The translations under genes were made by a program, and so were the position numbers. This document shows positions 1-40,996 of a stretch of 40,996 bases of DNA, piece by piece. Origin of the DNA: Candidatus Sungiibacteriota bacterium (GTDB lineage Bacteria; Patescibacteriota; Minisyncoccia; Sungbacterales; HO2-52-23); NCBI GenBank assembly GCA_016181585.1, contig JACOYX010000025.1, positions 1 through 40,996 on the forward strand, in the 5' to 3' direction. The notes under the pieces were generated by a model. It was given only the letters and a program-made list of their open reading frames with translations, did not search any database and was not told the DNA's origin. The number at the start of each line of letters is the position of its first letter. The first letter of the stretch is position 1.

Positions 1-95
1 TCGAGGCCTATCGGCTTAGATAAGTCAAGAAATTTTGAAGCGATTTTGGCCTAAATTAAGAAATTGCAGTAGAAGTATATTTGCGCAGTAGGTCT
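1..95. mobile_element. MITE-like palindromic element, family A, right half (cut by window edge)
   Basis: Near-identical to the right half of the copies at 4439-4602 and 14164-14330. Ends in the family terminus CGCAGTAGGTCT at 84-95. Confidence 0.75.
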
Positions 96-167
96 AATGA
101 TGTTTGTGGTGATTATAACCCGTCTCATGATGTATTTTTGATAGGATTCTATGCAATTCTGAATAAT

Positions 168-200
168 CATAAAAAATAAGACGAATATATTCGTCTTATT
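168..200 (-). terminator. Rho-independent terminator of the 210..641 gene
   Basis: Perfect palindrome AATAAGACGAA-TATA-TTCGTCTTATT at 175-200, followed on the minus strand by a T-run. Confidence 0.7.
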
Positions 201-209
201 AGTGTAATA

Positions 210-641
210 TCAAATAATGATAAAAGTTCCGTCTTTTTGATCCTGTTTTCGCGGCTCACGTTTAACAGTGTGTCTTGGAATATATCTACCAAGGTAGCGT
301 TGCTGTTTTTTTGTAAAGTTATGCCAATAATATTCTTCTCTGCGAAAAATCTGATCATTTGTTTCACAATTGATACGGCGTTTTGAAAGCTTGTGAAGTG
401 CCTCATGAAGTAATACTTTTGCGGCGGGTGTATCGGGGGGGTCGTGTGTTAAATACACTGATTTATGGCCATGCGTCATTATACCATGGAGCAGTTGATT
501 CGGATTATCCGGAGCGACAATAAGATCATCTTTTCTATAAATTGCCTCTAATTGTTCAATGGCGCATATTATTTTTCGGAACATATTGTCAATTCTTTTT
601 TTGCCCGAGAATGGAAATTTCCCTCTTTGTCTCTTTTTCAT
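210..641 (-). CDS. Small basic protein with an HExxH motif (LLHEALH); function unknown, possibly a Zn-peptidase-like fold
   Basis: ATG at 641 has GGAG 8 nt upstream; the track ORF 210..677 begins at an upstream TTG. 143 aa, with a terminator hairpin directly downstream. Confidence 0.5.
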   Translation of the reverse strand: MKKRQRGKFPFSGKKRIDNMFRKIICAIEQLEAIYRKDDLIVAPDNPNQLLHGIMTHGHKSVYLTHDPPDTPAAKVLLHEALHKLSKRRINCETNDQIFRREEYYWHNFTKKQQRYLGRYIPRHTVKREPRKQDQKDGTFIII

Positions 642-702
642 ACGGATCTCCGTAATGTGAAAGATCTGTTTCTTCAATTAAGATTACGGTATTTTTGATT
701 TA

Positions 703-732
703 TTGACAAATTGCCATGTTTCCTTCTATACT
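703..732 (+). promoter_or_regulatory. Sigma-70-like promoter upstream of nusA
   Basis: TTGACA (703-708), 18-nt spacer, TATACT (727-732). Confidence 0.45.
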
Positions 733-780
733 GGTTAATGTACGGTCCGTGGAAACGGGCCTTTATTCTTAAATAAATTC

Positions 781-912
781 AAAATTAAAAATTAAAAGAT
801 CAAAATTAAGGTATCGCCCTTCGCGGTGGTTTATATAAATAAGCACCACTTGCCCGTCACGGCGGGCGGAACACCATAATTTTACATTTTGATTTTTACA
901 TTTTGATTTTCC
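781..912. repeat. AT-rich imperfect inverted repeat with a tandem TTACATTTTGATTT x2 right arm (family F)
   Basis: The left arm AAAATTAAAAATTAAAAGATCAAAATTAAGG is roughly complementary to the right arm CCATAATTTTACATTTTGATTTTTACATTTTGATTTT. A GC-rich centre lies between them. Confidence 0.45.
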
Positions 913-915
913 AAC

Positions 916-2193
916 GTGGATCTTAAATCATTTACGCAGGCAATCCAGCAGATTGCCGACGAAAAGGGCATTCCGCGCGAGCGCATTATCGAAACTATCG
1001 AAATGGCGCTCTCCGCCGCATATAAGCGCGATTATGGCAAGAAAGGTCAGATTGTACGCGCAACGCTTGATCCGGACAAGGGGAAACTTGTGTTCCGGCA
1101 GGTTAAAATTGTGGTGGATGAGACAATGATAAAGTCCGAAGAAGAGGTAAAAGCGGAAGAAGAAGAGCGCATGCGGAGAACGGAAGAAGCGGCCGCAGGC
1201 GGGCAAAACGTATTGCAGGAGCCGTACGATCGTGGGGATGATGAAGAAGCAACTACGCTCGGCGAAGAGATAAAAAAAGTCCGTTTTAATCCGGAAAAGC
1301 ACATCATGCTTGAAGAAGCGCAGGCTATTCAATCGGACATAAAACCGGGTGATTCACTGGAATTTCCTTTAGAAACGCATGATGAGTACGGCCGTATTGC
1401 CGCGCAAACAGCAAAACAGGTTATTTTACAGCGCATTCGCGAGGCGGAGCGGGAATCGGTGTTTGATGAATTTAAAAATAAAGAAGGTGAATTGATTAGC
1501 GGTATTGTGCAACGAATCGAGGGACACAATGTGTTTATCGATATGGGCCGCACTGTGGGGCTTTTGCCGCCAGAAGAACAGCTTCCCCGTGAACGCTACC
1601 GCGTGGGTGAGCGGATAAAAGCGCTCCTTTTGGCGGTGGAAAAAAATGTACGGGGCCCGGGGGTGTTTCTTTCTCGTTCTCATCCGCGTCTTTTAAAGAA
1701 ACTTTTTGAAATAGAAGTGCCGGAAATAACCGCAGGGACAGTGGAAATTAAATCGGTGGCGCGAGAACCGGGATCTCGCTCCAAGGTTGCGGTGCATTCC
1801 AATGAAAACGCGATTGATCCGGTAGGCTCGCTGGTAGGACAGAAAGGTATTCGCGTTTCAACGGTTATCAGCGAACTTTCAGGCGAGAAAATCGATATTA
1901 TCGAGTGGTCGGCGAAACCGCAGGAATTTATCGCGCATGCACTTTCTCCGGCAAAAGTATTGAATGTGGAAATTGACGAGCGCCGCAAAGAGGCGCGGGC
2001 AATGGTGCCGGACAATGAGCTTTCGCTTGCAATTGGCAAAGGTGGACAAAATGTACGCCTTGCGGCCAAGCTTACCGGATGGAAAATAGATGTCCGGTCA
2101 GATAAAGAGCTGGTGCCTGCGGAAGCAGAGCAAGCGGAGGAACAATCACAGGAATCGGCGGATGGAGCCGAAAAAAAAGAGTCGGAGAAATAA
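916..2193 (+). CDS. nusA: Transcription termination/antitermination factor NusA
   Basis: GTG start. S1 domain (GELISGIVQRIEGHNVFIDMG) and two KH domains (VGQKGIRVSTV; IGKGGQNVRLAAKLTGWKIDV). Acidic insertion in the N-domain and an acidic C-tail. Confidence 0.95.
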   Translation: MDLKSFTQAIQQIADEKGIPRERIIETIEMALSAAYKRDYGKKGQIVRATLDPDKGKLVFRQVKIVVDETMIKSEEEVKAEEEERMRRTEEAAAGGQNVLQEPYDRGDDEEATTLGEEIKKVRFNPEKHIMLEEAQAIQSDIKPGDSLEFPLETHDEYGRIAAQTAKQVILQRIREAERESVFDEFKNKEGELISGIVQRIEGHNVFIDMGRTVGLLPPEEQLPRERYRVGERIKALLLAVEKNVRGPGVFLSRSHPRLLKKLFEIEVPEITAGTVEIKSVAREPGSRSKVAVHSNENAIDPVGSLVGQKGIRVSTVISELSGEKIDIIEWSAKPQEFIAHALSPAKVLNVEIDERRKEARAMVPDNELSLAIGKGGQNVRLAAKLTGWKIDVRSDKELVPAEAEQAEEQSQESADGAEKKESEK

Positions 2194-2199
2194 AAATCA

Positions 2200-2273
2200 G
2201 AATCACGAAGCATGAATTATGAATCATGGAAAATGCAGAAATTTTTAATTGCATAATTCATGATTCTTGATTC
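2200..2273. repeat. Long intercistronic hairpin, family E (GAATCA/TGATTC-rich)
   Basis: Arm 2200-2221 pairs with arm 2252-2273 at 20 of 22 positions. A related hairpin lies at 38748-38828. Confidence 0.6.
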
Positions 2274-2286
2274 ATGATTCCATTTT

Positions 2287-4278
2287 ATGCTTCTATTTCC
2301 TATTATTACCTCAATCGTTTCTATCGTTTTTGCAATACTTTTAATGTATTTTATCAAGCAATATCCGGCAGGTTCTGGAAAACAGCTTGAAATCTGGCAA
2401 GCGATTAAAGAAGGGTCACGTGCGTATTTAAGAAGGCAAAACACTACTGTATTTATTGTTGCCGTGGTTTTGGGTGTTTTGATCTGGATGCTTTTCGGAT
2501 CCGGTACTGCTTATGGCTTTTTCATTGGTGCGTTTGCATCAGCCCTTGCGGGATACCTTGGCATGATGACGGCAGTGGATGCGAATGTGCGCACCACGGA
2601 AGCCGCCAAACACGGACTTGCCCGCGCGTTTCGTGTGGCATTTCTTGGGGGTTCCGTAACGGGATTTTTGGTGGTTGGTTTGGCGCTTTTTTCCGTCAGT
2701 ATTTTCTATTTTTTCATGCGTGATGTATCACCCCTTGTCGGTTTGGCATTCGGCAGTTCGCTTATTTCCGTATTCGCACGGCTCGGCGGAGGCATATATA
2801 CCAAAGGCGCGGATGTGGGTGCGGATTTGGTGGGAAAAGTGGAGGCGGGTATTCCCGAAGATGATCCACGCAATCCGGCTGTCATTGCGGACAATGTGGG
2901 AGACAACGTGGGAGATTGTGCCGGTATGGCGGCGGATCTTTTTGAGACTTACGCGGTAACCGCTATTGCCGCAATGCTTTTAGGGTCTCTCCTCTACCCT
3001 GGGGAGGAAATTATGGTTATACTTCCGCTCTACATAGGCTCAGTGGCGATTATTGCTTCGATTATCGGAAGCTTTATGGTGCGCATACGCGCAAATGCGG
3101 AGCAGACGAGCATTATGGGCGGGCTTTACAAAGGACTTATCGGTGCTTCTGTCTTTTCTGTTTTGTTTATCTGGGTGGTATTTGCGTCCTATATTGAGCG
3201 TTCGTTGGTAAATCAGTACTTTATTGCCTCTCTTATGGGTATTGCGGTAACGGCGTTTATCGTGCTGGTTACTGAATACTATACTTCTAAAAAATTCCGG
3301 CCGGTAAAAACTATCGCCCGCGCTTCACTCACGGGGCATGGCACAAATATTATCATGGGTTTGGCGTTTTCTATGGAAGCCACCGCGCTTCCGGTTTTGA
3401 TCATCTCCGCCGGCATGCTCTTTGCCTATCTTGCGGCGGGGCTTTACGGTATTGCGCTTGCCGCAATGACCATGCTTGCAATGGCAGGCATTATTGTAGC
3501 CATAGATTCATTTGGGCCTATTACCGATAATGCAGGTGGTATTGCGGAAATGGCGGGACTTCCCGAATCGGTGCGTGCCGTTACCGATCCGCTGGATGCC
3601 GTGGGAAACACCACAAAAGCGATCACTAAGGGCTATGCCATTGCTTCAGCAGGCCTTGCGACGCTCGTGCTTTTTGCTTCATATATAGAAGAACTAAAAA
3701 ACTTCGGCCACGAAACGGTATTCGTGCTTTCTGATCCATATATCATTGTCGGTCTTTTGGTGGGAGCGATGATGCCCTATCTTTTTGGCTCTATGGCCAT
3801 GCGGGCTGTCGGGAAAGCGGCGCAAGGAGTGGTGGAGGAAGTGCGCCGGCAGTTCCGCGATATTAAAGGCATTATGGAAGGCACCGCAAAACCGCAGTAC
3901 GACAAAGCCGTTGATATTGTGACCAAATCGGCAATTCGGCAAATGATTATCCCGTCTTTGATCCCTATCGCAGTTCCCGTGCTTATGGTAATGATTTTTG
4001 ATGGGCATGAGGCGGAGACGCTTGGGGGACTTTTAATCGGCTCGATCGTTACCGGACTTTTTGTGGCACTCTCCATGACATCGGGAGGTGCGGCATGGGA
4101 TAACGCCAAAAAATTTATTGAGGAGGGTAATTACGGCGGGAAAAAATCCCTTGCGCATCAAGCGGCGGTAACGGGAGATACTGTCGGTGATCCGTATAAA
4201 GATACTGCGGGTCCTGCGATCAACCCGATGATTAAAATAGTGAATATTGTGGCGTTATTGTTGGTGAGGCTAATGTAA
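2287..4278 (+). CDS. hppA: Membrane-bound proton-translocating pyrophosphatase (K+-independent type)
   Basis: Diagnostic motifs [41 protein letters not shown] and [24 protein letters not shown] carries Lys where K+-dependent enzymes have Ala. Multi-TM, 663 aa. Confidence 0.95.
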
Positions 4279-4292
4279 AGAGTATTTTTGGT

Positions 4293-4384
4293 GTCATTCT
4301 GAGCCTGCCCGTCTGCTGTCTTAGGCCGTCTGCGACAGCCAGACTAGGCAGCAGACAGCGGCCATGGCGACAGCGAAGAATCTC
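4293..4384. repeat. GC-rich hairpin repeat, family D (GTCATTCTGAGC ... GCGAAGAATCTC)
   Basis: Core CTTAGGCCGTCTGCGACAGCCAGACTAGG recurs at 8641-8669 as CTTAGACCATCTGCGACAGTCAGACTAGA. Flanking arms are complementary (CCGTCTGCTG / CAGCAGACAGCGG). Confidence 0.6.
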
Positions 4385-4390
4385 ATTACT

Positions 4391-4692
4391 ATGCAAAATC
4401 TTTTTTATGTATACATTGCCACGAATAAATATAATACTAGACCTACTGCGTAAAGATTTTCGTAACGAAATTTCTTAATTTAGAGACAAAATCGCTGAAT
4501 AAATTTCGAGGCCTATCGGGCTTAGATAAGCCAAGAAATTTTGGGGCGATTCCGGGCCTAAATTAAGAAATTGCAGTAGAAGTATCTTTGCGCAGTAGGT
4601 ATACTGTGCTTTACACGGGAGTAATCAACAGTTTAACGCGTCGCATGCACGAACATAGGAATAAATTGAAAGAGATGACAATTTTTTCATGA
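4391..4692 (+). pseudogene. GIY-YIG (UPF0213-like) nuclease gene remnant, split by a family A MITE and C-terminally truncated
   Basis: Left part 4391-4438 encodes MQNLFYVYIATNKYNT; right part 4606-4692 encodes VLYTGVINSLTRRMHEHRNKLKEMTIFS*. Removing 4439-4605 restores one frame carrying the GIY...YxG...R...H.H pattern. It is only 44 aa, so the catalytic Glu region is absent. Confidence 0.7.
4439..4602 (+). mobile_element. MITE-like element, family A, full copy inserted in the GIY-YIG ORF
   Basis: Termini AGACCTACTGCG ... CGCAGTAGGTAT. Flanked by direct ACT (4436-4438 and 4603-4605). The interior folds into a long imperfect hairpin. Confidence 0.8.
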
Positions 4693-5999
4693 ACTACAAA
4701 TGTAACAAACTACCCCATTCGGAGATAGAAGTGGAAATCACCCTTCCTTTTGCCGAGTTTGAATCGCAGGTGAAACGTGCGGTTGTTTTGCTTTCCGAGG
4801 AAATAGAAATTGAAGGATTCCGCAAAGGAAAAGCACCGTATGAGATGGTGAAACAACGGATTGGAGAGGCGGCGATTTATGAGCGAGCGGCGGATATTGC
4901 GGTGCGTAAAGTTTGGTCTGAAGTATTTGACCGAATGACCGTATTGGGCGAACTTTCTGCGGAAAATCCGCTGATAGGGCGTCCCGAGGTTTCGATAACG
5001 AAGCTCGCGCCGGGAAACGATTTGGAATTTAAGGTTAAAATCACCATTCTTCCTTCCGTGAAACTTCCGGATTATCAGGCAATCGCCAAGAGAGTGCGGG
5101 GGGAGAAAAAAGAAATTGCTGTGGAAGATAAAGAAATTGACGAAGCACTCAATTGGCTTCGGGATTCGCGGACAAAACTTGTGACAGTGGACCGTGAGGC
5201 GAAAAAAGGAGACCGCGTAGAAGTTGATTTTCAAATCAGCCGCGGGGGGGTGAAAATAGAAAATGGCGAATCAAAAAATCATCCGCTTATTTTAGGACAA
5301 GAAAAGTTTCTTCCAGGTTTTGAAGGTGCGGTAATGGGCATGAAAAAGGGAGATAAGAAAGAATTTACCCTTGAAATCCCGAAAAATTGGCATGACGACG
5401 CGCTGGCCGGCAAACCATTTGATTTTTCGGTTACTATGGGACTTGTGCAGGACAGACAAACACCGGAGGCGACGGATGAATTTGCTAAAACTTTAGGCAA
5501 TTATGAATCACTGGATGCATTGAAGGCGAATATTAGGGAAGGACTGGAGACCGAGAAAAAAGAAAAAGAAAGTCAGCGGATAAAAGCGCTTATGATTGAA
5601 GATATCGCCAAACAAGCAGAAATTGATGTGCCGGAGACGTTGGTTACTTCCGAGCTTGAGAAAATGAAACAAGAGCTTGATGCGAATATCACACAGGTCG
5701 GCATGAAATGGGAGGATTATCTTTTGCATATTAAAAAGAGTGAAGAGGATTTAAAAAGAGATTGGCGTGAAGAGGCAGTGCGCAGGGTACGGATTGCCCT
5801 CTGCCTTCGTGCAATAGCCAATGAGGAACATGTGACGGCACCGGAGGAGGAAATAGCCGAACGGGCGCAACAATATTTACAGCGCTTCGGTTCTATTAAA
5901 GAGGCGGAGAAAGCCATTGACCCTGAAGCGTTGAGAGAGTATATTCGTGGCATTGTTCGGAATGAAAAGGTGTTTAGTGCGCTGGAAAATATAAAATAA
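4689..5999 (+). CDS. tig: Trigger factor
   Basis: N-terminal GFRKGKAPYEMV ribosome-binding signature, central FKBP-like region, 436 aa, immediately upstream of clpP. Confidence 0.92.
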   Translation: MNYKCNKLPHSEIEVEITLPFAEFESQVKRAVVLLSEEIEIEGFRKGKAPYEMVKQRIGEAAIYERAADIAVRKVWSEVFDRMTVLGELSAENPLIGRPEVSITKLAPGNDLEFKVKITILPSVKLPDYQAIAKRVRGEKKEIAVEDKEIDEALNWLRDSRTKLVTVDREAKKGDRVEVDFQISRGGVKIENGESKNHPLILGQEKFLPGFEGAVMGMKKGDKKEFTLEIPKNWHDDALAGKPFDFSVTMGLVQDRQTPEATDEFAKTLGNYESLDALKANIREGLETEKKEKESQRIKALMIEDIAKQAEIDVPETLVTSELEKMKQELDANITQVGMKWEDYLLHIKKSEEDLKRDWREEAVRRVRIALCLRAIANEEHVTAPEEEIAERAQQYLQRFGSIKEAEKAIDPEALREYIRGIVRNEKVFSALENIK

Positions 6000-6011
6000 C
6001 AAATTTATCTT

Positions 6012-6632
6012 ATGAATAACGAAATCAATAATCAATATCTAATTCCAACAGTTATCGAGAAGTCGCAATTCGGCGAGCGGGCGTATGATATTTATTCGCG
6101 GCTTTTACGGGATAGGATCATTTTTCTCGGCGGGCAGATTAATGACGGCATGGCAAACGCCATTATTGCGCAACTCCTGTTTTTGGAGTCGGAGGACGAA
6201 AAAAAGGATATCAAGCTCTACATAAACTCCCCCGGAGGCTCGGTTTCGGCGGCTTTGGCGATTTATGACACGATGCAATATGTAAAGCCTGATGTAGCGA
6301 CAATAACCATCGGTATTGCGGCATCGGGTGCGGCATTGCTTCTTTCCTCCGGCGCAAAAGGCAAGCGATTCGCGCTACCCAACGCCGAAGTGCTTATTCA
6401 TCAGGTTATGGCTGGTGGCATTGAGGGTCAGGCCACGGAAATTGAAATTTCCGCAAAACATATTTTACGCTTGAAAGCGCTTTTGAATGAAATTCTTGCC
6501 AAACACACAGGGAAACCGGTCTCGCAAGTGGAAAAAGATACCGACCGCGATTATTATATGACCGGAGAAGAGGCTAAAAAATACGGTATCATAGATGAAA
6601 TCATCAAACGAAAAATACCCAATGGAAAATAA
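6012..6632 (+). CDS. clpP: ATP-dependent Clp protease proteolytic subunit
   Basis: Catalytic-triad contexts [12 protein letters not shown] (Ser), VLIHQ (His) and DTDRDYYM (Asp). 206 aa. Confidence 0.95.
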
Positions 6633-6633
6633 A

Positions 6634-6737
6634 GAGTCTGTTGCCGAATACCACTTTGGCTGCAATTGCATAAATTCGGTCAAATTTTGAAGCGATTTTG
6701 GCGCGAATTGAAATTGCAGTAGAATCATCTTTAATCA
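6634..6737. repeat. Family B repeat, chimeric with the family A right-arm module
   Basis: Starts GAGTCTGTTGCCGAATA right after the clpP stop. Contains AAATTTTGAAGCGATTTTGGC and ATTGCAGTAGAA, both shared with family A. Confidence 0.6.
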
Positions 6738-6886
6738 GGGGTCTGTTGCCGAATACCATTCGTTCCGAAAATGATGAATTTATAGACAAAATTGCTGAAC
6801 AAACTTTGAGGCCTATCTGGAATATAAGCCAAAAAGTTTTGAAGCTATTTTGGCAGAAATTCATCATTTGCAGGAGAAATGGGTCC
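6738..6886. mobile_element. MITE-like element, family B (GGGTCTGTTGCCGAATACC subtype)
   Basis: About 95 percent identical over its shared length to 11330-11436 and 40885-40996. Internal arms 6767-6781 and 6857-6869 are complementary. Confidence 0.7.
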
Positions 6887-6892
6887 ATACAA

Positions 6893-8479
6893 TTACCCTT
6901 CCGTCAATAGGTTTTTAAGGAGGCTATCCCCCGTCATTTCATGGGGTTTTTTAAGTTCCAGGAGGTCAATGATGGTAGGCGCGATGTCAGTCAGAATTCC
7001 GCCGATTTCTGCTTTTTTTTCGGCTATTTTTTCAGGACTGCGGGGAGTTTGCCGCTTAAAAGCTGAGCCGACGAGATAAAAAGGCACGGGGTTGAGCGAG
7101 TGTTCGGTTATTTTTTCTCCCGTCATAACACTGCGCTTGAGTTCTATATTGCCGTGGTCCCCTGTGATGAGTAAAACGCTTTCCGGATTATTGAGAATAA
7201 GATCGGTAAGTTCTCCTAAAATACCGTCGAGAGTTTCTACGGCACGGATGGCGGATTGGTAGTTGCCGGAGTGCCCTACCATATCGGCATTGGCAAAATT
7301 AGCGATAATGACGTCGTGTGTATTAAACTTTTCGACGATTGTTGATGCAACTTCTTTTGCACGCATTTCCGGCACTTCGTCAAAATGGGCGGCTTGCACC
7401 GAAGGGATCAAGGCTCGCTCTTCTCCCTCAAATGGCGTTTCAATGCCCCCGTTCAAAAAATAGGTAACATGCGCATATTTTTCCGTTTCGGCGATATGGA
7501 GGTGAGTGAGCTTTTCTTCGGAGAGCACCCGTGCCAATGGCCAGTTTATATCAAGCGGCGGAAATGCAGTGACCGCTTTTATTCCCTTCTGATATTCGGT
7601 CATCGTGACAGTGAATAGGTTTTCTATGGGTGCGCGGGGAAAGTCTTGGAAATTTTCTTCGACAAATGCGCGGGTAAGCTGACGCATGGAATCCTCGCGG
7701 AAGTTAAAAAAAATCAATGCATCCCCTTTTTTCACCAAATTTTTCTCGCCGGCTTTGCTTTTTATATACGCAGGCTCGATAAATTCATCCATAATACCGC
7801 GATTGTACGAGTCTTGAAGATGCGCGGAAACCGACTCGACCTCTGTTCCTTTTTTGTCTGCAAGAAGTTCATATGCCACTTTGGTGCGATCTTCGTTCCC
7901 TTCGCGATCCATGGCATAAAACCGTCCGATGACCGAAGCAAGTTCGGCATGCGGCCACGATTTTGCAATGCGCTCTTCAAGCATTGCATAAAACTTTGCT
8001 CCTTCATTGGGCGGCGCATCTTTGCCGTCACTGAATGCATGAATGCATACCTGAACCTCGCGTGCTTGGGTGAGGTTGAGCAGGGCGTAGAGGTGGTCTA
8101 TATAGCTATGCGCGGAACCGGAGGATATAAGGCCGGCAAGGTGAACGACGCCGTTGTTTTTTCTTGCGTGCGCAATCGCCTTAAGAAATGCCTCATTTTT
8201 TTCAAATGTGCCATCGTAAATGGCGGAGATGATGCGCGGAAGATGATGATAGATCACACGCCCAGCGCCGATAGTTAGATGACCCACCTCTGAATTTCCC
8301 GGCTCTCCCCAAGGAAGCCCAACAGCCACACCGGAGGCCTGCAGGGTAGTAAAAGGGAACCATTGATCGAGAAACTGCAAATGGGGTATCTCGGCGGATG
8401 CCACGGGATTTCCAGAGGTTTCAAGCGAAACACCGAAGCCGTCAAGGATAATTAAAATAAGCGGTTTTGGACGAGACAT
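6893..8479 (-). CDS. gpmI: 2,3-bisphosphoglycerate-independent phosphoglycerate mutase
   Basis: Motifs LIILDGFG, NSEVGHLTIGAG, ADMVGHSG and ITGDHGN. Start moved to ATG 8479 (MSRPKPL...); the track's 48-aa N-terminal extension is AT-rich promoter sequence. Confidence 0.93.
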   Translation of the reverse strand: MSRPKPLILIILDGFGVSLETSGNPVASAEIPHLQFLDQWFPFTTLQASGVAVGLPWGEPGNSEVGHLTIGAGRVIYHHLPRIISAIYDGTFEKNEAFLKAIAHARKNNGVVHLAGLISSGSAHSYIDHLYALLNLTQAREVQVCIHAFSDGKDAPPNEGAKFYAMLEERIAKSWPHAELASVIGRFYAMDREGNEDRTKVAYELLADKKGTEVESVSAHLQDSYNRGIMDEFIEPAYIKSKAGEKNLVKKGDALIFFNFREDSMRQLTRAFVEENFQDFPRAPIENLFTVTMTEYQKGIKAVTAFPPLDINWPLARVLSEEKLTHLHIAETEKYAHVTYFLNGGIETPFEGEERALIPSVQAAHFDEVPEMRAKEVASTIVEKFNTHDVIIANFANADMVGHSGNYQSAIRAVETLDGILGELTDLILNNPESVLLITGDHGNIELKRSVMTGEKITEHSLNPVPFYLVGSAFKRQTPRSPEKIAEKKAEIGGILTDIAPTIIDLLELKKPHEMTGDSLLKNLLTEG

Positions 8480-8485
8480 AATGAT

Positions 8486-8513
8486 ATTATAATCTAAATC
8501 TGTTGATTTGTAA
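8486..8513 (-). promoter_or_regulatory. Promoter placing the TSS at or next to the gpmI start codon (leaderless-type)
   Basis: On the minus strand: TTACAA, 16 nt, TATAAT, 6 nt, ATG. Confidence 0.5.
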
Positions 8514-8630
8514 CGGTAACATAAAGTGTAAATATAAAAATGCAAAATGACAATATAAAATGCAAAATTATATAAATATATCTCACTCACTGCGGCGAAC
8601 GAGGGGATTCCAGAATTTTTCATTTTGTCC

Positions 8631-8680
8631 AGCCTGTCGTCTTAGACCATCTGCGACAGTCAGACTAGATCACAGGCGGC
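8631..8680. repeat. Family D hairpin repeat, second copy
   Basis: CCTGTCGTCTTAGACCATCTGCGACAGTCAGACTAGATCACAGGCGG. Shares its core with 4310-4360. Confidence 0.55.
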
Positions 8681-9028
8681 TTAAGGATATTTCAATTTTA
8701 CATTTTTATGGTTGACATCAGAAACGTATTTTGTTACGGTAAGGTTGCAGTTAACGAAAGGTGGTTTTAAAAGCAAAGAGGAGAAAATAACAGGATCGGT
8801 TTCCAGCTAAACACTGGAAATGATAAAAACAAGACAATGCGTACGAGCATGTATTTAACTTTACTTCGCCATTTATTCAATCGTGAGACGAATAGAGTAA
8901 GTAATCCCCTCTTATCACTCGGGGAATTTATCCTTCTTCCGCACTAATTGCGCGGTAGTTTTTCCGTACGCACTGTCAAAGGGATTTGTTGAACATTTTA
9001 CCGGATTTCTGTTGTTTTTTAACATTTT

Positions 9029-10549
9029 ATGGAATTATTTTTATTTGGAGCGGGCGGAATAGCGCTGGGAGCCATAGTGGGCTACGTCGCGCGCCAGCTC
9101 TTGGTACAGCAGAGAAGCAATTCGATTGAGGCTCGGCTGAAAAAATTGATCGAAGACTCGAGGGCCGAAGCCAAAGAAACTCTGCTTGAAGCCAAAGAAA
9201 AGGCGGCAAAAGTGCAAGAAGACGCGAAGCGCGAGGAAAAAGAGCGGCTTCAACAATTGCGGCGTCTTGAGGAACGCTTAATAGATCGGGAGACATCTAT
9301 TGATCGAAGGATGCAGGAGGGGGAGAAGAAAAATAGAGAATTGGAAGAGCGTATCGAACGGGTAAAGCAGATAAAAACGGAGGTTGAAGAATCTAAGGGT
9401 AAAATCGGAAAAGAGCTTGAGCGGGTTTCCGGCCTTTCCAAAGAGGACGCTATTAAGGAGGTTATGAGCCATGTTGAGAAAAATCACTCGCAAGACCTAA
9501 TGGCACGGGTGAAAAAACTGGAGCAAGTCGGCGTGGAAGACTTGGAGCGGCGTGCAAAAAACATTTTGACAGCGATTATTCAGCGTCTTGCCACTTCCAC
9601 CACTTCTGAACTTACGACCACTACCGTCTCAATCCCATCCGACGATCTTAAGGGTAAAATAATCGGCCGTGAGGGAAGAAATATCAAGGCGCTGGAACGG
9701 GCGGCTGGGGTGGAAATTATCGTAGACGATACGCCGGGTTCGATTGTTATTTCCTGTTTTGATCCGGTACGCAGGCAAATTGCGCGCGTCGCTATCGAAA
9801 TGTTGATTCAGGACGGCCGCATCCAACCTGCGCGTATCGAAGAAACCGTCGAAAAAGCGCGCGAGGAAATTGAAAAGCAGGTGCGCGAGGCAGGAGAAAA
9901 AGCGGCCTATGAGGTAGGGATTTTTGACCTTGACCCCCGACTTTTGCTTTTAGTGGGGCGTCTTACCTTTCGCACGAGCTACGGACAGAATGTATTACAG
10001 CATTCCATAGAGATGACGCATCTTGCGGCTATGATCGCGGAGGAAGTCGGCGGTGATGTGATGATCGCCAAAAAAGGCGCGCTTTTGCACGACATTGGCA
10101 AGGCGGTAGACCATGAAGTTACCGGCACGCACGTAGAGATTGGCCGGAGGATTTTGCAAAAATTCGGCGTGGATACACGAGTAATTCAGGCCATGCAATC
10201 GCACCACGAAGAATATCCGTATGAAACACTGGAATCAATAATTGTACAGACCGTAGATGCGATTTCCGCTTCCCGTCCGGGGGCGCGGCGTGATACGCTG
10301 GAGGCATATATCAAGCGGCTTGCGGATTTGGAACGCATTGCCACATCGTTTCCGGGCGTGGAAAAAGCTTATGCTATTTCCGCAGGACGCGAGATTCGCA
10401 TTTTCGTGACGCCGGACAAGATAAATGATTTTGAGGCAAGAAATCTGGCGCGCAATGTTGCCGTACAGGTTGAAGGCGAGTTAAAATACCCCGGAGAGAT
10501 TAAGGTGATGGTAATTCGGGAAACAAGGGTGATTGAGTTTGCCCGGTAA
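9029..10549 (+). CDS. rny: Ribonuclease Y
   Basis: N-terminal TM helix, long charged coiled coil, KH domain (GKIIGREGRNIKALE), HD domain (LLHDIGKAVDHE). 506 aa. Confidence 0.95.
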   Translation: MELFLFGAGGIALGAIVGYVARQLLVQQRSNSIEARLKKLIEDSRAEAKETLLEAKEKAAKVQEDAKREEKERLQQLRRLEERLIDRETSIDRRMQEGEKKNRELEERIERVKQIKTEVEESKGKIGKELERVSGLSKEDAIKEVMSHVEKNHSQDLMARVKKLEQVGVEDLERRAKNILTAIIQRLATSTTSELTTTTVSIPSDDLKGKIIGREGRNIKALERAAGVEIIVDDTPGSIVISCFDPVRRQIARVAIEMLIQDGRIQPARIEETVEKAREEIEKQVREAGEKAAYEVGIFDLDPRLLLLVGRLTFRTSYGQNVLQHSIEMTHLAAMIAEEVGGDVMIAKKGALLHDIGKAVDHEVTGTHVEIGRRILQKFGVDTRVIQAMQSHHEEYPYETLESIIVQTVDAISASRPGARRDTLEAYIKRLADLERIATSFPGVEKAYAISAGREIRIFVTPDKINDFEARNLARNVAVQVEGELKYPGEIKVMVIRETRVIEFAR

Positions 10550-10700
10550 TACAACTTCCCGGATCAAACATTCGCCTTAGCAATACTTTTTTGTTACGAC
10601 CTAAAGTGTAAATAACTAAAACAGTGAATAAAGTATAAAGTTGTAAGACATAATTGTATTTACTTTAAACTTTATACGTTAAACTGTTCAACTCTACTAT

Positions 10701-10973
10701 ATGAACAAAACAGGCATTATTGATGCGGTATATGAAAAAATAGGAGGCACTAAAAAAATCGCGGAAGACGCGGTAGAAACGGTATTTGATTCAATTACTG
10801 CGGCGCTCGCAAAGGGCGACGAGGCGGCGATTTCTGGTTTCGGCACGTTTGTGGTAAAAAAGCGTGCGGCGCGAATGGGGGTAAACCCGCGCACCGGCGA
10901 GAAGATCCACGTTGCGGCTACACAAACCCCAAAATTCCGTGCAGGAAAAGGTCTCAAGGAAGCGGTGAAATGA
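10701..10973 (+). CDS. hup: Nucleoid-associated DNA-binding protein HU
   Basis: 90 aa. GFGTFVVKKRAARMGVNPRTGEKIHVAATQTPKFRAGK is the classic HU arm. Confidence 0.95.
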   Translation: MNKTGIIDAVYEKIGGTKKIAEDAVETVFDSITAALAKGDEAAISGFGTFVVKKRAARMGVNPRTGEKIHVAATQTPKFRAGKGLKEAVK

Positions 10974-10996
10974 CCAATGTTGATATAAATTATTAA

Positions 10997-11028
10997 AACC
11001 TCCTGCACCATCGGGAGGTTTTAATTTT
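10997..11028 (+). terminator. Rho-independent terminator after hup
   Basis: AACCTCC-loop-GGGAGGTT followed by TTAATTTT. Confidence 0.7.
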
Positions 11029-11085
11029 CAAGTGTGCGCCGACGATGAAACGGCATGCATAGTTCTTTGAAAGGAGCGTATTTTA

Positions 11086-11271
11086 GTGAGAGAATTTTTA
11101 GGCGAGTATAAATTTTACTTCAAGCGCATGTGGCTTACTCCCCTATTTCATATAAGCTGGATTGTTGCCATAAAAATGACGACACAAGGCTTCGAAAAAT
11201 GCTTGGCATTTATTGCAATTGCGATAATATTTCCGATCCTTGTGGCAAAATATCGCCATATGGGCGAGTAA
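11086..11271 (+). CDS. Small hydrophobic protein (61 aa), unknown function
   Basis: GTG start with AGGAG 9 nt upstream. Bracketed by two terminators, so it looks like a stand-alone unit. Confidence 0.4.
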   Translation: MREFLGEYKFYFKRMWLTPLFHISWIVAIKMTTQGFEKCLAFIAIAIIFPILVAKYRHMGE

Positions 11272-11277
11272 AATAGT

Positions 11278-11306
11278 AAACCCCTCCGATAATCGGAGGG
11301 GTTTTA
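11278..11306 (+). terminator. Rho-independent terminator
   Basis: CCCCTCCGA-TAA-TCGGAGGGG followed by TTTTAAATT. Confidence 0.75.
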
Positions 11307-11329
11307 AATTAACTATATGAGGATTTTAA

Positions 11330-11436
11330 GGGTCTCCTGCCGAATACCATTCGTTCCGAAAATGATGAATTTCTAGACAAAATTGCTGAACAAACCTTGA
11401 GGTCTATCTGGAAGATAAGCCAAAAAGTGGATACCC
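11330..11436. mobile_element. Family B MITE-like element, 3'-truncated copy
   Basis: GGGTCTCCTGCCGAATACCATTCGTTCCGAAAATGATGAATTTCTAGACAAAATTGCTGAAC... matches 6738 onward and 40885 onward. Confidence 0.7.
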
Positions 11437-11465
11437 TTTAAAATCACGGTGGCGTTTTCTTGGAT

Positions 11466-11494
11466 TTGACAAGATTGCTTAAATGGTGTAGAAC
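11466..11494 (+). promoter_or_regulatory. Candidate promoter of the 11521 gene
   Basis: TTGACA, 17 nt, TAGAAC. AGGAGG lies 5 nt before ATG 11521. Confidence 0.4.
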
Positions 11495-11520
11495 TAAGTA
11501 AAATTCACTAGGAGGTGTCT

Positions 11521-11940
11521 ATGGACACGAAGCGTATGACTTTCCTATGTTTGGCCACTATGGCAACTTTGGCCATAATGGTCGCGCTTGTACGCGCCGA
11601 CGAGGGGTGCGCGGAGTACGAGTGCCCTCCAGCGGCCGGAGAGGATGGTATCGTAAAGGATGGGTGTAGAGGGTTTTTTGAGTTTCCCTCACTCGAGGGA
11701 GAGTTCACCATATGGGACAGTCAACTCGGGGAAACCCCGAATGAAATATGTTTGGGTGGCAATATCAATGCCGCCACGACGGTGAATTTGGAAAATACAG
11801 ATTTAACAAATGCGCAACTTCGTTTTTTGACGGGAGAGAAGGTTGTCGCATACGGTGAATATCGAGAAGAAGAAGGTGAGGCGACCAAGTATGTATTCAC
11901 CAAATTGGTGATATACGTTCTCTCCCGTCCCAAAAAGTAA
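11521..11940 (+). CDS. Secreted small protein, unknown function
   Basis: ATG 11521 sits behind a strong AGGAGG. Signal-peptide-like N-terminus (FLCLATMATLAIMVALVRA-DEG). Four Cys in the mature part. Confidence 0.7.
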   Translation: MDTKRMTFLCLATMATLAIMVALVRADEGCAEYECPPAAGEDGIVKDGCRGFFEFPSLEGEFTIWDSQLGETPNEICLGGNINAATTVNLENTDLTNAQLRFLTGEKVVAYGEYREEEGEATKYVFTKLVIYVLSRPKK

Positions 11941-11991
11941 AGTTTTTAACCAAAGGCACGCCTTGCAGAAGCAAGAAACGGCCTTTTTATT

Positions 11992-12372
11992 TTAGTGTAA
12001 CCCCAATTTCTTTTTGATTCTTATAGCTAAGTCTGGCAATGGCCAGTCTTTTTTAATAAGAAAGTCACTAATCTCAAAATTTTCGGCTTCGCTTTTAATT
12101 TCCGGATCATCCAAGTTTGTCAGTACCACCACGGAGGCGGTTTTACCCCAGTCGTCTTGTCTTAATTGCTTTAGGAAGTTCATTCCGGACATTTCTTTTA
12201 CAATGAGGTCCAGCAAAATTAAATCAGGGTGCTCCTGAAGCGCAATTTTCAATCCTTCTTCGCCGCTATTCGATTCAAAAACATTCAACCAGCTGTTTTT
12301 GAGGCTTTCCACTAAAGACTGCCGCATGACTTCGTTGTCTTCTATGATTAAGATAGTTTTAATTTGGTTCAT
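11992..12372 (-). CDS. Stand-alone CheY-like response-regulator receiver domain
   Basis: Motifs ILIIEDNE, LILLDLIV (acceptor Asp context) and VVVLTN. No output domain. Its ATG overlaps the kinase stop (ATGA). Confidence 0.88.
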   Translation of the reverse strand: MNQIKTILIIEDNEVMRQSLVESLKNSWLNVFESNSGEEGLKIALQEHPDLILLDLIVKEMSGMNFLKQLRQDDWGKTASVVVLTNLDDPEIKSEAENFEISDFLIKKDWPLPDLAIRIKKKLGLH

Positions 12373-14009
12373 TGTTGTATTGGTATTTTAACATAAAAAG
12401 TGGTTCCCCGTCCGCTTTGGCTTTCAAACCAAATTTTCCAGCCAAAATTATCACAAATTGTCTTTATGATAAAAAGACCGAGTCCCGTGCCGGTTTTTTT
12501 TATTTCTTGAGCCATATTGGAACGAAAGAATTTAGAAAAAATCTTTGGTTTGTCCGCTTCAGCGATCTCGGGGCCATTATTTTGTGATGAGAAAAGGTAG
12601 TGGATGTCTTGTTTTTCCAGCGTTATCACAACCCTGCCTGCTGTCCGGTCGGAATACTCTGCGGCATTGTAAATAAGGTTGGCAAATACTTGCAAAGCCA
12701 TCGATTTATTGGTCGTCAAAGGAAAACTTTCTCCTTTGACATCGAAAGAGAATTCTACCCTTGGATTCGCACCTTTTACCGTTTTTATAATCGCCTCCAC
12801 TTCAAGATTTAAGTCAATAATTTCTCGTTTTAAATCCTTCTTCCCTACTCGTGAAAGAATGAGCAAATCATCAACAAAACTGGAAAGACTCTTATTCTGT
12901 TTATAAATTTCCTCTATTTTATTTTTGTCTTCGCTGGTGATGGCTGCGCTTTGCGTCAATGACTCTATGAGCCAACGGATGCTCACAAGCGGGTTTCGGA
13001 GTTGATGACCTATTATAGAAATAAACTCTTCCCGAAACTGTTCCTTTTGTTTTTTATCGGTAATCTCCGGCTCGATGGACATAAAAAACTTAATGTCCCC
13101 TTTTTCATCTAGTATGGGAGTGATATAGTCGTCCTGCCAGTATTCTGTTCCGTCTTTCCTGATATTTTTCACCTCCCCTACAAACGGTTTTTTATCTGTT
13201 TTGATTGTGTTCCACAATTTTTCATAATATTCTTTCGGCATATGCCCACCCCACAATTCATTTGGATGCCGGCCAATTGTCTCTTGAGCAGAATAGCCGC
13301 TCAATTTTTCCCATGCTTTATTGGCAAATAATATTTTGGCATCAGGGTCAGTAATTAAAATAGCCTGATTCGCTGACGCAAACATTGATTGCAAAATATC
13401 AGTTTTCTCTTCGAGCCAATTCATTGATTTTTCTACAAAAGCATTCACTGCCACATCTACCAAGCGAGGCTCGGCAGATGTCTGATCTATCGGCCTAGAC
13501 GGAAAGTCCATAAAAAACTTAACCAGATCAGTTCTGCTCACAATGCCCATAACCTTTCTTTGAGAGTCAATAACCGGAATGGGATTTACTCTATGGTGCA
13601 AAACAAAAGCCGCGACAGTTTCCTCCAGCGTGGCGTTTTCTGCGAGAGTCAAAGGGTCGCCGTTCATAATACCGCCAACTTTGATTGATATAAAGGCGTC
13701 GAACTCCTTTTTTGTCCCAAAATTTTCTTGGGTAAATTTCTGTAAAATTTTCTGCAATGTTGGAATATGGATTGCAGAATCAATATTGATAAAATCGTAT
13801 TCTGTTAAAATTCCCAATAGTGTATTATTTTTATCAATAACGGGAAGGCCGTTCAATCTGTTTTTATAAAGTATCTTTGCAGCTTCAAAAAGCGAAGTAT
13901 CGGGAGAAAGAGAAATAACTTCTCTCGTCATTATATCTTGTACTGTTTTTTTGTTGACTAGCGTCATGGGGTCTCCGTTAAGAAGCCGTTTAAAAAGTAG
14001 ACCTGCCAA
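12369..14009 (-). CDS. Soluble sensor histidine kinase, CBS pair + PAS + HisKA + HATPase_c
   Basis: Two CBS-like repeats at the N-terminus, a PAS region (ILITDPDAKILFANKAWEKLSGY). H-box IIGHQLRNPL, N-box NLIYNAAEYS, G-box GTGLGLFI. No TM segment seen. Confidence 0.88.
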   Translation of the reverse strand: MAGLLFKRLLNGDPMTLVNKKTVQDIMTREVISLSPDTSLFEAAKILYKNRLNGLPVIDKNNTLLGILTEYDFINIDSAIHIPTLQKILQKFTQENFGTKKEFDAFISIKVGGIMNGDPLTLAENATLEETVAAFVLHHRVNPIPVIDSQRKVMGIVSRTDLVKFFMDFPSRPIDQTSAEPRLVDVAVNAFVEKSMNWLEEKTDILQSMFASANQAILITDPDAKILFANKAWEKLSGYSAQETIGRHPNELWGGHMPKEYYEKLWNTIKTDKKPFVGEVKNIRKDGTEYWQDDYITPILDEKGDIKFFMSIEPEITDKKQKEQFREEFISIIGHQLRNPLVSIRWLIESLTQSAAITSEDKNKIEEIYKQNKSLSSFVDDLLILSRVGKKDLKREIIDLNLEVEAIIKTVKGANPRVEFSFDVKGESFPLTTNKSMALQVFANLIYNAAEYSDRTAGRVVITLEKQDIHYLFSSQNNGPEIAEADKPKIFSKFFRSNMAQEIKKTGTGLGLFIIKTICDNFGWKIWFESQSGRGTTFYVKIPIQQ

Positions 14010-14163
14010 TTAAAGATTTTCGTTACGAAAGAGACTTTTCCGACGGTTTCTAAAGGTTGATATGGCTTGGCGCAAAAGTTCACGATTTTAAAATAGACTG
14101 CATGATTATGTTATAACAAAACAGGTTAGTACACAACGTAAGAACTTGGCTTAAAACAAGAAT

Positions 14164-14330
14164 AGACCTACTGCGTAAAGATTTTCGTAACGAAATTTTT
14201 TAATTTAGAGACAAAATCGTTGAATAAATTTCGAGGCCTATCGGCTTAGATAAGCCAAGAAATTTTGAAGCGATTTTGGCCTAAATTAAGAAATTGCATT
14301 GCAGTAGAAGTATATTTGCGCAGTAGGTCT
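14164..14330 (+). mobile_element. MITE-like element, family A, full copy
   Basis: AGACCTACTGCGTAAAG ... TTTGCGCAGTAGGTCT, flanked by direct AAT on both sides. Confidence 0.8.
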
Positions 14331-14364
14331 AATATCTTTTTGATACCAAATTTTACATAAATCA

Positions 14365-14397
14365 AAACCGCCGGGAGAACCATGCGGCGGGTTTTTT
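14365..14397 (-). terminator. Bidirectional-looking hairpin terminator downstream of the 14498 gene
   Basis: AACCGCCG-loop-CGGCGGGTT with A/T runs on both sides. Confidence 0.55.
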
Positions 14398-14497
14398 CCG
14401 GTTGACTTCTGATGTAATGTGACGTGCTGTGGCCACATAAATAGTGATACTTTTGTCAATAGAGCGGATCAGTACGACATGAAAACTTATTTCAAAT

Positions 14498-14821
14498 TCA
14501 TTCTCGAGAAAATCCAAATTCTTCAAGTACCCCGCTAATTTTAGCTATATTGCCCTGCATTACGGTAACGAAAAAACCCATAAGTGACTTCTGCCTTATT
14601 TCAAAAACATCATCGGGTTTGCCATCTTCGCCAAAAAATCTTACCTCCATTGGTTTATCCCGACTTACCTGAAGGCAAGTCATTTTTCCCTCGCGATGTT
14701 CCGGCTTATTCATAAGAAATTTTCCAAAATCTTGCAATGCTAAAGGAGACAAAGACCGTTTTTCTTTCAATTTCCACATTGAAACGGCGTTTTCAGGTTT
14801 ATTTTCAAAAGATTTTTCCAA
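14498..14821 (-). CDS. Hypothetical protein (107 aa from TTG, or 93 aa from ATG 14779)
   Basis: Only a long ORF plus the downstream terminator support it. No motif recognised. Confidence 0.5.
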   Translation of the reverse strand: MEKSFENKPENAVSMWKLKEKRSLSPLALQDFGKFLMNKPEHREGKMTCLQVSRDKPMEVRFFGEDGKPDDVFEIRQKSLMGFFVTVMQGNIAKISGVLEEFGFSRE

Positions 14822-15199
14822 ATCCGTAAAATTAATATAATAGATTCTATTTTCTCGTACTAACTCATTTAAAAAGTCGCCTCGTCAGTATATTTACGAC
14901 TTCGCTCGAACCTACTTTATCAAAAATTCCTAACGCTGTGAACGCCTCCGCGCCCCGCCAAAGGCGGGGCTACGCCTCAACAAAATTTTCTTTTCAATTT
15001 TTCTGATTTCGCACTCCACCCCCACCAAAAAAAATGGCACTTATAGCATCCTTATTTGTGGAGCATCTTACATGCTATCAAACTCTGGTAAAAACGCAAC
15101 AACATAATCCACCTTTTTTGAAACAGGTTCTAATCTCGTTTTACGGGCATAAATAGTCAGTTTCTGGCTGATTTCTTTTTTAAAAAACCATCATTATCG

Positions 15200-15228
15200 T
15201 TGACAAGCTGATACACCTGTGCTAACTT
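15200..15228 (+). promoter_or_regulatory. Candidate promoter of the zinc-ribbon ORF
   Basis: TTGACA, 17 nt, TAACTT. AGGAG lies 7 nt before ATG 15257. Confidence 0.45.
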
Positions 15229-15256
15229 TACAATTAGCTCTCGAAAGGAGTCAATT

Positions 15257-15487
15257 ATGGCACATACTGCCACTCCCAATACATTTGTTGTACTTGAAGG
15301 TCTTATGTATGAGGACGATGCGAAAAAGATTGTGCAATTATCAAAACAGTTCTTATCCGCATACCGCATAGAACATCATATTACTTGTGGCCAATGTCAG
15401 GCGGAAATATATGCTACTGAATATTTAACGAATTGCCCGCGATGCAATAATTTTCTTTGGACAAACGCAAAATATGAGAAGTGCTAA
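15257..15487 (+). CDS. Small zinc-ribbon protein (CxxC ... CxxC), unknown function
   Basis: 76 aa, with CGQC and CPRC pairs 20 residues apart. Good SD and a weak hairpin with a T-run at 15515-15540. Confidence 0.6.
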   Translation: MAHTATPNTFVVLEGLMYEDDAKKIVQLSKQFLSAYRIEHHITCGQCQAEIYATEYLTNCPRCNNFLWTNAKYEKC

Positions 15488-15567
15488 TGAAATCGCACTA
15501 CACAGCACTCAAATTCCTGCCATTATGGCGGGAATTTTTAATACGGAGACCCCCACTCAAATTGAAT

Positions 15568-15639
15568 AGCGGGTAGGGGGAATCGAACCCCCATGTCTTG
15601 CTTGGAAGGCAAGTGCACGAACCATTGTGCTATACCCGC
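15568..15639 (-). tRNA. tRNA-Gly (anticodon UCC)
   Basis: Cloverleaf by hand: acceptor GCGGGTA/TACCCGC, anticodon arm CTTGC-CTTCCAA-GCAAG, T arm GGGGG-TTCGATT-CCCCC. Confidence 0.9.
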
Positions 15640-15643
15640 AATT

Positions 15644-16315
15644 TTAAACTTGCGATAGAGCCCCGAGCATCCACCCATTCATTCTTCTATATAATTGCAC
15701 ACCTTTTTCTTTAATACCTCCGCTGATGACTGCAATATGGGCTGTCCCGTACGGTAATTTATTTCTTTTTATTTTTGACTTATTTTGTCTTAGATCTATC
15801 TGCGTTTTTCTAAAATTTCCCCTTGGCGGTTGTGTCGCTTCACTCCAAAAGTTGATACACTCTTCTAAATTATTATCCAGATAGAGGTGTAACGTAACAG
15901 TAATATTTTCATTTGCCAAGCCACAAATCTTTTTAAACCACTTAACCGCCAGCTTGATAACCGATGGATCAGAATTAATTATGCGAATTTTTTCGAAAGC
16001 CTTGGTTCCTTCACCAATGTATAAACCCAAACCCAACAGCCACAAATCCCTTTCTGAGAACTTACCCACCTCTCTTGTGCCAACTTGTTTTAGTTTTTGA
16101 ATCTCACGAACTTTTCTATTATGACTTTTTTCTGCGCTTTTTACCGGCCCGTACTGTATTCTTTTTAGTACTTCTATATTCGGTTTAAACGGTCTATCTC
16201 TAAACCAATTGCTCAATGTACTTTTTGCAATCCCGATGTGCTTGTAAATCATGTTGTAAGAGTATCCGGCATCTCGTAATTTCTCAGCCTCCATTTTAAA
16301 CGGATTTCTATTCAT
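15644..16315 (-). CDS. HTH + LAGLIDADG-like protein (putative homing-endonuclease-related), paralog of 34027..34746
   Basis: N-terminal HTH (GYSYNMIYKHIGIAKSTLSNWF) and a LAGLIDADG-type motif (LWLLGLGLYIGEGTK). Its stop lies 4 nt before the 5' end of tRNA-Gly. Confidence 0.65.
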   Translation of the reverse strand: MNRNPFKMEAEKLRDAGYSYNMIYKHIGIAKSTLSNWFRDRPFKPNIEVLKRIQYGPVKSAEKSHNRKVREIQKLKQVGTREVGKFSERDLWLLGLGLYIGEGTKAFEKIRIINSDPSVIKLAVKWFKKICGLANENITVTLHLYLDNNLEECINFWSEATQPPRGNFRKTQIDLRQNKSKIKRNKLPYGTAHIAVISGGIKEKGVQLYRRMNGWMLGALSQV

Positions 16316-16457
16316 AGCACTACCATATCATAATAAGTATACTGGTTCAGGTACTATTATACACAATAAATTACACAATCAAAGTATATTTTAATTTTTG
16401 CAATTGAGCAAATTATTTTTTGCAATATTTACCAGTTTCTTTTATCATGAACACAAT

Positions 16458-17984
16458 ATGAATATAAAAAATTCAATTGTATTGACTGTTTGTATTTTTT
16501 CTGCTACGGCTTTAGTTCTCTATCTTAAGGACAATATAAGAGACATAACAGACATTTTACCAAGTTCTATCCCCTCTTCTCTCGATGTCCTTAAGCCGAT
16601 TGATAGTAAATCATTCACCATAAAAATGGACGAAACAGGTTTTCGCCCTCAAGATATTGAAATCAAGCAGGGTGATACGGTAGTTTTTGAGAACACCGGG
16701 AAAAAACCGCATTGGCCTGCTTCCAATATTCATCCAAGCCATCAGATCTTTCCGGAGTTCGATCCTAAAAAAGAAATTCTATCGGAAGAGAAATGGAGTT
16801 TCACGTTTTACAAAAAAGGTGAATGGAGATTCCATGACCATTTGGATCCACAGTTTTCGGGCTCTATTCAGGTGCAAGAAAATAAAAAGATTGAAGATTC
16901 AGATGCAAATACAGAAGTATCCGGAGAGAAAATGACTACACCTGAAAACCCTAAAAATGTAGATGCAATGCTTGCACAGGTTAATATGATGCAAATTGCA
17001 AAAAAGGACGATGAACTGCGTATCTGGCTTAAGCGTGCGGGGGCAAAAAAAGTAATGGACAAATTACTCAAAGACTCCGACGGTGGTGCTACCGTGGATT
17101 GCCATCAAGAATCGCACGCTGTGGGAAGAATTGGATATGAGTTATATGGCCCCTCGGTGTTTCTTGATGGAACAGCGGCGTGTCATTCTGGTTATTATCA
17201 TGGTGCAATGGAAACTTTCTTAAAAGAAAAAGGTACACAAAATCTTGCAGAAAGTGTTGCAGAAGTTTGCAACAAATTTCCTACTAGTTTCGGCATATTT
17301 GAATGTTTACACGGTGTAGGGCATGGGGTGGTGGCATACCAAGATTATGATCTACCTAAAGCTCTTGAGACATGTGGAATGCTAAAGACTGATTATGATC
17401 GTAACTCTTGCTACGGGGGAACATTTATGGAGAATGTTGTGGCGGCACAGGGTATGGGGGCTATTGTCGGTCATGGAACTAAATGGGCGAACAATATCGA
17501 ACCACATTTCCCTTGCAATAAAATAAACCAAGAATTTAATATCCAATATCAGTGCTATCAAATGCAGACCAGCTGGATGCTTACTATATACGGCTACGAC
17601 TTTGCCAAAGTCGCACTCGAATGTCTTAAAGCGCGAGCAGATATGATATTGGTGTGTTTTAAGAGTTTTGGACGCGATGCGGCAGGACATACCCTGCGAA
17701 ATCCACAGAAAATCGTGGAACTTTGTGCCAAAGTTCCACATGAAACAGCAGATTATTATGAACAGTGCATTATTGGTGCGGTTAATGTGATTATAGATTT
17801 TTGGGGAGATGGCCTAAAACAGCAAGCTACGGACTTATGTAAGCTAGTAGATGGAAAAGGTAAAAAAATATGTTATTCTACAATAGCGTGGAGAATAAAT
17901 GATATTTTTACAGCAAAAGAAAGCAAAAAATATGTTTGTGAAACGTTTGAGGATGGATATAGGAATCTTTGTACGGTGAATTAG
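16458..17984 (+). CDS. Membrane-anchored cupredoxin-like domain protein with a C-terminal Cys/His-rich repeat domain
   Basis: ATG 16458 (MNIKNSIVLTVCIF..., TM anchor). Cupredoxin-like stretch FTIKMDETGFRPQDIEIKQGDTVVFENTGKKPHWPASNIHPSH...HDH. This is followed by about 340 aa with 17 Cys and recurring CxxxHGxGH-like units. Confidence 0.6.
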   Translation: MNIKNSIVLTVCIFSATALVLYLKDNIRDITDILPSSIPSSLDVLKPIDSKSFTIKMDETGFRPQDIEIKQGDTVVFENTGKKPHWPASNIHPSHQIFPEFDPKKEILSEEKWSFTFYKKGEWRFHDHLDPQFSGSIQVQENKKIEDSDANTEVSGEKMTTPENPKNVDAMLAQVNMMQIAKKDDELRIWLKRAGAKKVMDKLLKDSDGGATVDCHQESHAVGRIGYELYGPSVFLDGTAACHSGYYHGAMETFLKEKGTQNLAESVAEVCNKFPTSFGIFECLHGVGHGVVAYQDYDLPKALETCGMLKTDYDRNSCYGGTFMENVVAAQGMGAIVGHGTKWANNIEPHFPCNKINQEFNIQYQCYQMQTSWMLTIYGYDFAKVALECLKARADMILVCFKSFGRDAAGHTLRNPQKIVELCAKVPHETADYYEQCIIGAVNVIIDFWGDGLKQQATDLCKLVDGKGKKICYSTIAWRINDIFTAKESKKYVCETFEDGYRNLCTVN

Positions 17985-18023
17985 TTTCACGTTTTACATA
18001 TCGATCTTCGCATGGTATATAAA

Positions 18024-18076
18024 GGGTCTGTTGCCGAATATGCTTTCGCAGCGAAAGCGTATTCGGCAGGAGACCC
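18024..18076. repeat. Family B minimal hairpin (terminal inverted repeats only)
   Basis: GGGTCTGTTGCCGAATATGC-TTTCGCAGCGAAA-GCGTATTCGGCAGGAGACCC. Confidence 0.7.
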
Positions 18077-18090
18077 GTAAAATATGAAAC

Positions 18091-18219
18091 CCCGCACTAA
18101 ATTTCGACCATTGCCTTAATTTCCTTATGATATAGCAAGAATTTTGGAGGTGTGCACTAACATCTATTTTCCGATCATTCTCGAATGACCAAGGAAATTG
18201 TCGAAATTTTAGTGACGGG
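18091..18219 (-). mobile_element. MITE-like element, family C (129 bp), copy 1
   Basis: TIRs CCCGCACTAAATTTCGAC / GTCGAAATTTTAGTGACGGG. Reverse complement of the copy at 18896-19024. Flanks are TGAAAC / TAAAAC. Confidence 0.75.
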
Positions 18220-18229
18220 TAAAACATAG

Positions 18230-18300
18230 CGGGGCGTAGTGTAACGGCAGCACGAGACGTTTGGGACGTTTTAGTCCGAGTTCAAATCTCGGCGCCCCGA
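18230..18300 (+). tRNA. tRNA-Pro (anticodon UGG)
   Basis: C1-G72 acceptor CGGGGCG/CGCCCCG with discriminator A. Anticodon arm AGACG-TTTGGGA-CGTTT, T arm CCGAG-TTCAAAT-CTCGG. Confidence 0.88.
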
Positions 18301-18308
18301 TTTATAAC

Positions 18309-18340
18309 AAAAGCCTCCTGATGTCAGGAGGCTTTTGTTT
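18309..18340 (+). terminator. Rho-independent terminator after tRNA-Pro
   Basis: AAAAGCCTCC-TGATGTCA-GGAGGCTTTT followed by GTTTG. Confidence 0.7.
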
Positions 18341-18479
18341 GTTTCACGTTTTACATTTGTAGGACTTACGCGTTTGGAAGGAATCCTTTATAGAGATTGC
18401 CGCGTCCCGACTAATCAATACGCGCAATGACATCAAGCGCGTAAGTCCTAATTCGAATGGATTTGTAACACGTGAAACC
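18341..18479. repeat. Hairpin element, family G, bounded by inverted GTTTCACGT(T/G)TTACA motifs
   Basis: Left arm GTTTCACGTTTTACATTTGTAGGACTTACGCG is complementary to right arm CGCGTAAGTCCTAATTCGAATGGATTTGTAACACGTGAAAC. Confidence 0.65.
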
Positions 18480-18487
18480 ATTAAAGA

Positions 18488-18880
18488 TTAGTATTTCTTT
18501 CCCCAAATCGCATTTTCGATATGGTTTATCTTCGCTTTTTTATCGAGTTGGTCGATACTTATGGAAATAACGTCAATACGCCATTGTTGATCACTATTTT
18601 GCAATCCTTTCTCTTGAAGATACGTCTCGCAGATCTTATTTAAGTTTTTTATTTTCTTATAATTTATACTGTATTCCGGCAGAAATTCAGTAGAATTCTT
18701 TGAATCACGGGTTTTTACCTCACAAAATACTATATACTCATCATGTTTTGCCACCAAATCAATTTCGCCCCACGGCTTGCAATAGTTTCTATCGATAATT
18801 TCATAGCCTTTGCTGGTAAGATAATGTTCGGCAACCTTCTCACCGTAATCTCCAAATTTTCGCCTTTCTGTCTTTGGCAT
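18488..18880 (-). CDS. yraN: YraN/UPF0102-family endonuclease-like protein
   Basis: GEKVAEHYLTSKGYEIIDRNYCKPWGEIDLVAKHDEYIVFCEVKTR fits the YraN pattern (PD-(D/E)xK-like). Start set to ATG 18880, because the track's N-terminal extension runs into repeat C2. Confidence 0.8.
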   Translation of the reverse strand: MPKTERRKFGDYGEKVAEHYLTSKGYEIIDRNYCKPWGEIDLVAKHDEYIVFCEVKTRDSKNSTEFLPEYSINYKKIKNLNKICETYLQEKGLQNSDQQWRIDVISISIDQLDKKAKINHIENAIWGKKY

Positions 18881-18895
18881 ATAGTTTGGTTTCAC

Positions 18896-19024
18896 CCCAT
18901 CACTAAAATTTCGACAATTTCCTTGGTTGCCAGGGAATAATCGTAAAATAGATGTTAGTGCACACATCCAAAGTTCTCGCGGTATCAGAAAGAAATTAAG
19001 GCAACAGTCGAAATTTAGTGCGGG
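18896..19024 (+). mobile_element. MITE-like element, family C (129 bp), copy 2
   Basis: TIRs CCCATCACTAAAATTTCGAC / GTCGAAATTTAGTGCGGG. Flanked by direct GTTTCAC at 18889-18895 and 19025-19031. Confidence 0.75.
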
Positions 19025-19039
19025 GTTTCACGTTTTACA

Positions 19040-19597
19040 CTAATTCATAATGGACAAAATATTCTTAAGGACAATAGGGAGTTTGAGCACGGCGTCATCT
19101 CTTGAAAAATGTCCCTTATTTTTCTCAAGGACAAGTTTGGTCCCAAGTTTTTGCTCAAGCAATCTTCCATTTTCGATCGATACAAAAGGGTCATCTATAG
19201 AATAGACTCCAATGGTTTTTCCTGTCACTTTTTTAACGTTACTCCACCGTATTGGAGTTTCAAAGAAACCGGAAATGGCGCTAGTTTTTCTCGGGCGAAA
19301 AATAACTCTTCCTGCGACAAAAACTGCTCCGCCTATTTTTTCTTTTTTAAGAGTTTGGAGGTAGCGGATAATAGCAATGGCACCCAAACTGTGTCCGATG
19401 AAATAGGTGTTTTCGTCGGCAATTCCCACTGCCTCTCGTATTGTTTCCAGCCATTTCTCGAATTTTGGTTCATGAGAGTTTGTAAAACGTGGAACATATA
19501 CAGTAAATCCTCGCTTGATAAGTTCATCTTTAAGCCATGGGAACCAGCAATCGGTAGGGAAGGATTTATAGCCATGGATAATGAAGATACGTTTCAT
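19040..19597 (-). CDS. Alpha/beta-fold serine hydrolase (YdeN/RBBP9-like)
   Basis: IFIIHGY...WFPWLK...FIGHSLGA nucleophile elbow. Start set to ATG 19597 (MKRIFIIHGY), because the track's extension translates tRNA-Val. Confidence 0.8.
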   Translation of the reverse strand: MKRIFIIHGYKSFPTDCWFPWLKDELIKRGFTVYVPRFTNSHEPKFEKWLETIREAVGIADENTYFIGHSLGAIAIIRYLQTLKKEKIGGAVFVAGRVIFRPRKTSAISGFFETPIRWSNVKKVTGKTIGVYSIDDPFVSIENGRLLEQKLGTKLVLEKNKGHFSRDDAVLKLPIVLKNILSIMN

Positions 19598-19599
19598 AA

Positions 19600-19671
19600 T
19601 GGGCGGTATAGGAATCGAACCTATGCTCTCTGCAATGTGAATGCAATGTTTTACCATTAAACTAACCGCCC
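19600..19671 (-). tRNA. tRNA-Val (anticodon CAC)
   Basis: Acceptor GGGCGGT/ACCGCCC, anticodon arm TTGCA-TTCACAT-TGCAG, T arm ATAGG-TTCGATT-CCTAT. Its 3' end lies 2 nt before the hydrolase ATG. Confidence 0.88.
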
Positions 19672-19679
19672 TCTCATTA

Positions 19680-19903
19680 GGGAACAACTCTTATTGGACT
19701 GTCGTCGAATAACCTTTGGCTACAATTCCATAAATTCGGGTAAATCGCGATACGATTTACGGGAAATTTAGCGAAGCCGGGTATTTCCGTGCGAAGCGTA
19801 AAATTTCCCTGGCTTTTGCTCAGGGAAGCAAAAGAATTTTTAAAAAAATTTTCTCGTCCCGACATGTCGGGATCGCTTCAAAAGCTATTCGGCAACGAAC
19901 CCC
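19680..19903. mobile_element. Family B large element (degenerate left terminus)
   Basis: Shares a roughly 120-bp core with 30536-30789 (CAATTCCATAAATTCGGG...GGAAATTTAGCGAAGCCGGGTA...GCTTTTGCTCAGGGAAGCAAAAGAATTTT). Ends ATTCGGCAACGAACCC. Confidence 0.65.
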
Positions 19904-19934
19904 TAATTTTAGAATATATTAACCCCACCTTAAA

Positions 19935-19972
19935 ATCAAATCCCTCCGAAATTTTTTCGGAGGGATTTTTCA
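19935..19972 (-). terminator. Hairpin terminator downstream of the 19976 gene
   Basis: AAATCCCTCCGAA-ATTTT-TTCGGAGGGATTT with flanking A/T runs. Confidence 0.65.
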
Positions 19973-19975
19973 GTG

Positions 19976-20620
19976 CTATATATCAAACTTATTTATCAGC
20001 TTTTCATGCGGATATTCAAATATGTCACGGAGAAAACGATCGAACATGTTGCGGCGATATTTGAATTCTTCGGTCTCCATAATGGTATAGCTTACTGCTT
20101 TGCCGAGTTCGGATTCGGTCTGTGCGAGCATGTTATCAAGTTTCCGCTTACTTAAATTATCGCCTACTACCAGCAAATCAGTCCGTCCGGTATCTTCTCT
20201 ATTAAGAAAAACTCCGGAAAGTATGGCTAGTTTCACGCCACCGAGACCTTTTATTTGCCGAAGCAATTTTTTGCGAGATGCTGTGGTGGAGCGAGTGATA
20301 AGGTCGTGGAGTTCGCGGTAAAATTCAAATTGCTGATTTACGGTATATATGGTTACCTTTTTCAAAAGAATCTTCTGTGTTTTTTGCACCTTTCTTTCTG
20401 CTTTCCCATTTTCTTCAGCGTTAAGATAGCCTATTTTTTTACGAATAAGACCAATAGTAAGAAATCGGTTTACTTCAGATTTTACGGTCTTCTCGTTTAT
20501 ACGGCTCCATGAAACTATTTCAGGAAGCACAAATTGGTGCTCTGCGTTTTGCAGAAAAAGCCTCAAGAGGCGAACGCGTGCGGGAGATCCGAAGAGTTTT
20601 TCAAGTGGGTGATCCATCAA
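19976..20620 (-). CDS. Winged-helix DNA-binding protein with a degenerate nucleotidyltransferase-like C-terminal domain (function unknown)
   Basis: N-terminus GSPARVRLLRLFLQN...VSWSRINEKTVKSEVNRFLTIGLIRKK looks like an ArsR/MarR-type wHTH. C-terminus LSGVFLNREDTGRTDLLVVGD resembles a minimal NTase motif. Confidence 0.6.
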   Translation of the reverse strand: MMDHPLEKLFGSPARVRLLRLFLQNAEHQFVLPEIVSWSRINEKTVKSEVNRFLTIGLIRKKIGYLNAEENGKAERKVQKTQKILLKKVTIYTVNQQFEFYRELHDLITRSTTASRKKLLRQIKGLGGVKLAILSGVFLNREDTGRTDLLVVGDNLSKRKLDNMLAQTESELGKAVSYTIMETEEFKYRRNMFDRFLRDIFEYPHEKLINKFDI

Positions 20621-20689
20621 AGGAACTTACAGCTTGGCTAGCTTCATTAGCTTATTAGGAATTTCCCTAATTAAACTATAAGCCATAAG

Positions 20690-21067
20690 CTATTTTATTG
20701 TCGCTTTTCCTCCGGCGGCTTCGATTTTCTTTTTAATTTCCTCCGCTTCTTCTTTGGCAACTCCTTCTTTTATCGGCTTTGGAGCTCCGTCTACCAGATC
20801 CTTTGCTTCCTTCAAGCCAAGTGTAGTGACTTCGCGGAGCACTTTAATCACTTGAATTTTTTGCGATCCACCCTCGGTTAATTCCACAGTGAAGCTGGTT
20901 TTTTCTTCTTTCTTTTCGGCTTCATCGCCTCCTGCCGCAGGCATGGCACCCATCATCATCGGCATTGCGGCTGATACGCCAAATTTTTCCTCCAGCGCTT
21001 TTACTAAATCAGCAAGCTCCAGCACCGACATTTTCTCGATTGTCTCAATAAGTTGTTCTTTGTTCAT
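20690..21067 (-). CDS. rplL: 50S ribosomal protein L7/L12
   Basis: [31 protein letters not shown], an Ala/Pro/Gly hinge, then [29 protein letters not shown]. Confidence 0.97.
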
Positions 21068-21142
21068 AACTCTAGTTGCTAGATGCCGGAAACTAGAGTC
21101 TAGAAATCGAATTTCTATCAGTCTCTAGTAACCAGCCGCTAG

Positions 21143-21664
21143 CTACTTTTCTTTATTTTCTTTTATTTTATTAAGCACGACAACTAAATTTCTCAAATTT
21201 CCATTCAATACGGTTACCAGCCCGCGAATCGGCCCCTGCAATGCCCCTACCACTTGAGCTAACAGGATTTCGCGAGAGGGGAGGCGGGAGAATGCGACAA
21301 TATCTTTTTCAGAAAGCACTTTTCCGCCCAATACTCCGCCTAAAATCTTAAATGTTTCGTTTTCTTTTCTAAATTTTATTAATACTTTAGTGATTCCCGC
21401 TTCATCTTCATATCCGAATGTTATTCCGATTTCTCCCTTCAATTCTTTGGTTTTGAGCGGCATGGCAACTTCTTCTGCGGCTCTGTCAATGAGAGTTTTC
21501 CTCGCTACTTTGTATTCCGCATTTCCTTTATGCAGTTGCCTCCGCAATTGATGGAGTTTGGAAACCGCAACACCTTGAAAATCGGTAAACACCGTTATTT
21601 TTTGTTTTTTAAACTTGTCTGTCAGTTCCTTGACAAGCTCAATTTTTTGTTGTTTAGTAATCAT
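21143..21664 (-). CDS. rplJ: 50S ribosomal protein L10
   Basis: 173 aa directly upstream of rplL, with typical L10 N-terminus KQQKIELVKELTDKFKKQKITVFTDFQGV. Confidence 0.95.
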   Translation of the reverse strand: MITKQQKIELVKELTDKFKKQKITVFTDFQGVAVSKLHQLRRQLHKGNAEYKVARKTLIDRAAEEVAMPLKTKELKGEIGITFGYEDEAGITKVLIKFRKENETFKILGGVLGGKVLSEKDIVAFSRLPSREILLAQVVGALQGPIRGLVTVLNGNLRNLVVVLNKIKENKEK

Positions 21665-21906
21665 ATGTTTATACGAAGATTAGCTTCGTGTAAATTCTAA
21701 TAAAAAATCGCTTATCTAAGCGACCAAGGAAAATGCTAGGTATATTCTCGACCCTAGTCCGTCCCTGACGGGTTTTAGGATAAACTCGAATAATACAGTT
21801 CGAGCTTGTGGAGAACTACTCTTTTTCCCTCGGCCGGACTTACTTGTCCACCATAGCTTTAGCGATGGGGATATTGCCAGCTGTCTTTGGAATATATTGT
21901 TCTTCC
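21665..21906 (-). promoter_or_regulatory. Long structured 5' leader of rplJL (candidate L10-leader autoregulatory element)
   Basis: About 240 nt lie between the predicted promoter and the rplJ ATG. It holds several short perfect hairpins (CGCTTA-TC-TAAGCG, CCATAGC-TTTAGCGATGG). Identity as an L10 leader is not verified. Confidence 0.35.
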
Positions 21907-21935
21907 ACTGTAGTCGATGCTCAAAAATTTGTCAA
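21907..21935 (-). promoter_or_regulatory. Sigma-70-like promoter of rplJL
   Basis: Minus strand: TTGACA (21935-21930), 17 nt, TACAGT (21912-21907). Confidence 0.55.
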
Positions 21936-21970
21936 CTTATAAATATATTCGGTCTTCCGATGTCGGCAAT

Positions 21971-23659
21971 TTATTTTAAATACCTTGCCTTGGCTTTGTT
22001 ATGTTCCTCAAGCGTCTTTGAAAATATGGTTTTTCCTTCGGGAGTAGAGAGATAGTAAAGATAAGGAGACTCTTTGGGATAAATAGCGGCTTTTATGGCC
22101 GAAATCCCCGGGTTGCCAATGGGGCCTTTGGGCAAACCCGCATATTTGTAAGTATTATATGGTGAATCTATTTTTGTATCAGCGATGGAAATTTTGCCGC
22201 TCGAAGATATGGAGGTGCCGCTTTGTTTTTTTATGTATGAAATCGTCGCGTCTACTTGCAGGGGAATGCCAAGCAATAGACGCTTCCATAAAATACCTGA
22301 AACAACGGCGCGGTCTTCCTCCGAAACCACTTCTTTTTCTATAAGGGACGCCATGGTAACTGCTTGATACATGGTTTTTTGTCTGCTCGCTATGTCTTTT
22401 CGCATAGCGGGGACTACTTTGCTGTCAAAGTTTTTGAGCATGAGCGCGGCTATTTCTTCGGCTGGCATGGTTTTGAGCACTTTGTAGGTATCGGGAAACA
22501 GGAATCCCTCAAGGCTCGTATGCCCTGAAAGGGGAGCGATACTATCAAACTTTTCTTTGAAAAGTTCTACGCCGCGGATTTCTACAATTTTGCGAAATTC
22601 ATCCGGATCGGATATTTTTTCCCGCATAAGCAGGGAAGTGATTTCATTGGCAGTCCATCCTTCGGGAACTACTATAATTGCACTGCTTCCTCCGCGGACT
22701 AGCTCTTGTTCGATTAGGGAGATGGGGATGGAATTGAGGGCATATGTTCCTGCTTGTATACGTGCGGCGTCTCCTTTTACTAACGTATAGAACATGAAAA
22801 TCCATGAGGATTGGATGATGCCTTCTTTTTTAAGAATTTCAGCAGTTTCGCGAAGTCCCGCGCCTCTCGGTATTTCTATTGATTTTATTTCTACGGCATC
22901 AGGAGTTCTTATATAAATTTCCCATCCAATAGCCATAGCAATAATAAGCAAAAAACAAAAAAACAGTATTTTCCAATTTTTTGTCCCGCTTCTTTTTGTT
23001 TTTTCTCTCAATGTATTAGATAAAAGCGGCGATCCATCTTGTATAAGCGGTACAAACGCAAATCCTGCAAATTCTTTTTCTTCCCAATTATTTTCCCCAT
23101 GTTTTGTAAAAAGCCATAGTGATCCTGCAATGGGCGCTATAATTTTGCCGCCTGTGCCGACAGCTTTCCTCCACACATCGGGATTTTTTTTTGCCGTTGC
23201 GGCCGCGGCAATAATTGCATCATAATGTCCGGCAGGCAGATGGGCGGTCGCATCGCCGCAGAAAAATTCAACCCGCCGATTAGCTAAAAATCCGTATTTT
23301 TCGATATTTTTCTTTGCGAATTCGCAAAGCGCCGGAACACGCTCGATTGCGGTTATTTTCCCGCGTTCACCGACTATGTGTGCGAGCAGTGCTGTCTGCC
23401 ATCCAGATCCTGCACCGATATCAAGAACTTGCATGCCCGGTTTGGGATCGAGGATCTCAAGCATGAAGGCTACCGTCTCCGGTTGTGAAATTGTCTGGCC
23501 CTCGCCTATCGGCAAGGGATAATTTTCATAAGCTTCCCTTTTTGTTGCCGGCCGCACAAAATCAGCACGGTTAATCGCGCGAAAAGCTTCGATAATGCTG
23601 ATGTTTTTAAGTGATCCGTTTTGAATCAATTTCTGGATCAGTTCTTCGTTTGAGCGCAT
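21971..23659 (-). CDS. Fusion protein: protein-L-isoaspartate O-methyltransferase domain + TM helix + MltG/YceG endolytic transglycosylase domain
   Basis: Residues 1 to about 205: PLPIGEGQTISQPETVAFMLEIL, VLDIGAGSGWQTALLA (PIMT). TM helix: WKILFFCFLLIIAMAIGWEIYI. C-terminus: IEIPRGAGLRE..., ASLIEKE (catalytic Glu context), GLPKGPIGNPG (YceG). Confidence 0.85.
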   Translation of the reverse strand: MRSNEELIQKLIQNGSLKNISIIEAFRAINRADFVRPATKREAYENYPLPIGEGQTISQPETVAFMLEILDPKPGMQVLDIGAGSGWQTALLAHIVGERGKITAIERVPALCEFAKKNIEKYGFLANRRVEFFCGDATAHLPAGHYDAIIAAAATAKKNPDVWRKAVGTGGKIIAPIAGSLWLFTKHGENNWEEKEFAGFAFVPLIQDGSPLLSNTLREKTKRSGTKNWKILFFCFLLIIAMAIGWEIYIRTPDAVEIKSIEIPRGAGLRETAEILKKEGIIQSSWIFMFYTLVKGDAARIQAGTYALNSIPISLIEQELVRGGSSAIIVVPEGWTANEITSLLMREKISDPDEFRKIVEIRGVELFKEKFDSIAPLSGHTSLEGFLFPDTYKVLKTMPAEEIAALMLKNFDSKVVPAMRKDIASRQKTMYQAVTMASLIEKEVVSEEDRAVVSGILWKRLLLGIPLQVDATISYIKKQSGTSISSSGKISIADTKIDSPYNTYKYAGLPKGPIGNPGISAIKAAIYPKESPYLYYLSTPEGKTIFSKTLEEHNKAKARYLK

Positions 23660-23714
23660 AGATTATAATTAAACCTGCCTATGGTAAGCAGGCTTATTGT
23701 ATCAGTTAGATACT

Positions 23715-23861
23715 AGACCTACTGCATAATAACTAATCTACTGCAATTTCATAATTTTGGCTACAAATTATTCGGAACTCGTCTGGTTATTATACTAATA
23801 GCCCTTCCTCGTCGCTCAAAATTATGCAATTTCGCAACGAAAGTTATTATGCAGTAGGTCT
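23715..23861. mobile_element. MITE-like element, family A variant
   Basis: AGACCTACTGCATAATAAC ... GTTATTATGCAGTAGGTCT, flanked by direct ACT on both sides. Confidence 0.7.
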
Positions 23862-23916
23862 ACTAAAATTCCCATAAAGAAACGACCGGAAAGGCCTATA
23901 CCGCCATAAAGGATTT

Positions 23917-23955
23917 AAAGATTCTGTTGCCAAAGAGGTATTCGGCAACAAAGCC
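23917..23955. repeat. Family B-like mini hairpin
   Basis: AAAGATTCTGTTGCC-AAAGAGGTAT-TCGGCAACAAAGCC. Confidence 0.5.
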
Positions 23956-23966
23956 TTGAATGGCGA

Positions 23967-24006
23967 ATAAAAACAAAATCCCAAAGAGTTGGGATTTTGT
24001 TTTTAT
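23967..24006. terminator. Strong symmetric (bidirectional) terminator hairpin
   Basis: 17-bp stem ATAAAAACAAAATCCCA / TGGGATTTTGTTTTTAT. Confidence 0.7.
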
Positions 24007-24092
24007 TTAATCTGAAAAGTCTCGTTCTTCTGGCTTTCGTCTTAGCCGTCTAAAATGCCGCCAAGACCTCCACCCTGCACTTCAGAACGGAA

Positions 24093-24397
24093 TTAACGTC
24101 CCAGCAATTGCATGAATTGACTGCTGCCTTGAATAGATTTCATTATTTGCTGTTGTAGTTGTTCGGTTCGTTCCGCTCTTACTTGACCGGGGCTTGGCAG
24201 TGCCGCGGCTGCTGAACCGGGTATAGTGAACTTAACCGACGTGATCGATGGTGCAACGGTAAGTCCGCTGCAAATTAAGTGGAACGTAGTTAACTCGCCC
24301 TTTGCGAGTCGTGCCGCACCCGGCTGACTTTGCAGAAAGTCAGAAAGATCATGTTGCGCTGTGTCATTTGGTTTTTTAATATTTCTAGTTCTTTCAT
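24093..24397 (-). pseudogene. Open frame of about 100 codons, separated from its only ATG by a 1-nt frame offset at an A6 tract
   Basis: ATG 24397 gives MKELEILKNQ... (stop after 35 aa). The adjacent frame is open from the A6 run (plus-strand T6 at 24372-24377) to TAA at 24093-24095 and has no ATG/GTG/TTG until codon 105 of the 120-codon stop-to-stop frame. One extra A would fuse them into about 103 aa. Confidence 0.3.
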
Positions 24398-24398
24398 T

Positions 24399-24490
24399 AG
24401 ACCCACTGATTAAAGATAAATCTACTGCAATTTCATAATTTCGGCCAAAATCGTCTCAAAATTTATTGGCTTACCTTACAGGTAGGCCGC
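24399..24490. repeat. Family A-like half element (degenerate)
   Basis: AGACCCACTGATTAAAGATAAATCTACTGCAATTTCATAATTTCGGCCAAAATCG... The right part matches the inner right arm of 30536-30789. Confidence 0.55.
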
Positions 24491-24540
24491 AAAATAAAAA
24501 TATGAGTTATCCACATATATATGTGAGCAGTTTTTTGAAA

Positions 24541-24572
24541 AGTAAAAAGGAGTTCGTTTGAGCGAACTCCTT
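24541..24572 (-). terminator. Rho-independent terminator of lon
   Basis: Minus strand: AAGGAGTTCG-CTCAAA-CGAACTCCTT followed by TTTTACTTTT. Confidence 0.75.
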
Positions 24573-24579
24573 TGTTGAT

Positions 24580-27084
24580 TTATGAGTTTTTTTGCGCCTC
24601 TCTATACGAAAGGATCAAATCATCGTCTGGAAAGGCTTCAAGCAATGCATCCCACCAAAATCGTTTCGGCAGAAATTCAATTTCTCTTTTTATTTCTTCG
24701 GGGATTTCATCGAGATCGCGTGCGTTGTCTTCGGGAATAATAAAGCGTTTTATTCCCGCACGATATGCGGCAAGCGCTTTTTCGCGTATACCTCCCACTG
24801 CGCCGATGACACCCAATTTCAAGTCAATTTCACCGGTGGCGCCTAAATTTGGCTGAATAGGTTTACCCTGAAACAAGCTATAAAGCGCCCATAGTATGGG
24901 AATACCAGCAGAAGGACCGTCTTTCGGGGTTGCTGAATCGCCAACGTGTACATGCACATAGTATTCTTTTTCCCGCTCTCGTTCGACGATGGAGCGCGAG
25001 AGCACTCCATTTTCAAGCATGAGGCTGTCAAACGCCACATCTACTGATTCTTCAATTAAATTTGAAATATCATGTGATGTTTCCGAACCGCGTACGCCGG
25101 TAACTTTAATTTTTCTTTGGTCACGGCCGCGCTCAAACATGATTTCAACATAAAAGAAATATCCGCCGGTTTCTGAAACGGCAAACATAGGCACGCATCC
25201 TGGCGGCAGTTTTTCAAAACGTTGTTCAGGATACACCAAAGGTTTTCCCGCATAGATATGCAAGTTTTGCTCGGTAATGTGGATATTATCCTGCTCGCCA
25301 AATTCTACACGCTCAAAGCGCAATGCGATTTTACGGGTAATTTCTCCAAGCAACCGTTCAAGCTGACGCACGCCGCTTTCTTCGGTATATTTTTCTATGA
25401 GCGAATGTATGGCATTGTCGCTAAACGATATCGCAAACGGCGGACGGCCGCCTCCCTGAGGAAGAGGGAACCCGTTTTTTATGATCATTTTTGGTATTAA
25501 ATGATGTTTTGCAATAGCCAGTTTTTCATAAGGGGTGTAGCCCGAAAGTTTTATGATTTCCATCCGGTCGCGAAGCGGCGGAGGAACTGTAGAAAGCGTA
25601 TTTGCGGTGCAGATAAAAAAGATTTTTGAGCAGTCGAACGGAACATCCAAACTACGGTCAAAAAAGTTTGCATTCTGTTCAGGATCTAAGAGTTCAAGGA
25701 GCGCTGCTGCGGCATCTCCGCGCACATCGCGGCCTATTTTATCGATTTCATCCAATAAAAACACCGGATTTTTGCTGCCGCCATTAATAAGGTGTTTTAC
25801 GATCTGTCCGGGTTCGGTGTGCATATAGGTAAAACCATGCCCTTTGATTTCCGATTCATCTCGAAGACCGCCGAGCGAGAATCGCACAAACTTTCTTCCG
25901 AGAGCGCGAGCGATGGACTTGCCGAGAGAAGTCTTTCCAACTCCAGGCGGCCCTACAAAGCATAGGATGGTGGTATTGGAAGTAGAATATTTGCGGACAG
26001 CGAGGTGCTCAAGCACGCGCTCCTTGGGCCGTTGAAGTCCCGCGTGATCCTGATCCAAAATATCTTTTGCGCGCACAATATCTGTATTGTCGCGCGTCTC
26101 CTCGAGAGAAAAAAGTTTGAGGAGATACACTAAATGACTTTTGGCATCGTGCGATTTTTCTTCCTTTTGGAAACGCTCCAGCGCACTTTCTATCTCTTCT
26201 TGCACGTTTAACGGCAATTGCGGTTTAATTTTTTGGTACTGCTGGCGGCATTTTTCGTATTCAGCGTTTCTTACGCTCACATTGCCTCCGCTTTTTGTTG
26301 TTTTATTGGTTTCGGGATTGCTATTGTTCGTGCCTTCTGCTTCCGGTCTCGCGGGAAAGTCTATCTCTTCACGAATATCTTCAAAAAACGCCGCTAAAAG
26401 TCCCATGCGATACATAACATTCGGTTCAATCAGGTAACTGCGGAGAAACTTCATGACGCGTTCAAATTTGCTATAGGCGTTAAGCAAGTGCGCTCCTTGA
26501 TCTAAATAGATTCCAAGTGTGTTGCGATCGAGCTCCGTATTATTCAAAGCGCGAGGGGTAAACCCCGCTACGCCGACAATATTGAGGTCTATCTCGCTGG
26601 TAAAACCATCTAGATATTTGCCGATAAGATCCATGCGCTCTTTAAAATATGAAGTTTGGAATACGGCCGAAGCAGGCGCTTCTTCTTTAAGAATTTCCCA
26701 ATTTTGGCATACGAATATTTTGTTGAACTCAACGTGGTGCATTTTAACGCGGTATGTGCACTCAACTTCAACGCGCAATGCTTTGCGGAGTTCTTCTTTT
26801 TTTCGAATAATACCCATTACGCCGTATGTGTAGGGGATAGGAGGGATCACAATATCGCCGTGATCTTCGGTGACTCTGTATAAATCGGTGTGGCTTACTA
26901 TGACCAGCGAAGATAGTTTAAGCAGTTTTTTGAGCTGTGGACTCGAAACCAGTACGGAAATAATAACGCCGGGAAAAGTGATGATAGGATGGTTATAATC
27001 CTCGCCGTGATACTGGAATACGGGAACGGGAACTTGCGCTATTGGTAGTACTTTTGGTTCTTGCGGTGTTTCTGCGGATTCCAT
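24580..27084 (-). CDS. lon: ATP-dependent Lon protease (LonA type)
   Basis: Walker A GPPGVGKTS, Walker B VFLLDEIDK, LLDPEQN, RDRMEII. Protease domain KDGPSAGIPIL (Ser) and GGIREKALAA (Lys). 834 aa. Confidence 0.95.
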   Translation of the reverse strand: MESAETPQEPKVLPIAQVPVPVFQYHGEDYNHPIITFPGVIISVLVSSPQLKKLLKLSSLVIVSHTDLYRVTEDHGDIVIPPIPYTYGVMGIIRKKEELRKALRVEVECTYRVKMHHVEFNKIFVCQNWEILKEEAPASAVFQTSYFKERMDLIGKYLDGFTSEIDLNIVGVAGFTPRALNNTELDRNTLGIYLDQGAHLLNAYSKFERVMKFLRSYLIEPNVMYRMGLLAAFFEDIREEIDFPARPEAEGTNNSNPETNKTTKSGGNVSVRNAEYEKCRQQYQKIKPQLPLNVQEEIESALERFQKEEKSHDAKSHLVYLLKLFSLEETRDNTDIVRAKDILDQDHAGLQRPKERVLEHLAVRKYSTSNTTILCFVGPPGVGKTSLGKSIARALGRKFVRFSLGGLRDESEIKGHGFTYMHTEPGQIVKHLINGGSKNPVFLLDEIDKIGRDVRGDAAAALLELLDPEQNANFFDRSLDVPFDCSKIFFICTANTLSTVPPPLRDRMEIIKLSGYTPYEKLAIAKHHLIPKMIIKNGFPLPQGGGRPPFAISFSDNAIHSLIEKYTEESGVRQLERLLGEITRKIALRFERVEFGEQDNIHITEQNLHIYAGKPLVYPEQRFEKLPPGCVPMFAVSETGGYFFYVEIMFERGRDQRKIKVTGVRGSETSHDISNLIEESVDVAFDSLMLENGVLSRSIVEREREKEYYVHVHVGDSATPKDGPSAGIPILWALYSLFQGKPIQPNLGATGEIDLKLGVIGAVGGIREKALAAYRAGIKRFIIPEDNARDLDEIPEEIKREIEFLPKRFWWDALLEAFPDDDLILSYREAQKNS

Positions 27085-27257
27085 GCGTGTTCTCCCTGTG
27101 TTTTCAAACAGCTAGTGTTAGTATACGCTCTAAATTTTTTAAATAACAAGGATTTTTTCTTCAAAAAAATATTTTTTGGGCAGTGTCAACTATTGCAAAA
27201 AGAAATGCCATGCTACTCTGAAAATAGATTTTTGAAAATTCTCCAAAAGGAAAAAAT

Positions 27258-29786
27258 ATGAAATACCGGAACGAACTTCCTTTGGAAGCGCGTCTTGAAA
27301 AAACCGCAGAAGATGAGTATCCGATGGATACCATCGAGAAAGGTGAAGAGGAGGAAATTCAGGCAGAACAGGAAGACGCACTGCCGTTTACCGGAAGTTC
27401 GCTTTCTGTCCTTCCCGAAACTTCGCTTGAGTCTCCCTACGAAATTTCTTTAGCGCCCGCTGTGCACCCTATGGTGCTTGCGATTAATTCTCCTTTGGTC
27501 GGACTTGTACAGCACCCCGATCCCATAGCAAAGCCCTTGCGCAACGCTCTATTTGTGGCAAAGGCGTGGGGATATCCGGTGGTATTGCTTACGGGAAATA
27601 TTTTGCATCTTGATACCACGCGCGCCGGAAAATTTCAGGGATTTCGCGCATTTGTATCCGACACCAATGCTTCGACTCCTTTGTTTGAAGGGGTAGAGAA
27701 GCGCTTGCATGCGCGTCTTAAAACACTCCGTGAGCAGATGACGGACAAAAATGGTGATCCTATTTTCCCGGGCGTGATTTATACCACATTCGGAAGATCC
27801 GAAGATGAAATTATTAACTATTGGGTCAATGAAAAAGTGAATCGTACGGTAGTGGCAGAGCGAGAGCGCATTGTGTATGCGCGAAAGACTGCAAAATCAG
27901 AGATAAAAACGCTTGAAAAAGTGCTAATTTGGGATATTAACGCACTTAATAACCCCGAAATCACGCCTGAAGAAAAAGATCACCTTGAAAAAGCGATAGA
28001 ACAAAATGAAAAAAAGCTTGCTGGGGTTAAAGAAGCTGTTGTCGAGCTCGAATATGAACGTGTGATCATCAGCGCTACCAATATTTCGGAAGCCGTGCGA
28101 AAGCAATGGTTTCTGGAAGCTCAAAAGCACTTGATTGATCTCTTTGAAGCGCACGTGCCGGGCATAAAAGTGATTGCAACGGGAAACTGCGTCATGCGTG
28201 TCGGCGGCAGGCTAATCCGTATCGAACAAAACCCGCGACAAACCATTTCTGACACATTTTCCGATCTTGTGCAGAATGAAACGCGCTCGCGCCTAAAAAA
28301 CGGCAAAAACGTTCCGGATCTTATCCTTCTTGCCGGGTATAGCATTTGCGGCGCGTATTTTCGAGTGAATTATCCAAAAAGCATGGACGATCCCAACGAA
28401 ATTACCAGTGTTCATGTGGTTCAGCTTCCTATGTGCATCGATGCCTCGTTTCTCCAGAGAATCGCGGATCTTTCGGTGCGGGTGGGGCCTTTTCTTACTC
28501 GGCTGATTACCTCCGAATATTTTACACCGGGTATTGTACCCTGTGGCTGGATAGCGAATTTTTTCACTTCGCACCCTTGGTGGAACCGCGACATCGCGCC
28601 GCATCCGCCGGAAAAAAAGGAAGGCACCTCTCTTGCGTATTCGCTTTTTGCCGAACCGGAAAAACTGACGGGTTTTTTTAAGACCTTGTTTATGTTTTAC
28701 AAGGAATCGGAAAGCGATATGCAGGAAGGCGGCAAACAGCAAGCGTATTACGATATTGAAGAGCCTCCGTTTCGACTGGCTCCCTATCAATTTCATCATG
28801 ATTTCTTTTTGAAGATCGGCGCTCCGATTCACCACTATTCCAATCTTGGCGATATTGTCCAAGGGGAAAACCATACCTTTTACCACCTTGAGATTTCGGA
28901 AAAATACCGTGAGCCGTACAAGGTGAAGCGGTATATCGAGGAAATTCTCGAAGCGGACATCCCCGTTGAAGAAAAATTGCGAAAACTTGGGCAGTGTGCG
29001 GTGCAAAATGCATGGCGAGTCGGCATCCAGCGGATCGACATGCAACTTGAGCAGTATATCCAGCAGGCGTACTACTCTGGCGGAGAATATTTTGCGCGCG
29101 TATTGCGCAATTGTAAAAGAACAGGTCTTACTTTTATCGGAAGAGCCGCACCTATTACGATTTTGGGCGGCAATCATTTTGGCAACACCGAAGGAGTTGG
29201 AAGGCATTTTAACGAAGCGGAAATCTGCGAAGGACGGCTCCGCGCGGTTTTGCGTGACCACCATCGTTTGAGCCGAGAAGACGTAAATACCCTTGTGCTT
29301 GCTCCTTTGGGAAGCGCACGGACTGTTTCGCGTATTTTAGGCGCTTTTGGATTTAATGGCGTCTATCCGTATTGTCTTTCTGCTAAGCATAAGCCTGGGC
29401 GGGGAGGCGCACGATATCAAAATCCCGTGAAGAAAATGCGTGCGGTGCGCGTGCGGATAGGAACTACCGAACCGATTTACCGCGACCGCTTTGTGCTCGA
29501 GGAGGCGGGACACATCGACCGCGATGCGTGGTGCATGATACCCAACGGATTCATATCGCTCTCACCCGGGCAGGAGTTTCAAGGTCCTTATGCGGAAGAA
29601 GAAGATTTTGCTTTAGCGGATATGGGTACGAAAGTGATCGGTTTGCCCGCACCCGCATTTCAGTGCGGTTCGAACGAAGTTTTTGGGCCGCTCGTTCATA
29701 TAAGTTTTGCCTATGAGGTATTTTATAAGTACATTAAAAAGCCGTGGAAAATTGACGTAAAGTCGCTTTTCCCGAATGCATTGTAA
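27258..29786 (+). CDS. Large (842 aa) cytoplasmic protein of unknown function; weak, degenerate metallophosphoesterase-like motif order
   Basis: Uninterrupted 842-codon ORF with AAGGA upstream and a strong terminator downstream. No TM or signal peptide. Motifs in order: ESDMQ, GDIVQGENH, LGGNHFGN, AGHIDRD. A similar but more degraded series occurs in the N-terminal half. Confidence 0.8.
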   Translation: MKYRNELPLEARLEKTAEDEYPMDTIEKGEEEEIQAEQEDALPFTGSSLSVLPETSLESPYEISLAPAVHPMVLAINSPLVGLVQHPDPIAKPLRNALFVAKAWGYPVVLLTGNILHLDTTRAGKFQGFRAFVSDTNASTPLFEGVEKRLHARLKTLREQMTDKNGDPIFPGVIYTTFGRSEDEIINYWVNEKVNRTVVAERERIVYARKTAKSEIKTLEKVLIWDINALNNPEITPEEKDHLEKAIEQNEKKLAGVKEAVVELEYERVIISATNISEAVRKQWFLEAQKHLIDLFEAHVPGIKVIATGNCVMRVGGRLIRIEQNPRQTISDTFSDLVQNETRSRLKNGKNVPDLILLAGYSICGAYFRVNYPKSMDDPNEITSVHVVQLPMCIDASFLQRIADLSVRVGPFLTRLITSEYFTPGIVPCGWIANFFTSHPWWNRDIAPHPPEKKEGTSLAYSLFAEPEKLTGFFKTLFMFYKESESDMQEGGKQQAYYDIEEPPFRLAPYQFHHDFFLKIGAPIHHYSNLGDIVQGENHTFYHLEISEKYREPYKVKRYIEEILEADIPVEEKLRKLGQCAVQNAWRVGIQRIDMQLEQYIQQAYYSGGEYFARVLRNCKRTGLTFIGRAAPITILGGNHFGNTEGVGRHFNEAEICEGRLRAVLRDHHRLSREDVNTLVLAPLGSARTVSRILGAFGFNGVYPYCLSAKHKPGRGGARYQNPVKKMRAVRVRIGTTEPIYRDRFVLEEAGHIDRDAWCMIPNGFISLSPGQEFQGPYAEEEDFALADMGTKVIGLPAPAFQCGSNEVFGPLVHISFAYEVFYKYIKKPWKIDVKSLFPNAL

Positions 29787-29791
29787 AAAAC

Positions 29792-29823
29792 AAATCCCCT
29801 TAACAGAAGGGGATTTTTACTTT
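29792..29823 (+). terminator. Rho-independent terminator of the 842-aa gene
   Basis: AAATCCCCTT-AACAG-AAGGGGATTT followed by TTACTTT. Confidence 0.8.
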
Positions 29824-29951
29824 AGACCTACTGCGTAAAGATACTTCTACTGCAATTTCTTAATTTAGGCCAAAATAGCTTCAAAATTTCTTGACTTATC
29901 TAAGCCGATAGGCCTCGAAATTTATTCAACGATTCTTTACGCAGTAGGTCT
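29824..29951 (-). mobile_element. MITE-like element, family A, inverted orientation with an internal deletion of about 35 bp
   Basis: AGACCTACTGCGTAAAGATAC ... CTTTACGCAGTAGGTCT. Its reverse complement aligns to 14164-14330 apart from one internal gap. Confidence 0.8.
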
Positions 29952-29959
29952 GTTCAGTA

Positions 29960-30496
29960 TTAAATCATCCTATACCTATATACACTATTTTCTATGCGCT
30001 CCGGCATCATACCTTTTATGATAAAGGAGTTTGAGATAATCAGGCTTCCGGGTTTGAGCTCGCTAGAAAGTTTTTCGCGGAGCGAAGCGTTGGTATGCGG
30101 CCAAAGATAGAGAAACACTACATCCGCATCGTAAAGCGGCACATCGCGAAAATTTGCATGGGTAACAGAAACATTTGCAATATTCATTTTCTTCGCACGT
30201 CGGCGTGTATGCCATGCAAGAAAGGGGTTGATTTCTATTCCGCGTGCGTCTGCGCCTTTTTGTGCGGCTTCAAAAAGAATTGCGCCGTTTCCAGAGCCAA
30301 GATCGTAGCACACGGTGCCTGCCCTGATTTCTGCAAGTTCTATCATCGTGCGAATGCGGTCTTTTTCGCTGGGGACAAACGGTGCGCCTTTGAGGTTTGA
30401 CCAAAATACCACATAAAAAAGAAACCACATAAATATTGCGGCGGATATCACTATAGATGCCATAACAAGCAGAGTAAATAAGAGAGAAGGAAACAT
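29960..30496 (-). CDS. Membrane-anchored class I SAM-dependent methyltransferase
   Basis: ATG 30496 (MFPSLLFTLLVMASIV..., TM). Motif I is VCYDLGSGNGAILFEAA. The track's N-terminal extension lies inside repeat 30536-30789. Confidence 0.8.
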   Translation of the reverse strand: MFPSLLFTLLVMASIVISAAIFMWFLFYVVFWSNLKGAPFVPSEKDRIRTMIELAEIRAGTVCYDLGSGNGAILFEAAQKGADARGIEINPFLAWHTRRRAKKMNIANVSVTHANFRDVPLYDADVVFLYLWPHTNASLREKLSSELKPGSLIISNSFIIKGMMPERIENSVYRYRMI

Positions 30497-30535
30497 ATTG
30501 TCAAGAATAGCAGGAATACCGAATGTTTCAAGTAA

Positions 30536-30789
30536 GGGTCTGTTGCCGAATTGTCTTATGAGCTGCAATTCCATAAATTCGGGCGAATCATATAGTGATT
30601 CGCGGGAAATTTAGCGAAGCCGGGTACTCCCGTGCGAAGCGTAAAATTTCCCCGGCTTTTGCTCAGGGAAGCAAAAGAATTTTCCAAAAAATTTCTTGGC
30701 TTACCTTGCAGGCAGGCCTCGAAATTTGTTTGAAAAATTTGCCTCGAATTTATTAAATTTCGCGACAAAGTCAATTCGGCAACAGACCC
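30536..30789. mobile_element. Family B large MITE-like element (254 bp), intact termini
   Basis: GGGTCTGTTGCCGAATT ... AATTCGGCAACAGACCC, flanked by direct AGTAA (30531-30535 and 30790-30794). Confidence 0.8.
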
Positions 30790-30791
30790 AG

Positions 30792-30816
30792 TAAAAATCC
30801 CGCCTTTGCGGGATTT
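30792..30816 (-). terminator. Rho-independent terminator of purB
   Basis: AAATCCCGC-CTTT-GCGGGATTT with a T-run on the minus strand. Confidence 0.75.
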
Positions 30817-30817
30817 A

Positions 30818-32254
30818 TTATGGTTTAGTTATATATGTTTCTGCAATAGCCGCTATCTCCAAAGCTTTTTCTCGCGCGTTGCCCGTATAGTGCGAAGGAT
30901 TGCGAAAGAGAGCATATATTTCAGAAGGAATGTTGCCAAGCGCCGTTTTTACTTCTGTGTTTTCTTCGGCGATTTTTCCAATTGCGACAATTAACGGTAT
31001 GTGCGCTTTTTTGGCTAGGGGAACACCGAGGCGGTTTACCAATTCATGGGCATCGTGCTCATATCCCGCCATTTGAAGCGCGATATATATTGGTTCGGCA
31101 AGAATAAGGCTGGCGCTTTTATTGAAATTTCTTCTGCATGCGTCTTGATCGATGGAGATACGCGATAAAAATGGCACGCCGTTTTTATCTTTTCGCAAAA
31201 GCGTTTCAAGCTGGCAGGTGAGATTCACTACGATAATAGGAAAATCGCGTGCCACGGAACTTCCGACCAAATCTCTTTGATGTTCGCTTAAAAGCGTGTC
31301 GAGCACTTTGCCGAATTCATTTTTGGTGCGAAACCACATGCCTTCTATATTTTCAAAATTCAGCGGATTTCTTTTGTGCGCCATAGAGGAGGATCCCACT
31401 TGATGATCTTCGAACCCTTCAGCAAGTTCGGCGATTTCACTGCGCATAAAATTGCGCCCATCTCTGCCGAATTGTGCCAGTACGGCGGAAAGCATTATGC
31501 AGGAGTGGAGAAAATAGGCAAGGGGTTCCGGGGGAAGGATTTGAGTGCTGATGGGCGCGGGTTTAAGATTCAGTTTTGCCAGCACGCGCTCTTCAAACGT
31601 TGTTTCTCCGCAACGCTCTTCGATGCCGAGTCCATATTGAGCGTTATGCGCTCCGACAGCTCCTGAAATTTTACCCGCGAGTTCTCTTGCGTGCTGTTCC
31701 AGTTTTTCTGTGTTGTAGCATATTCGGTTCAAGATGGTCGCAAACCAAAATCCTACGGTAATCGGCAATGCATGCTGGCCATGCGTTCTGCCGATTTGAA
31801 CCTCGCCAGCTAGTTTGCGGGTGAGCTCTATAAAAATCCGCATAGTTTCGCGAATCAAAGGTTTCAGCACTTGATTATATGCGCGGAAAAACTGAAGCGA
31901 ACGCGCTGTATCGAGCGCGTCGTAGCTCGTGAGCGGCACATGGATCCATTTTTTGAGCGGCGACGGCGCTATTTCCTGGGCATTGCGTACCCATGCGCGG
32001 ATATCGTGCTTGGTGACACTGCGCTCGATTTCCTCCACTTCTGTCGTGGTGATGCGGAGCAAGTTTTTTATAACTTCAGGGGTAAGGAGCGCAATATCCT
32101 TTTTTGCGATAATGCCGATTTCCCCAAGCGTTTGCATGGTCGCAATTTCCACCTCACCCACCGGACTGAATAAATTATCGTAGCCGAATATCGGCTGGAG
32201 AGATTTTGGCTGATAGCGCGGATTGCCTGGAAGCATTAGGTTTTTCTTTTTCAT
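30818..32254 (-). CDS. purB: Adenylosuccinate lyase
   Basis: Fumarate-lyase superfamily signature GSSSMAHKRNP. Overall 478-aa PurB-like layout. GGGAG SD. Confidence 0.9.
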   Translation of the reverse strand: MKKKNLMLPGNPRYQPKSLQPIFGYDNLFSPVGEVEIATMQTLGEIGIIAKKDIALLTPEVIKNLLRITTTEVEEIERSVTKHDIRAWVRNAQEIAPSPLKKWIHVPLTSYDALDTARSLQFFRAYNQVLKPLIRETMRIFIELTRKLAGEVQIGRTHGQHALPITVGFWFATILNRICYNTEKLEQHARELAGKISGAVGAHNAQYGLGIEERCGETTFEERVLAKLNLKPAPISTQILPPEPLAYFLHSCIMLSAVLAQFGRDGRNFMRSEIAELAEGFEDHQVGSSSMAHKRNPLNFENIEGMWFRTKNEFGKVLDTLLSEHQRDLVGSSVARDFPIIVVNLTCQLETLLRKDKNGVPFLSRISIDQDACRRNFNKSASLILAEPIYIALQMAGYEHDAHELVNRLGVPLAKKAHIPLIVAIGKIAEENTEVKTALGNIPSEIYALFRNPSHYTGNAREKALEIAAIAETYITKP

Positions 32255-32272
32255 GGTTTGTCTCCCTTTTTA

Positions 32273-32292
32273 AGACCTTTTGCAAAAGGTCT
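32273..32292. promoter_or_regulatory. Perfect 20-bp palindrome in the purB 5' region (operator or 5'-UTR hairpin)
   Basis: AGACCTTTTGCAAAAGGTCT sits 19-38 nt upstream of the purB ATG. Confidence 0.4.
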
Positions 32293-32329
32293 ATAGTAAT
32301 GAACTATCTTAACTTGTACCGATTCTTTC

Positions 32330-32395
32330 TCAAAAAAGCAACGAAAAAAGCACGCGAAAGGTGATTGCTTTTTTGCAAAACCTTTCGCGTGCTTT
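32330..32395 (-). terminator. Strong terminator of the 32405 gene
   Basis: 15-bp stem AAAGCACGCGAAAGG / CCTTTCGCGTGCTTT, followed on the minus strand by TTTTTTCGTTGCTTTTTT. Confidence 0.8.
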
Positions 32396-32404
32396 GTAAC
32401 TTTT

Positions 32405-32755
32405 TTACCCTACCACTACCAAAAAGTCTTTGAAGGCCAACTCACCTTCTGATGGCGACATCAGCCGTGGACCGTCAAAGTATCGGGAAATATACCATTT
32501 TCCCGATCCGTACACATGTTTGCGGGACACCGAGGCGATGCTCTCGCATTCATATATACGGTTGTCGATAAAAGAGATTTGAGAGATATTTTCCCATCGA
32601 GGATCCGGTTTTACGCGGATCCTATACTCGTTCTCAGTATATTTTGAACGAATAACACCCTCCGGGAAAACACCGAATAAGTGCCAAATTTTCTCGTGTT
32701 TTTCAAGTGTTTTCACGAGAAATTCTCTTGAGCCGTAAAGCCTCCTATTTCCCAT
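32405..32755 (-). CDS. Hypothetical protein (116 aa)
   Basis: ATG 32755 with AAGGAGG 5 nt upstream, and a strong terminator downstream. No motif recognised. Confidence 0.7.
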   Translation of the reverse strand: MGNRRLYGSREFLVKTLEKHEKIWHLFGVFPEGVIRSKYTENEYRIRVKPDPRWENISQISFIDNRIYECESIASVSRKHVYGSGKWYISRYFDGPRLMSPSEGELAFKDFLVVVG

Positions 32756-32765
32756 GAGCACCTCC

Positions 32766-32900
32766 TTACTTTATTTCACCGCAACGATGCGCGTCCATCA
32801 AAGCGAGAGCTTCATCGTCGGAGAGAGTAATCATCTCTCTTTTTTCCCAGGTGACCTCACCGAATGTATTGAGCCCCTCCTCGTGTCCCGCAAGGATCAT
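32766..32900 (-). CDS. Micro-ORF, 44 aa (MILAGHEEGLNTFGEVTWEKREMITLSDDEALALMDAHRCGEIK)
   Basis: Its ATG overlaps the upstream micro-ORF stop (ATGA). Its TAA overlaps the SD of the 116-aa gene. Confidence 0.35.
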   Translation of the reverse strand: MILAGHEEGLNTFGEVTWEKREMITLSDDEALALMDAHRCGEIK

Positions 32901-32986
32901 GCAGGAACAATATAGATGGACCCAGTAATATAACTTGTTTCCATTTCGAAAATCAAATCGGGCAACCTGCCCGAAAGACCCGCCAT
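32897..32986 (-). CDS. Micro-ORF, 29 aa
   Basis: ATG lies 1 nt after the stop of the 19-aa ORF. Its stop overlaps the next ATG (ATGA). Confidence 0.25.
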   Translation of the reverse strand: MAGLSGRLPDLIFEMETSYITGSIYIVPA

Positions 32987-32987
32987 G

Positions 32988-33047
32988 TCAGTCGAACCCA
33001 AGCAGATTATTAAGGTCTTCGACCCGCTTCACCATTTTTCCGATCAT
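32988..33047 (-). CDS. Micro-ORF, 19 aa (MIGKMVKRVEDLNNLLGFD)
   Basis: Strong SD (AAGGAGGG) 3 nt upstream. It is the first ORF after the consensus promoter at 33134-33162. Confidence 0.35.
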   Translation of the reverse strand: MIGKMVKRVEDLNNLLGFD

Positions 33048-33133
33048 TTGCCCTCCTTTATTTTGATTTTTAAAAACAAGGTTTTATCTTTCATTTTTCC
33101 GGCGAGTACGCCTACACTGAGCGCACCGTTACT

Positions 33134-33162
33134 ATTATACATTTTTGTAACATAAAAGTCAA
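33134..33162 (-). promoter_or_regulatory. Near-consensus sigma-70 promoter
   Basis: Minus strand: TTGACT (33162-33157), 17 nt, TATAAT (33139-33134). Confidence 0.65.
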
Positions 33163-33333
33163 CTTTAAATAAAAATAACCGCTTATATATGGGGTTGTTT
33201 TTATTAACGGGATATATTGGATTTAGTTCGAACGGAGTTTGGGCTTGAAATTTCTGGCGGGCGAAGCCAAAACGAACGGCGGGATTGAGCTCTTTAACAA
33301 TTTCAAGTTTTTCTTTGGCGGCAAATTCTTTGC

Positions 33334-33882
33334 CTAGGAATTTATGAAAAAATATAATACAAAATGAGCTACTACATAGGCAAATAAAGTGAGTAAAAAT
33401 AGGTAGGATAATACTATACTATCGAAATAATTCATTGCTCTGCGAGACCGCTTTAGCAAAAAATAAACTATTGAGTAGATGAGAATTGCATTAAAGAAGA
33501 TATCTACACCAATTACAGGAATAGAGGCAAAAGCATCTATGTAGTGGCAAAACAAATAATCTTTAGAACTCGAACACAACGGTAATAAGAGTTGGACAAG
33601 TAAAAATTCTCCTATTATTGAAATATTGATCAACCAAAATAAAATTTTATTGTGGTAAACACGAATTAAATCTGTTGAATCTACTGTTACCGGACTATGT
33701 GATTTTTCAATCGGCTTCGACGTTTTTTTGACACTAATGATCCAAGCAGTTAATAGCACTATTACAAATATCGGTAATAAAAGAAATGAGTATACCAATA
33801 ACCAGGAGCCAGCTGACGACCCGCTAGCGTATGTGATTGCCAGTATTAACAAAAGCATTAGTGTCAGTAAAACTTTATTCAT
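33334..33882 (-). CDS. Multi-pass membrane protein, unknown function, visibly AT-rich
   Basis: About 5 hydrophobic helices. ATG 33882 (MNKVLLTLMLLL), or TTG 33939 as in the track. No motif recognised. Confidence 0.6.
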   Translation of the reverse strand: MNKVLLTLMLLLILAITYASGSSAGSWLLVYSFLLLPIFVIVLLTAWIISVKKTSKPIEKSHSPVTVDSTDLIRVYHNKILFWLINISIIGEFLLVQLLLPLCSSSKDYLFCHYIDAFASIPVIGVDIFFNAILIYSIVYFLLKRSRRAMNYFDSIVLSYLFLLTLFAYVVAHFVLYFFINS

Positions 33883-34015
33883 ATAAATGAAAAAATTTCT
33901 TTTGCCCTTCTTTGATAAATCCTTTTTCTTTTCGCCCAAAAAGCCCCTTCAGATTCTATGCGAGCGGCGCGTCTCGCGCCGCGAGCTGACCTCTTCAAAT
34001 TTGCATTTTCCCAAC

Positions 34016-34089
34016 TGGCGGGGGCACTAGGATTCGAACCTAGATCGTTCGTTTTGGAGACGAAAATTCTGCCGTTGAACTATACCCCC
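34016..34089 (-). tRNA. tRNA-Trp (anticodon CCA), 3' CCA encoded
   Basis: Acceptor GGGGGTA/TGCCCCC, discriminator G, then CCA. Anticodon arm TTCGT-CTCCAAA-ACGAA, T arm CTAGG-TTCGAAT-CCTAG. Confidence 0.88.
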
Positions 34090-34746
34090 CATTTTTTCCA
34101 AAAATATTGTTGCGGTGGCTAACAGCTCTCTGGCTGTCTGATTACTATGATAATAAATTGTACTGCATCCAGGATAGTTTTTTCGAATGCGTTTTCCCGT
34201 ATGTGGTTTCAAAAAAGGTTTAATGAATTGATTCTTGGGAATGCGAGCCACGGATGACCAAAAAGCAATTTGTTTTTCTGTCTTGTGATATTCGTGTAAA
34301 TGCAAACAGACCCGGATTTTGGACTCATCAATAGGAAATGACCTTCGGAAAAGCGTAAGAAAAGTTTTAATTAATTGAGGATCTGAATTGGTGAAGCGCA
34401 CTCCATTAAAAGTATTTTTAGCGCCCTCACACCAATACAGAAGAGAACAAATCAGTTTGCAAATAGTTTTATCAAAATTAATATCTTGCAGGTCGTTTAT
34501 AGCCTGTTGTTTATAGCTCGCAATAATCTGCTCGGTCTTTTTTCGTTTGTTTTCTGCCGAAATAAGTTGTCCAAGCTTTATTTTTGTAAGTAATCTTTCC
34601 CGCGCAGAATTGGTAAGGGATATATTCCGAACCCAAACAGAAGCACTGCCTTTGGCTACCCCCAGCTCTTTTACAATTTCATTTAGAGAGTATCCTTGTT
34701 CTCTTAATGAGATGGCACGTCGTTTTTCTTCTATTTTTCGTTTCAT
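34027..34746 (-). CDS. HTH + LAGLIDADG-like protein, paralog of 15644..16315; its 3' end overlaps tRNA-Trp
   Basis: HTH GYSLNEIVKELGVAKGSASVWV and LAGLIDADG-type LICSLLYWCEGAK. The last 20 sense codons and the stop (34027-34089) are tRNA-Trp sequence. Confidence 0.6.
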   Translation of the reverse strand: MKRKIEEKRRAISLREQGYSLNEIVKELGVAKGSASVWVRNISLTNSARERLLTKIKLGQLISAENKRKKTEQIIASYKQQAINDLQDINFDKTICKLICSLLYWCEGAKNTFNGVRFTNSDPQLIKTFLTLFRRSFPIDESKIRVCLHLHEYHKTEKQIAFWSSVARIPKNQFIKPFLKPHTGKRIRKNYPGCSTIYYHSNQTARELLATATIFLEKMGGIVQRQNFRLQNERSRFES

Positions 34747-34838
34747 ATCCGAACTGGCAATCTATTAAATAAAGATAAACCGCTAGTTCAATGATATCAC
34801 TATTTACTTTACAGAAGAAGAAAAGTTATTCACACCGA

Positions 34839-34997
34839 CTACTTTTTTGTTTCTTTGTGCGAAATATGCTTTTTGCACCACCGGCAATACTTTTTGAGAT
34901 CGAGTTTGCGCTCAACTTTTTTCTTGTTTTTGCGGGTCCAATAGTTGATGCGCTTGCACTTGGTACACTGGAGTTTTATAAGAAATGGTTGTGGCAT
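34839..34997 (-). CDS. rpmG: 50S ribosomal protein L33
   Basis: Hand translation: MPQPFLIKLQCTKCKRINYWTRKNKKKVERKLDLKKYCRWCKKHISHKETKK (52 aa, CxxC...CxxC). It is below the track length cutoff. The plus-strand ORF 34791..35003 is its shadow. Confidence 0.9.
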   Translation of the reverse strand: MPQPFLIKLQCTKCKRINYWTRKNKKKVERKLDLKKYCRWCKKHISHKETKK

Positions 34998-35063
34998 AGA
35001 TAAAGAGTTTTAGCGGATTTTTCCGATGAACCTAAACTAACAGCTAAAAGCGAATTTGGCAAG

Positions 35064-35135
35064 AGCCGATGGTCGGGATTGAACCGACGGCCTACTCCTT
35101 ACCATGGAGTTGCTCTACCACTGAGCTACATCGGC
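35064..35135 (-). tRNA. tRNA-Thr (anticodon GGU)
   Basis: GCCGATGTAGCTCAGTGGTAGAGC..., anticodon arm ACTCC-ATGGTAA-GGAGT, T arm GTCGG-TTCAATC-CCGAC. Confidence 0.9.
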
Positions 35136-35192
35136 AGTATATATTTCCACTTCGCTTTTAAGGGACTATTGCCGAATACCCTTTGAAGCGCA

Positions 35193-35273
35193 TGCCCTCG
35201 GGAGGATTTGAACCTCCACGCCTTGCGGCGCTAGCTCCTAAAGCTAGTGTGTCTGCCGTTTCACCACGAGGGC
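35193..35273 (-). tRNA. tRNA-Leu (anticodon UAG), long variable arm
   Basis: Acceptor GCCCTCG/CGAGGGC, anticodon arm CTAGC-TTTAGGA-GCTAG, variable arm CGCCGCAAGGCG, T arm GGAGG-TTCAAAT-CCTCC. Confidence 0.88.
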
Positions 35274-35310
35274 GGAACAAGGGTGTTTACATATTATCTC
35301 AATATTACAT

Positions 35311-35347
35311 AAAAAATCAATCCCGGTCATACCGGAATTGATTTTTT
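35311..35347 (-). terminator. Hairpin terminator at the end of the pilin-like gene run
   Basis: AAAAAATCAAT-CCCGGTCATACCGG-AATTGATTTTTT. Symmetric, with A/T runs on both sides. Confidence 0.65.
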
Positions 35348-35354
35348 ATGTAAA

Positions 35355-35405
35355 GGGTTTGTTGCCGAATATCACTTATGAGCCGCAACTCCATAAACTC
35401 GTTCA
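35355..35405. repeat. Family B left-arm fragment
   Basis: GGGTTTGTTGCCGAATATCACTTATGAGCCGCAACTCCATAAACTCG matches the left arm of 30536-30789. Confidence 0.55.
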
Positions 35406-35705
35406 AAATCCTATTTGACTGCACGAGCCGAAGAAATCGCAAAGTACTTTCACAATGCCCCAGGCGGAGGCCATGATGAACATGCCAACAATACCCCACT
35501 GCATTACTTTCTTCCCTTTATCGAGTTTTGCATCACTCCCTTGGCTTCCAACGACATAGGTAATCACGCCATAGAGAAAAATAACCGTCGCAAGAACAAA
35601 CAGAAATTTTATGGCGGGGCTCAAGAGACCCACAATAATAGCATTTACGAGACTGTCTACGGTCGTATTTTCGACTGCGGCATATGCTGAATGAATAAAG
35701 GGCAT
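35403..35705 (-). CDS. VirB2/TrbC-like two-helix pilin-like protein, copy 5 (short or absent signal peptide)
   Basis: ...AIKFLFVLATVIFLYGVITYVVGSQGSDAKLDKGKKVMQWGIVGMFIMASAWGIV. Start uncertain: ATG 35705, or 35801 overlapping the upstream gene. Confidence 0.6.
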   Translation of the reverse strand: MPFIHSAYAAVENTTVDSLVNAIIVGLLSPAIKFLFVLATVIFLYGVITYVVGSQGSDAKLDKGKKVMQWGIVGMFIMASAWGIVKVLCDFFGSCSQIGF

Positions 35706-35712
35706 AGTGAAA

Positions 35713-36069
35713 TTATGGTTGTCGTGGAATATCTGTGGGAATACCCTGTCCGCCGACACCAAAATATTGAATAATAATATTGACGATCCCCCATACTGCA
35801 AGCATCACTGCGAGCCCTATAATACCGTATAGCATAAGACTGCGCGCCGCTTTCTGCTCCTTTTCTTCTGAACCTTTGGCGATGTACTTTATGACGCCCC
35901 AGAGGAAAATGAGCGTAGCGAAGACAAAGAGGAGGGGAATGATGATATTATTGAACGTGTCTAAAATGCGGTTGATGATTCCCTCTATAGCCTGTGGATT
36001 TTGCGCAAACGCGGCGTAGGGCACGAGTAGCGACCCGACTGATATAATTTTGAGAAGTGCTCTATTCAT
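35713..36069 (-). CDS. VirB2/TrbC-like pilin-like protein, copy 4
   Basis: Signal peptide MNRALLKIISVGSLLVPYAAFA, then helix, charged loop KGSEEKEQKAAR, helix. Confidence 0.7.
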   Translation of the reverse strand: MNRALLKIISVGSLLVPYAAFAQNPQAIEGIINRILDTFNNIIIPLLFVFATLIFLWGVIKYIAKGSEEKEQKAARSLMLYGIIGLAVMLAVWGIVNIIIQYFGVGGQGIPTDIPRQP

Positions 36070-36117
36070 AGAAAATAAAACCCAAATAATATTAGTAATG
36101 CAATTCGACCGTTTGTA

Positions 36118-36471
36118 CTAGAATTCTCCCGGCTCATCGGGAATTTTACCGATATTTCCAGACAAGAAGTACTGAATGAGGATATTCACGATACCCCAGA
36201 CTGATGCCATAACCGCAAGCCCTATAATACCATAGAGCATCAGGCCGCGCGCCGCTTTCTGCTCCTTTTCTTCTGAACCTTTGGCGATGTACTTTATGAC
36301 GCCCCAGAGGAAGATAATGGTTGCCAAAACAAAAAGAAAGGAAATCACTACGTTAATAGTGCCTCCTATATTGGAGAGAATTTCATTTAACTGGTTTTGT
36401 GCGCCCGCCTGCATGGGAACCAAGGATGCAAGCACGAAAAGGGTTGGATACAATTTATAAAGCTGTTTCAT
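36118..36471 (-). CDS. VirB2/TrbC-like pilin-like protein, copy 3
   Basis: Signal peptide ending MQAGA. Same helix-loop-helix layout. Shares a 66-nt identical block with copy 4. Confidence 0.7.
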   Translation of the reverse strand: MKQLYKLYPTLFVLASLVPMQAGAQNQLNEILSNIGGTINVVISFLFVLATIIFLWGVIKYIAKGSEEKEQKAARGLMLYGIIGLAVMASVWGIVNILIQYFLSGNIGKIPDEPGEF

Positions 36472-36544
36472 TATTATATTAGTAATTAATAAGCTGATTA
36501 AAGTGTTATTTTTTTATTTGGAACACGAACCGACCTTTTTTAAA

Positions 36545-36617
36545 GGGTCTATTGCCAAATGCCGTTTCTACTGCAATTTCATAATTTAGTTACGAAAGCG
36601 CGTCTGGCAACAGACCC
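36545..36617. repeat. Family B short hairpin element between pilin-like genes
   Basis: GGGTCTATTGCCAAATGCC ... GTCTGGCAACAGACCC, with an interior CTACTGCAATTTCATAATTT module shared with family A variants. Confidence 0.7.
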
Positions 36618-36618
36618 T

Positions 36619-36960
36619 TTATAATGTCTTCACAAAATTTACGAATCCATAGGCAAGCGCGGCGGCGCCCACGATGACTGCAGTGCCGATAAGCGTCCAG
36701 AGAAGTGTTTTCCGCGCCTCCTCGACACCCTTCATGTTTCCCCGCGCGGATGAAGCAACAAACTTAAAACCGATGTAGACCACTAAAAGTATGGCAATAG
36801 GGATTACGATAACAATGAGTGCGTTGATTAAGTAGAGAATAAACGAGGGGATATCGGTAAATCCTATCGGATTTGGATATTCTTCTTCCGCATACGCAAC
36901 GGATACTGGTGAAAGCATAACAAAAAACTGAACAGCAAACAATGAGAGGTTTTTCCACAT
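36619..36960 (-). CDS. VirB2/TrbC-like pilin-like protein, copy 2
   Basis: Signal peptide ...SPVSVAYA, then IVIVIPIAILLVVYIGFKFVASSARGNMKGVEEARKTLLWTLIGTAVIVGAAALAYGF. Confidence 0.7.
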   Translation of the reverse strand: MWKNLSLFAVQFFVMLSPVSVAYAEEEYPNPIGFTDIPSFILYLINALIVIVIPIAILLVVYIGFKFVASSARGNMKGVEEARKTLLWTLIGTAVIVGAAALAYGFVNFVKTL

Positions 36961-37059
36961 AATAATAGTTCCTATAAATTAGCAACTATAGAAGCTAGTA
37001 ATTAAAGTATTTTGAATTTCTAGCGGCTATTGACTAGTCGCTAATCGCTAATTTAGTCG

Positions 37060-37503
37060 CTATCCCAATGTTTTAGCAAAATTTACCGCCGCATAGACCA
37101 GCGCGGCTCCGCCGACGATGATGGCTGTGCCTATTATTATCCACTGGAGCATGACGCGGGCGTCTTTAAGCTTTGCTTCGTTGCCAGATGCGGAAGCCGC
37201 AACAAACTTAAATCCCGCCCAAATCAGCGCCGCAACGGCAAAAGGAATAGCAAGTTTCATAAGCGCCGTAGAGAGGTGCTCTATGAGAGTGGGCAGATCG
37301 CTGGCATTGAGCGGGTTTTCGATGCGAATACTATACGCGAGGGCGGGATGCGCGTAGCTTAAGAGAGTAGCATACGGCAATATATATTTATTTGAAAATA
37401 TTTTCACAAGCGTCTGTGCAATTGCGAGGAATACTCGACGAAGCAATCTCTTTATCCGAATAATTATAAATTCACAAACTCTTCGGTAATCAAAAAATAG
37501 CAT
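37060..37503 (-). CDS. VirB2/TrbC-like pilin-like protein, copy 1 (start uncertain)
   Basis: ...LLSYAHPALA cleavage-like site, then AIPFAVAALIWAGFKFVAASASGNEAKLKDARVMLQWIIIGTAIIVGGAALVYAAV. An internal GTG near 37405 is a plausible alternative start. Confidence 0.65.
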   Translation of the reverse strand: MLFFDYRRVCEFIIIRIKRLLRRVFLAIAQTLVKIFSNKYILPYATLLSYAHPALAYSIRIENPLNASDLPTLIEHLSTALMKLAIPFAVAALIWAGFKFVAASASGNEAKLKDARVMLQWIIIGTAIIVGGAALVYAAVNFAKTLG

Positions 37504-37627
37504 ACTAGATCGAGAAGAAATACGGAAGTATAGATATCCATTATTTTGTGAAGCGTGTAATGTGTAACATATAGCGCAAGAATTTTTTAAATATTGAGTT
37601 ATACGTTACAAGATTTGCGATACACGG

Positions 37628-38734
37628 TTACGTGCATTGTCCTGTTTTAAATTTTTGTTCGACCGAATTTACTTTTGGGATATATTCTCGCGTTACGCCG
37701 TAGCCCGGGTGGCCGTCGCGGGAATTGGGAAGTGTGTGTTCGTTGTTGTCCCATTCGCATTCAAACCTAAACATGCGTTCCTTACTGCAATTTGCGCTTG
37801 GTTGAATTGCTTTTTTCCCTGCGTTATAGGCGGCCGATGCCAAATCGTCGGCGGAATAGACTGTTGTGGCCTTGGGTGCAAACTCTTGCCTTAGCTGACT
37901 ATAGTATTGAGTGCCTTTCATGATATTATACGCCGGATCCGCAAGCTTTACTAAGGAAGCTTTTGAATCCAGATCGCGCGCGGTCTCAAGCCGCATTTGC
38001 ATAAGACCATGAGAGTGCCCGCCATCGTTGTCCGTACTCATGGCGTCGGTCCGCCCCCCGGATTCCACGCTGATAATGGCTTTAATGCGTTCAGGACTTA
38101 CTCCGTAGCGCGCGGAGGCTTCGTTGATGGCATCGTTATATGTGCTCGTATTCGCGCAGGCCGCATCTCCTATAGGGTTTTTAAGAGCCATTCCTTCGTC
38201 TCCGGTAGTGCTCTCCCATGCCTCGATATCGGCGCCCGTTTTTCCGTCTATGATATCTTCATTTTTTTTTGTATTGTCTACCGTGGGAAATGCGGGAGAA
38301 TTGCATTCTATCTCATTCCACGGCCGGCCGATGCCCTTAATTTGCGCCGCACCGCTTCCGACAATTTCTTGTCCGACAAGGATTTTAATCAAAGTATCGA
38401 TCGCAAGCCACGAAACCAAAACTATCACTACCCCAAAAAGCGAGTTTTTGATTATTTTTTTTCCTTTTTCAAGAAGTCCGGGGGAAGCTGTCGCAAAGAG
38501 CATCAAAATCCCGCCGTAGGCAAGCATGACAATCGCGATAATAACCGCCGCGCTCATCCCGAAGTTGATAAGGTTTTGCAGAAGTTTAAAAATATCACAT
38601 GCGGTACAGATATTTTTATCTCCGCAGGCGGGAACCAAAGGGCCAAAAAATTTAAAGTTGGTTTGGGCTTGGGCGATGGATGCAGAAAAAGCAAATAGAA
38701 GGAAAATTAAGCTAGTAGTTCGGAATCGAGACAT
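37628..38734 (-). CDS. Secreted fusion: pilin-like two-helix N-domain + SLT-type lytic transglycosylase (VirB1-like)
   Basis: ATG 38734 with signal peptide MSRFRTTSLIFLLFAFSASIAQA. Pilin-like segment: MSAAVIIAIVMLAYGGILMLFATASPGLLEKGKKIIKNSLFGVVIVLVSWLAI. C-terminal SLT motifs: ISVESGG, GLMQM, AAYNAG. Confidence 0.8.
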   Translation of the reverse strand: MSRFRTTSLIFLLFAFSASIAQAQTNFKFFGPLVPACGDKNICTACDIFKLLQNLINFGMSAAVIIAIVMLAYGGILMLFATASPGLLEKGKKIIKNSLFGVVIVLVSWLAIDTLIKILVGQEIVGSGAAQIKGIGRPWNEIECNSPAFPTVDNTKKNEDIIDGKTGADIEAWESTTGDEGMALKNPIGDAACANTSTYNDAINEASARYGVSPERIKAIISVESGGRTDAMSTDNDGGHSHGLMQMRLETARDLDSKASLVKLADPAYNIMKGTQYYSQLRQEFAPKATTVYSADDLASAAYNAGKKAIQPSANCSKERMFRFECEWDNNEHTLPNSRDGHPGYGVTREYIPKVNSVEQKFKTGQCT

Positions 38735-38747
38735 GATTGAGTGCGAT

Positions 38748-38828
38748 AAATCATGAATCAAGAATAATGAATCAAGGGGAAATTAATTCTCATGCATGAT
38801 TCATAATTTATAATTCTTGATTCAAGGT
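38748..38828. repeat. Family E intercistronic hairpin, second copy
   Basis: AATCATGAATCAAGAATAATGAATCAAGG ... CATGATTCATAATTTATAATTCTTGATTCAAGG. Same GAATCAAGAAT word as 2200-2273. Confidence 0.55.
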
Positions 38829-40099
38829 AGTAACAACCGCAATTGTTCTTTTAGCTGATTAAACGCTTGGGGAAAGGTTGCACTGCGGGTGGAAATCGAT
38901 TCCACTGCATCTTCAAATAGTATTTTTGTCTTTTGGTAGTCAGGTACAGGCCAACTTTTTGCGATAAGCGATTGGCGCCAAAACACTTCAGATTCAAGCG
39001 GCGGTGCTTTGATAGTGAGTACGTCGCGCCGCGCAGGGGCTAAATCGGTGAGATCGGTATATGTGCTTGCTTGGGCATTGTTGGTGGCAAAAGCAATAAA
39101 GTTCCATGCATCGACGGGGTGTTTGGAGAGTTTTGATACTGTCAAAAACACATAGCGGCCATAGGCAGAGGGTTTTTGGGTATCGGATAGCTGGATAAAA
39201 GGAGCAACTCCCATATTGATATGCGAATTTTTTGCTTTAATACGGGCAATATCGTTGGAAAAGCCAAAAATCATGGCGGTTTTTTCTTCCGCAAAGGCAT
39301 CCTGCGCACGCGGAAGTAAATTCGACCAGGTAAAATTTTGTTTGGTGCGGTCTGCAAATGAAGCGTAAAATGCGAGCGCGTCTTGTGACGGCTTTTCCAT
39401 GGTGATCATATTTTTGGCGCGATTAATGATAGGATCGCCATTTTGGAGGATCATTGCGCTTATGATCTCGAAGGCGTATTCAATGTTTTTCCCGCTACCT
39501 AGTGCAATGCCGGATTTTGCGACATCTCCTGCAGGAGAGATTTGAGTCAATTTGCGGCTTATTGTGGCCAGTTCGTCCCAATTTTGCGGGGGTTTTGCGA
39601 TACCGGCGATATTGAATAGGTCTTTGTTATAAAAAAGCGCCAAAGAGTCAGTATAAAGCGGCATACCGTATATATTGCCGTCTTGTCCGATAAGGTCGGA
39701 TGCGGCGATGTCTACAAATGCCTCGGTGAAGTTGTTTATGGAAATGCGAAGCGCTTGCTGGGGTAGAGGATATAGTTTCTCGCGATGCTGAATAAGCCGC
39801 GAGTTTTCAAGCATAAAAACGTCAGGGCCGGTATTTTCCGCAAGCCGCTCAACAAGCGTGGATTCATATGTTTCTTCAGGGAAGCGGGTATAATGGACGG
39901 TAATATGGCTATTTACTTCCTGAAATGGCTTTATAATGGTACGCCATATGTTTTCCTCGTCGCGAATCCCCCATAGCTCAATGGAAAAAGGTGCGGGGCG
40001 CGAAGGCTTGAGTCCCGGCAGGATGCCCAAAATTATGAGCATAAGAATTGCTATGACAAAAACGATTACTCCAGTGATGATAGTTTGGGATTGAGACAT
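38822..40099 (-). CDS. Membrane-anchored extracellular solute-binding protein (ABC-type, family 1-like), with no cognate permease or ATPase adjacent
   Basis: N-terminal TM anchor IITGVIVFVIAILMLIILGIL. 425-aa periplasmic-binding-protein-like sequence (GPDVFML..., YNKDLF..., PQNWDEL). Confidence 0.7.
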   Translation of the reverse strand: MSQSQTIITGVIVFVIAILMLIILGILPGLKPSRPAPFSIELWGIRDEENIWRTIIKPFQEVNSHITVHYTRFPEETYESTLVERLAENTGPDVFMLENSRLIQHREKLYPLPQQALRISINNFTEAFVDIAASDLIGQDGNIYGMPLYTDSLALFYNKDLFNIAGIAKPPQNWDELATISRKLTQISPAGDVAKSGIALGSGKNIEYAFEIISAMILQNGDPIINRAKNMITMEKPSQDALAFYASFADRTKQNFTWSNLLPRAQDAFAEEKTAMIFGFSNDIARIKAKNSHINMGVAPFIQLSDTQKPSAYGRYVFLTVSKLSKHPVDAWNFIAFATNNAQASTYTDLTDLAPARRDVLTIKAPPLESEVFWRQSLIAKSWPVPDYQKTKILFEDAVESISTRSATFPQAFNQLKEQLRLLLP

Positions 40100-40167
40100 A
40101 AGGAAACGTAAAATATAAATATCAAAATGAAAAATTTTAACGTCCCGCTTCGCAGGATTTATCTATA

Positions 40168-40198
40168 AGACCTGCTGATCAAAGATAATTCTGCTGCT
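40168..40198. repeat. Solo family A-like terminus
   Basis: AGACCTGCTGATCAAAGATAATTCTGCTGC compares with AGACCCACTGATTAAAGATAAATCTACTGC at 24399. Confidence 0.45.
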
Positions 40199-40744
40199 TC
40201 ATTTTTTTATAAACATAAGCCCAAAATGGTGGGCGCCGGCGGGGATTTCGCGGTCAAAGGAAAATCCGGACTGCAATACCATACTTTTGGTTTGATCGGG
40301 CGGAAGGCGAACATCTGGCGAAGGACCAAGTTTGGTTTCGGAAGCGTCCCACTCAATGATGGCAAGTCGGCCGTTGTGCCGCAAAATGCGATATGCTTCG
40401 CGGAGCAGGGTGAATTTGTCTTCTGCTTGGAAAAGGATATTGGCGATAAGTACGAGATCAACAAAACCGTCTTTCAGTTTCGATCCGCCGATCTGCTCAA
40501 GATTTCCCCACACCGGCTCTATATTTAAAAGATGCTCTATCTTTGCTTTGGTGCGGATGATATCTAGCGTTGATTTTTGTATATCGATTGCATATATTTT
40601 CCCGTCGCCCCCCACAATGCGCGACATGGGAACGGTAAAAAAACCGTGCCCTGCGCCAAAGTCCGCCACATGATCTCCTTCCTCCAATTTCAAATGCTTT
40701 ACTATTTTTTCCGGACTCAAAAATGTTTGAGAAACAGTCAGCAT
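40199..40744 (-). CDS. Class I SAM-dependent methyltransferase (small, soluble)
   Basis: Motif I VADFGAGHGFFT, acidic post-I residue AIDI, LVLIANILF. 181 aa. Confidence 0.8.
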   Translation of the reverse strand: MLTVSQTFLSPEKIVKHLKLEEGDHVADFGAGHGFFTVPMSRIVGGDGKIYAIDIQKSTLDIIRTKAKIEHLLNIEPVWGNLEQIGGSKLKDGFVDLVLIANILFQAEDKFTLLREAYRILRHNGRLAIIEWDASETKLGPSPDVRLPPDQTKSMVLQSGFSFDREIPAGAHHFGLMFIKK

Positions 40745-40750
40745 GATTTA

Positions 40751-40759
40751 AGTATAGCA
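40751..40759 (-). promoter_or_regulatory. Extended -10 promoter element 6 nt upstream of the start codon (leaderless-type)
   Basis: Minus strand: TGC-TATACT, 6 nt, ATG 40744. Confidence 0.4.
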
Positions 40760-40884
40760 GAAAATTTTGCAAATGAGCATAGTAATTTATGCACACGTTA
40801 TTCAGTAAAATCCCAAACAACAAAATCCAAATTACAAATAAATTCCAATACTCAATGAGTCAAGTTTCAAATAGGAGTTTTAAA

Positions 40885-40996
40885 GGGTCTGTTGCCGAAT
40901 ACCATTCGTTCCGAAAATGATGAATTTCTAGACAAAATTGCTGAACAAACTTTGAGGCCTATCTGGAAGATAAGCCAAAAAGTTTTGAAGCTATTT
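40885..40996. mobile_element. Family B MITE-like element, cut by the window end
   Basis: GGGTCTGTTGCCGAATACCATTCGTTCCGAAAATGATGAATTTCTAGACAAAATTGCTGAAC... Near-identical to 6738 onward and 11330 onward. Confidence 0.75.

Follow-up and report, generated by a model that had tools for sequence, protein, structure and literature searches.

An HTH–LAGLIDADG gene flush with the 5′ end of tRNA-Gly(UCC)

What is the gene of an endonuclease-like protein doing immediately in front of a tRNA gene, and does this position reflect a habit of the protein or mere chance? The gene in question, ORF A, lies on the minus strand of the 40,996-nucleotide stretch of DNA from a Candidatus Sungiibacteriota bacterium analysed here (the window), at positions 15644–16315; it opens with an ATG and encodes a 223-residue protein made of an HTH and a single-motif LAGLIDADG endonuclease-like domain. 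Its TAA stop codon (15644–15646) is separated by the four-nucleotide spacer AATT (15640–15643) from nucleotide 1 of a tRNA-Gly(UCC) gene (15568–15639, same strand), on which ARAGORN and Rfam agree; these coordinates bear out the earlier note, made from the sequence alone, which had placed the stop 4 nt before tRNA-Gly. On the other side of ORF A, a promoter-like TTGATT–15 nt–TATAAT element (16356–16382, minus strand) can be recognized by eye; the promoter scan, which reported neither a minus-strand promoter nor a terminator at this locus, did not call it because its spacer is 15 nt. An intron- or intein-encoded context does not apply to ORF A: Rfam detects nothing but tRNAs in the window, with no intron at the locus, and the gene stands alone between the promoter-like site and the tRNA. 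The locus carries neither an integrase nor other cargo, and no leftover tRNA fragments were found near ORF A or its paralogue within the window.

This paralogue, ORF B (34027–34746, minus strand, 239 residues), is 32% identical to ORF A over 169 residues (E 4e-21), in an alignment that takes in the HTH as well as the L..LY..EG.K motif; the two proteins are thus homologous and share their architecture, as had been proposed. The idea that both copies are glued to the 5′ side of a tRNA gene stands for ORF A and has to be amended for ORF B, which more than abuts its neighbour: it runs 63 nt into tRNA-Trp(CCA) (34016–34089, minus strand), so that the final 21 codons of ORF B, along with the stop, belong to the tRNA gene as well. 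ORF A and ORF B are the only copies of the HTH–LAGLIDADG family in the 867-kb genome. In the same genome, just seven of the 729 ORFs of at least 150 residues end between −100 and +50 nt from the start of a same-strand tRNA, and three of these seven are LAGLIDADG genes. The adjacency is therefore far beyond chance, in agreement with the earlier note, which had judged coincidence unlikely.

Predicted fold, active site and dimer

The AlphaFold model of ORF A (pLDDT 96) comprises three parts, all encoded on the minus strand: (i) an N-terminal three-helix HTH DNA-binding domain (residues about 5–42, positions 16190–16303; helices 5–15, 20–27 and 31–37); (ii) a long linker helix (residues 47–83, 16067–16177), the C-terminal part of which falls in the predicted dimer interface; (iii) a LAGLIDADG endonuclease domain (residues 86–223, 15647–16060) with an α-β-β-α-β-β-α core. 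The HTH resembles those of resolvase, Tc3 and TrpR (Z 4.4–5.2) and gives only weak, below-cut-off matches to Pfam HTH_3 and HTH_26. Apart from these sub-threshold HTH matches, no Pfam (LAGLIDADG_1, _2 and _3 included) or NCBIfam model matches the protein, and no GIY-YIG domain was detected with Pfam or PHROGs. The assignment of the second domain relies instead on a profile of 55 family members, which matches I-DmoI in a 64-residue stretch across the motif (E 2.8e-5) as well as the PADLOC 'HEase' model (E 0.005), and on the predicted fold. With VIA-align, residues 86–223 match the TliVMA intein endonuclease (Z 7.5), WhiA (7.1), I-DmoI (6.9), I-Vdi141I (6.5), I-CeuI (5.8) and I-MsoI (5.3), all of them moderate Z values; a Foldseek search with the full-length model returned nothing at E ≤ 0.001, the I-DmoI rows having probabilities of 0.96–1.0. 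The HTH–LAGLIDADG architecture read from the letters is supported by the I-DmoI profile match and the predicted fold, although it has no counterpart among the Pfam LAGLIDADG models.

The motif helix, DLWLLGLGLYIGEGTK (16001–16054, minus strand), aligns with GLYVAEGDK of I-DmoI so that the predicted catalytic residues Glu102 (codon 16010–16012) and Lys105 (codon 16001–16003) lie opposite Glu117 and Lys120, the residues mutated in the I-DmoI PDB entries E117A and Q42A/K120M. Among 92 family copies, the glutamate is present in 91 (the remaining one has an aspartate), the glycine in 91 and the lysine at +3 in 83. Single-motif enzymes of the superfamily homodimerise via their motif helices, and the same is predicted for ORF A: its modelled homodimer has an ipSAE of 0.79, versus 0.00 for the best control, and passes a mark reached by 20 of 30 solved homodimers and by one of 23 single chains; the runs agree on at least 97% of contacts with a partner pLDDT of at least 79, and the interface is symmetric (residues 89–102), with the motif helices at its core. 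It is possible that this score stems from I-CreI-like dimers that the predictor had memorised.

A large family anchored to tRNA 5′ ends

The family to which ORF A belongs amounts to about 2,900 clusters at 50% identity and occurs in 91 of 401 Patescibacteria genomes (23%), with one to seven copies each; most copies are intact, stops interrupting no more than a few of about 157 matches. Using ARAGORN alone, a same-strand tRNA 5′ end adjoins 109 of the 132 copies examined (78 of the first 92 and 31 of 40 further ones), the tRNA starting between −98 and +41 nt from the stop codon. A further 13 of the 132 adjoin tRNAs split by group I introns; once these are included, about 123 of 130 evaluable copies (~95%) lie directly 5′ of a same-strand tRNA. 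The census of nearest downstream features called for by the earlier note thus extends the observation made on two genes to nearly all members. Nucleotides U8-A9-G10 of the tRNA serve as the stop codon in 30 of the 92 first-examined copies. Given such stops within the tRNA gene, a single transcript must in many cases carry both ORF and tRNA. About a fifth of the copies are sandwiched between two same-strand tRNAs. Our literature search found no paper describing a LAGLIDADG family of tRNA leaders, and phage records gave no match to it. Altogether, this is a very large and apparently undescribed family of the ultra-small (CPR) bacteria.

The family covers at least 25 tRNA specificities, and its protein clades match the isoacceptors: the tree requires 28 label changes, versus 68 in shuffles, none of 200 shuffles being as low. 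In particular, the Gly-UCC clade, of which tRNA-Gly(UCC) is the cognate tRNA, is monophyletic, and its 14 members all adjoin tRNA-Gly(UCC), as do two more copies in relatives. The suggestion that the family targets or travels with tRNA genes is therefore strongly supported. The tRNA sequences track the host and not the endonuclease tree, so that long-distance transfer of the tRNA together with the gene is not obvious. The reading that we favour, with a probability of about 0.62, is that ORF A is a free-standing LAGLIDADG homing-endonuclease gene living in the 5′ leader of tRNA-Gly(UCC).

Mobility, inheritance and the comparison with WhiA

A homing gene should be patchy and partly independent of its host, and the distribution of ORF A has both features. 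Among genomes of the same family or order, three of 18 tRNA-Gly(UCC) loci are occupied; the nearest relative (G428; tRNA 96% and NusA 69% identical) lacks the gene at tRNA-Gly, and copy number varies within genera. ORF A is 45% identical to the copy in a genome of the same taxonomic family (G414), 68% to one from another family and 61% to one from another order, and the NusA identities of these genomes rank in the opposite order. The single-protein search for related loci returned one close relative only. With L001 (contig JACQAU010000034.1) the window shares an 805-nt block (15564–16368, minus strand) consisting of part of the promoter, ORF A, tRNA-Gly and 4 nt; the block is 88.3% identical (dS about 0.5), whereas the syntenic gene next to it is 68.5% identical with saturated dS. 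In this one case, the flank is older than the copy. Two other pairs, from the same genus or family, behave otherwise, with gene versus flank identities of 73.7 versus 73.4% and 70.7 versus 68.6%: there gene and flank have diverged to the same extent, which indicates a long vertical inheritance. The comparison with host descent suggested at the outset shows discordance with NusA for ORF A; the two other genome pairs look vertical. Finally, dN/dS is about 0.1, and this value together with the intactness of the copies exceeds the conservation expected of a purely selfish, fixed endonuclease gene.

Comparisons of occupied with unoccupied loci showed no empty-site allele. Between the genome of the window (G000) and G428, G407, G401 and G419, only the tRNA itself is in common; between G256 and G284, synteny breaks at the gene–tRNA pair at a tRNA-Gln copy, and another locus of this pair, like G298 versus G376, gave merely scattered or short matches. 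Homology between G059 and G003 resumes right at the stop codon of the ORF, in whose place there are some 480 nt of unrelated, non-coding DNA; such a site does not qualify as cleanly empty. The tRNA-Pro/tRNA-Gly spacers that lack the gene contain no decayed copies of the family, and in four public DNA runs from one study, available as contigs only, no joint skipping the ORF was found, contigs being unable to show its absence. Positions 8–10 of tRNA-Gly are mostly U8-A9-G/A10 at occupied loci and mostly U8-C9-G10 in unoccupied relatives; as a candidate immunity mutation this difference was rejected, since it is confounded by phylogeny and no position discriminates cleanly. Note also that the tRNA-Pro/tRNA-Gly spacer of one genome (G434) is filled by an IS200/RAYT-like Y1 transposase.

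The vertical inheritance in two pairs, the mostly intact copies and the low dN/dS would also fit a protein that is no longer a mobile nuclease, namely a domesticated LAGLIDADG–HTH DNA-binder, comparable to WhiA, that would bind its neighbouring tRNA gene and regulate or maintain it; WhiA, which likewise combines LAGLIDADG and HTH, is indeed among the best structural matches. WhiA, however, has lost its catalytic (acidic) residues and is broadly conserved, whereas the Glu/Gly/Lys triad is almost invariant here, the gene is confined to 23% of genomes with variable copy number and close relatives that lack it, and the window copy is younger than its flank. We therefore consider such domestication unlikely, although it fares best among the alternatives to a homing-endonuclease gene.

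Introns, RNA processing and other routes to adjacency

Maturases of group I introns are found among LAGLIDADG proteins, and ORF A might alternatively act on RNA: in the manner of a maturase or processing factor, it would serve its own mRNA–tRNA precursor, for example in 5′ maturation or intron splicing of the neighbouring tRNA. The frequent sharing of one transcript, with the stop inside the tRNA, and the 13 intron-split tRNAs among the 132 copies would suit such a role. Yet most tRNAs adjoining family genes are intronless, and among eight intron-bearing tRNAs chosen independently by intron score none has a family gene upstream; the latter result also leaves collaborative homing with tRNA group I introns unsupported as a rule. 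Moreover, the DNA-binding HTH and the conserved metal-binding glutamate point to DNA cleavage, and a processing factor that the cell needs would not be expected to be so patchily distributed. A function in RNA processing thus appears quite improbable, more so than domestication. The tRNA genes are known insertion hot spots, and a transposase sits in the G434 spacer, but an indirect adjacency, in which the gene would be cargo of another tRNA-integrating element or one of the insertions that tRNA neighbourhoods collect, is the least credible of all and already largely refuted by the census, given a locus without integrase or cargo, a position on the 5′ side and same strand, within a few nucleotides or overlapping, in about 95% of copies, and clades specific for tRNA isoacceptors.

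The tRNA-leader habit is not confined to this family. An unrelated two-motif LAGLIDADG_3 family, which includes the third tRNA-adjoining LAGLIDADG gene of this genome, adjoins tRNA-Tyr, tRNA-Ser or tRNA-Gln in 23 of 24 loci, and represents convergence on the same habit.

A model for a probable homing gene in a tRNA leader

Under the homing-endonuclease reading, the protein would probably act as a homodimer in which the two motif helices pack against each other and place two Glu102/Lys105 sites over one DNA target. Since each clade is tied to one isoacceptor, the conserved tRNA gene would supply the recognition site, the homology arm for copying by repair, or both. The flush or overlapping position could offer (i) co-transcription with the tRNA from the promoter-like site at 16356–16382; (ii) an mRNA 3′ end made by RNase P, a use of tRNA processing which the earlier note had already suggested and which fits the anatomy of the junction; (iii) protection of the gene from deletion, its tRNA neighbour being essential. 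A further observation speaks against homing: the occupied allele retains an intact tRNA gene, and the model does not account for how self-cleavage is avoided.

More speculatively, the junction might be functional and not merely compact, providing a built-in dose limiter for the nuclease. In the many copies whose stop codon is formed by tRNA nucleotides 8–10, the mRNA would lose this codon when RNase P cuts at tRNA +1; the stop-less mRNA would be handed to tmRNA, which this genome encodes, so that the endonuclease would be made only from unprocessed precursor. We regard this proposal as rather doubtful; if true, it would allow a nuclease gene to persist for long ahead of a tRNA that the cell cannot lose, and the clades taken together would be a natural collection of at least 25 LAGLIDADG enzymes, each paired with a known, nameable tRNA-gene target.

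Introns, inteins and phages are the main sources from which homing endonucleases are known. Here, a very large free-standing LAGLIDADG family is seen in cellular genomes, where it has settled in the leaders of the majority of tRNA species; each tRNA has its own clade, and nucleotides are frequently common to gene and tRNA. Reduced genomes would thus offer selfish nuclease genes a systematic niche in the tRNA leader, which raises testable questions: how self-cleavage is avoided, how a tRNA is expressed through a 700-nt coding leader and whether tRNA processing controls translation of the nuclease. In practical terms, thousands of CPR annotations as 'hypothetical' or 'HTH regulator' would change label, and gene callers that forbid CDS–tRNA overlap will truncate or miss genes of the family. 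The family would also offer many compact meganuclease scaffolds, with a strong prior on the natural target of each.

Comparison with known systems

The predicted LAGLIDADG core fold of ORF A is common to I-DmoI and to the single-motif homodimers I-CreI, I-CeuI and I-MsoI; as in I-DmoI, the motif helix ends in Glu-Gly-x-Lys, and dimerisation through this helix is predicted for ORF A. The genes of these enzymes reside in rRNA introns, either group I or archaeal, whereas ORF A is free-standing, has an extra N-terminal HTH and a long linker helix, adjoins the 5′ end of a tRNA gene and escapes every LAGLIDADG model in Pfam. In WhiA, two degenerate domains of this type are followed by a C-terminal HTH; ORF A has a single domain preceded by its HTH, a conserved predicted catalytic Glu/Lys pair and a patchy distribution, features that set it apart from the class of WhiA-like domesticated regulators.

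A further comparison is with the LAGLIDADG homing endonucleases found in 16S and 23S rRNA insertions of CPR bacteria (Tsurumaki et al. 2024, PMC11270868), a paper in which tRNA is nowhere mentioned. They belong to the same phylum and the same superfamily and, as our reading has it for ORF A, are selfish genes lodged in conserved structural-RNA genes; the tRNA-leader family differs from them in lying outside the mature RNA, often borrowing tRNA nucleotides 8–10 as its stop. Phage T4 SegB is a free-standing homing endonuclease encoded between tRNA genes, with the tRNA region as its target (PMC2988022, Table 1). The likeness is one of lifestyle only, that of a free-standing endonuclease gene among clustered tRNA genes: SegB, a single case from a phage, is of the GIY-YIG type, whereas the family described here is a LAGLIDADG family of cellular genomes, spans at least 25 tRNA specificities and has its genes flush with, or overlapping, the tRNA 5′ end.

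ORF A and ORF B at their tRNA genes

ORF A (positions 15644–16315, minus strand; 223 aa), which encodes an HTH protein with a single LAGLIDADG motif, is followed on the same strand by tRNA-Gly(UCC) (15568–15639), on which ARAGORN and Rfam agree. Direct reading of the junction (TAA, AATT, tRNA nucleotide 1) bears out the 4-nt gap claimed in the earlier note. ORF B (34027–34746, minus strand; 239 aa) enters tRNA-Trp(CCA) (34016–34089) by 63 nt. The two proteins, for which a shared architecture had been proposed, are homologous (32% identity over 169 aa, E 4e-21), both the HTH and the LY..EG.K motif lying inside the alignment. The host genome, of the Patescibacteria/CPR type (867 kb, 31 contigs, 86% complete), in which the window is contig C23, contains only these two copies of the family.

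Census of the family

An exhaustive search (E ≤ 0.001) yielded 2,913 family clusters at 50% identity, and the sources, where named, are CPR lineages. Of 401 evenly sampled Patescibacteria genomes, 91 contain the family; each of these has 1–7 matches, which amounts to about 157 places overall. The nearest downstream feature was recorded, as the earlier note had proposed, for 132 of these places (the best 92 and 40 weaker matches). A same-strand tRNA starts between −98 and +41 nt from the last base of the stop codon in 78 of the best 92, the ORF overlapping the tRNA in 45 of these 78 cases; equivalent adjacency was found for 31 of the 40 weaker matches. The offset is exactly −10 in 30 of the best 92, the stop codon then being formed by tRNA U8-A9-G10 (or A10). 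Re-reading of the exceptions showed that (i) 13 abut a tRNA split by a group I intron (Phe-GAA, Asn-GUU, Thr-GGU or Tyr-GUA) and overlooked by ARAGORN in default mode, with an offset of −10 in 4 of the 13; (ii) one (L042, G390:C11) has a 5' fragment of tRNA-Ile(UAU) 2 nt past the stop and a full tRNA-Ile at +105, the fragment looking like a repair or insertion scar; (iii) two are lost to contig ends; and (iv) seven lack any tRNA. Altogether, about 123 of 130 evaluable copies thus lie at a tRNA 5' end, the background in the host genome being 7 of 729 ORFs of at least 150 aa. Similar tRNA-like remnants are present at two further loci (L064 and L188).

About one fifth of the copies lie between two same-strand tRNAs, and the order tRNA-Pro(UGG), gene, tRNA-Gly(UCC) recurs in the clade of ORF A. 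At one locus of the Gly-UCC clade (L006, G319:C6), C9 replaces A9 in the tRNA, so that positions 8–10 provide no in-frame stop, and the ORF traverses the whole tRNA gene (offset −98).

In a maximum-likelihood tree built from the first 92 copies, clades track tRNA isoacceptors, with 28 label changes versus 68 in shuffles, none of 200 shuffles having as few as 28. The Gly-UCC copies (n = 14) are monophyletic, and further clades correspond to Gly-GCC, Ile-UAU, Met-CAU, Gln-UUG, Val-GAC, Trp-CCA, Lys-CUU and Arg-CCU. Census and tree together support the proposal that the family targets, or travels with, tRNA genes.

Predicted fold and dimer

Pfam and NCBIfam searches with ORF A gave only sub-threshold HTH matches and no LAGLIDADG model. 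A profile of 55 family members matches I-DmoI (E 2.8e-5), aligning the family GLYlgEGsKt with GLYVAEGDKT of I-DmoI, a motif that includes Glu117 and Lys120, residues mutated in PDB entries E117A and Q42A/K120M. The motif Glu is kept in 91 of 92 copies (Asp in the remaining one), the following Gly in 91 of 92 and the Lys at +3 from the Glu in 83 of 92. The AlphaFold2 model of ORF A, computed from the 55-member alignment (pLDDT 96), comprises three short helices (residues 5–37), a long helix (residues 47–83) and an alpha-beta-beta-alpha-beta-beta-alpha domain (residues 88–221). Foldseek matches to the full-length model were weak; nevertheless, the I-DmoI rows reached probabilities of 0.96–1.0. 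Structural alignment against all representatives matched residues 86–223 with the TliVMA intein endonuclease (Z 7.5), WhiA (Z 7.1), I-DmoI (Z 6.9), I-Vdi141I (Z 6.5), I-CeuI (Z 5.8) and I-MsoI (Z 5.3), and residues 1–42 with HTH domains of the resolvase, Tc3 and TrpR types.

Modelled as a complex of two copies, ORF A passes the controls (ipSAE 0.79 versus 0.00 for the best control). In calibration, the mark was reached by 20 of 30 homodimers of solved structure and by 1 of 23 single chains. Three runs agree on at least 97% of contacts, with a partner pLDDT of at least 79. The predicted interface is symmetric and centered on the motif helix (contacts 93:93, 94:94, 97:97 and 98:98). As this dimer is of the I-CreI type, the result may owe something to solved structures already known to the predictor.

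Mobility and inheritance

The family is patchy in the 401-genome sample, its copy number varying inside genera. Of 18 tRNA-Gly(UCC) loci in genomes of the same family or order, only 3 are occupied, and the locus is unoccupied in the closest relative (G428; tRNA 96% and NusA 69% identical). Comparing family with host, a check suggested earlier, showed that percent identity to ORF A does not follow host relatedness as measured by NusA: 45% in a genome of the same family (G414; NusA 64%), 68% in another family (G441; NusA 62%) and 61% in another order (G241; NusA 55%).

An 805-nt block (16368–15564) containing part of the promoter-like site, ORF A, the tRNA and 4 nt is 88.3% identical to contig JACQAU010000034.1, with dS of about 0.5 and dN of about 0.05 between the ORFs. 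The syntenic gene beside it (16398–17984, plus strand, divergent from ORF A), encoding a 528-aa membrane-anchored Cys/His-rich protein, is 68.5% identical (62% at the protein level), with a third-position identity of 45% and saturated dS; past the tRNA-Gly 3' end, homology to this contig is absent. The block is therefore far more recent than the sequence around it, a pattern that homing or gene conversion would produce, and it is the strongest mobility signal. The MAG containing that contig is labelled Deltaproteobacteria; the contig is probably a mis-binned CPR one. In two other related pairs, gene and flank are equally diverged (73.7 versus 73.4% and 70.7 versus 68.6%), the majority of the family copies (about 157 places) are intact, and tRNA sequences track the host. 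The picture suggested by these sequence comparisons is one of long vertical residence with horizontal replacement now and then.

Other genes and elements

Among the seven tRNA-abutting ORFs of the host genome is a third LAGLIDADG gene, outside the window (contig C8, 9289–10089; L123:1790–2590), encoding an HTH and two motifs (Pfam LAGLIDADG_3, E 1.9e-11). Flanked by tRNA-Thr(UGU) and tRNA-Tyr(GUA), it ends 18 nt inside the latter; similarity to the ORF A family was undetectable outside the HTH. Its own family is present in 32 of 401 genomes, and 23 of 24 loci abut a same-strand tRNA-Tyr, tRNA-Ser or tRNA-Gln(CUG). Since a second, unrelated LAGLIDADG family also sits at tRNAs, the tRNA leader serves such genes as a general niche in Patescibacteria.

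Many tRNA genes of Patescibacteria (Phe-GAA, Asn-GUU, Thr-GGU and Tyr-GUA) are interrupted by group I introns and so escape ARAGORN in default mode (loci L016, L017, L021, L025, L035, L038, L074, L077, L154, L161, L164, L174 and L193). RF00028 was matched in 62 of 151 sampled genomes, with two matches in the host genome (C12:6301–6532 and C6:834–1066). In one tRNA-Pro/tRNA-Gly(UCC) spacer (L116, G434:C8), the slot taken elsewhere by the endonuclease gene is filled by a 229-aa ORF with, by eye, an IS200/RAYT-like Y1 transposase motif (..LMPNHYH..). Within the window, a stretch of about 50 nt at 14881–14961 stands out in the source groundwater run, where the contig depths over it sum to about 1,300, compared with about 9 next to it. 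Present in many contigs of other organisms, in some of them right behind a tRNA 3' end, this is a short element common across the community. A 51-nt element at 14337–14387 (86% identical to JACQAU010000034.1, 94% to C24:33458–33492 of the host genome) is a small dispersed repeat.

Proposed mechanism

The model suggests a homodimeric nuclease whose two HTH domains, one on either flank, would recognise an extended site with partial symmetry. From the tRNA specificity of the clades we infer a site within or next to the cognate tRNA gene; repair would also find a conserved homology arm in the tRNA and, in clusters, in the second tRNA upstream. Transcription is probably initiated from a promoter-like TTGATT-15-TATAAT (16356–16382), recognised by eye and not called by a promoter scan tool. 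The transcript would continue through the tRNA, RNase P creating the mRNA 3' end. A TATAAT-like box, seen by eye, often lies between ORF end and tRNA in positive-offset copies, so some tRNAs may retain their own promoter. A stop codon inside the tRNA would be lost on tRNA processing and, as the host genome encodes tmRNA, a dose-limiting coupling of stop removal and tmRNA is conceivable.

Comparison with known systems

The observation of the earlier note is confirmed and its interpretation supported: ORF A is most likely a homing-endonuclease gene, of predicted activity, in a systematic new niche with an unusual tRNA junction. LAGLIDADG endonucleases of CPR are known from rRNA insertions (PMC11270868, PMC11809585), tRNA never being mentioned in PMC11270868, and our literature searches yielded no account of bacterial LAGLIDADG genes that abut tRNAs. 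The 13 intron-split cases resemble collaborative homing, in which a free-standing endonuclease is paired with an ORF-less intron (PMC3984707); such a partnership is not supported as a rule, the gene lying upstream of none of eight independently chosen intron-bearing tRNAs. In lifestyle, the closest analogue of the ORF A family is T4 SegB, a free-standing GIY-YIG endonuclease encoded between tRNA genes, whose target is the tRNA region (PMC2988022).

Follow-up and report, generated by a model that had tools for sequence, protein, structure and literature searches.

Introduction

In animal mitochondria, tRNAs punctuate the transcripts, genes may overlap tRNA genes, and truncated stop codons are completed by polyadenylation. 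Bacteria also produce mRNA-tRNA co-transcripts that are cut by RNase P, for example secG-leuU of E. coli, in which secG has its own stop codon. No stop repair of the polyadenylation type is known in bacteria, and cleavage within a reading frame would therefore leave a non-stop mRNA there. A helix-turn-helix (HTH) is combined with LAGLIDADG domains in WhiA, in which two degenerate LAGLIDADG domains that lack the catalytic acidic residues precede a C-terminal HTH. The LAGLIDADG enzymes of CPR bacteria are mostly single-domain proteins, of which I-ShaI is homodimeric, and the LAGLIDADG_3 type is reported to have a variable N-terminal extension (PMC11270868). SegB of phage T4 is a free-standing GIY-YIG homing endonuclease encoded in a tRNA gene cluster (PMC2330249).

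Here we describe an open reading frame (ORF) that ends inside a tRNA-Trp gene in a 40,996-nucleotide stretch of DNA from a Candidatus Sungiibacteriota bacterium (contig JACOYX010000025.1, hereafter the window). It resembles the single-domain homing endonucleases encoded in rRNA introns of CPR (e.g., I-ShaI; Pfam LAGLIDADG_1, _2 and _3) in host group, size (~210 aa) and possession of one domain (here putatively of the LAGLIDADG type), and its proposed target would likewise be a highly conserved RNA gene. Unlike the intron-borne enzymes, the family to which it belongs lies outside the RNA gene, free-standing in the tRNA 5' leader. The family also differs in having an N-terminal HTH, a 40-residue helix and an insert of ~40 aa between strands b3 and b4; most members are too divergent for recognition by Pfam, and their endonuclease role is predicted. 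With SegB it shares the placement of a free-standing (here predicted) endonuclease gene among tRNA genes and, as in enzymes of the SegB type, a modular combination of a nuclease domain and a separate DNA-binding module. However, SegB belongs to another catalytic family, is phage-borne and neither abuts the 5' end of a tRNA nor shares a stop codon with one. As in the mitochondrial and secG-leuU cases, the frame abuts or overlaps the tRNA, and excision of the downstream tRNA would define the 3' end of the mRNA. A literature search found no account of tRNA-flanking LAGLIDADG-like genes in CPR.

The ORF and its junction with tRNA-Trp

The initial annotation placed the end of the ORF, comprising codons 220-239 and a TAG stop, inside tRNA-Trp, and the coordinates bear this out (Table 1). 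Codon 219 (ATG) occupies 34092-34090 and tRNA nt 1 is 34089. The 20 codons that follow (GGIVQRQNFRLQNERSRFES) all lie within the tRNA, and the stop (34029-34027) corresponds to tRNA nt 61-63, in the 3' strand of the T stem. Reading of the window sequence identified no in-frame stop ahead of the tRNA. The TAG at tRNA nt 8-10, where the family usually stops, is out of frame because of one extra G between the ATG and tRNA nt 1. With this 1-nt offset relative to the closest relatives, and with CAG in place of the second TAG that is usual in the D arm, translation therefore runs on to the T-stem TAG, adding ~17 non-conserved residues.

Table 1. Features of the ORF locus and of the paralog locus in the window.
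Feature	Position	Strand	Evidence or remarks
tRNA-Gly(TCC), downstream of paralog	15568..15639	minus	ARAGORN
Paralog, 223 aa, motif LGLYIGEGTK	15644..16315	minus	32% identity to window ORF
tRNA-Trp(CCA), 3' CCA encoded	34016..34089	minus	ARAGORN; Rfam tRNA 64.8 bits (gathering score 29)
ORF, ATG start, 239 aa	34027..34746	minus	ORF list; HTH, long helix, divergent LAGLIDADG_3-like domain (putative), tRNA-read tail
ORF/tRNA overlap, 20 sense codons and TAG, tRNA nt 1-63	34027..34089	minus	Sequence reading
tRNA U8-A9-G10 (TAG), usual family stop, out of frame in window	34080..34082	minus	
C-terminal alpha/beta domain, residues 93-218	34093..34470	minus	AF2, conservation
LLYWCEGAK motif, residues 102-110, LAGLIDADG-like helix end	34417..34443	minus	Sequence, conservation
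Single long helix, residues 46-86, joining HTH to C-terminal domain	34489..34611	minus	AF2, pLDDT ~98
N-terminal helix-turn-helix, residues 2-39	34630..34743	minus	Pfam HTH_23/HTH_7; AF2
Extended -10-like TGATATCAT, candidate promoter for ORF and tRNA	34791..34799	minus	Consensus match only
rpmG (ribosomal protein L33), upstream neighbour	34839..34997	minus	Ribosomal_L33, E 1e-17
tRNA-Thr	35063-35135	minus	

The tRNA-Trp gene is complete and continuous according to ARAGORN and Rfam. No self-splicing intron or intein was identified around the ORF, and the only Rfam matches at E <= 1 over 33000-36000 are tRNAs. The ORF is free-standing, neither intron- nor intein-borne, and the neighbouring tRNA gene is intact.

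The junction consists of an A6-T-G6 run in which a 1-nt change would bring back the usual family stop, as might be expected if the read-in were due to miscounting of the G6 homopolymer or to a gene-calling accident. Such an artefact is highly improbable, given that Logan contigs of three groundwater-metagenome runs, made from different samples, show neither a difference nor a gap over 34080-34092, that the identical 239-aa product is recorded from an independent assembly, and that two relatives, P0063 (...GGIVQR) and P0112 (...GVVQR), share the read-in frame. Even after the "correction" the stop would remain inside the tRNA.

The family and its stop codons

The protein belongs to a large CPR/Patescibacteria family that has yet to receive a name. 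A search of protein representatives returned 3,467 cluster representatives at E <= 1e-3 and 1,513 at E <= 1e-10. Members are ~216-226 aa long, typically ~220, and align to query residues 1 to ~220. The 239-aa window product is absent from NCBI proteins, and the paralog of the window, which has its own stop, is present there. Annotation may tend to discard ORFs that stop within a tRNA, and the family may therefore be under-counted.

Related loci were gathered with a 9-sequence protein alignment. The association with tRNA-Trp that the initial annotation drew from one copy extends to these relatives: tRNA-Trp is directly 3' of the ORF in 77 of 81 loci (42-63% protein identity), and the remaining four are contig ends. 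A tRNA likewise adjoins the gene in 9/9 further relatives that were looked up.

Stop positions were counted in 55 distinct orthologs. Termination occurs inside or beyond the tRNA in 36 and within 2 nt of it in 43. Since there is no gap between the coding sequence and tRNA nt 1, the near-universal U8-A9-G10 (TAG) usually serves as the stop, as is the case in 23 orthologs; the stop is elsewhere inside the tRNA in 10, the tRNA is read through entirely in three, seven stops abut tRNA nt 1, and 12 orthologs end at a stop of their own located 6-37 nt before the tRNA. Among 120 tRNAs, 63% have TAG or TAA at nt 8-10. Read-in frames use nt 8-10 in 23/36 cases, as compared with an expected 1/3 (p 2e-4, uncorrected for phylogeny), and in 54 of 89 matches the projected C-terminus departs from a fixed register by at most 1 nt in either direction. 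The C-terminal tails beyond the junction are not conserved among family members, and the stop position shifts among close relatives via 1-nt indels (e.g., between L001, L005 and the window; the indel of L005 is close to the junction). Thus, the stop inside the tRNA reported in the initial annotation is widespread among orthologs, but the 20-codon read-in itself is not conserved. Comparison of the orthologs indicates that the conserved feature is the zero-length spacer before the tRNA, and that in the window copy a 1-nt shift of frame has produced a variant whose tail is not conserved.

We infer that the ORF and tRNA are co-transcribed, in which case the mRNA would be the tRNA 5' leader and RNase P would free the intact tRNA. 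A hint in this direction is that extended -10-like boxes are present 5' of the ORF in 13/52 loci but near the tRNA in only 6/52. Cleavage would leave a non-stop mRNA, and this would cap protein expression. One potential elaboration is that the overlap is a selected switch, in which the RNase P cut would lead to a non-stop mRNA, tmRNA rescue and degradation of the protein, with translating ribosomes delaying tRNA folding so that protein output is coupled to tRNA maturation. A switch would be compatible with either a selfish-endonuclease or a host-factor function, and the abundance of frames ending inside, beyond or within 2 nt of the tRNA, the bias of the entry frame to nt 8-10 and the scarcity of promoter-like boxes near the tRNA are all consistent with it. 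However, an own upstream stop is found not only in the 12 orthologs but also in the window paralog, which ends with its own TAA 4 nt ahead of tRNA-Gly; moreover, the stop drifts among close relatives, the tails are not conserved, and a zero-length spacer together with a "free" TAG would be expected to yield the same pattern neutrally. We therefore consider selection for a switch unlikely. The locus offers a natural system for studying how translation termination competes with processing by RNase P and with the rescue of non-stop mRNA.

Protein architecture

The N-terminal HTH recognized in the initial annotation is matched by HTH_23 at E 5e-4 in the window protein and at 28.4 bits, which exceeds the gathering score, in an ortholog with 62% identity; the AF2 model places a three-helix unit at residues 2-16, 21-28 and 32-39. 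Weak HTH matches to the N-terminus of an IS3 transposase, resolvase HTH_7, a PHROG transposase and the Sleeping Beauty PAI subdomain (family profile, E 0.0018) could suggest a tRNA-targeting transposase or integrase. We find this scarcely credible: DDE, serine recombinase and tyrosine recombinase domains are lacking, terminal inverted repeats and target duplications were not found (flank repeats across loci 8.37, compared with 8.14 in shuffled controls), and the ORF adjoins the 5' end of a tRNA that is left intact.

The structure models are confident (pLDDT 96.6 and 96.8) and predict a C-terminal domain with the order a1-b-b-a2-b3-[~40-aa insert]-b4-a3. Residues E107, G108, K110, N120, S121, D122, P123, H149, H151, Y153, H154, W163 and G193 are invariant or nearly so. 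The LLYWCEGAK sequence, which had been read as a single LAGLIDADG-type motif, is the most conserved part of the family, with E107-G108 invariant among 83 sequences and placed where a helix reaches its C-terminal end. In the AF2 model E107 is the last residue of this helix (93-107), and strands follow at ~108 and 116-120, so that the window protein is predicted to have the helix end of the LAGLIDADG type (acidic residue, Gly, then beta hairpin). The order of elements fits the alpha-beta-beta-alpha-beta-beta-alpha core of LAGLIDADG proteins if the ~40 aa between b3 and b4 are taken as an insert.

Support for assigning the whole domain to LAGLIDADG is weaker. PF14528 (LAGLIDADG_3) is matched by 9 of 58 orthologs, the best being L055 (25.2 bits, gathering score 22.5; the match spans only profile positions 3-52 of 82), which alone passed the gathering score among four matching orthologs checked singly. 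The family profile matches the second motif region of I-DmoI weakly (E 0.24), and the family motif (...LY.xEGxK then ...N(S/K)(D/N)...) resembles this second-domain region. In BFVD, homing endonucleases and inteins rank highest by TM (TMq 0.44-0.47, rmsd 2.9-5, all E >= 0.1). However, no LAGLIDADG family of Pfam, LAGLIDADG_WhiA included, matches the window protein at E <= 10, nor was one matched by the window paralog. In Foldseek searches of PDB with the full-length and domain-only models, none of the top 50 structures is of the LAGLIDADG type; the OmpA-like and IspF matches (TM <= 0.42) were regarded as noise. A domain-only profile had no useful match among PDB sequences, and hhalign against the canonical LAGLIDADG_3 ORF of locus L001 gave a match to the HTH only or nothing, and nothing in the domain. 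The sole match to a defence-system model was that of the PADLOC "HEase" model to the motif region of the paralog (weak, E 0.005). Sequence and model comparisons thus lend weak support to a LAGLIDADG fold. If the fold is of this type, the protein is probably homodimeric, by analogy with other single-domain LAGLIDADG enzymes of CPR.

Like WhiA, the window protein would combine a LAGLIDADG-type scaffold with an HTH, and it is encoded by a bacterial chromosomal gene under purifying selection. Unlike WhiA, it has one domain, an N-terminal HTH and the invariant E107-G108; it does not correspond to a domesticated regulator of the WhiA type.

Paralogs, selection and proposed origin

In addition to the paralog ahead of tRNA-Gly in the window, other paralogs were identified 5' of tRNA-Thr, tRNA-Tyr and two tRNA-Arg isoacceptors. 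Such sites are vacant elsewhere, that of tRNA-Thr(GGT) in L071 and L056 and that of tRNA-Tyr in L067 and L060. The tRNA-Tyr gene of L001 is likewise entered by an ORF, here a canonical double-motif LAGLIDADG_3 one (E 5e-15). We propose, with a probability of roughly 0.55, that the window ORF is a member of a family of free-standing selfish genes of the homing-endonuclease type embedded in tRNA 5' leaders. On this reading its members would have nuclease activity and undergo homing. Genes of the family are located in the leader, on the same strand and essentially without a spacer, in subfamilies each tied to particular tRNAs (that of the window ORF to tRNA-Trp, others to tRNA-Gly, -Thr, -Tyr and -Arg). 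The tRNA gene would provide both a highly conserved target and a harmless niche. If so, tRNA 5' leaders join introns, inteins and phage intergenic regions as niches of homing elements, and the harmless persistence of such genes in tiny CPR genomes would in part be explained; the family would be a pool of compact, possibly programmable, putative endonucleases aimed at tRNA genes. A broader version, in which CPR genes numbering in the thousands make up a class of elements of their own in tRNA 5' leaders, with tRNA-dedicated subfamilies, the universally conserved U8-R9-G10 as stop and a non-stop message as the necessary outcome of the RNase P cut, is tentative, and we lean against it as a whole. 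Such a class would parallel, in bacteria, the tRNA punctuation of mitochondria, and the cut would limit in time the expression of a potentially toxic endonuclease.

The main alternative is a domesticated host factor, a LAGLIDADG-derived HTH protein binding DNA or RNA that is kept beside certain tRNA genes, e.g., as a regulator or maturation helper of the tRNA or operon, with vertical descent and with the overlap due to genome compaction. The protein is under purifying selection (dN/dS ~0.1, range 0.07-0.23), and only one of 56 copies is degenerate (L071, with an in-frame stop), as would suit a host function. That copy and the indel of L005 can, on the other hand, be read as decay and drift at the junction, in line with a selfish gene. 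The locus is occupied throughout the 42-63% range of protein identity, with rpmG upstream in most cases, and no vacant tRNA-Trp site was seen among the fetched loci, which were themselves gathered by alignment to the ORF protein. Pairs with close ORFs have close rpmG and tRNA sequences; identity of the ORF is weakly correlated with that of rpmG and the tRNA (rho 0.22) and there are no discordant pairs, thus no sign of short-range horizontal transfer, although the comparison tells little about transfer. Set against a host factor are the several paralogs at different tRNAs in one genome and the vacancy of those sites in other loci, the catalytic-type E-G that is invariant rather than lost as in WhiA, and the canonical LAGLIDADG_3 endonuclease gene at the same type of site in L001. 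The GC content of both window copies (37%) is also below that of the four large ORFs measured (45-49%; window 43%). We hold domestication to be somewhat unlikely.

Also weighing against the proposed selfish-gene reading, no relatives of the protein were found in 50,697 phage records, and Logan metagenome contigs show no deletion joint at the ORF. The 3' element likewise lacks relatives among phage records.

Genomic neighbourhood

The initial annotation took the ORF to interrupt the usually tight rpmG/tRNA-Trp neighbourhood, as an invader would. The order rpmG-ORF-tRNA-Trp is itself the one kept in 60 of 70 related loci, and where rpmG is lacking the ORF remains with tRNA-Trp. No exact match to the window rpmG is on record. 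An 11-nt direct repeat, GCCAGTT[C/G]GGA, flanks the ORF and tRNA in the window; the idea of a repeat-flanked cassette was rejected, and the repeat attributed to chance, because 52 other loci show no repeats beyond shuffled controls. Consensus scans of the window region for promoters and terminators gave counts not above those of shuffled sequences. The candidate promoter TGATATCAT is 44 nt 5' of the ATG, and an identical 9-mer is located at equal distance in L010; TGCTATAAT is present in L001, L003, L005 and L026.

The tRNA-Trp junction

On the minus strand, the gene order is tRNA-Leu(TAG), tRNA-Thr(GGT), rpmG, a 92-nt spacer, a 239-aa ORF and tRNA-Trp(CCA). The initial annotation described an ORF whose last 20 sense codons and TAG stop lie inside the tRNA-Trp gene, and a reading of the sequence finds this exact: codon 219 (ATG) occupies 34092-34090, tRNA nt 1 is 34089, and the tRNA supplies codons 220-239 (GGIVQRQNFRLQNERSRFES) along with the TAG (tRNA nt 61-63). 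The A6-T-G6 junction has 0 differences in contigs from three groundwater-metagenome runs and an identical 239-aa product is encoded in an independent assembly. Thus, the ORF frame is not an assembly error. The tRNA-overlapping product is absent from NCBI, and that of a paralog in the window is present there. Group I introns reportedly occur inside Patescibacteria tRNA genes (according to a preprint), a different arrangement from the uninterrupted tRNA-Trp found here.

Coordinates of features in the window and in two related loci
Feature	Position	Strand	Remark
tRNA-Thr(GGT)	35063-35135	-
rpmG	34839-34997	-	Ribosomal_L33, E 1e-17
ORF	34027-34746	-	239 aa, ATG start
tRNA-Trp(CCA)	34016-34089	-
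Paralog	15644-16315	-	223 aa; 32% identity, E 4e-21
Paralog with tRNA-Gly(TCC)	15568-16315	-
GC-rich stretch	33956-34021	-
Run of small ORFs	35403-38761	-
Pilin-match ORF	35403-35801	-	T4SS_pilin / TrbC-VirB2
Pilin-match ORF	35713-36069	-	T4SS_pilin / TrbC-VirB2
Pilin-match ORF	36619-36960	-	T4SS_pilin / TrbC-VirB2
Pilin-match ORF	37060-37503	-	T4SS_pilin / TrbC-VirB2
ORF in same run	36118-36471
Listed TTG ORF	19040-19687	-	215 aa
tRNA-Val(CAC)	19600-19671
Split homolog, locus L071	1793-2527		in-frame TAA at 2009-2011
LAGLIDADG_3 ORF, locus L001	112-962		267 aa; PF14528, E 5e-15

Linkage to tRNA-Trp in related loci

The hallmark of the family is tRNA linkage. Eighty metagenome loci were fetched (42-63% identity). 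Of 81 loci, 77 have the homolog directly 5' of a same-strand tRNA-Trp(CCA) and the remainder break off at contig ends, so the tRNA association noted initially for the window ORF extends to its relatives. Sixty of 70 loci have rpmG upstream; in the others the ORF still accompanies tRNA-Trp. L001, from a Saccharibacteria MAG (62% identity), likewise has the order rpmG-ORF-tRNA-Trp. Its ORF ends ...KMGA-TAG, where the G of ATG is tRNA nt 1 and the TAG is tRNA U8-A9-G10.

Stop positions were counted on 55 distinct orthologs after dereplication. The stop falls at tRNA nt 8-10 in 23, elsewhere inside the tRNA in 10, and beyond it, with the whole tRNA read through, in three; seven stops abut or overlap tRNA nt 1, and 12 orthologs have their own stop 6-37 nt upstream of the tRNA. 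The nt 8-10 frame is used by 23/36 tRNA-entering frames versus 1/3 expected (p 2e-4, ignoring relatedness). Nucleotides 8-10 are TAG or TAA in 63% of 120 distinct tRNAs of these loci, providing a ready-made stop. Measured from tRNA nt 1, the projected homologous protein end lies within a single 3-nt interval for 54 of 89 hits.

Compared with L001-type copies, the window copy carries a single additional nucleotide after the ATG, just before tRNA nt 1, so that the TAG at nt 8-10 falls outside the reading frame. Similar frames in other family members (P0063 and P0112, ...GGIVQR-stop) close at a TAG for which the window copy has CAG. In the related locus L005 the slip goes the other way: a 1-nt deletion produces a TGA 9 nt upstream of the tRNA. 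Thus, the exact stop position drifts while the spacer keeps its zero length. Of 56 distinct copies, one is degenerate, the tRNA-Trp-linked homolog of L071.

Extended -10-like boxes (consensus matches only) precede the ATG by 16-45 nt in the closest relatives and by 44 nt in the window (TGATATCAT), and are rarer near the tRNA than upstream of the ORF; counts from a generic consensus promoter scan were not above shuffles. If the ORF is co-transcribed with the tRNA, RNase P would free the tRNA regardless of leader length, and the tRNA 5' leader could be a benign niche for the gene. RNase P cutting at nt 1 would separate 36/55 orthologs and the window copy from their stop, generating non-stop mRNA. 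The drifting stop positions, the own stops in 12/55 copies and the non-conserved tails suggest that this loss may be a tolerated by-product more than a selected brake on expression.

Protein family and predicted fold

A phmmer search of 1.84 billion representatives recovered 3,467 relatives at E <= 1e-3 (1,513 at <= 1e-10), labelled 'hypothetical protein' wherever sources give a name. They are typically 216-226 aa and align to query residues 1 to about 220. Thus, the natural family C-terminus is the tRNA boundary, and the last ~17 residues of the window copy are extra. An 83-sequence alignment has R15, G18, E107, G108, N120, W163 and G193 invariant and K110, S121, D122, P123, H149, H151, Y153 and H154 near-invariant. 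The dN/dS of 0.07-0.23 between close pairs indicates a functional protein.

The AlphaFold2 model from this alignment is very confident (pLDDT 96.6 full-length, 96.8 for the domain alone). It predicts an HTH (residues 2-39), a single long helix (46-86) and an alpha/beta domain comprising a helix (93-107) ending at E107-G108, a short hairpin, a helix, a strand (144-150, HLH.YH), an insert of ~40 aa and a strand (194-199), with the last helix ending at the tRNA boundary.

The initial annotation proposed an HTH plus LAGLIDADG protein. The N-terminal HTH is upheld by the model and by weak Pfam and NCBIfam matches; the LAGLIDADG assignment stands in part. Neither Pfam nor NCBIfam gave a LAGLIDADG match for the window protein, and PF14528 (LAGLIDADG_3) is matched by 9/58 orthologs (at best 25.2 bits, with the gathering score at 22.5, and over the first half of the profile only). 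The family profile matches I-DmoI weakly at its second-motif region (E 0.24), and the PADLOC 'HEase' model weakly matches the motif region of the window paralog. In BFVD, homing endonucleases and intein DOD domains give the best-TM matches, each at E >= 0.1. No LAGLIDADG structure was among the top 50 Foldseek matches in the PDB, and hhalign to a canonical LAGLIDADG_3 ORF found nothing. Support for LAGLIDADG-likeness is real but thin, and we assign the C-terminal domain as divergent LAGLIDADG_3-like with roughly two-thirds confidence.

Other tRNA sites and the nature of the element

The window paralog ends 4 nt before tRNA-Gly(TCC), is preceded by an extended -10-like TGTGTATAAT and has a more canonical motif (LGLYIGEGTK) than the ORF. 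Both window copies are at 37% GC, below the window as a whole (43%) and the four large ORFs measured (45-49%). Further paralogs lie 5' of tRNA-Thr(GGT) (L060, L064/65, L067-69) and tRNA-Tyr (L056, stop at nt 8), and representative look-ups place members 5' of tRNA-Arg(CCG) and tRNA-Arg(GCG), overlapping by 15-22 nt. Paralog sites are unoccupied in other loci (for example, the adjacent tRNA-Thr(TGT)-tRNA-Thr(GGT) pair of L071 and tRNA-Tyr of L067). L001 also encodes a canonical HTH plus double LAGLIDADG_3 ORF whose last 38 nt lie within a tRNA-Tyr gene of the same strand. Thus, a different endonuclease lineage shares the tRNA-leader habit.

We favour a free-standing element of the homing-endonuclease type, resident in tRNA 5' leaders and with putative nuclease activity and homing, because the LAGLIDADG-type motif keeps its invariant acidic residue, an extra DNA-binding module is present, several paralogs per genome each keep to one particular, highly conserved RNA gene, their sites are both filled and empty, an occasional pseudogene occurs, and a canonical LAGLIDADG gene shares the niche. 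The main rival, a domesticated host factor passed on vertically, is favoured by the strength of purifying selection, the scarcity of broken copies, the concordance of the ORF with its flanks and the fact that no empty tRNA-Trp site was observed (among fetched loci that were homolog-bearing, 42-63% identity). Under the homing reading, a LAGLIDADG-type element that is free-standing and shares its stop codon would occupy a niche new to such genes, which bears on mobile elements, the processing of tRNAs and the genome biology of CPR bacteria. Single-domain LAGLIDADG enzymes are abundant in CPR rRNA introns, with I-ShaI acting as a homodimer and Saccharibacteria as exceptions without rRNA insertions (PMC11270868); placement in tRNA 5' leaders would extend their known range. 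A full-text literature search found no description of CPR genes of LAGLIDADG-like type that directly abut the 5' end of a tRNA.

Other features of the window

Just 3' of tRNA-Trp is a GC-rich, hairpin-containing stretch of ~60 nt (…GAGGTCAGCTCGCGGCGCGAGACGCGCCGCTCGCATAGAATCTGAAGGGGC…) that occurs once in the window and 0 times in related loci. Word depth in the four metagenome runs is 500-8,000x for this stretch and 3-8x for the ORF. The stretch is matched at 90-99% by many different contigs, which on the tRNA side continue into apparent 3' ends of other tRNAs. It had no match in Rfam (E <= 1) or phage records, and it folds unexceptionally as RNA (z -1.6).

A listed ORF starting upstream of tRNA-Val(CAC) and running through it looks like an ORF-calling artefact and not a second overlap case, as its plausible start (MKRIFIIHGY…) is downstream of the tRNA. 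The run of small ORFs includes four with pilin matches and one that appears similar to them by eye, and is followed by a 377-aa protein with a pilin-like N-terminus and an SLT lytic transglycosylase domain.
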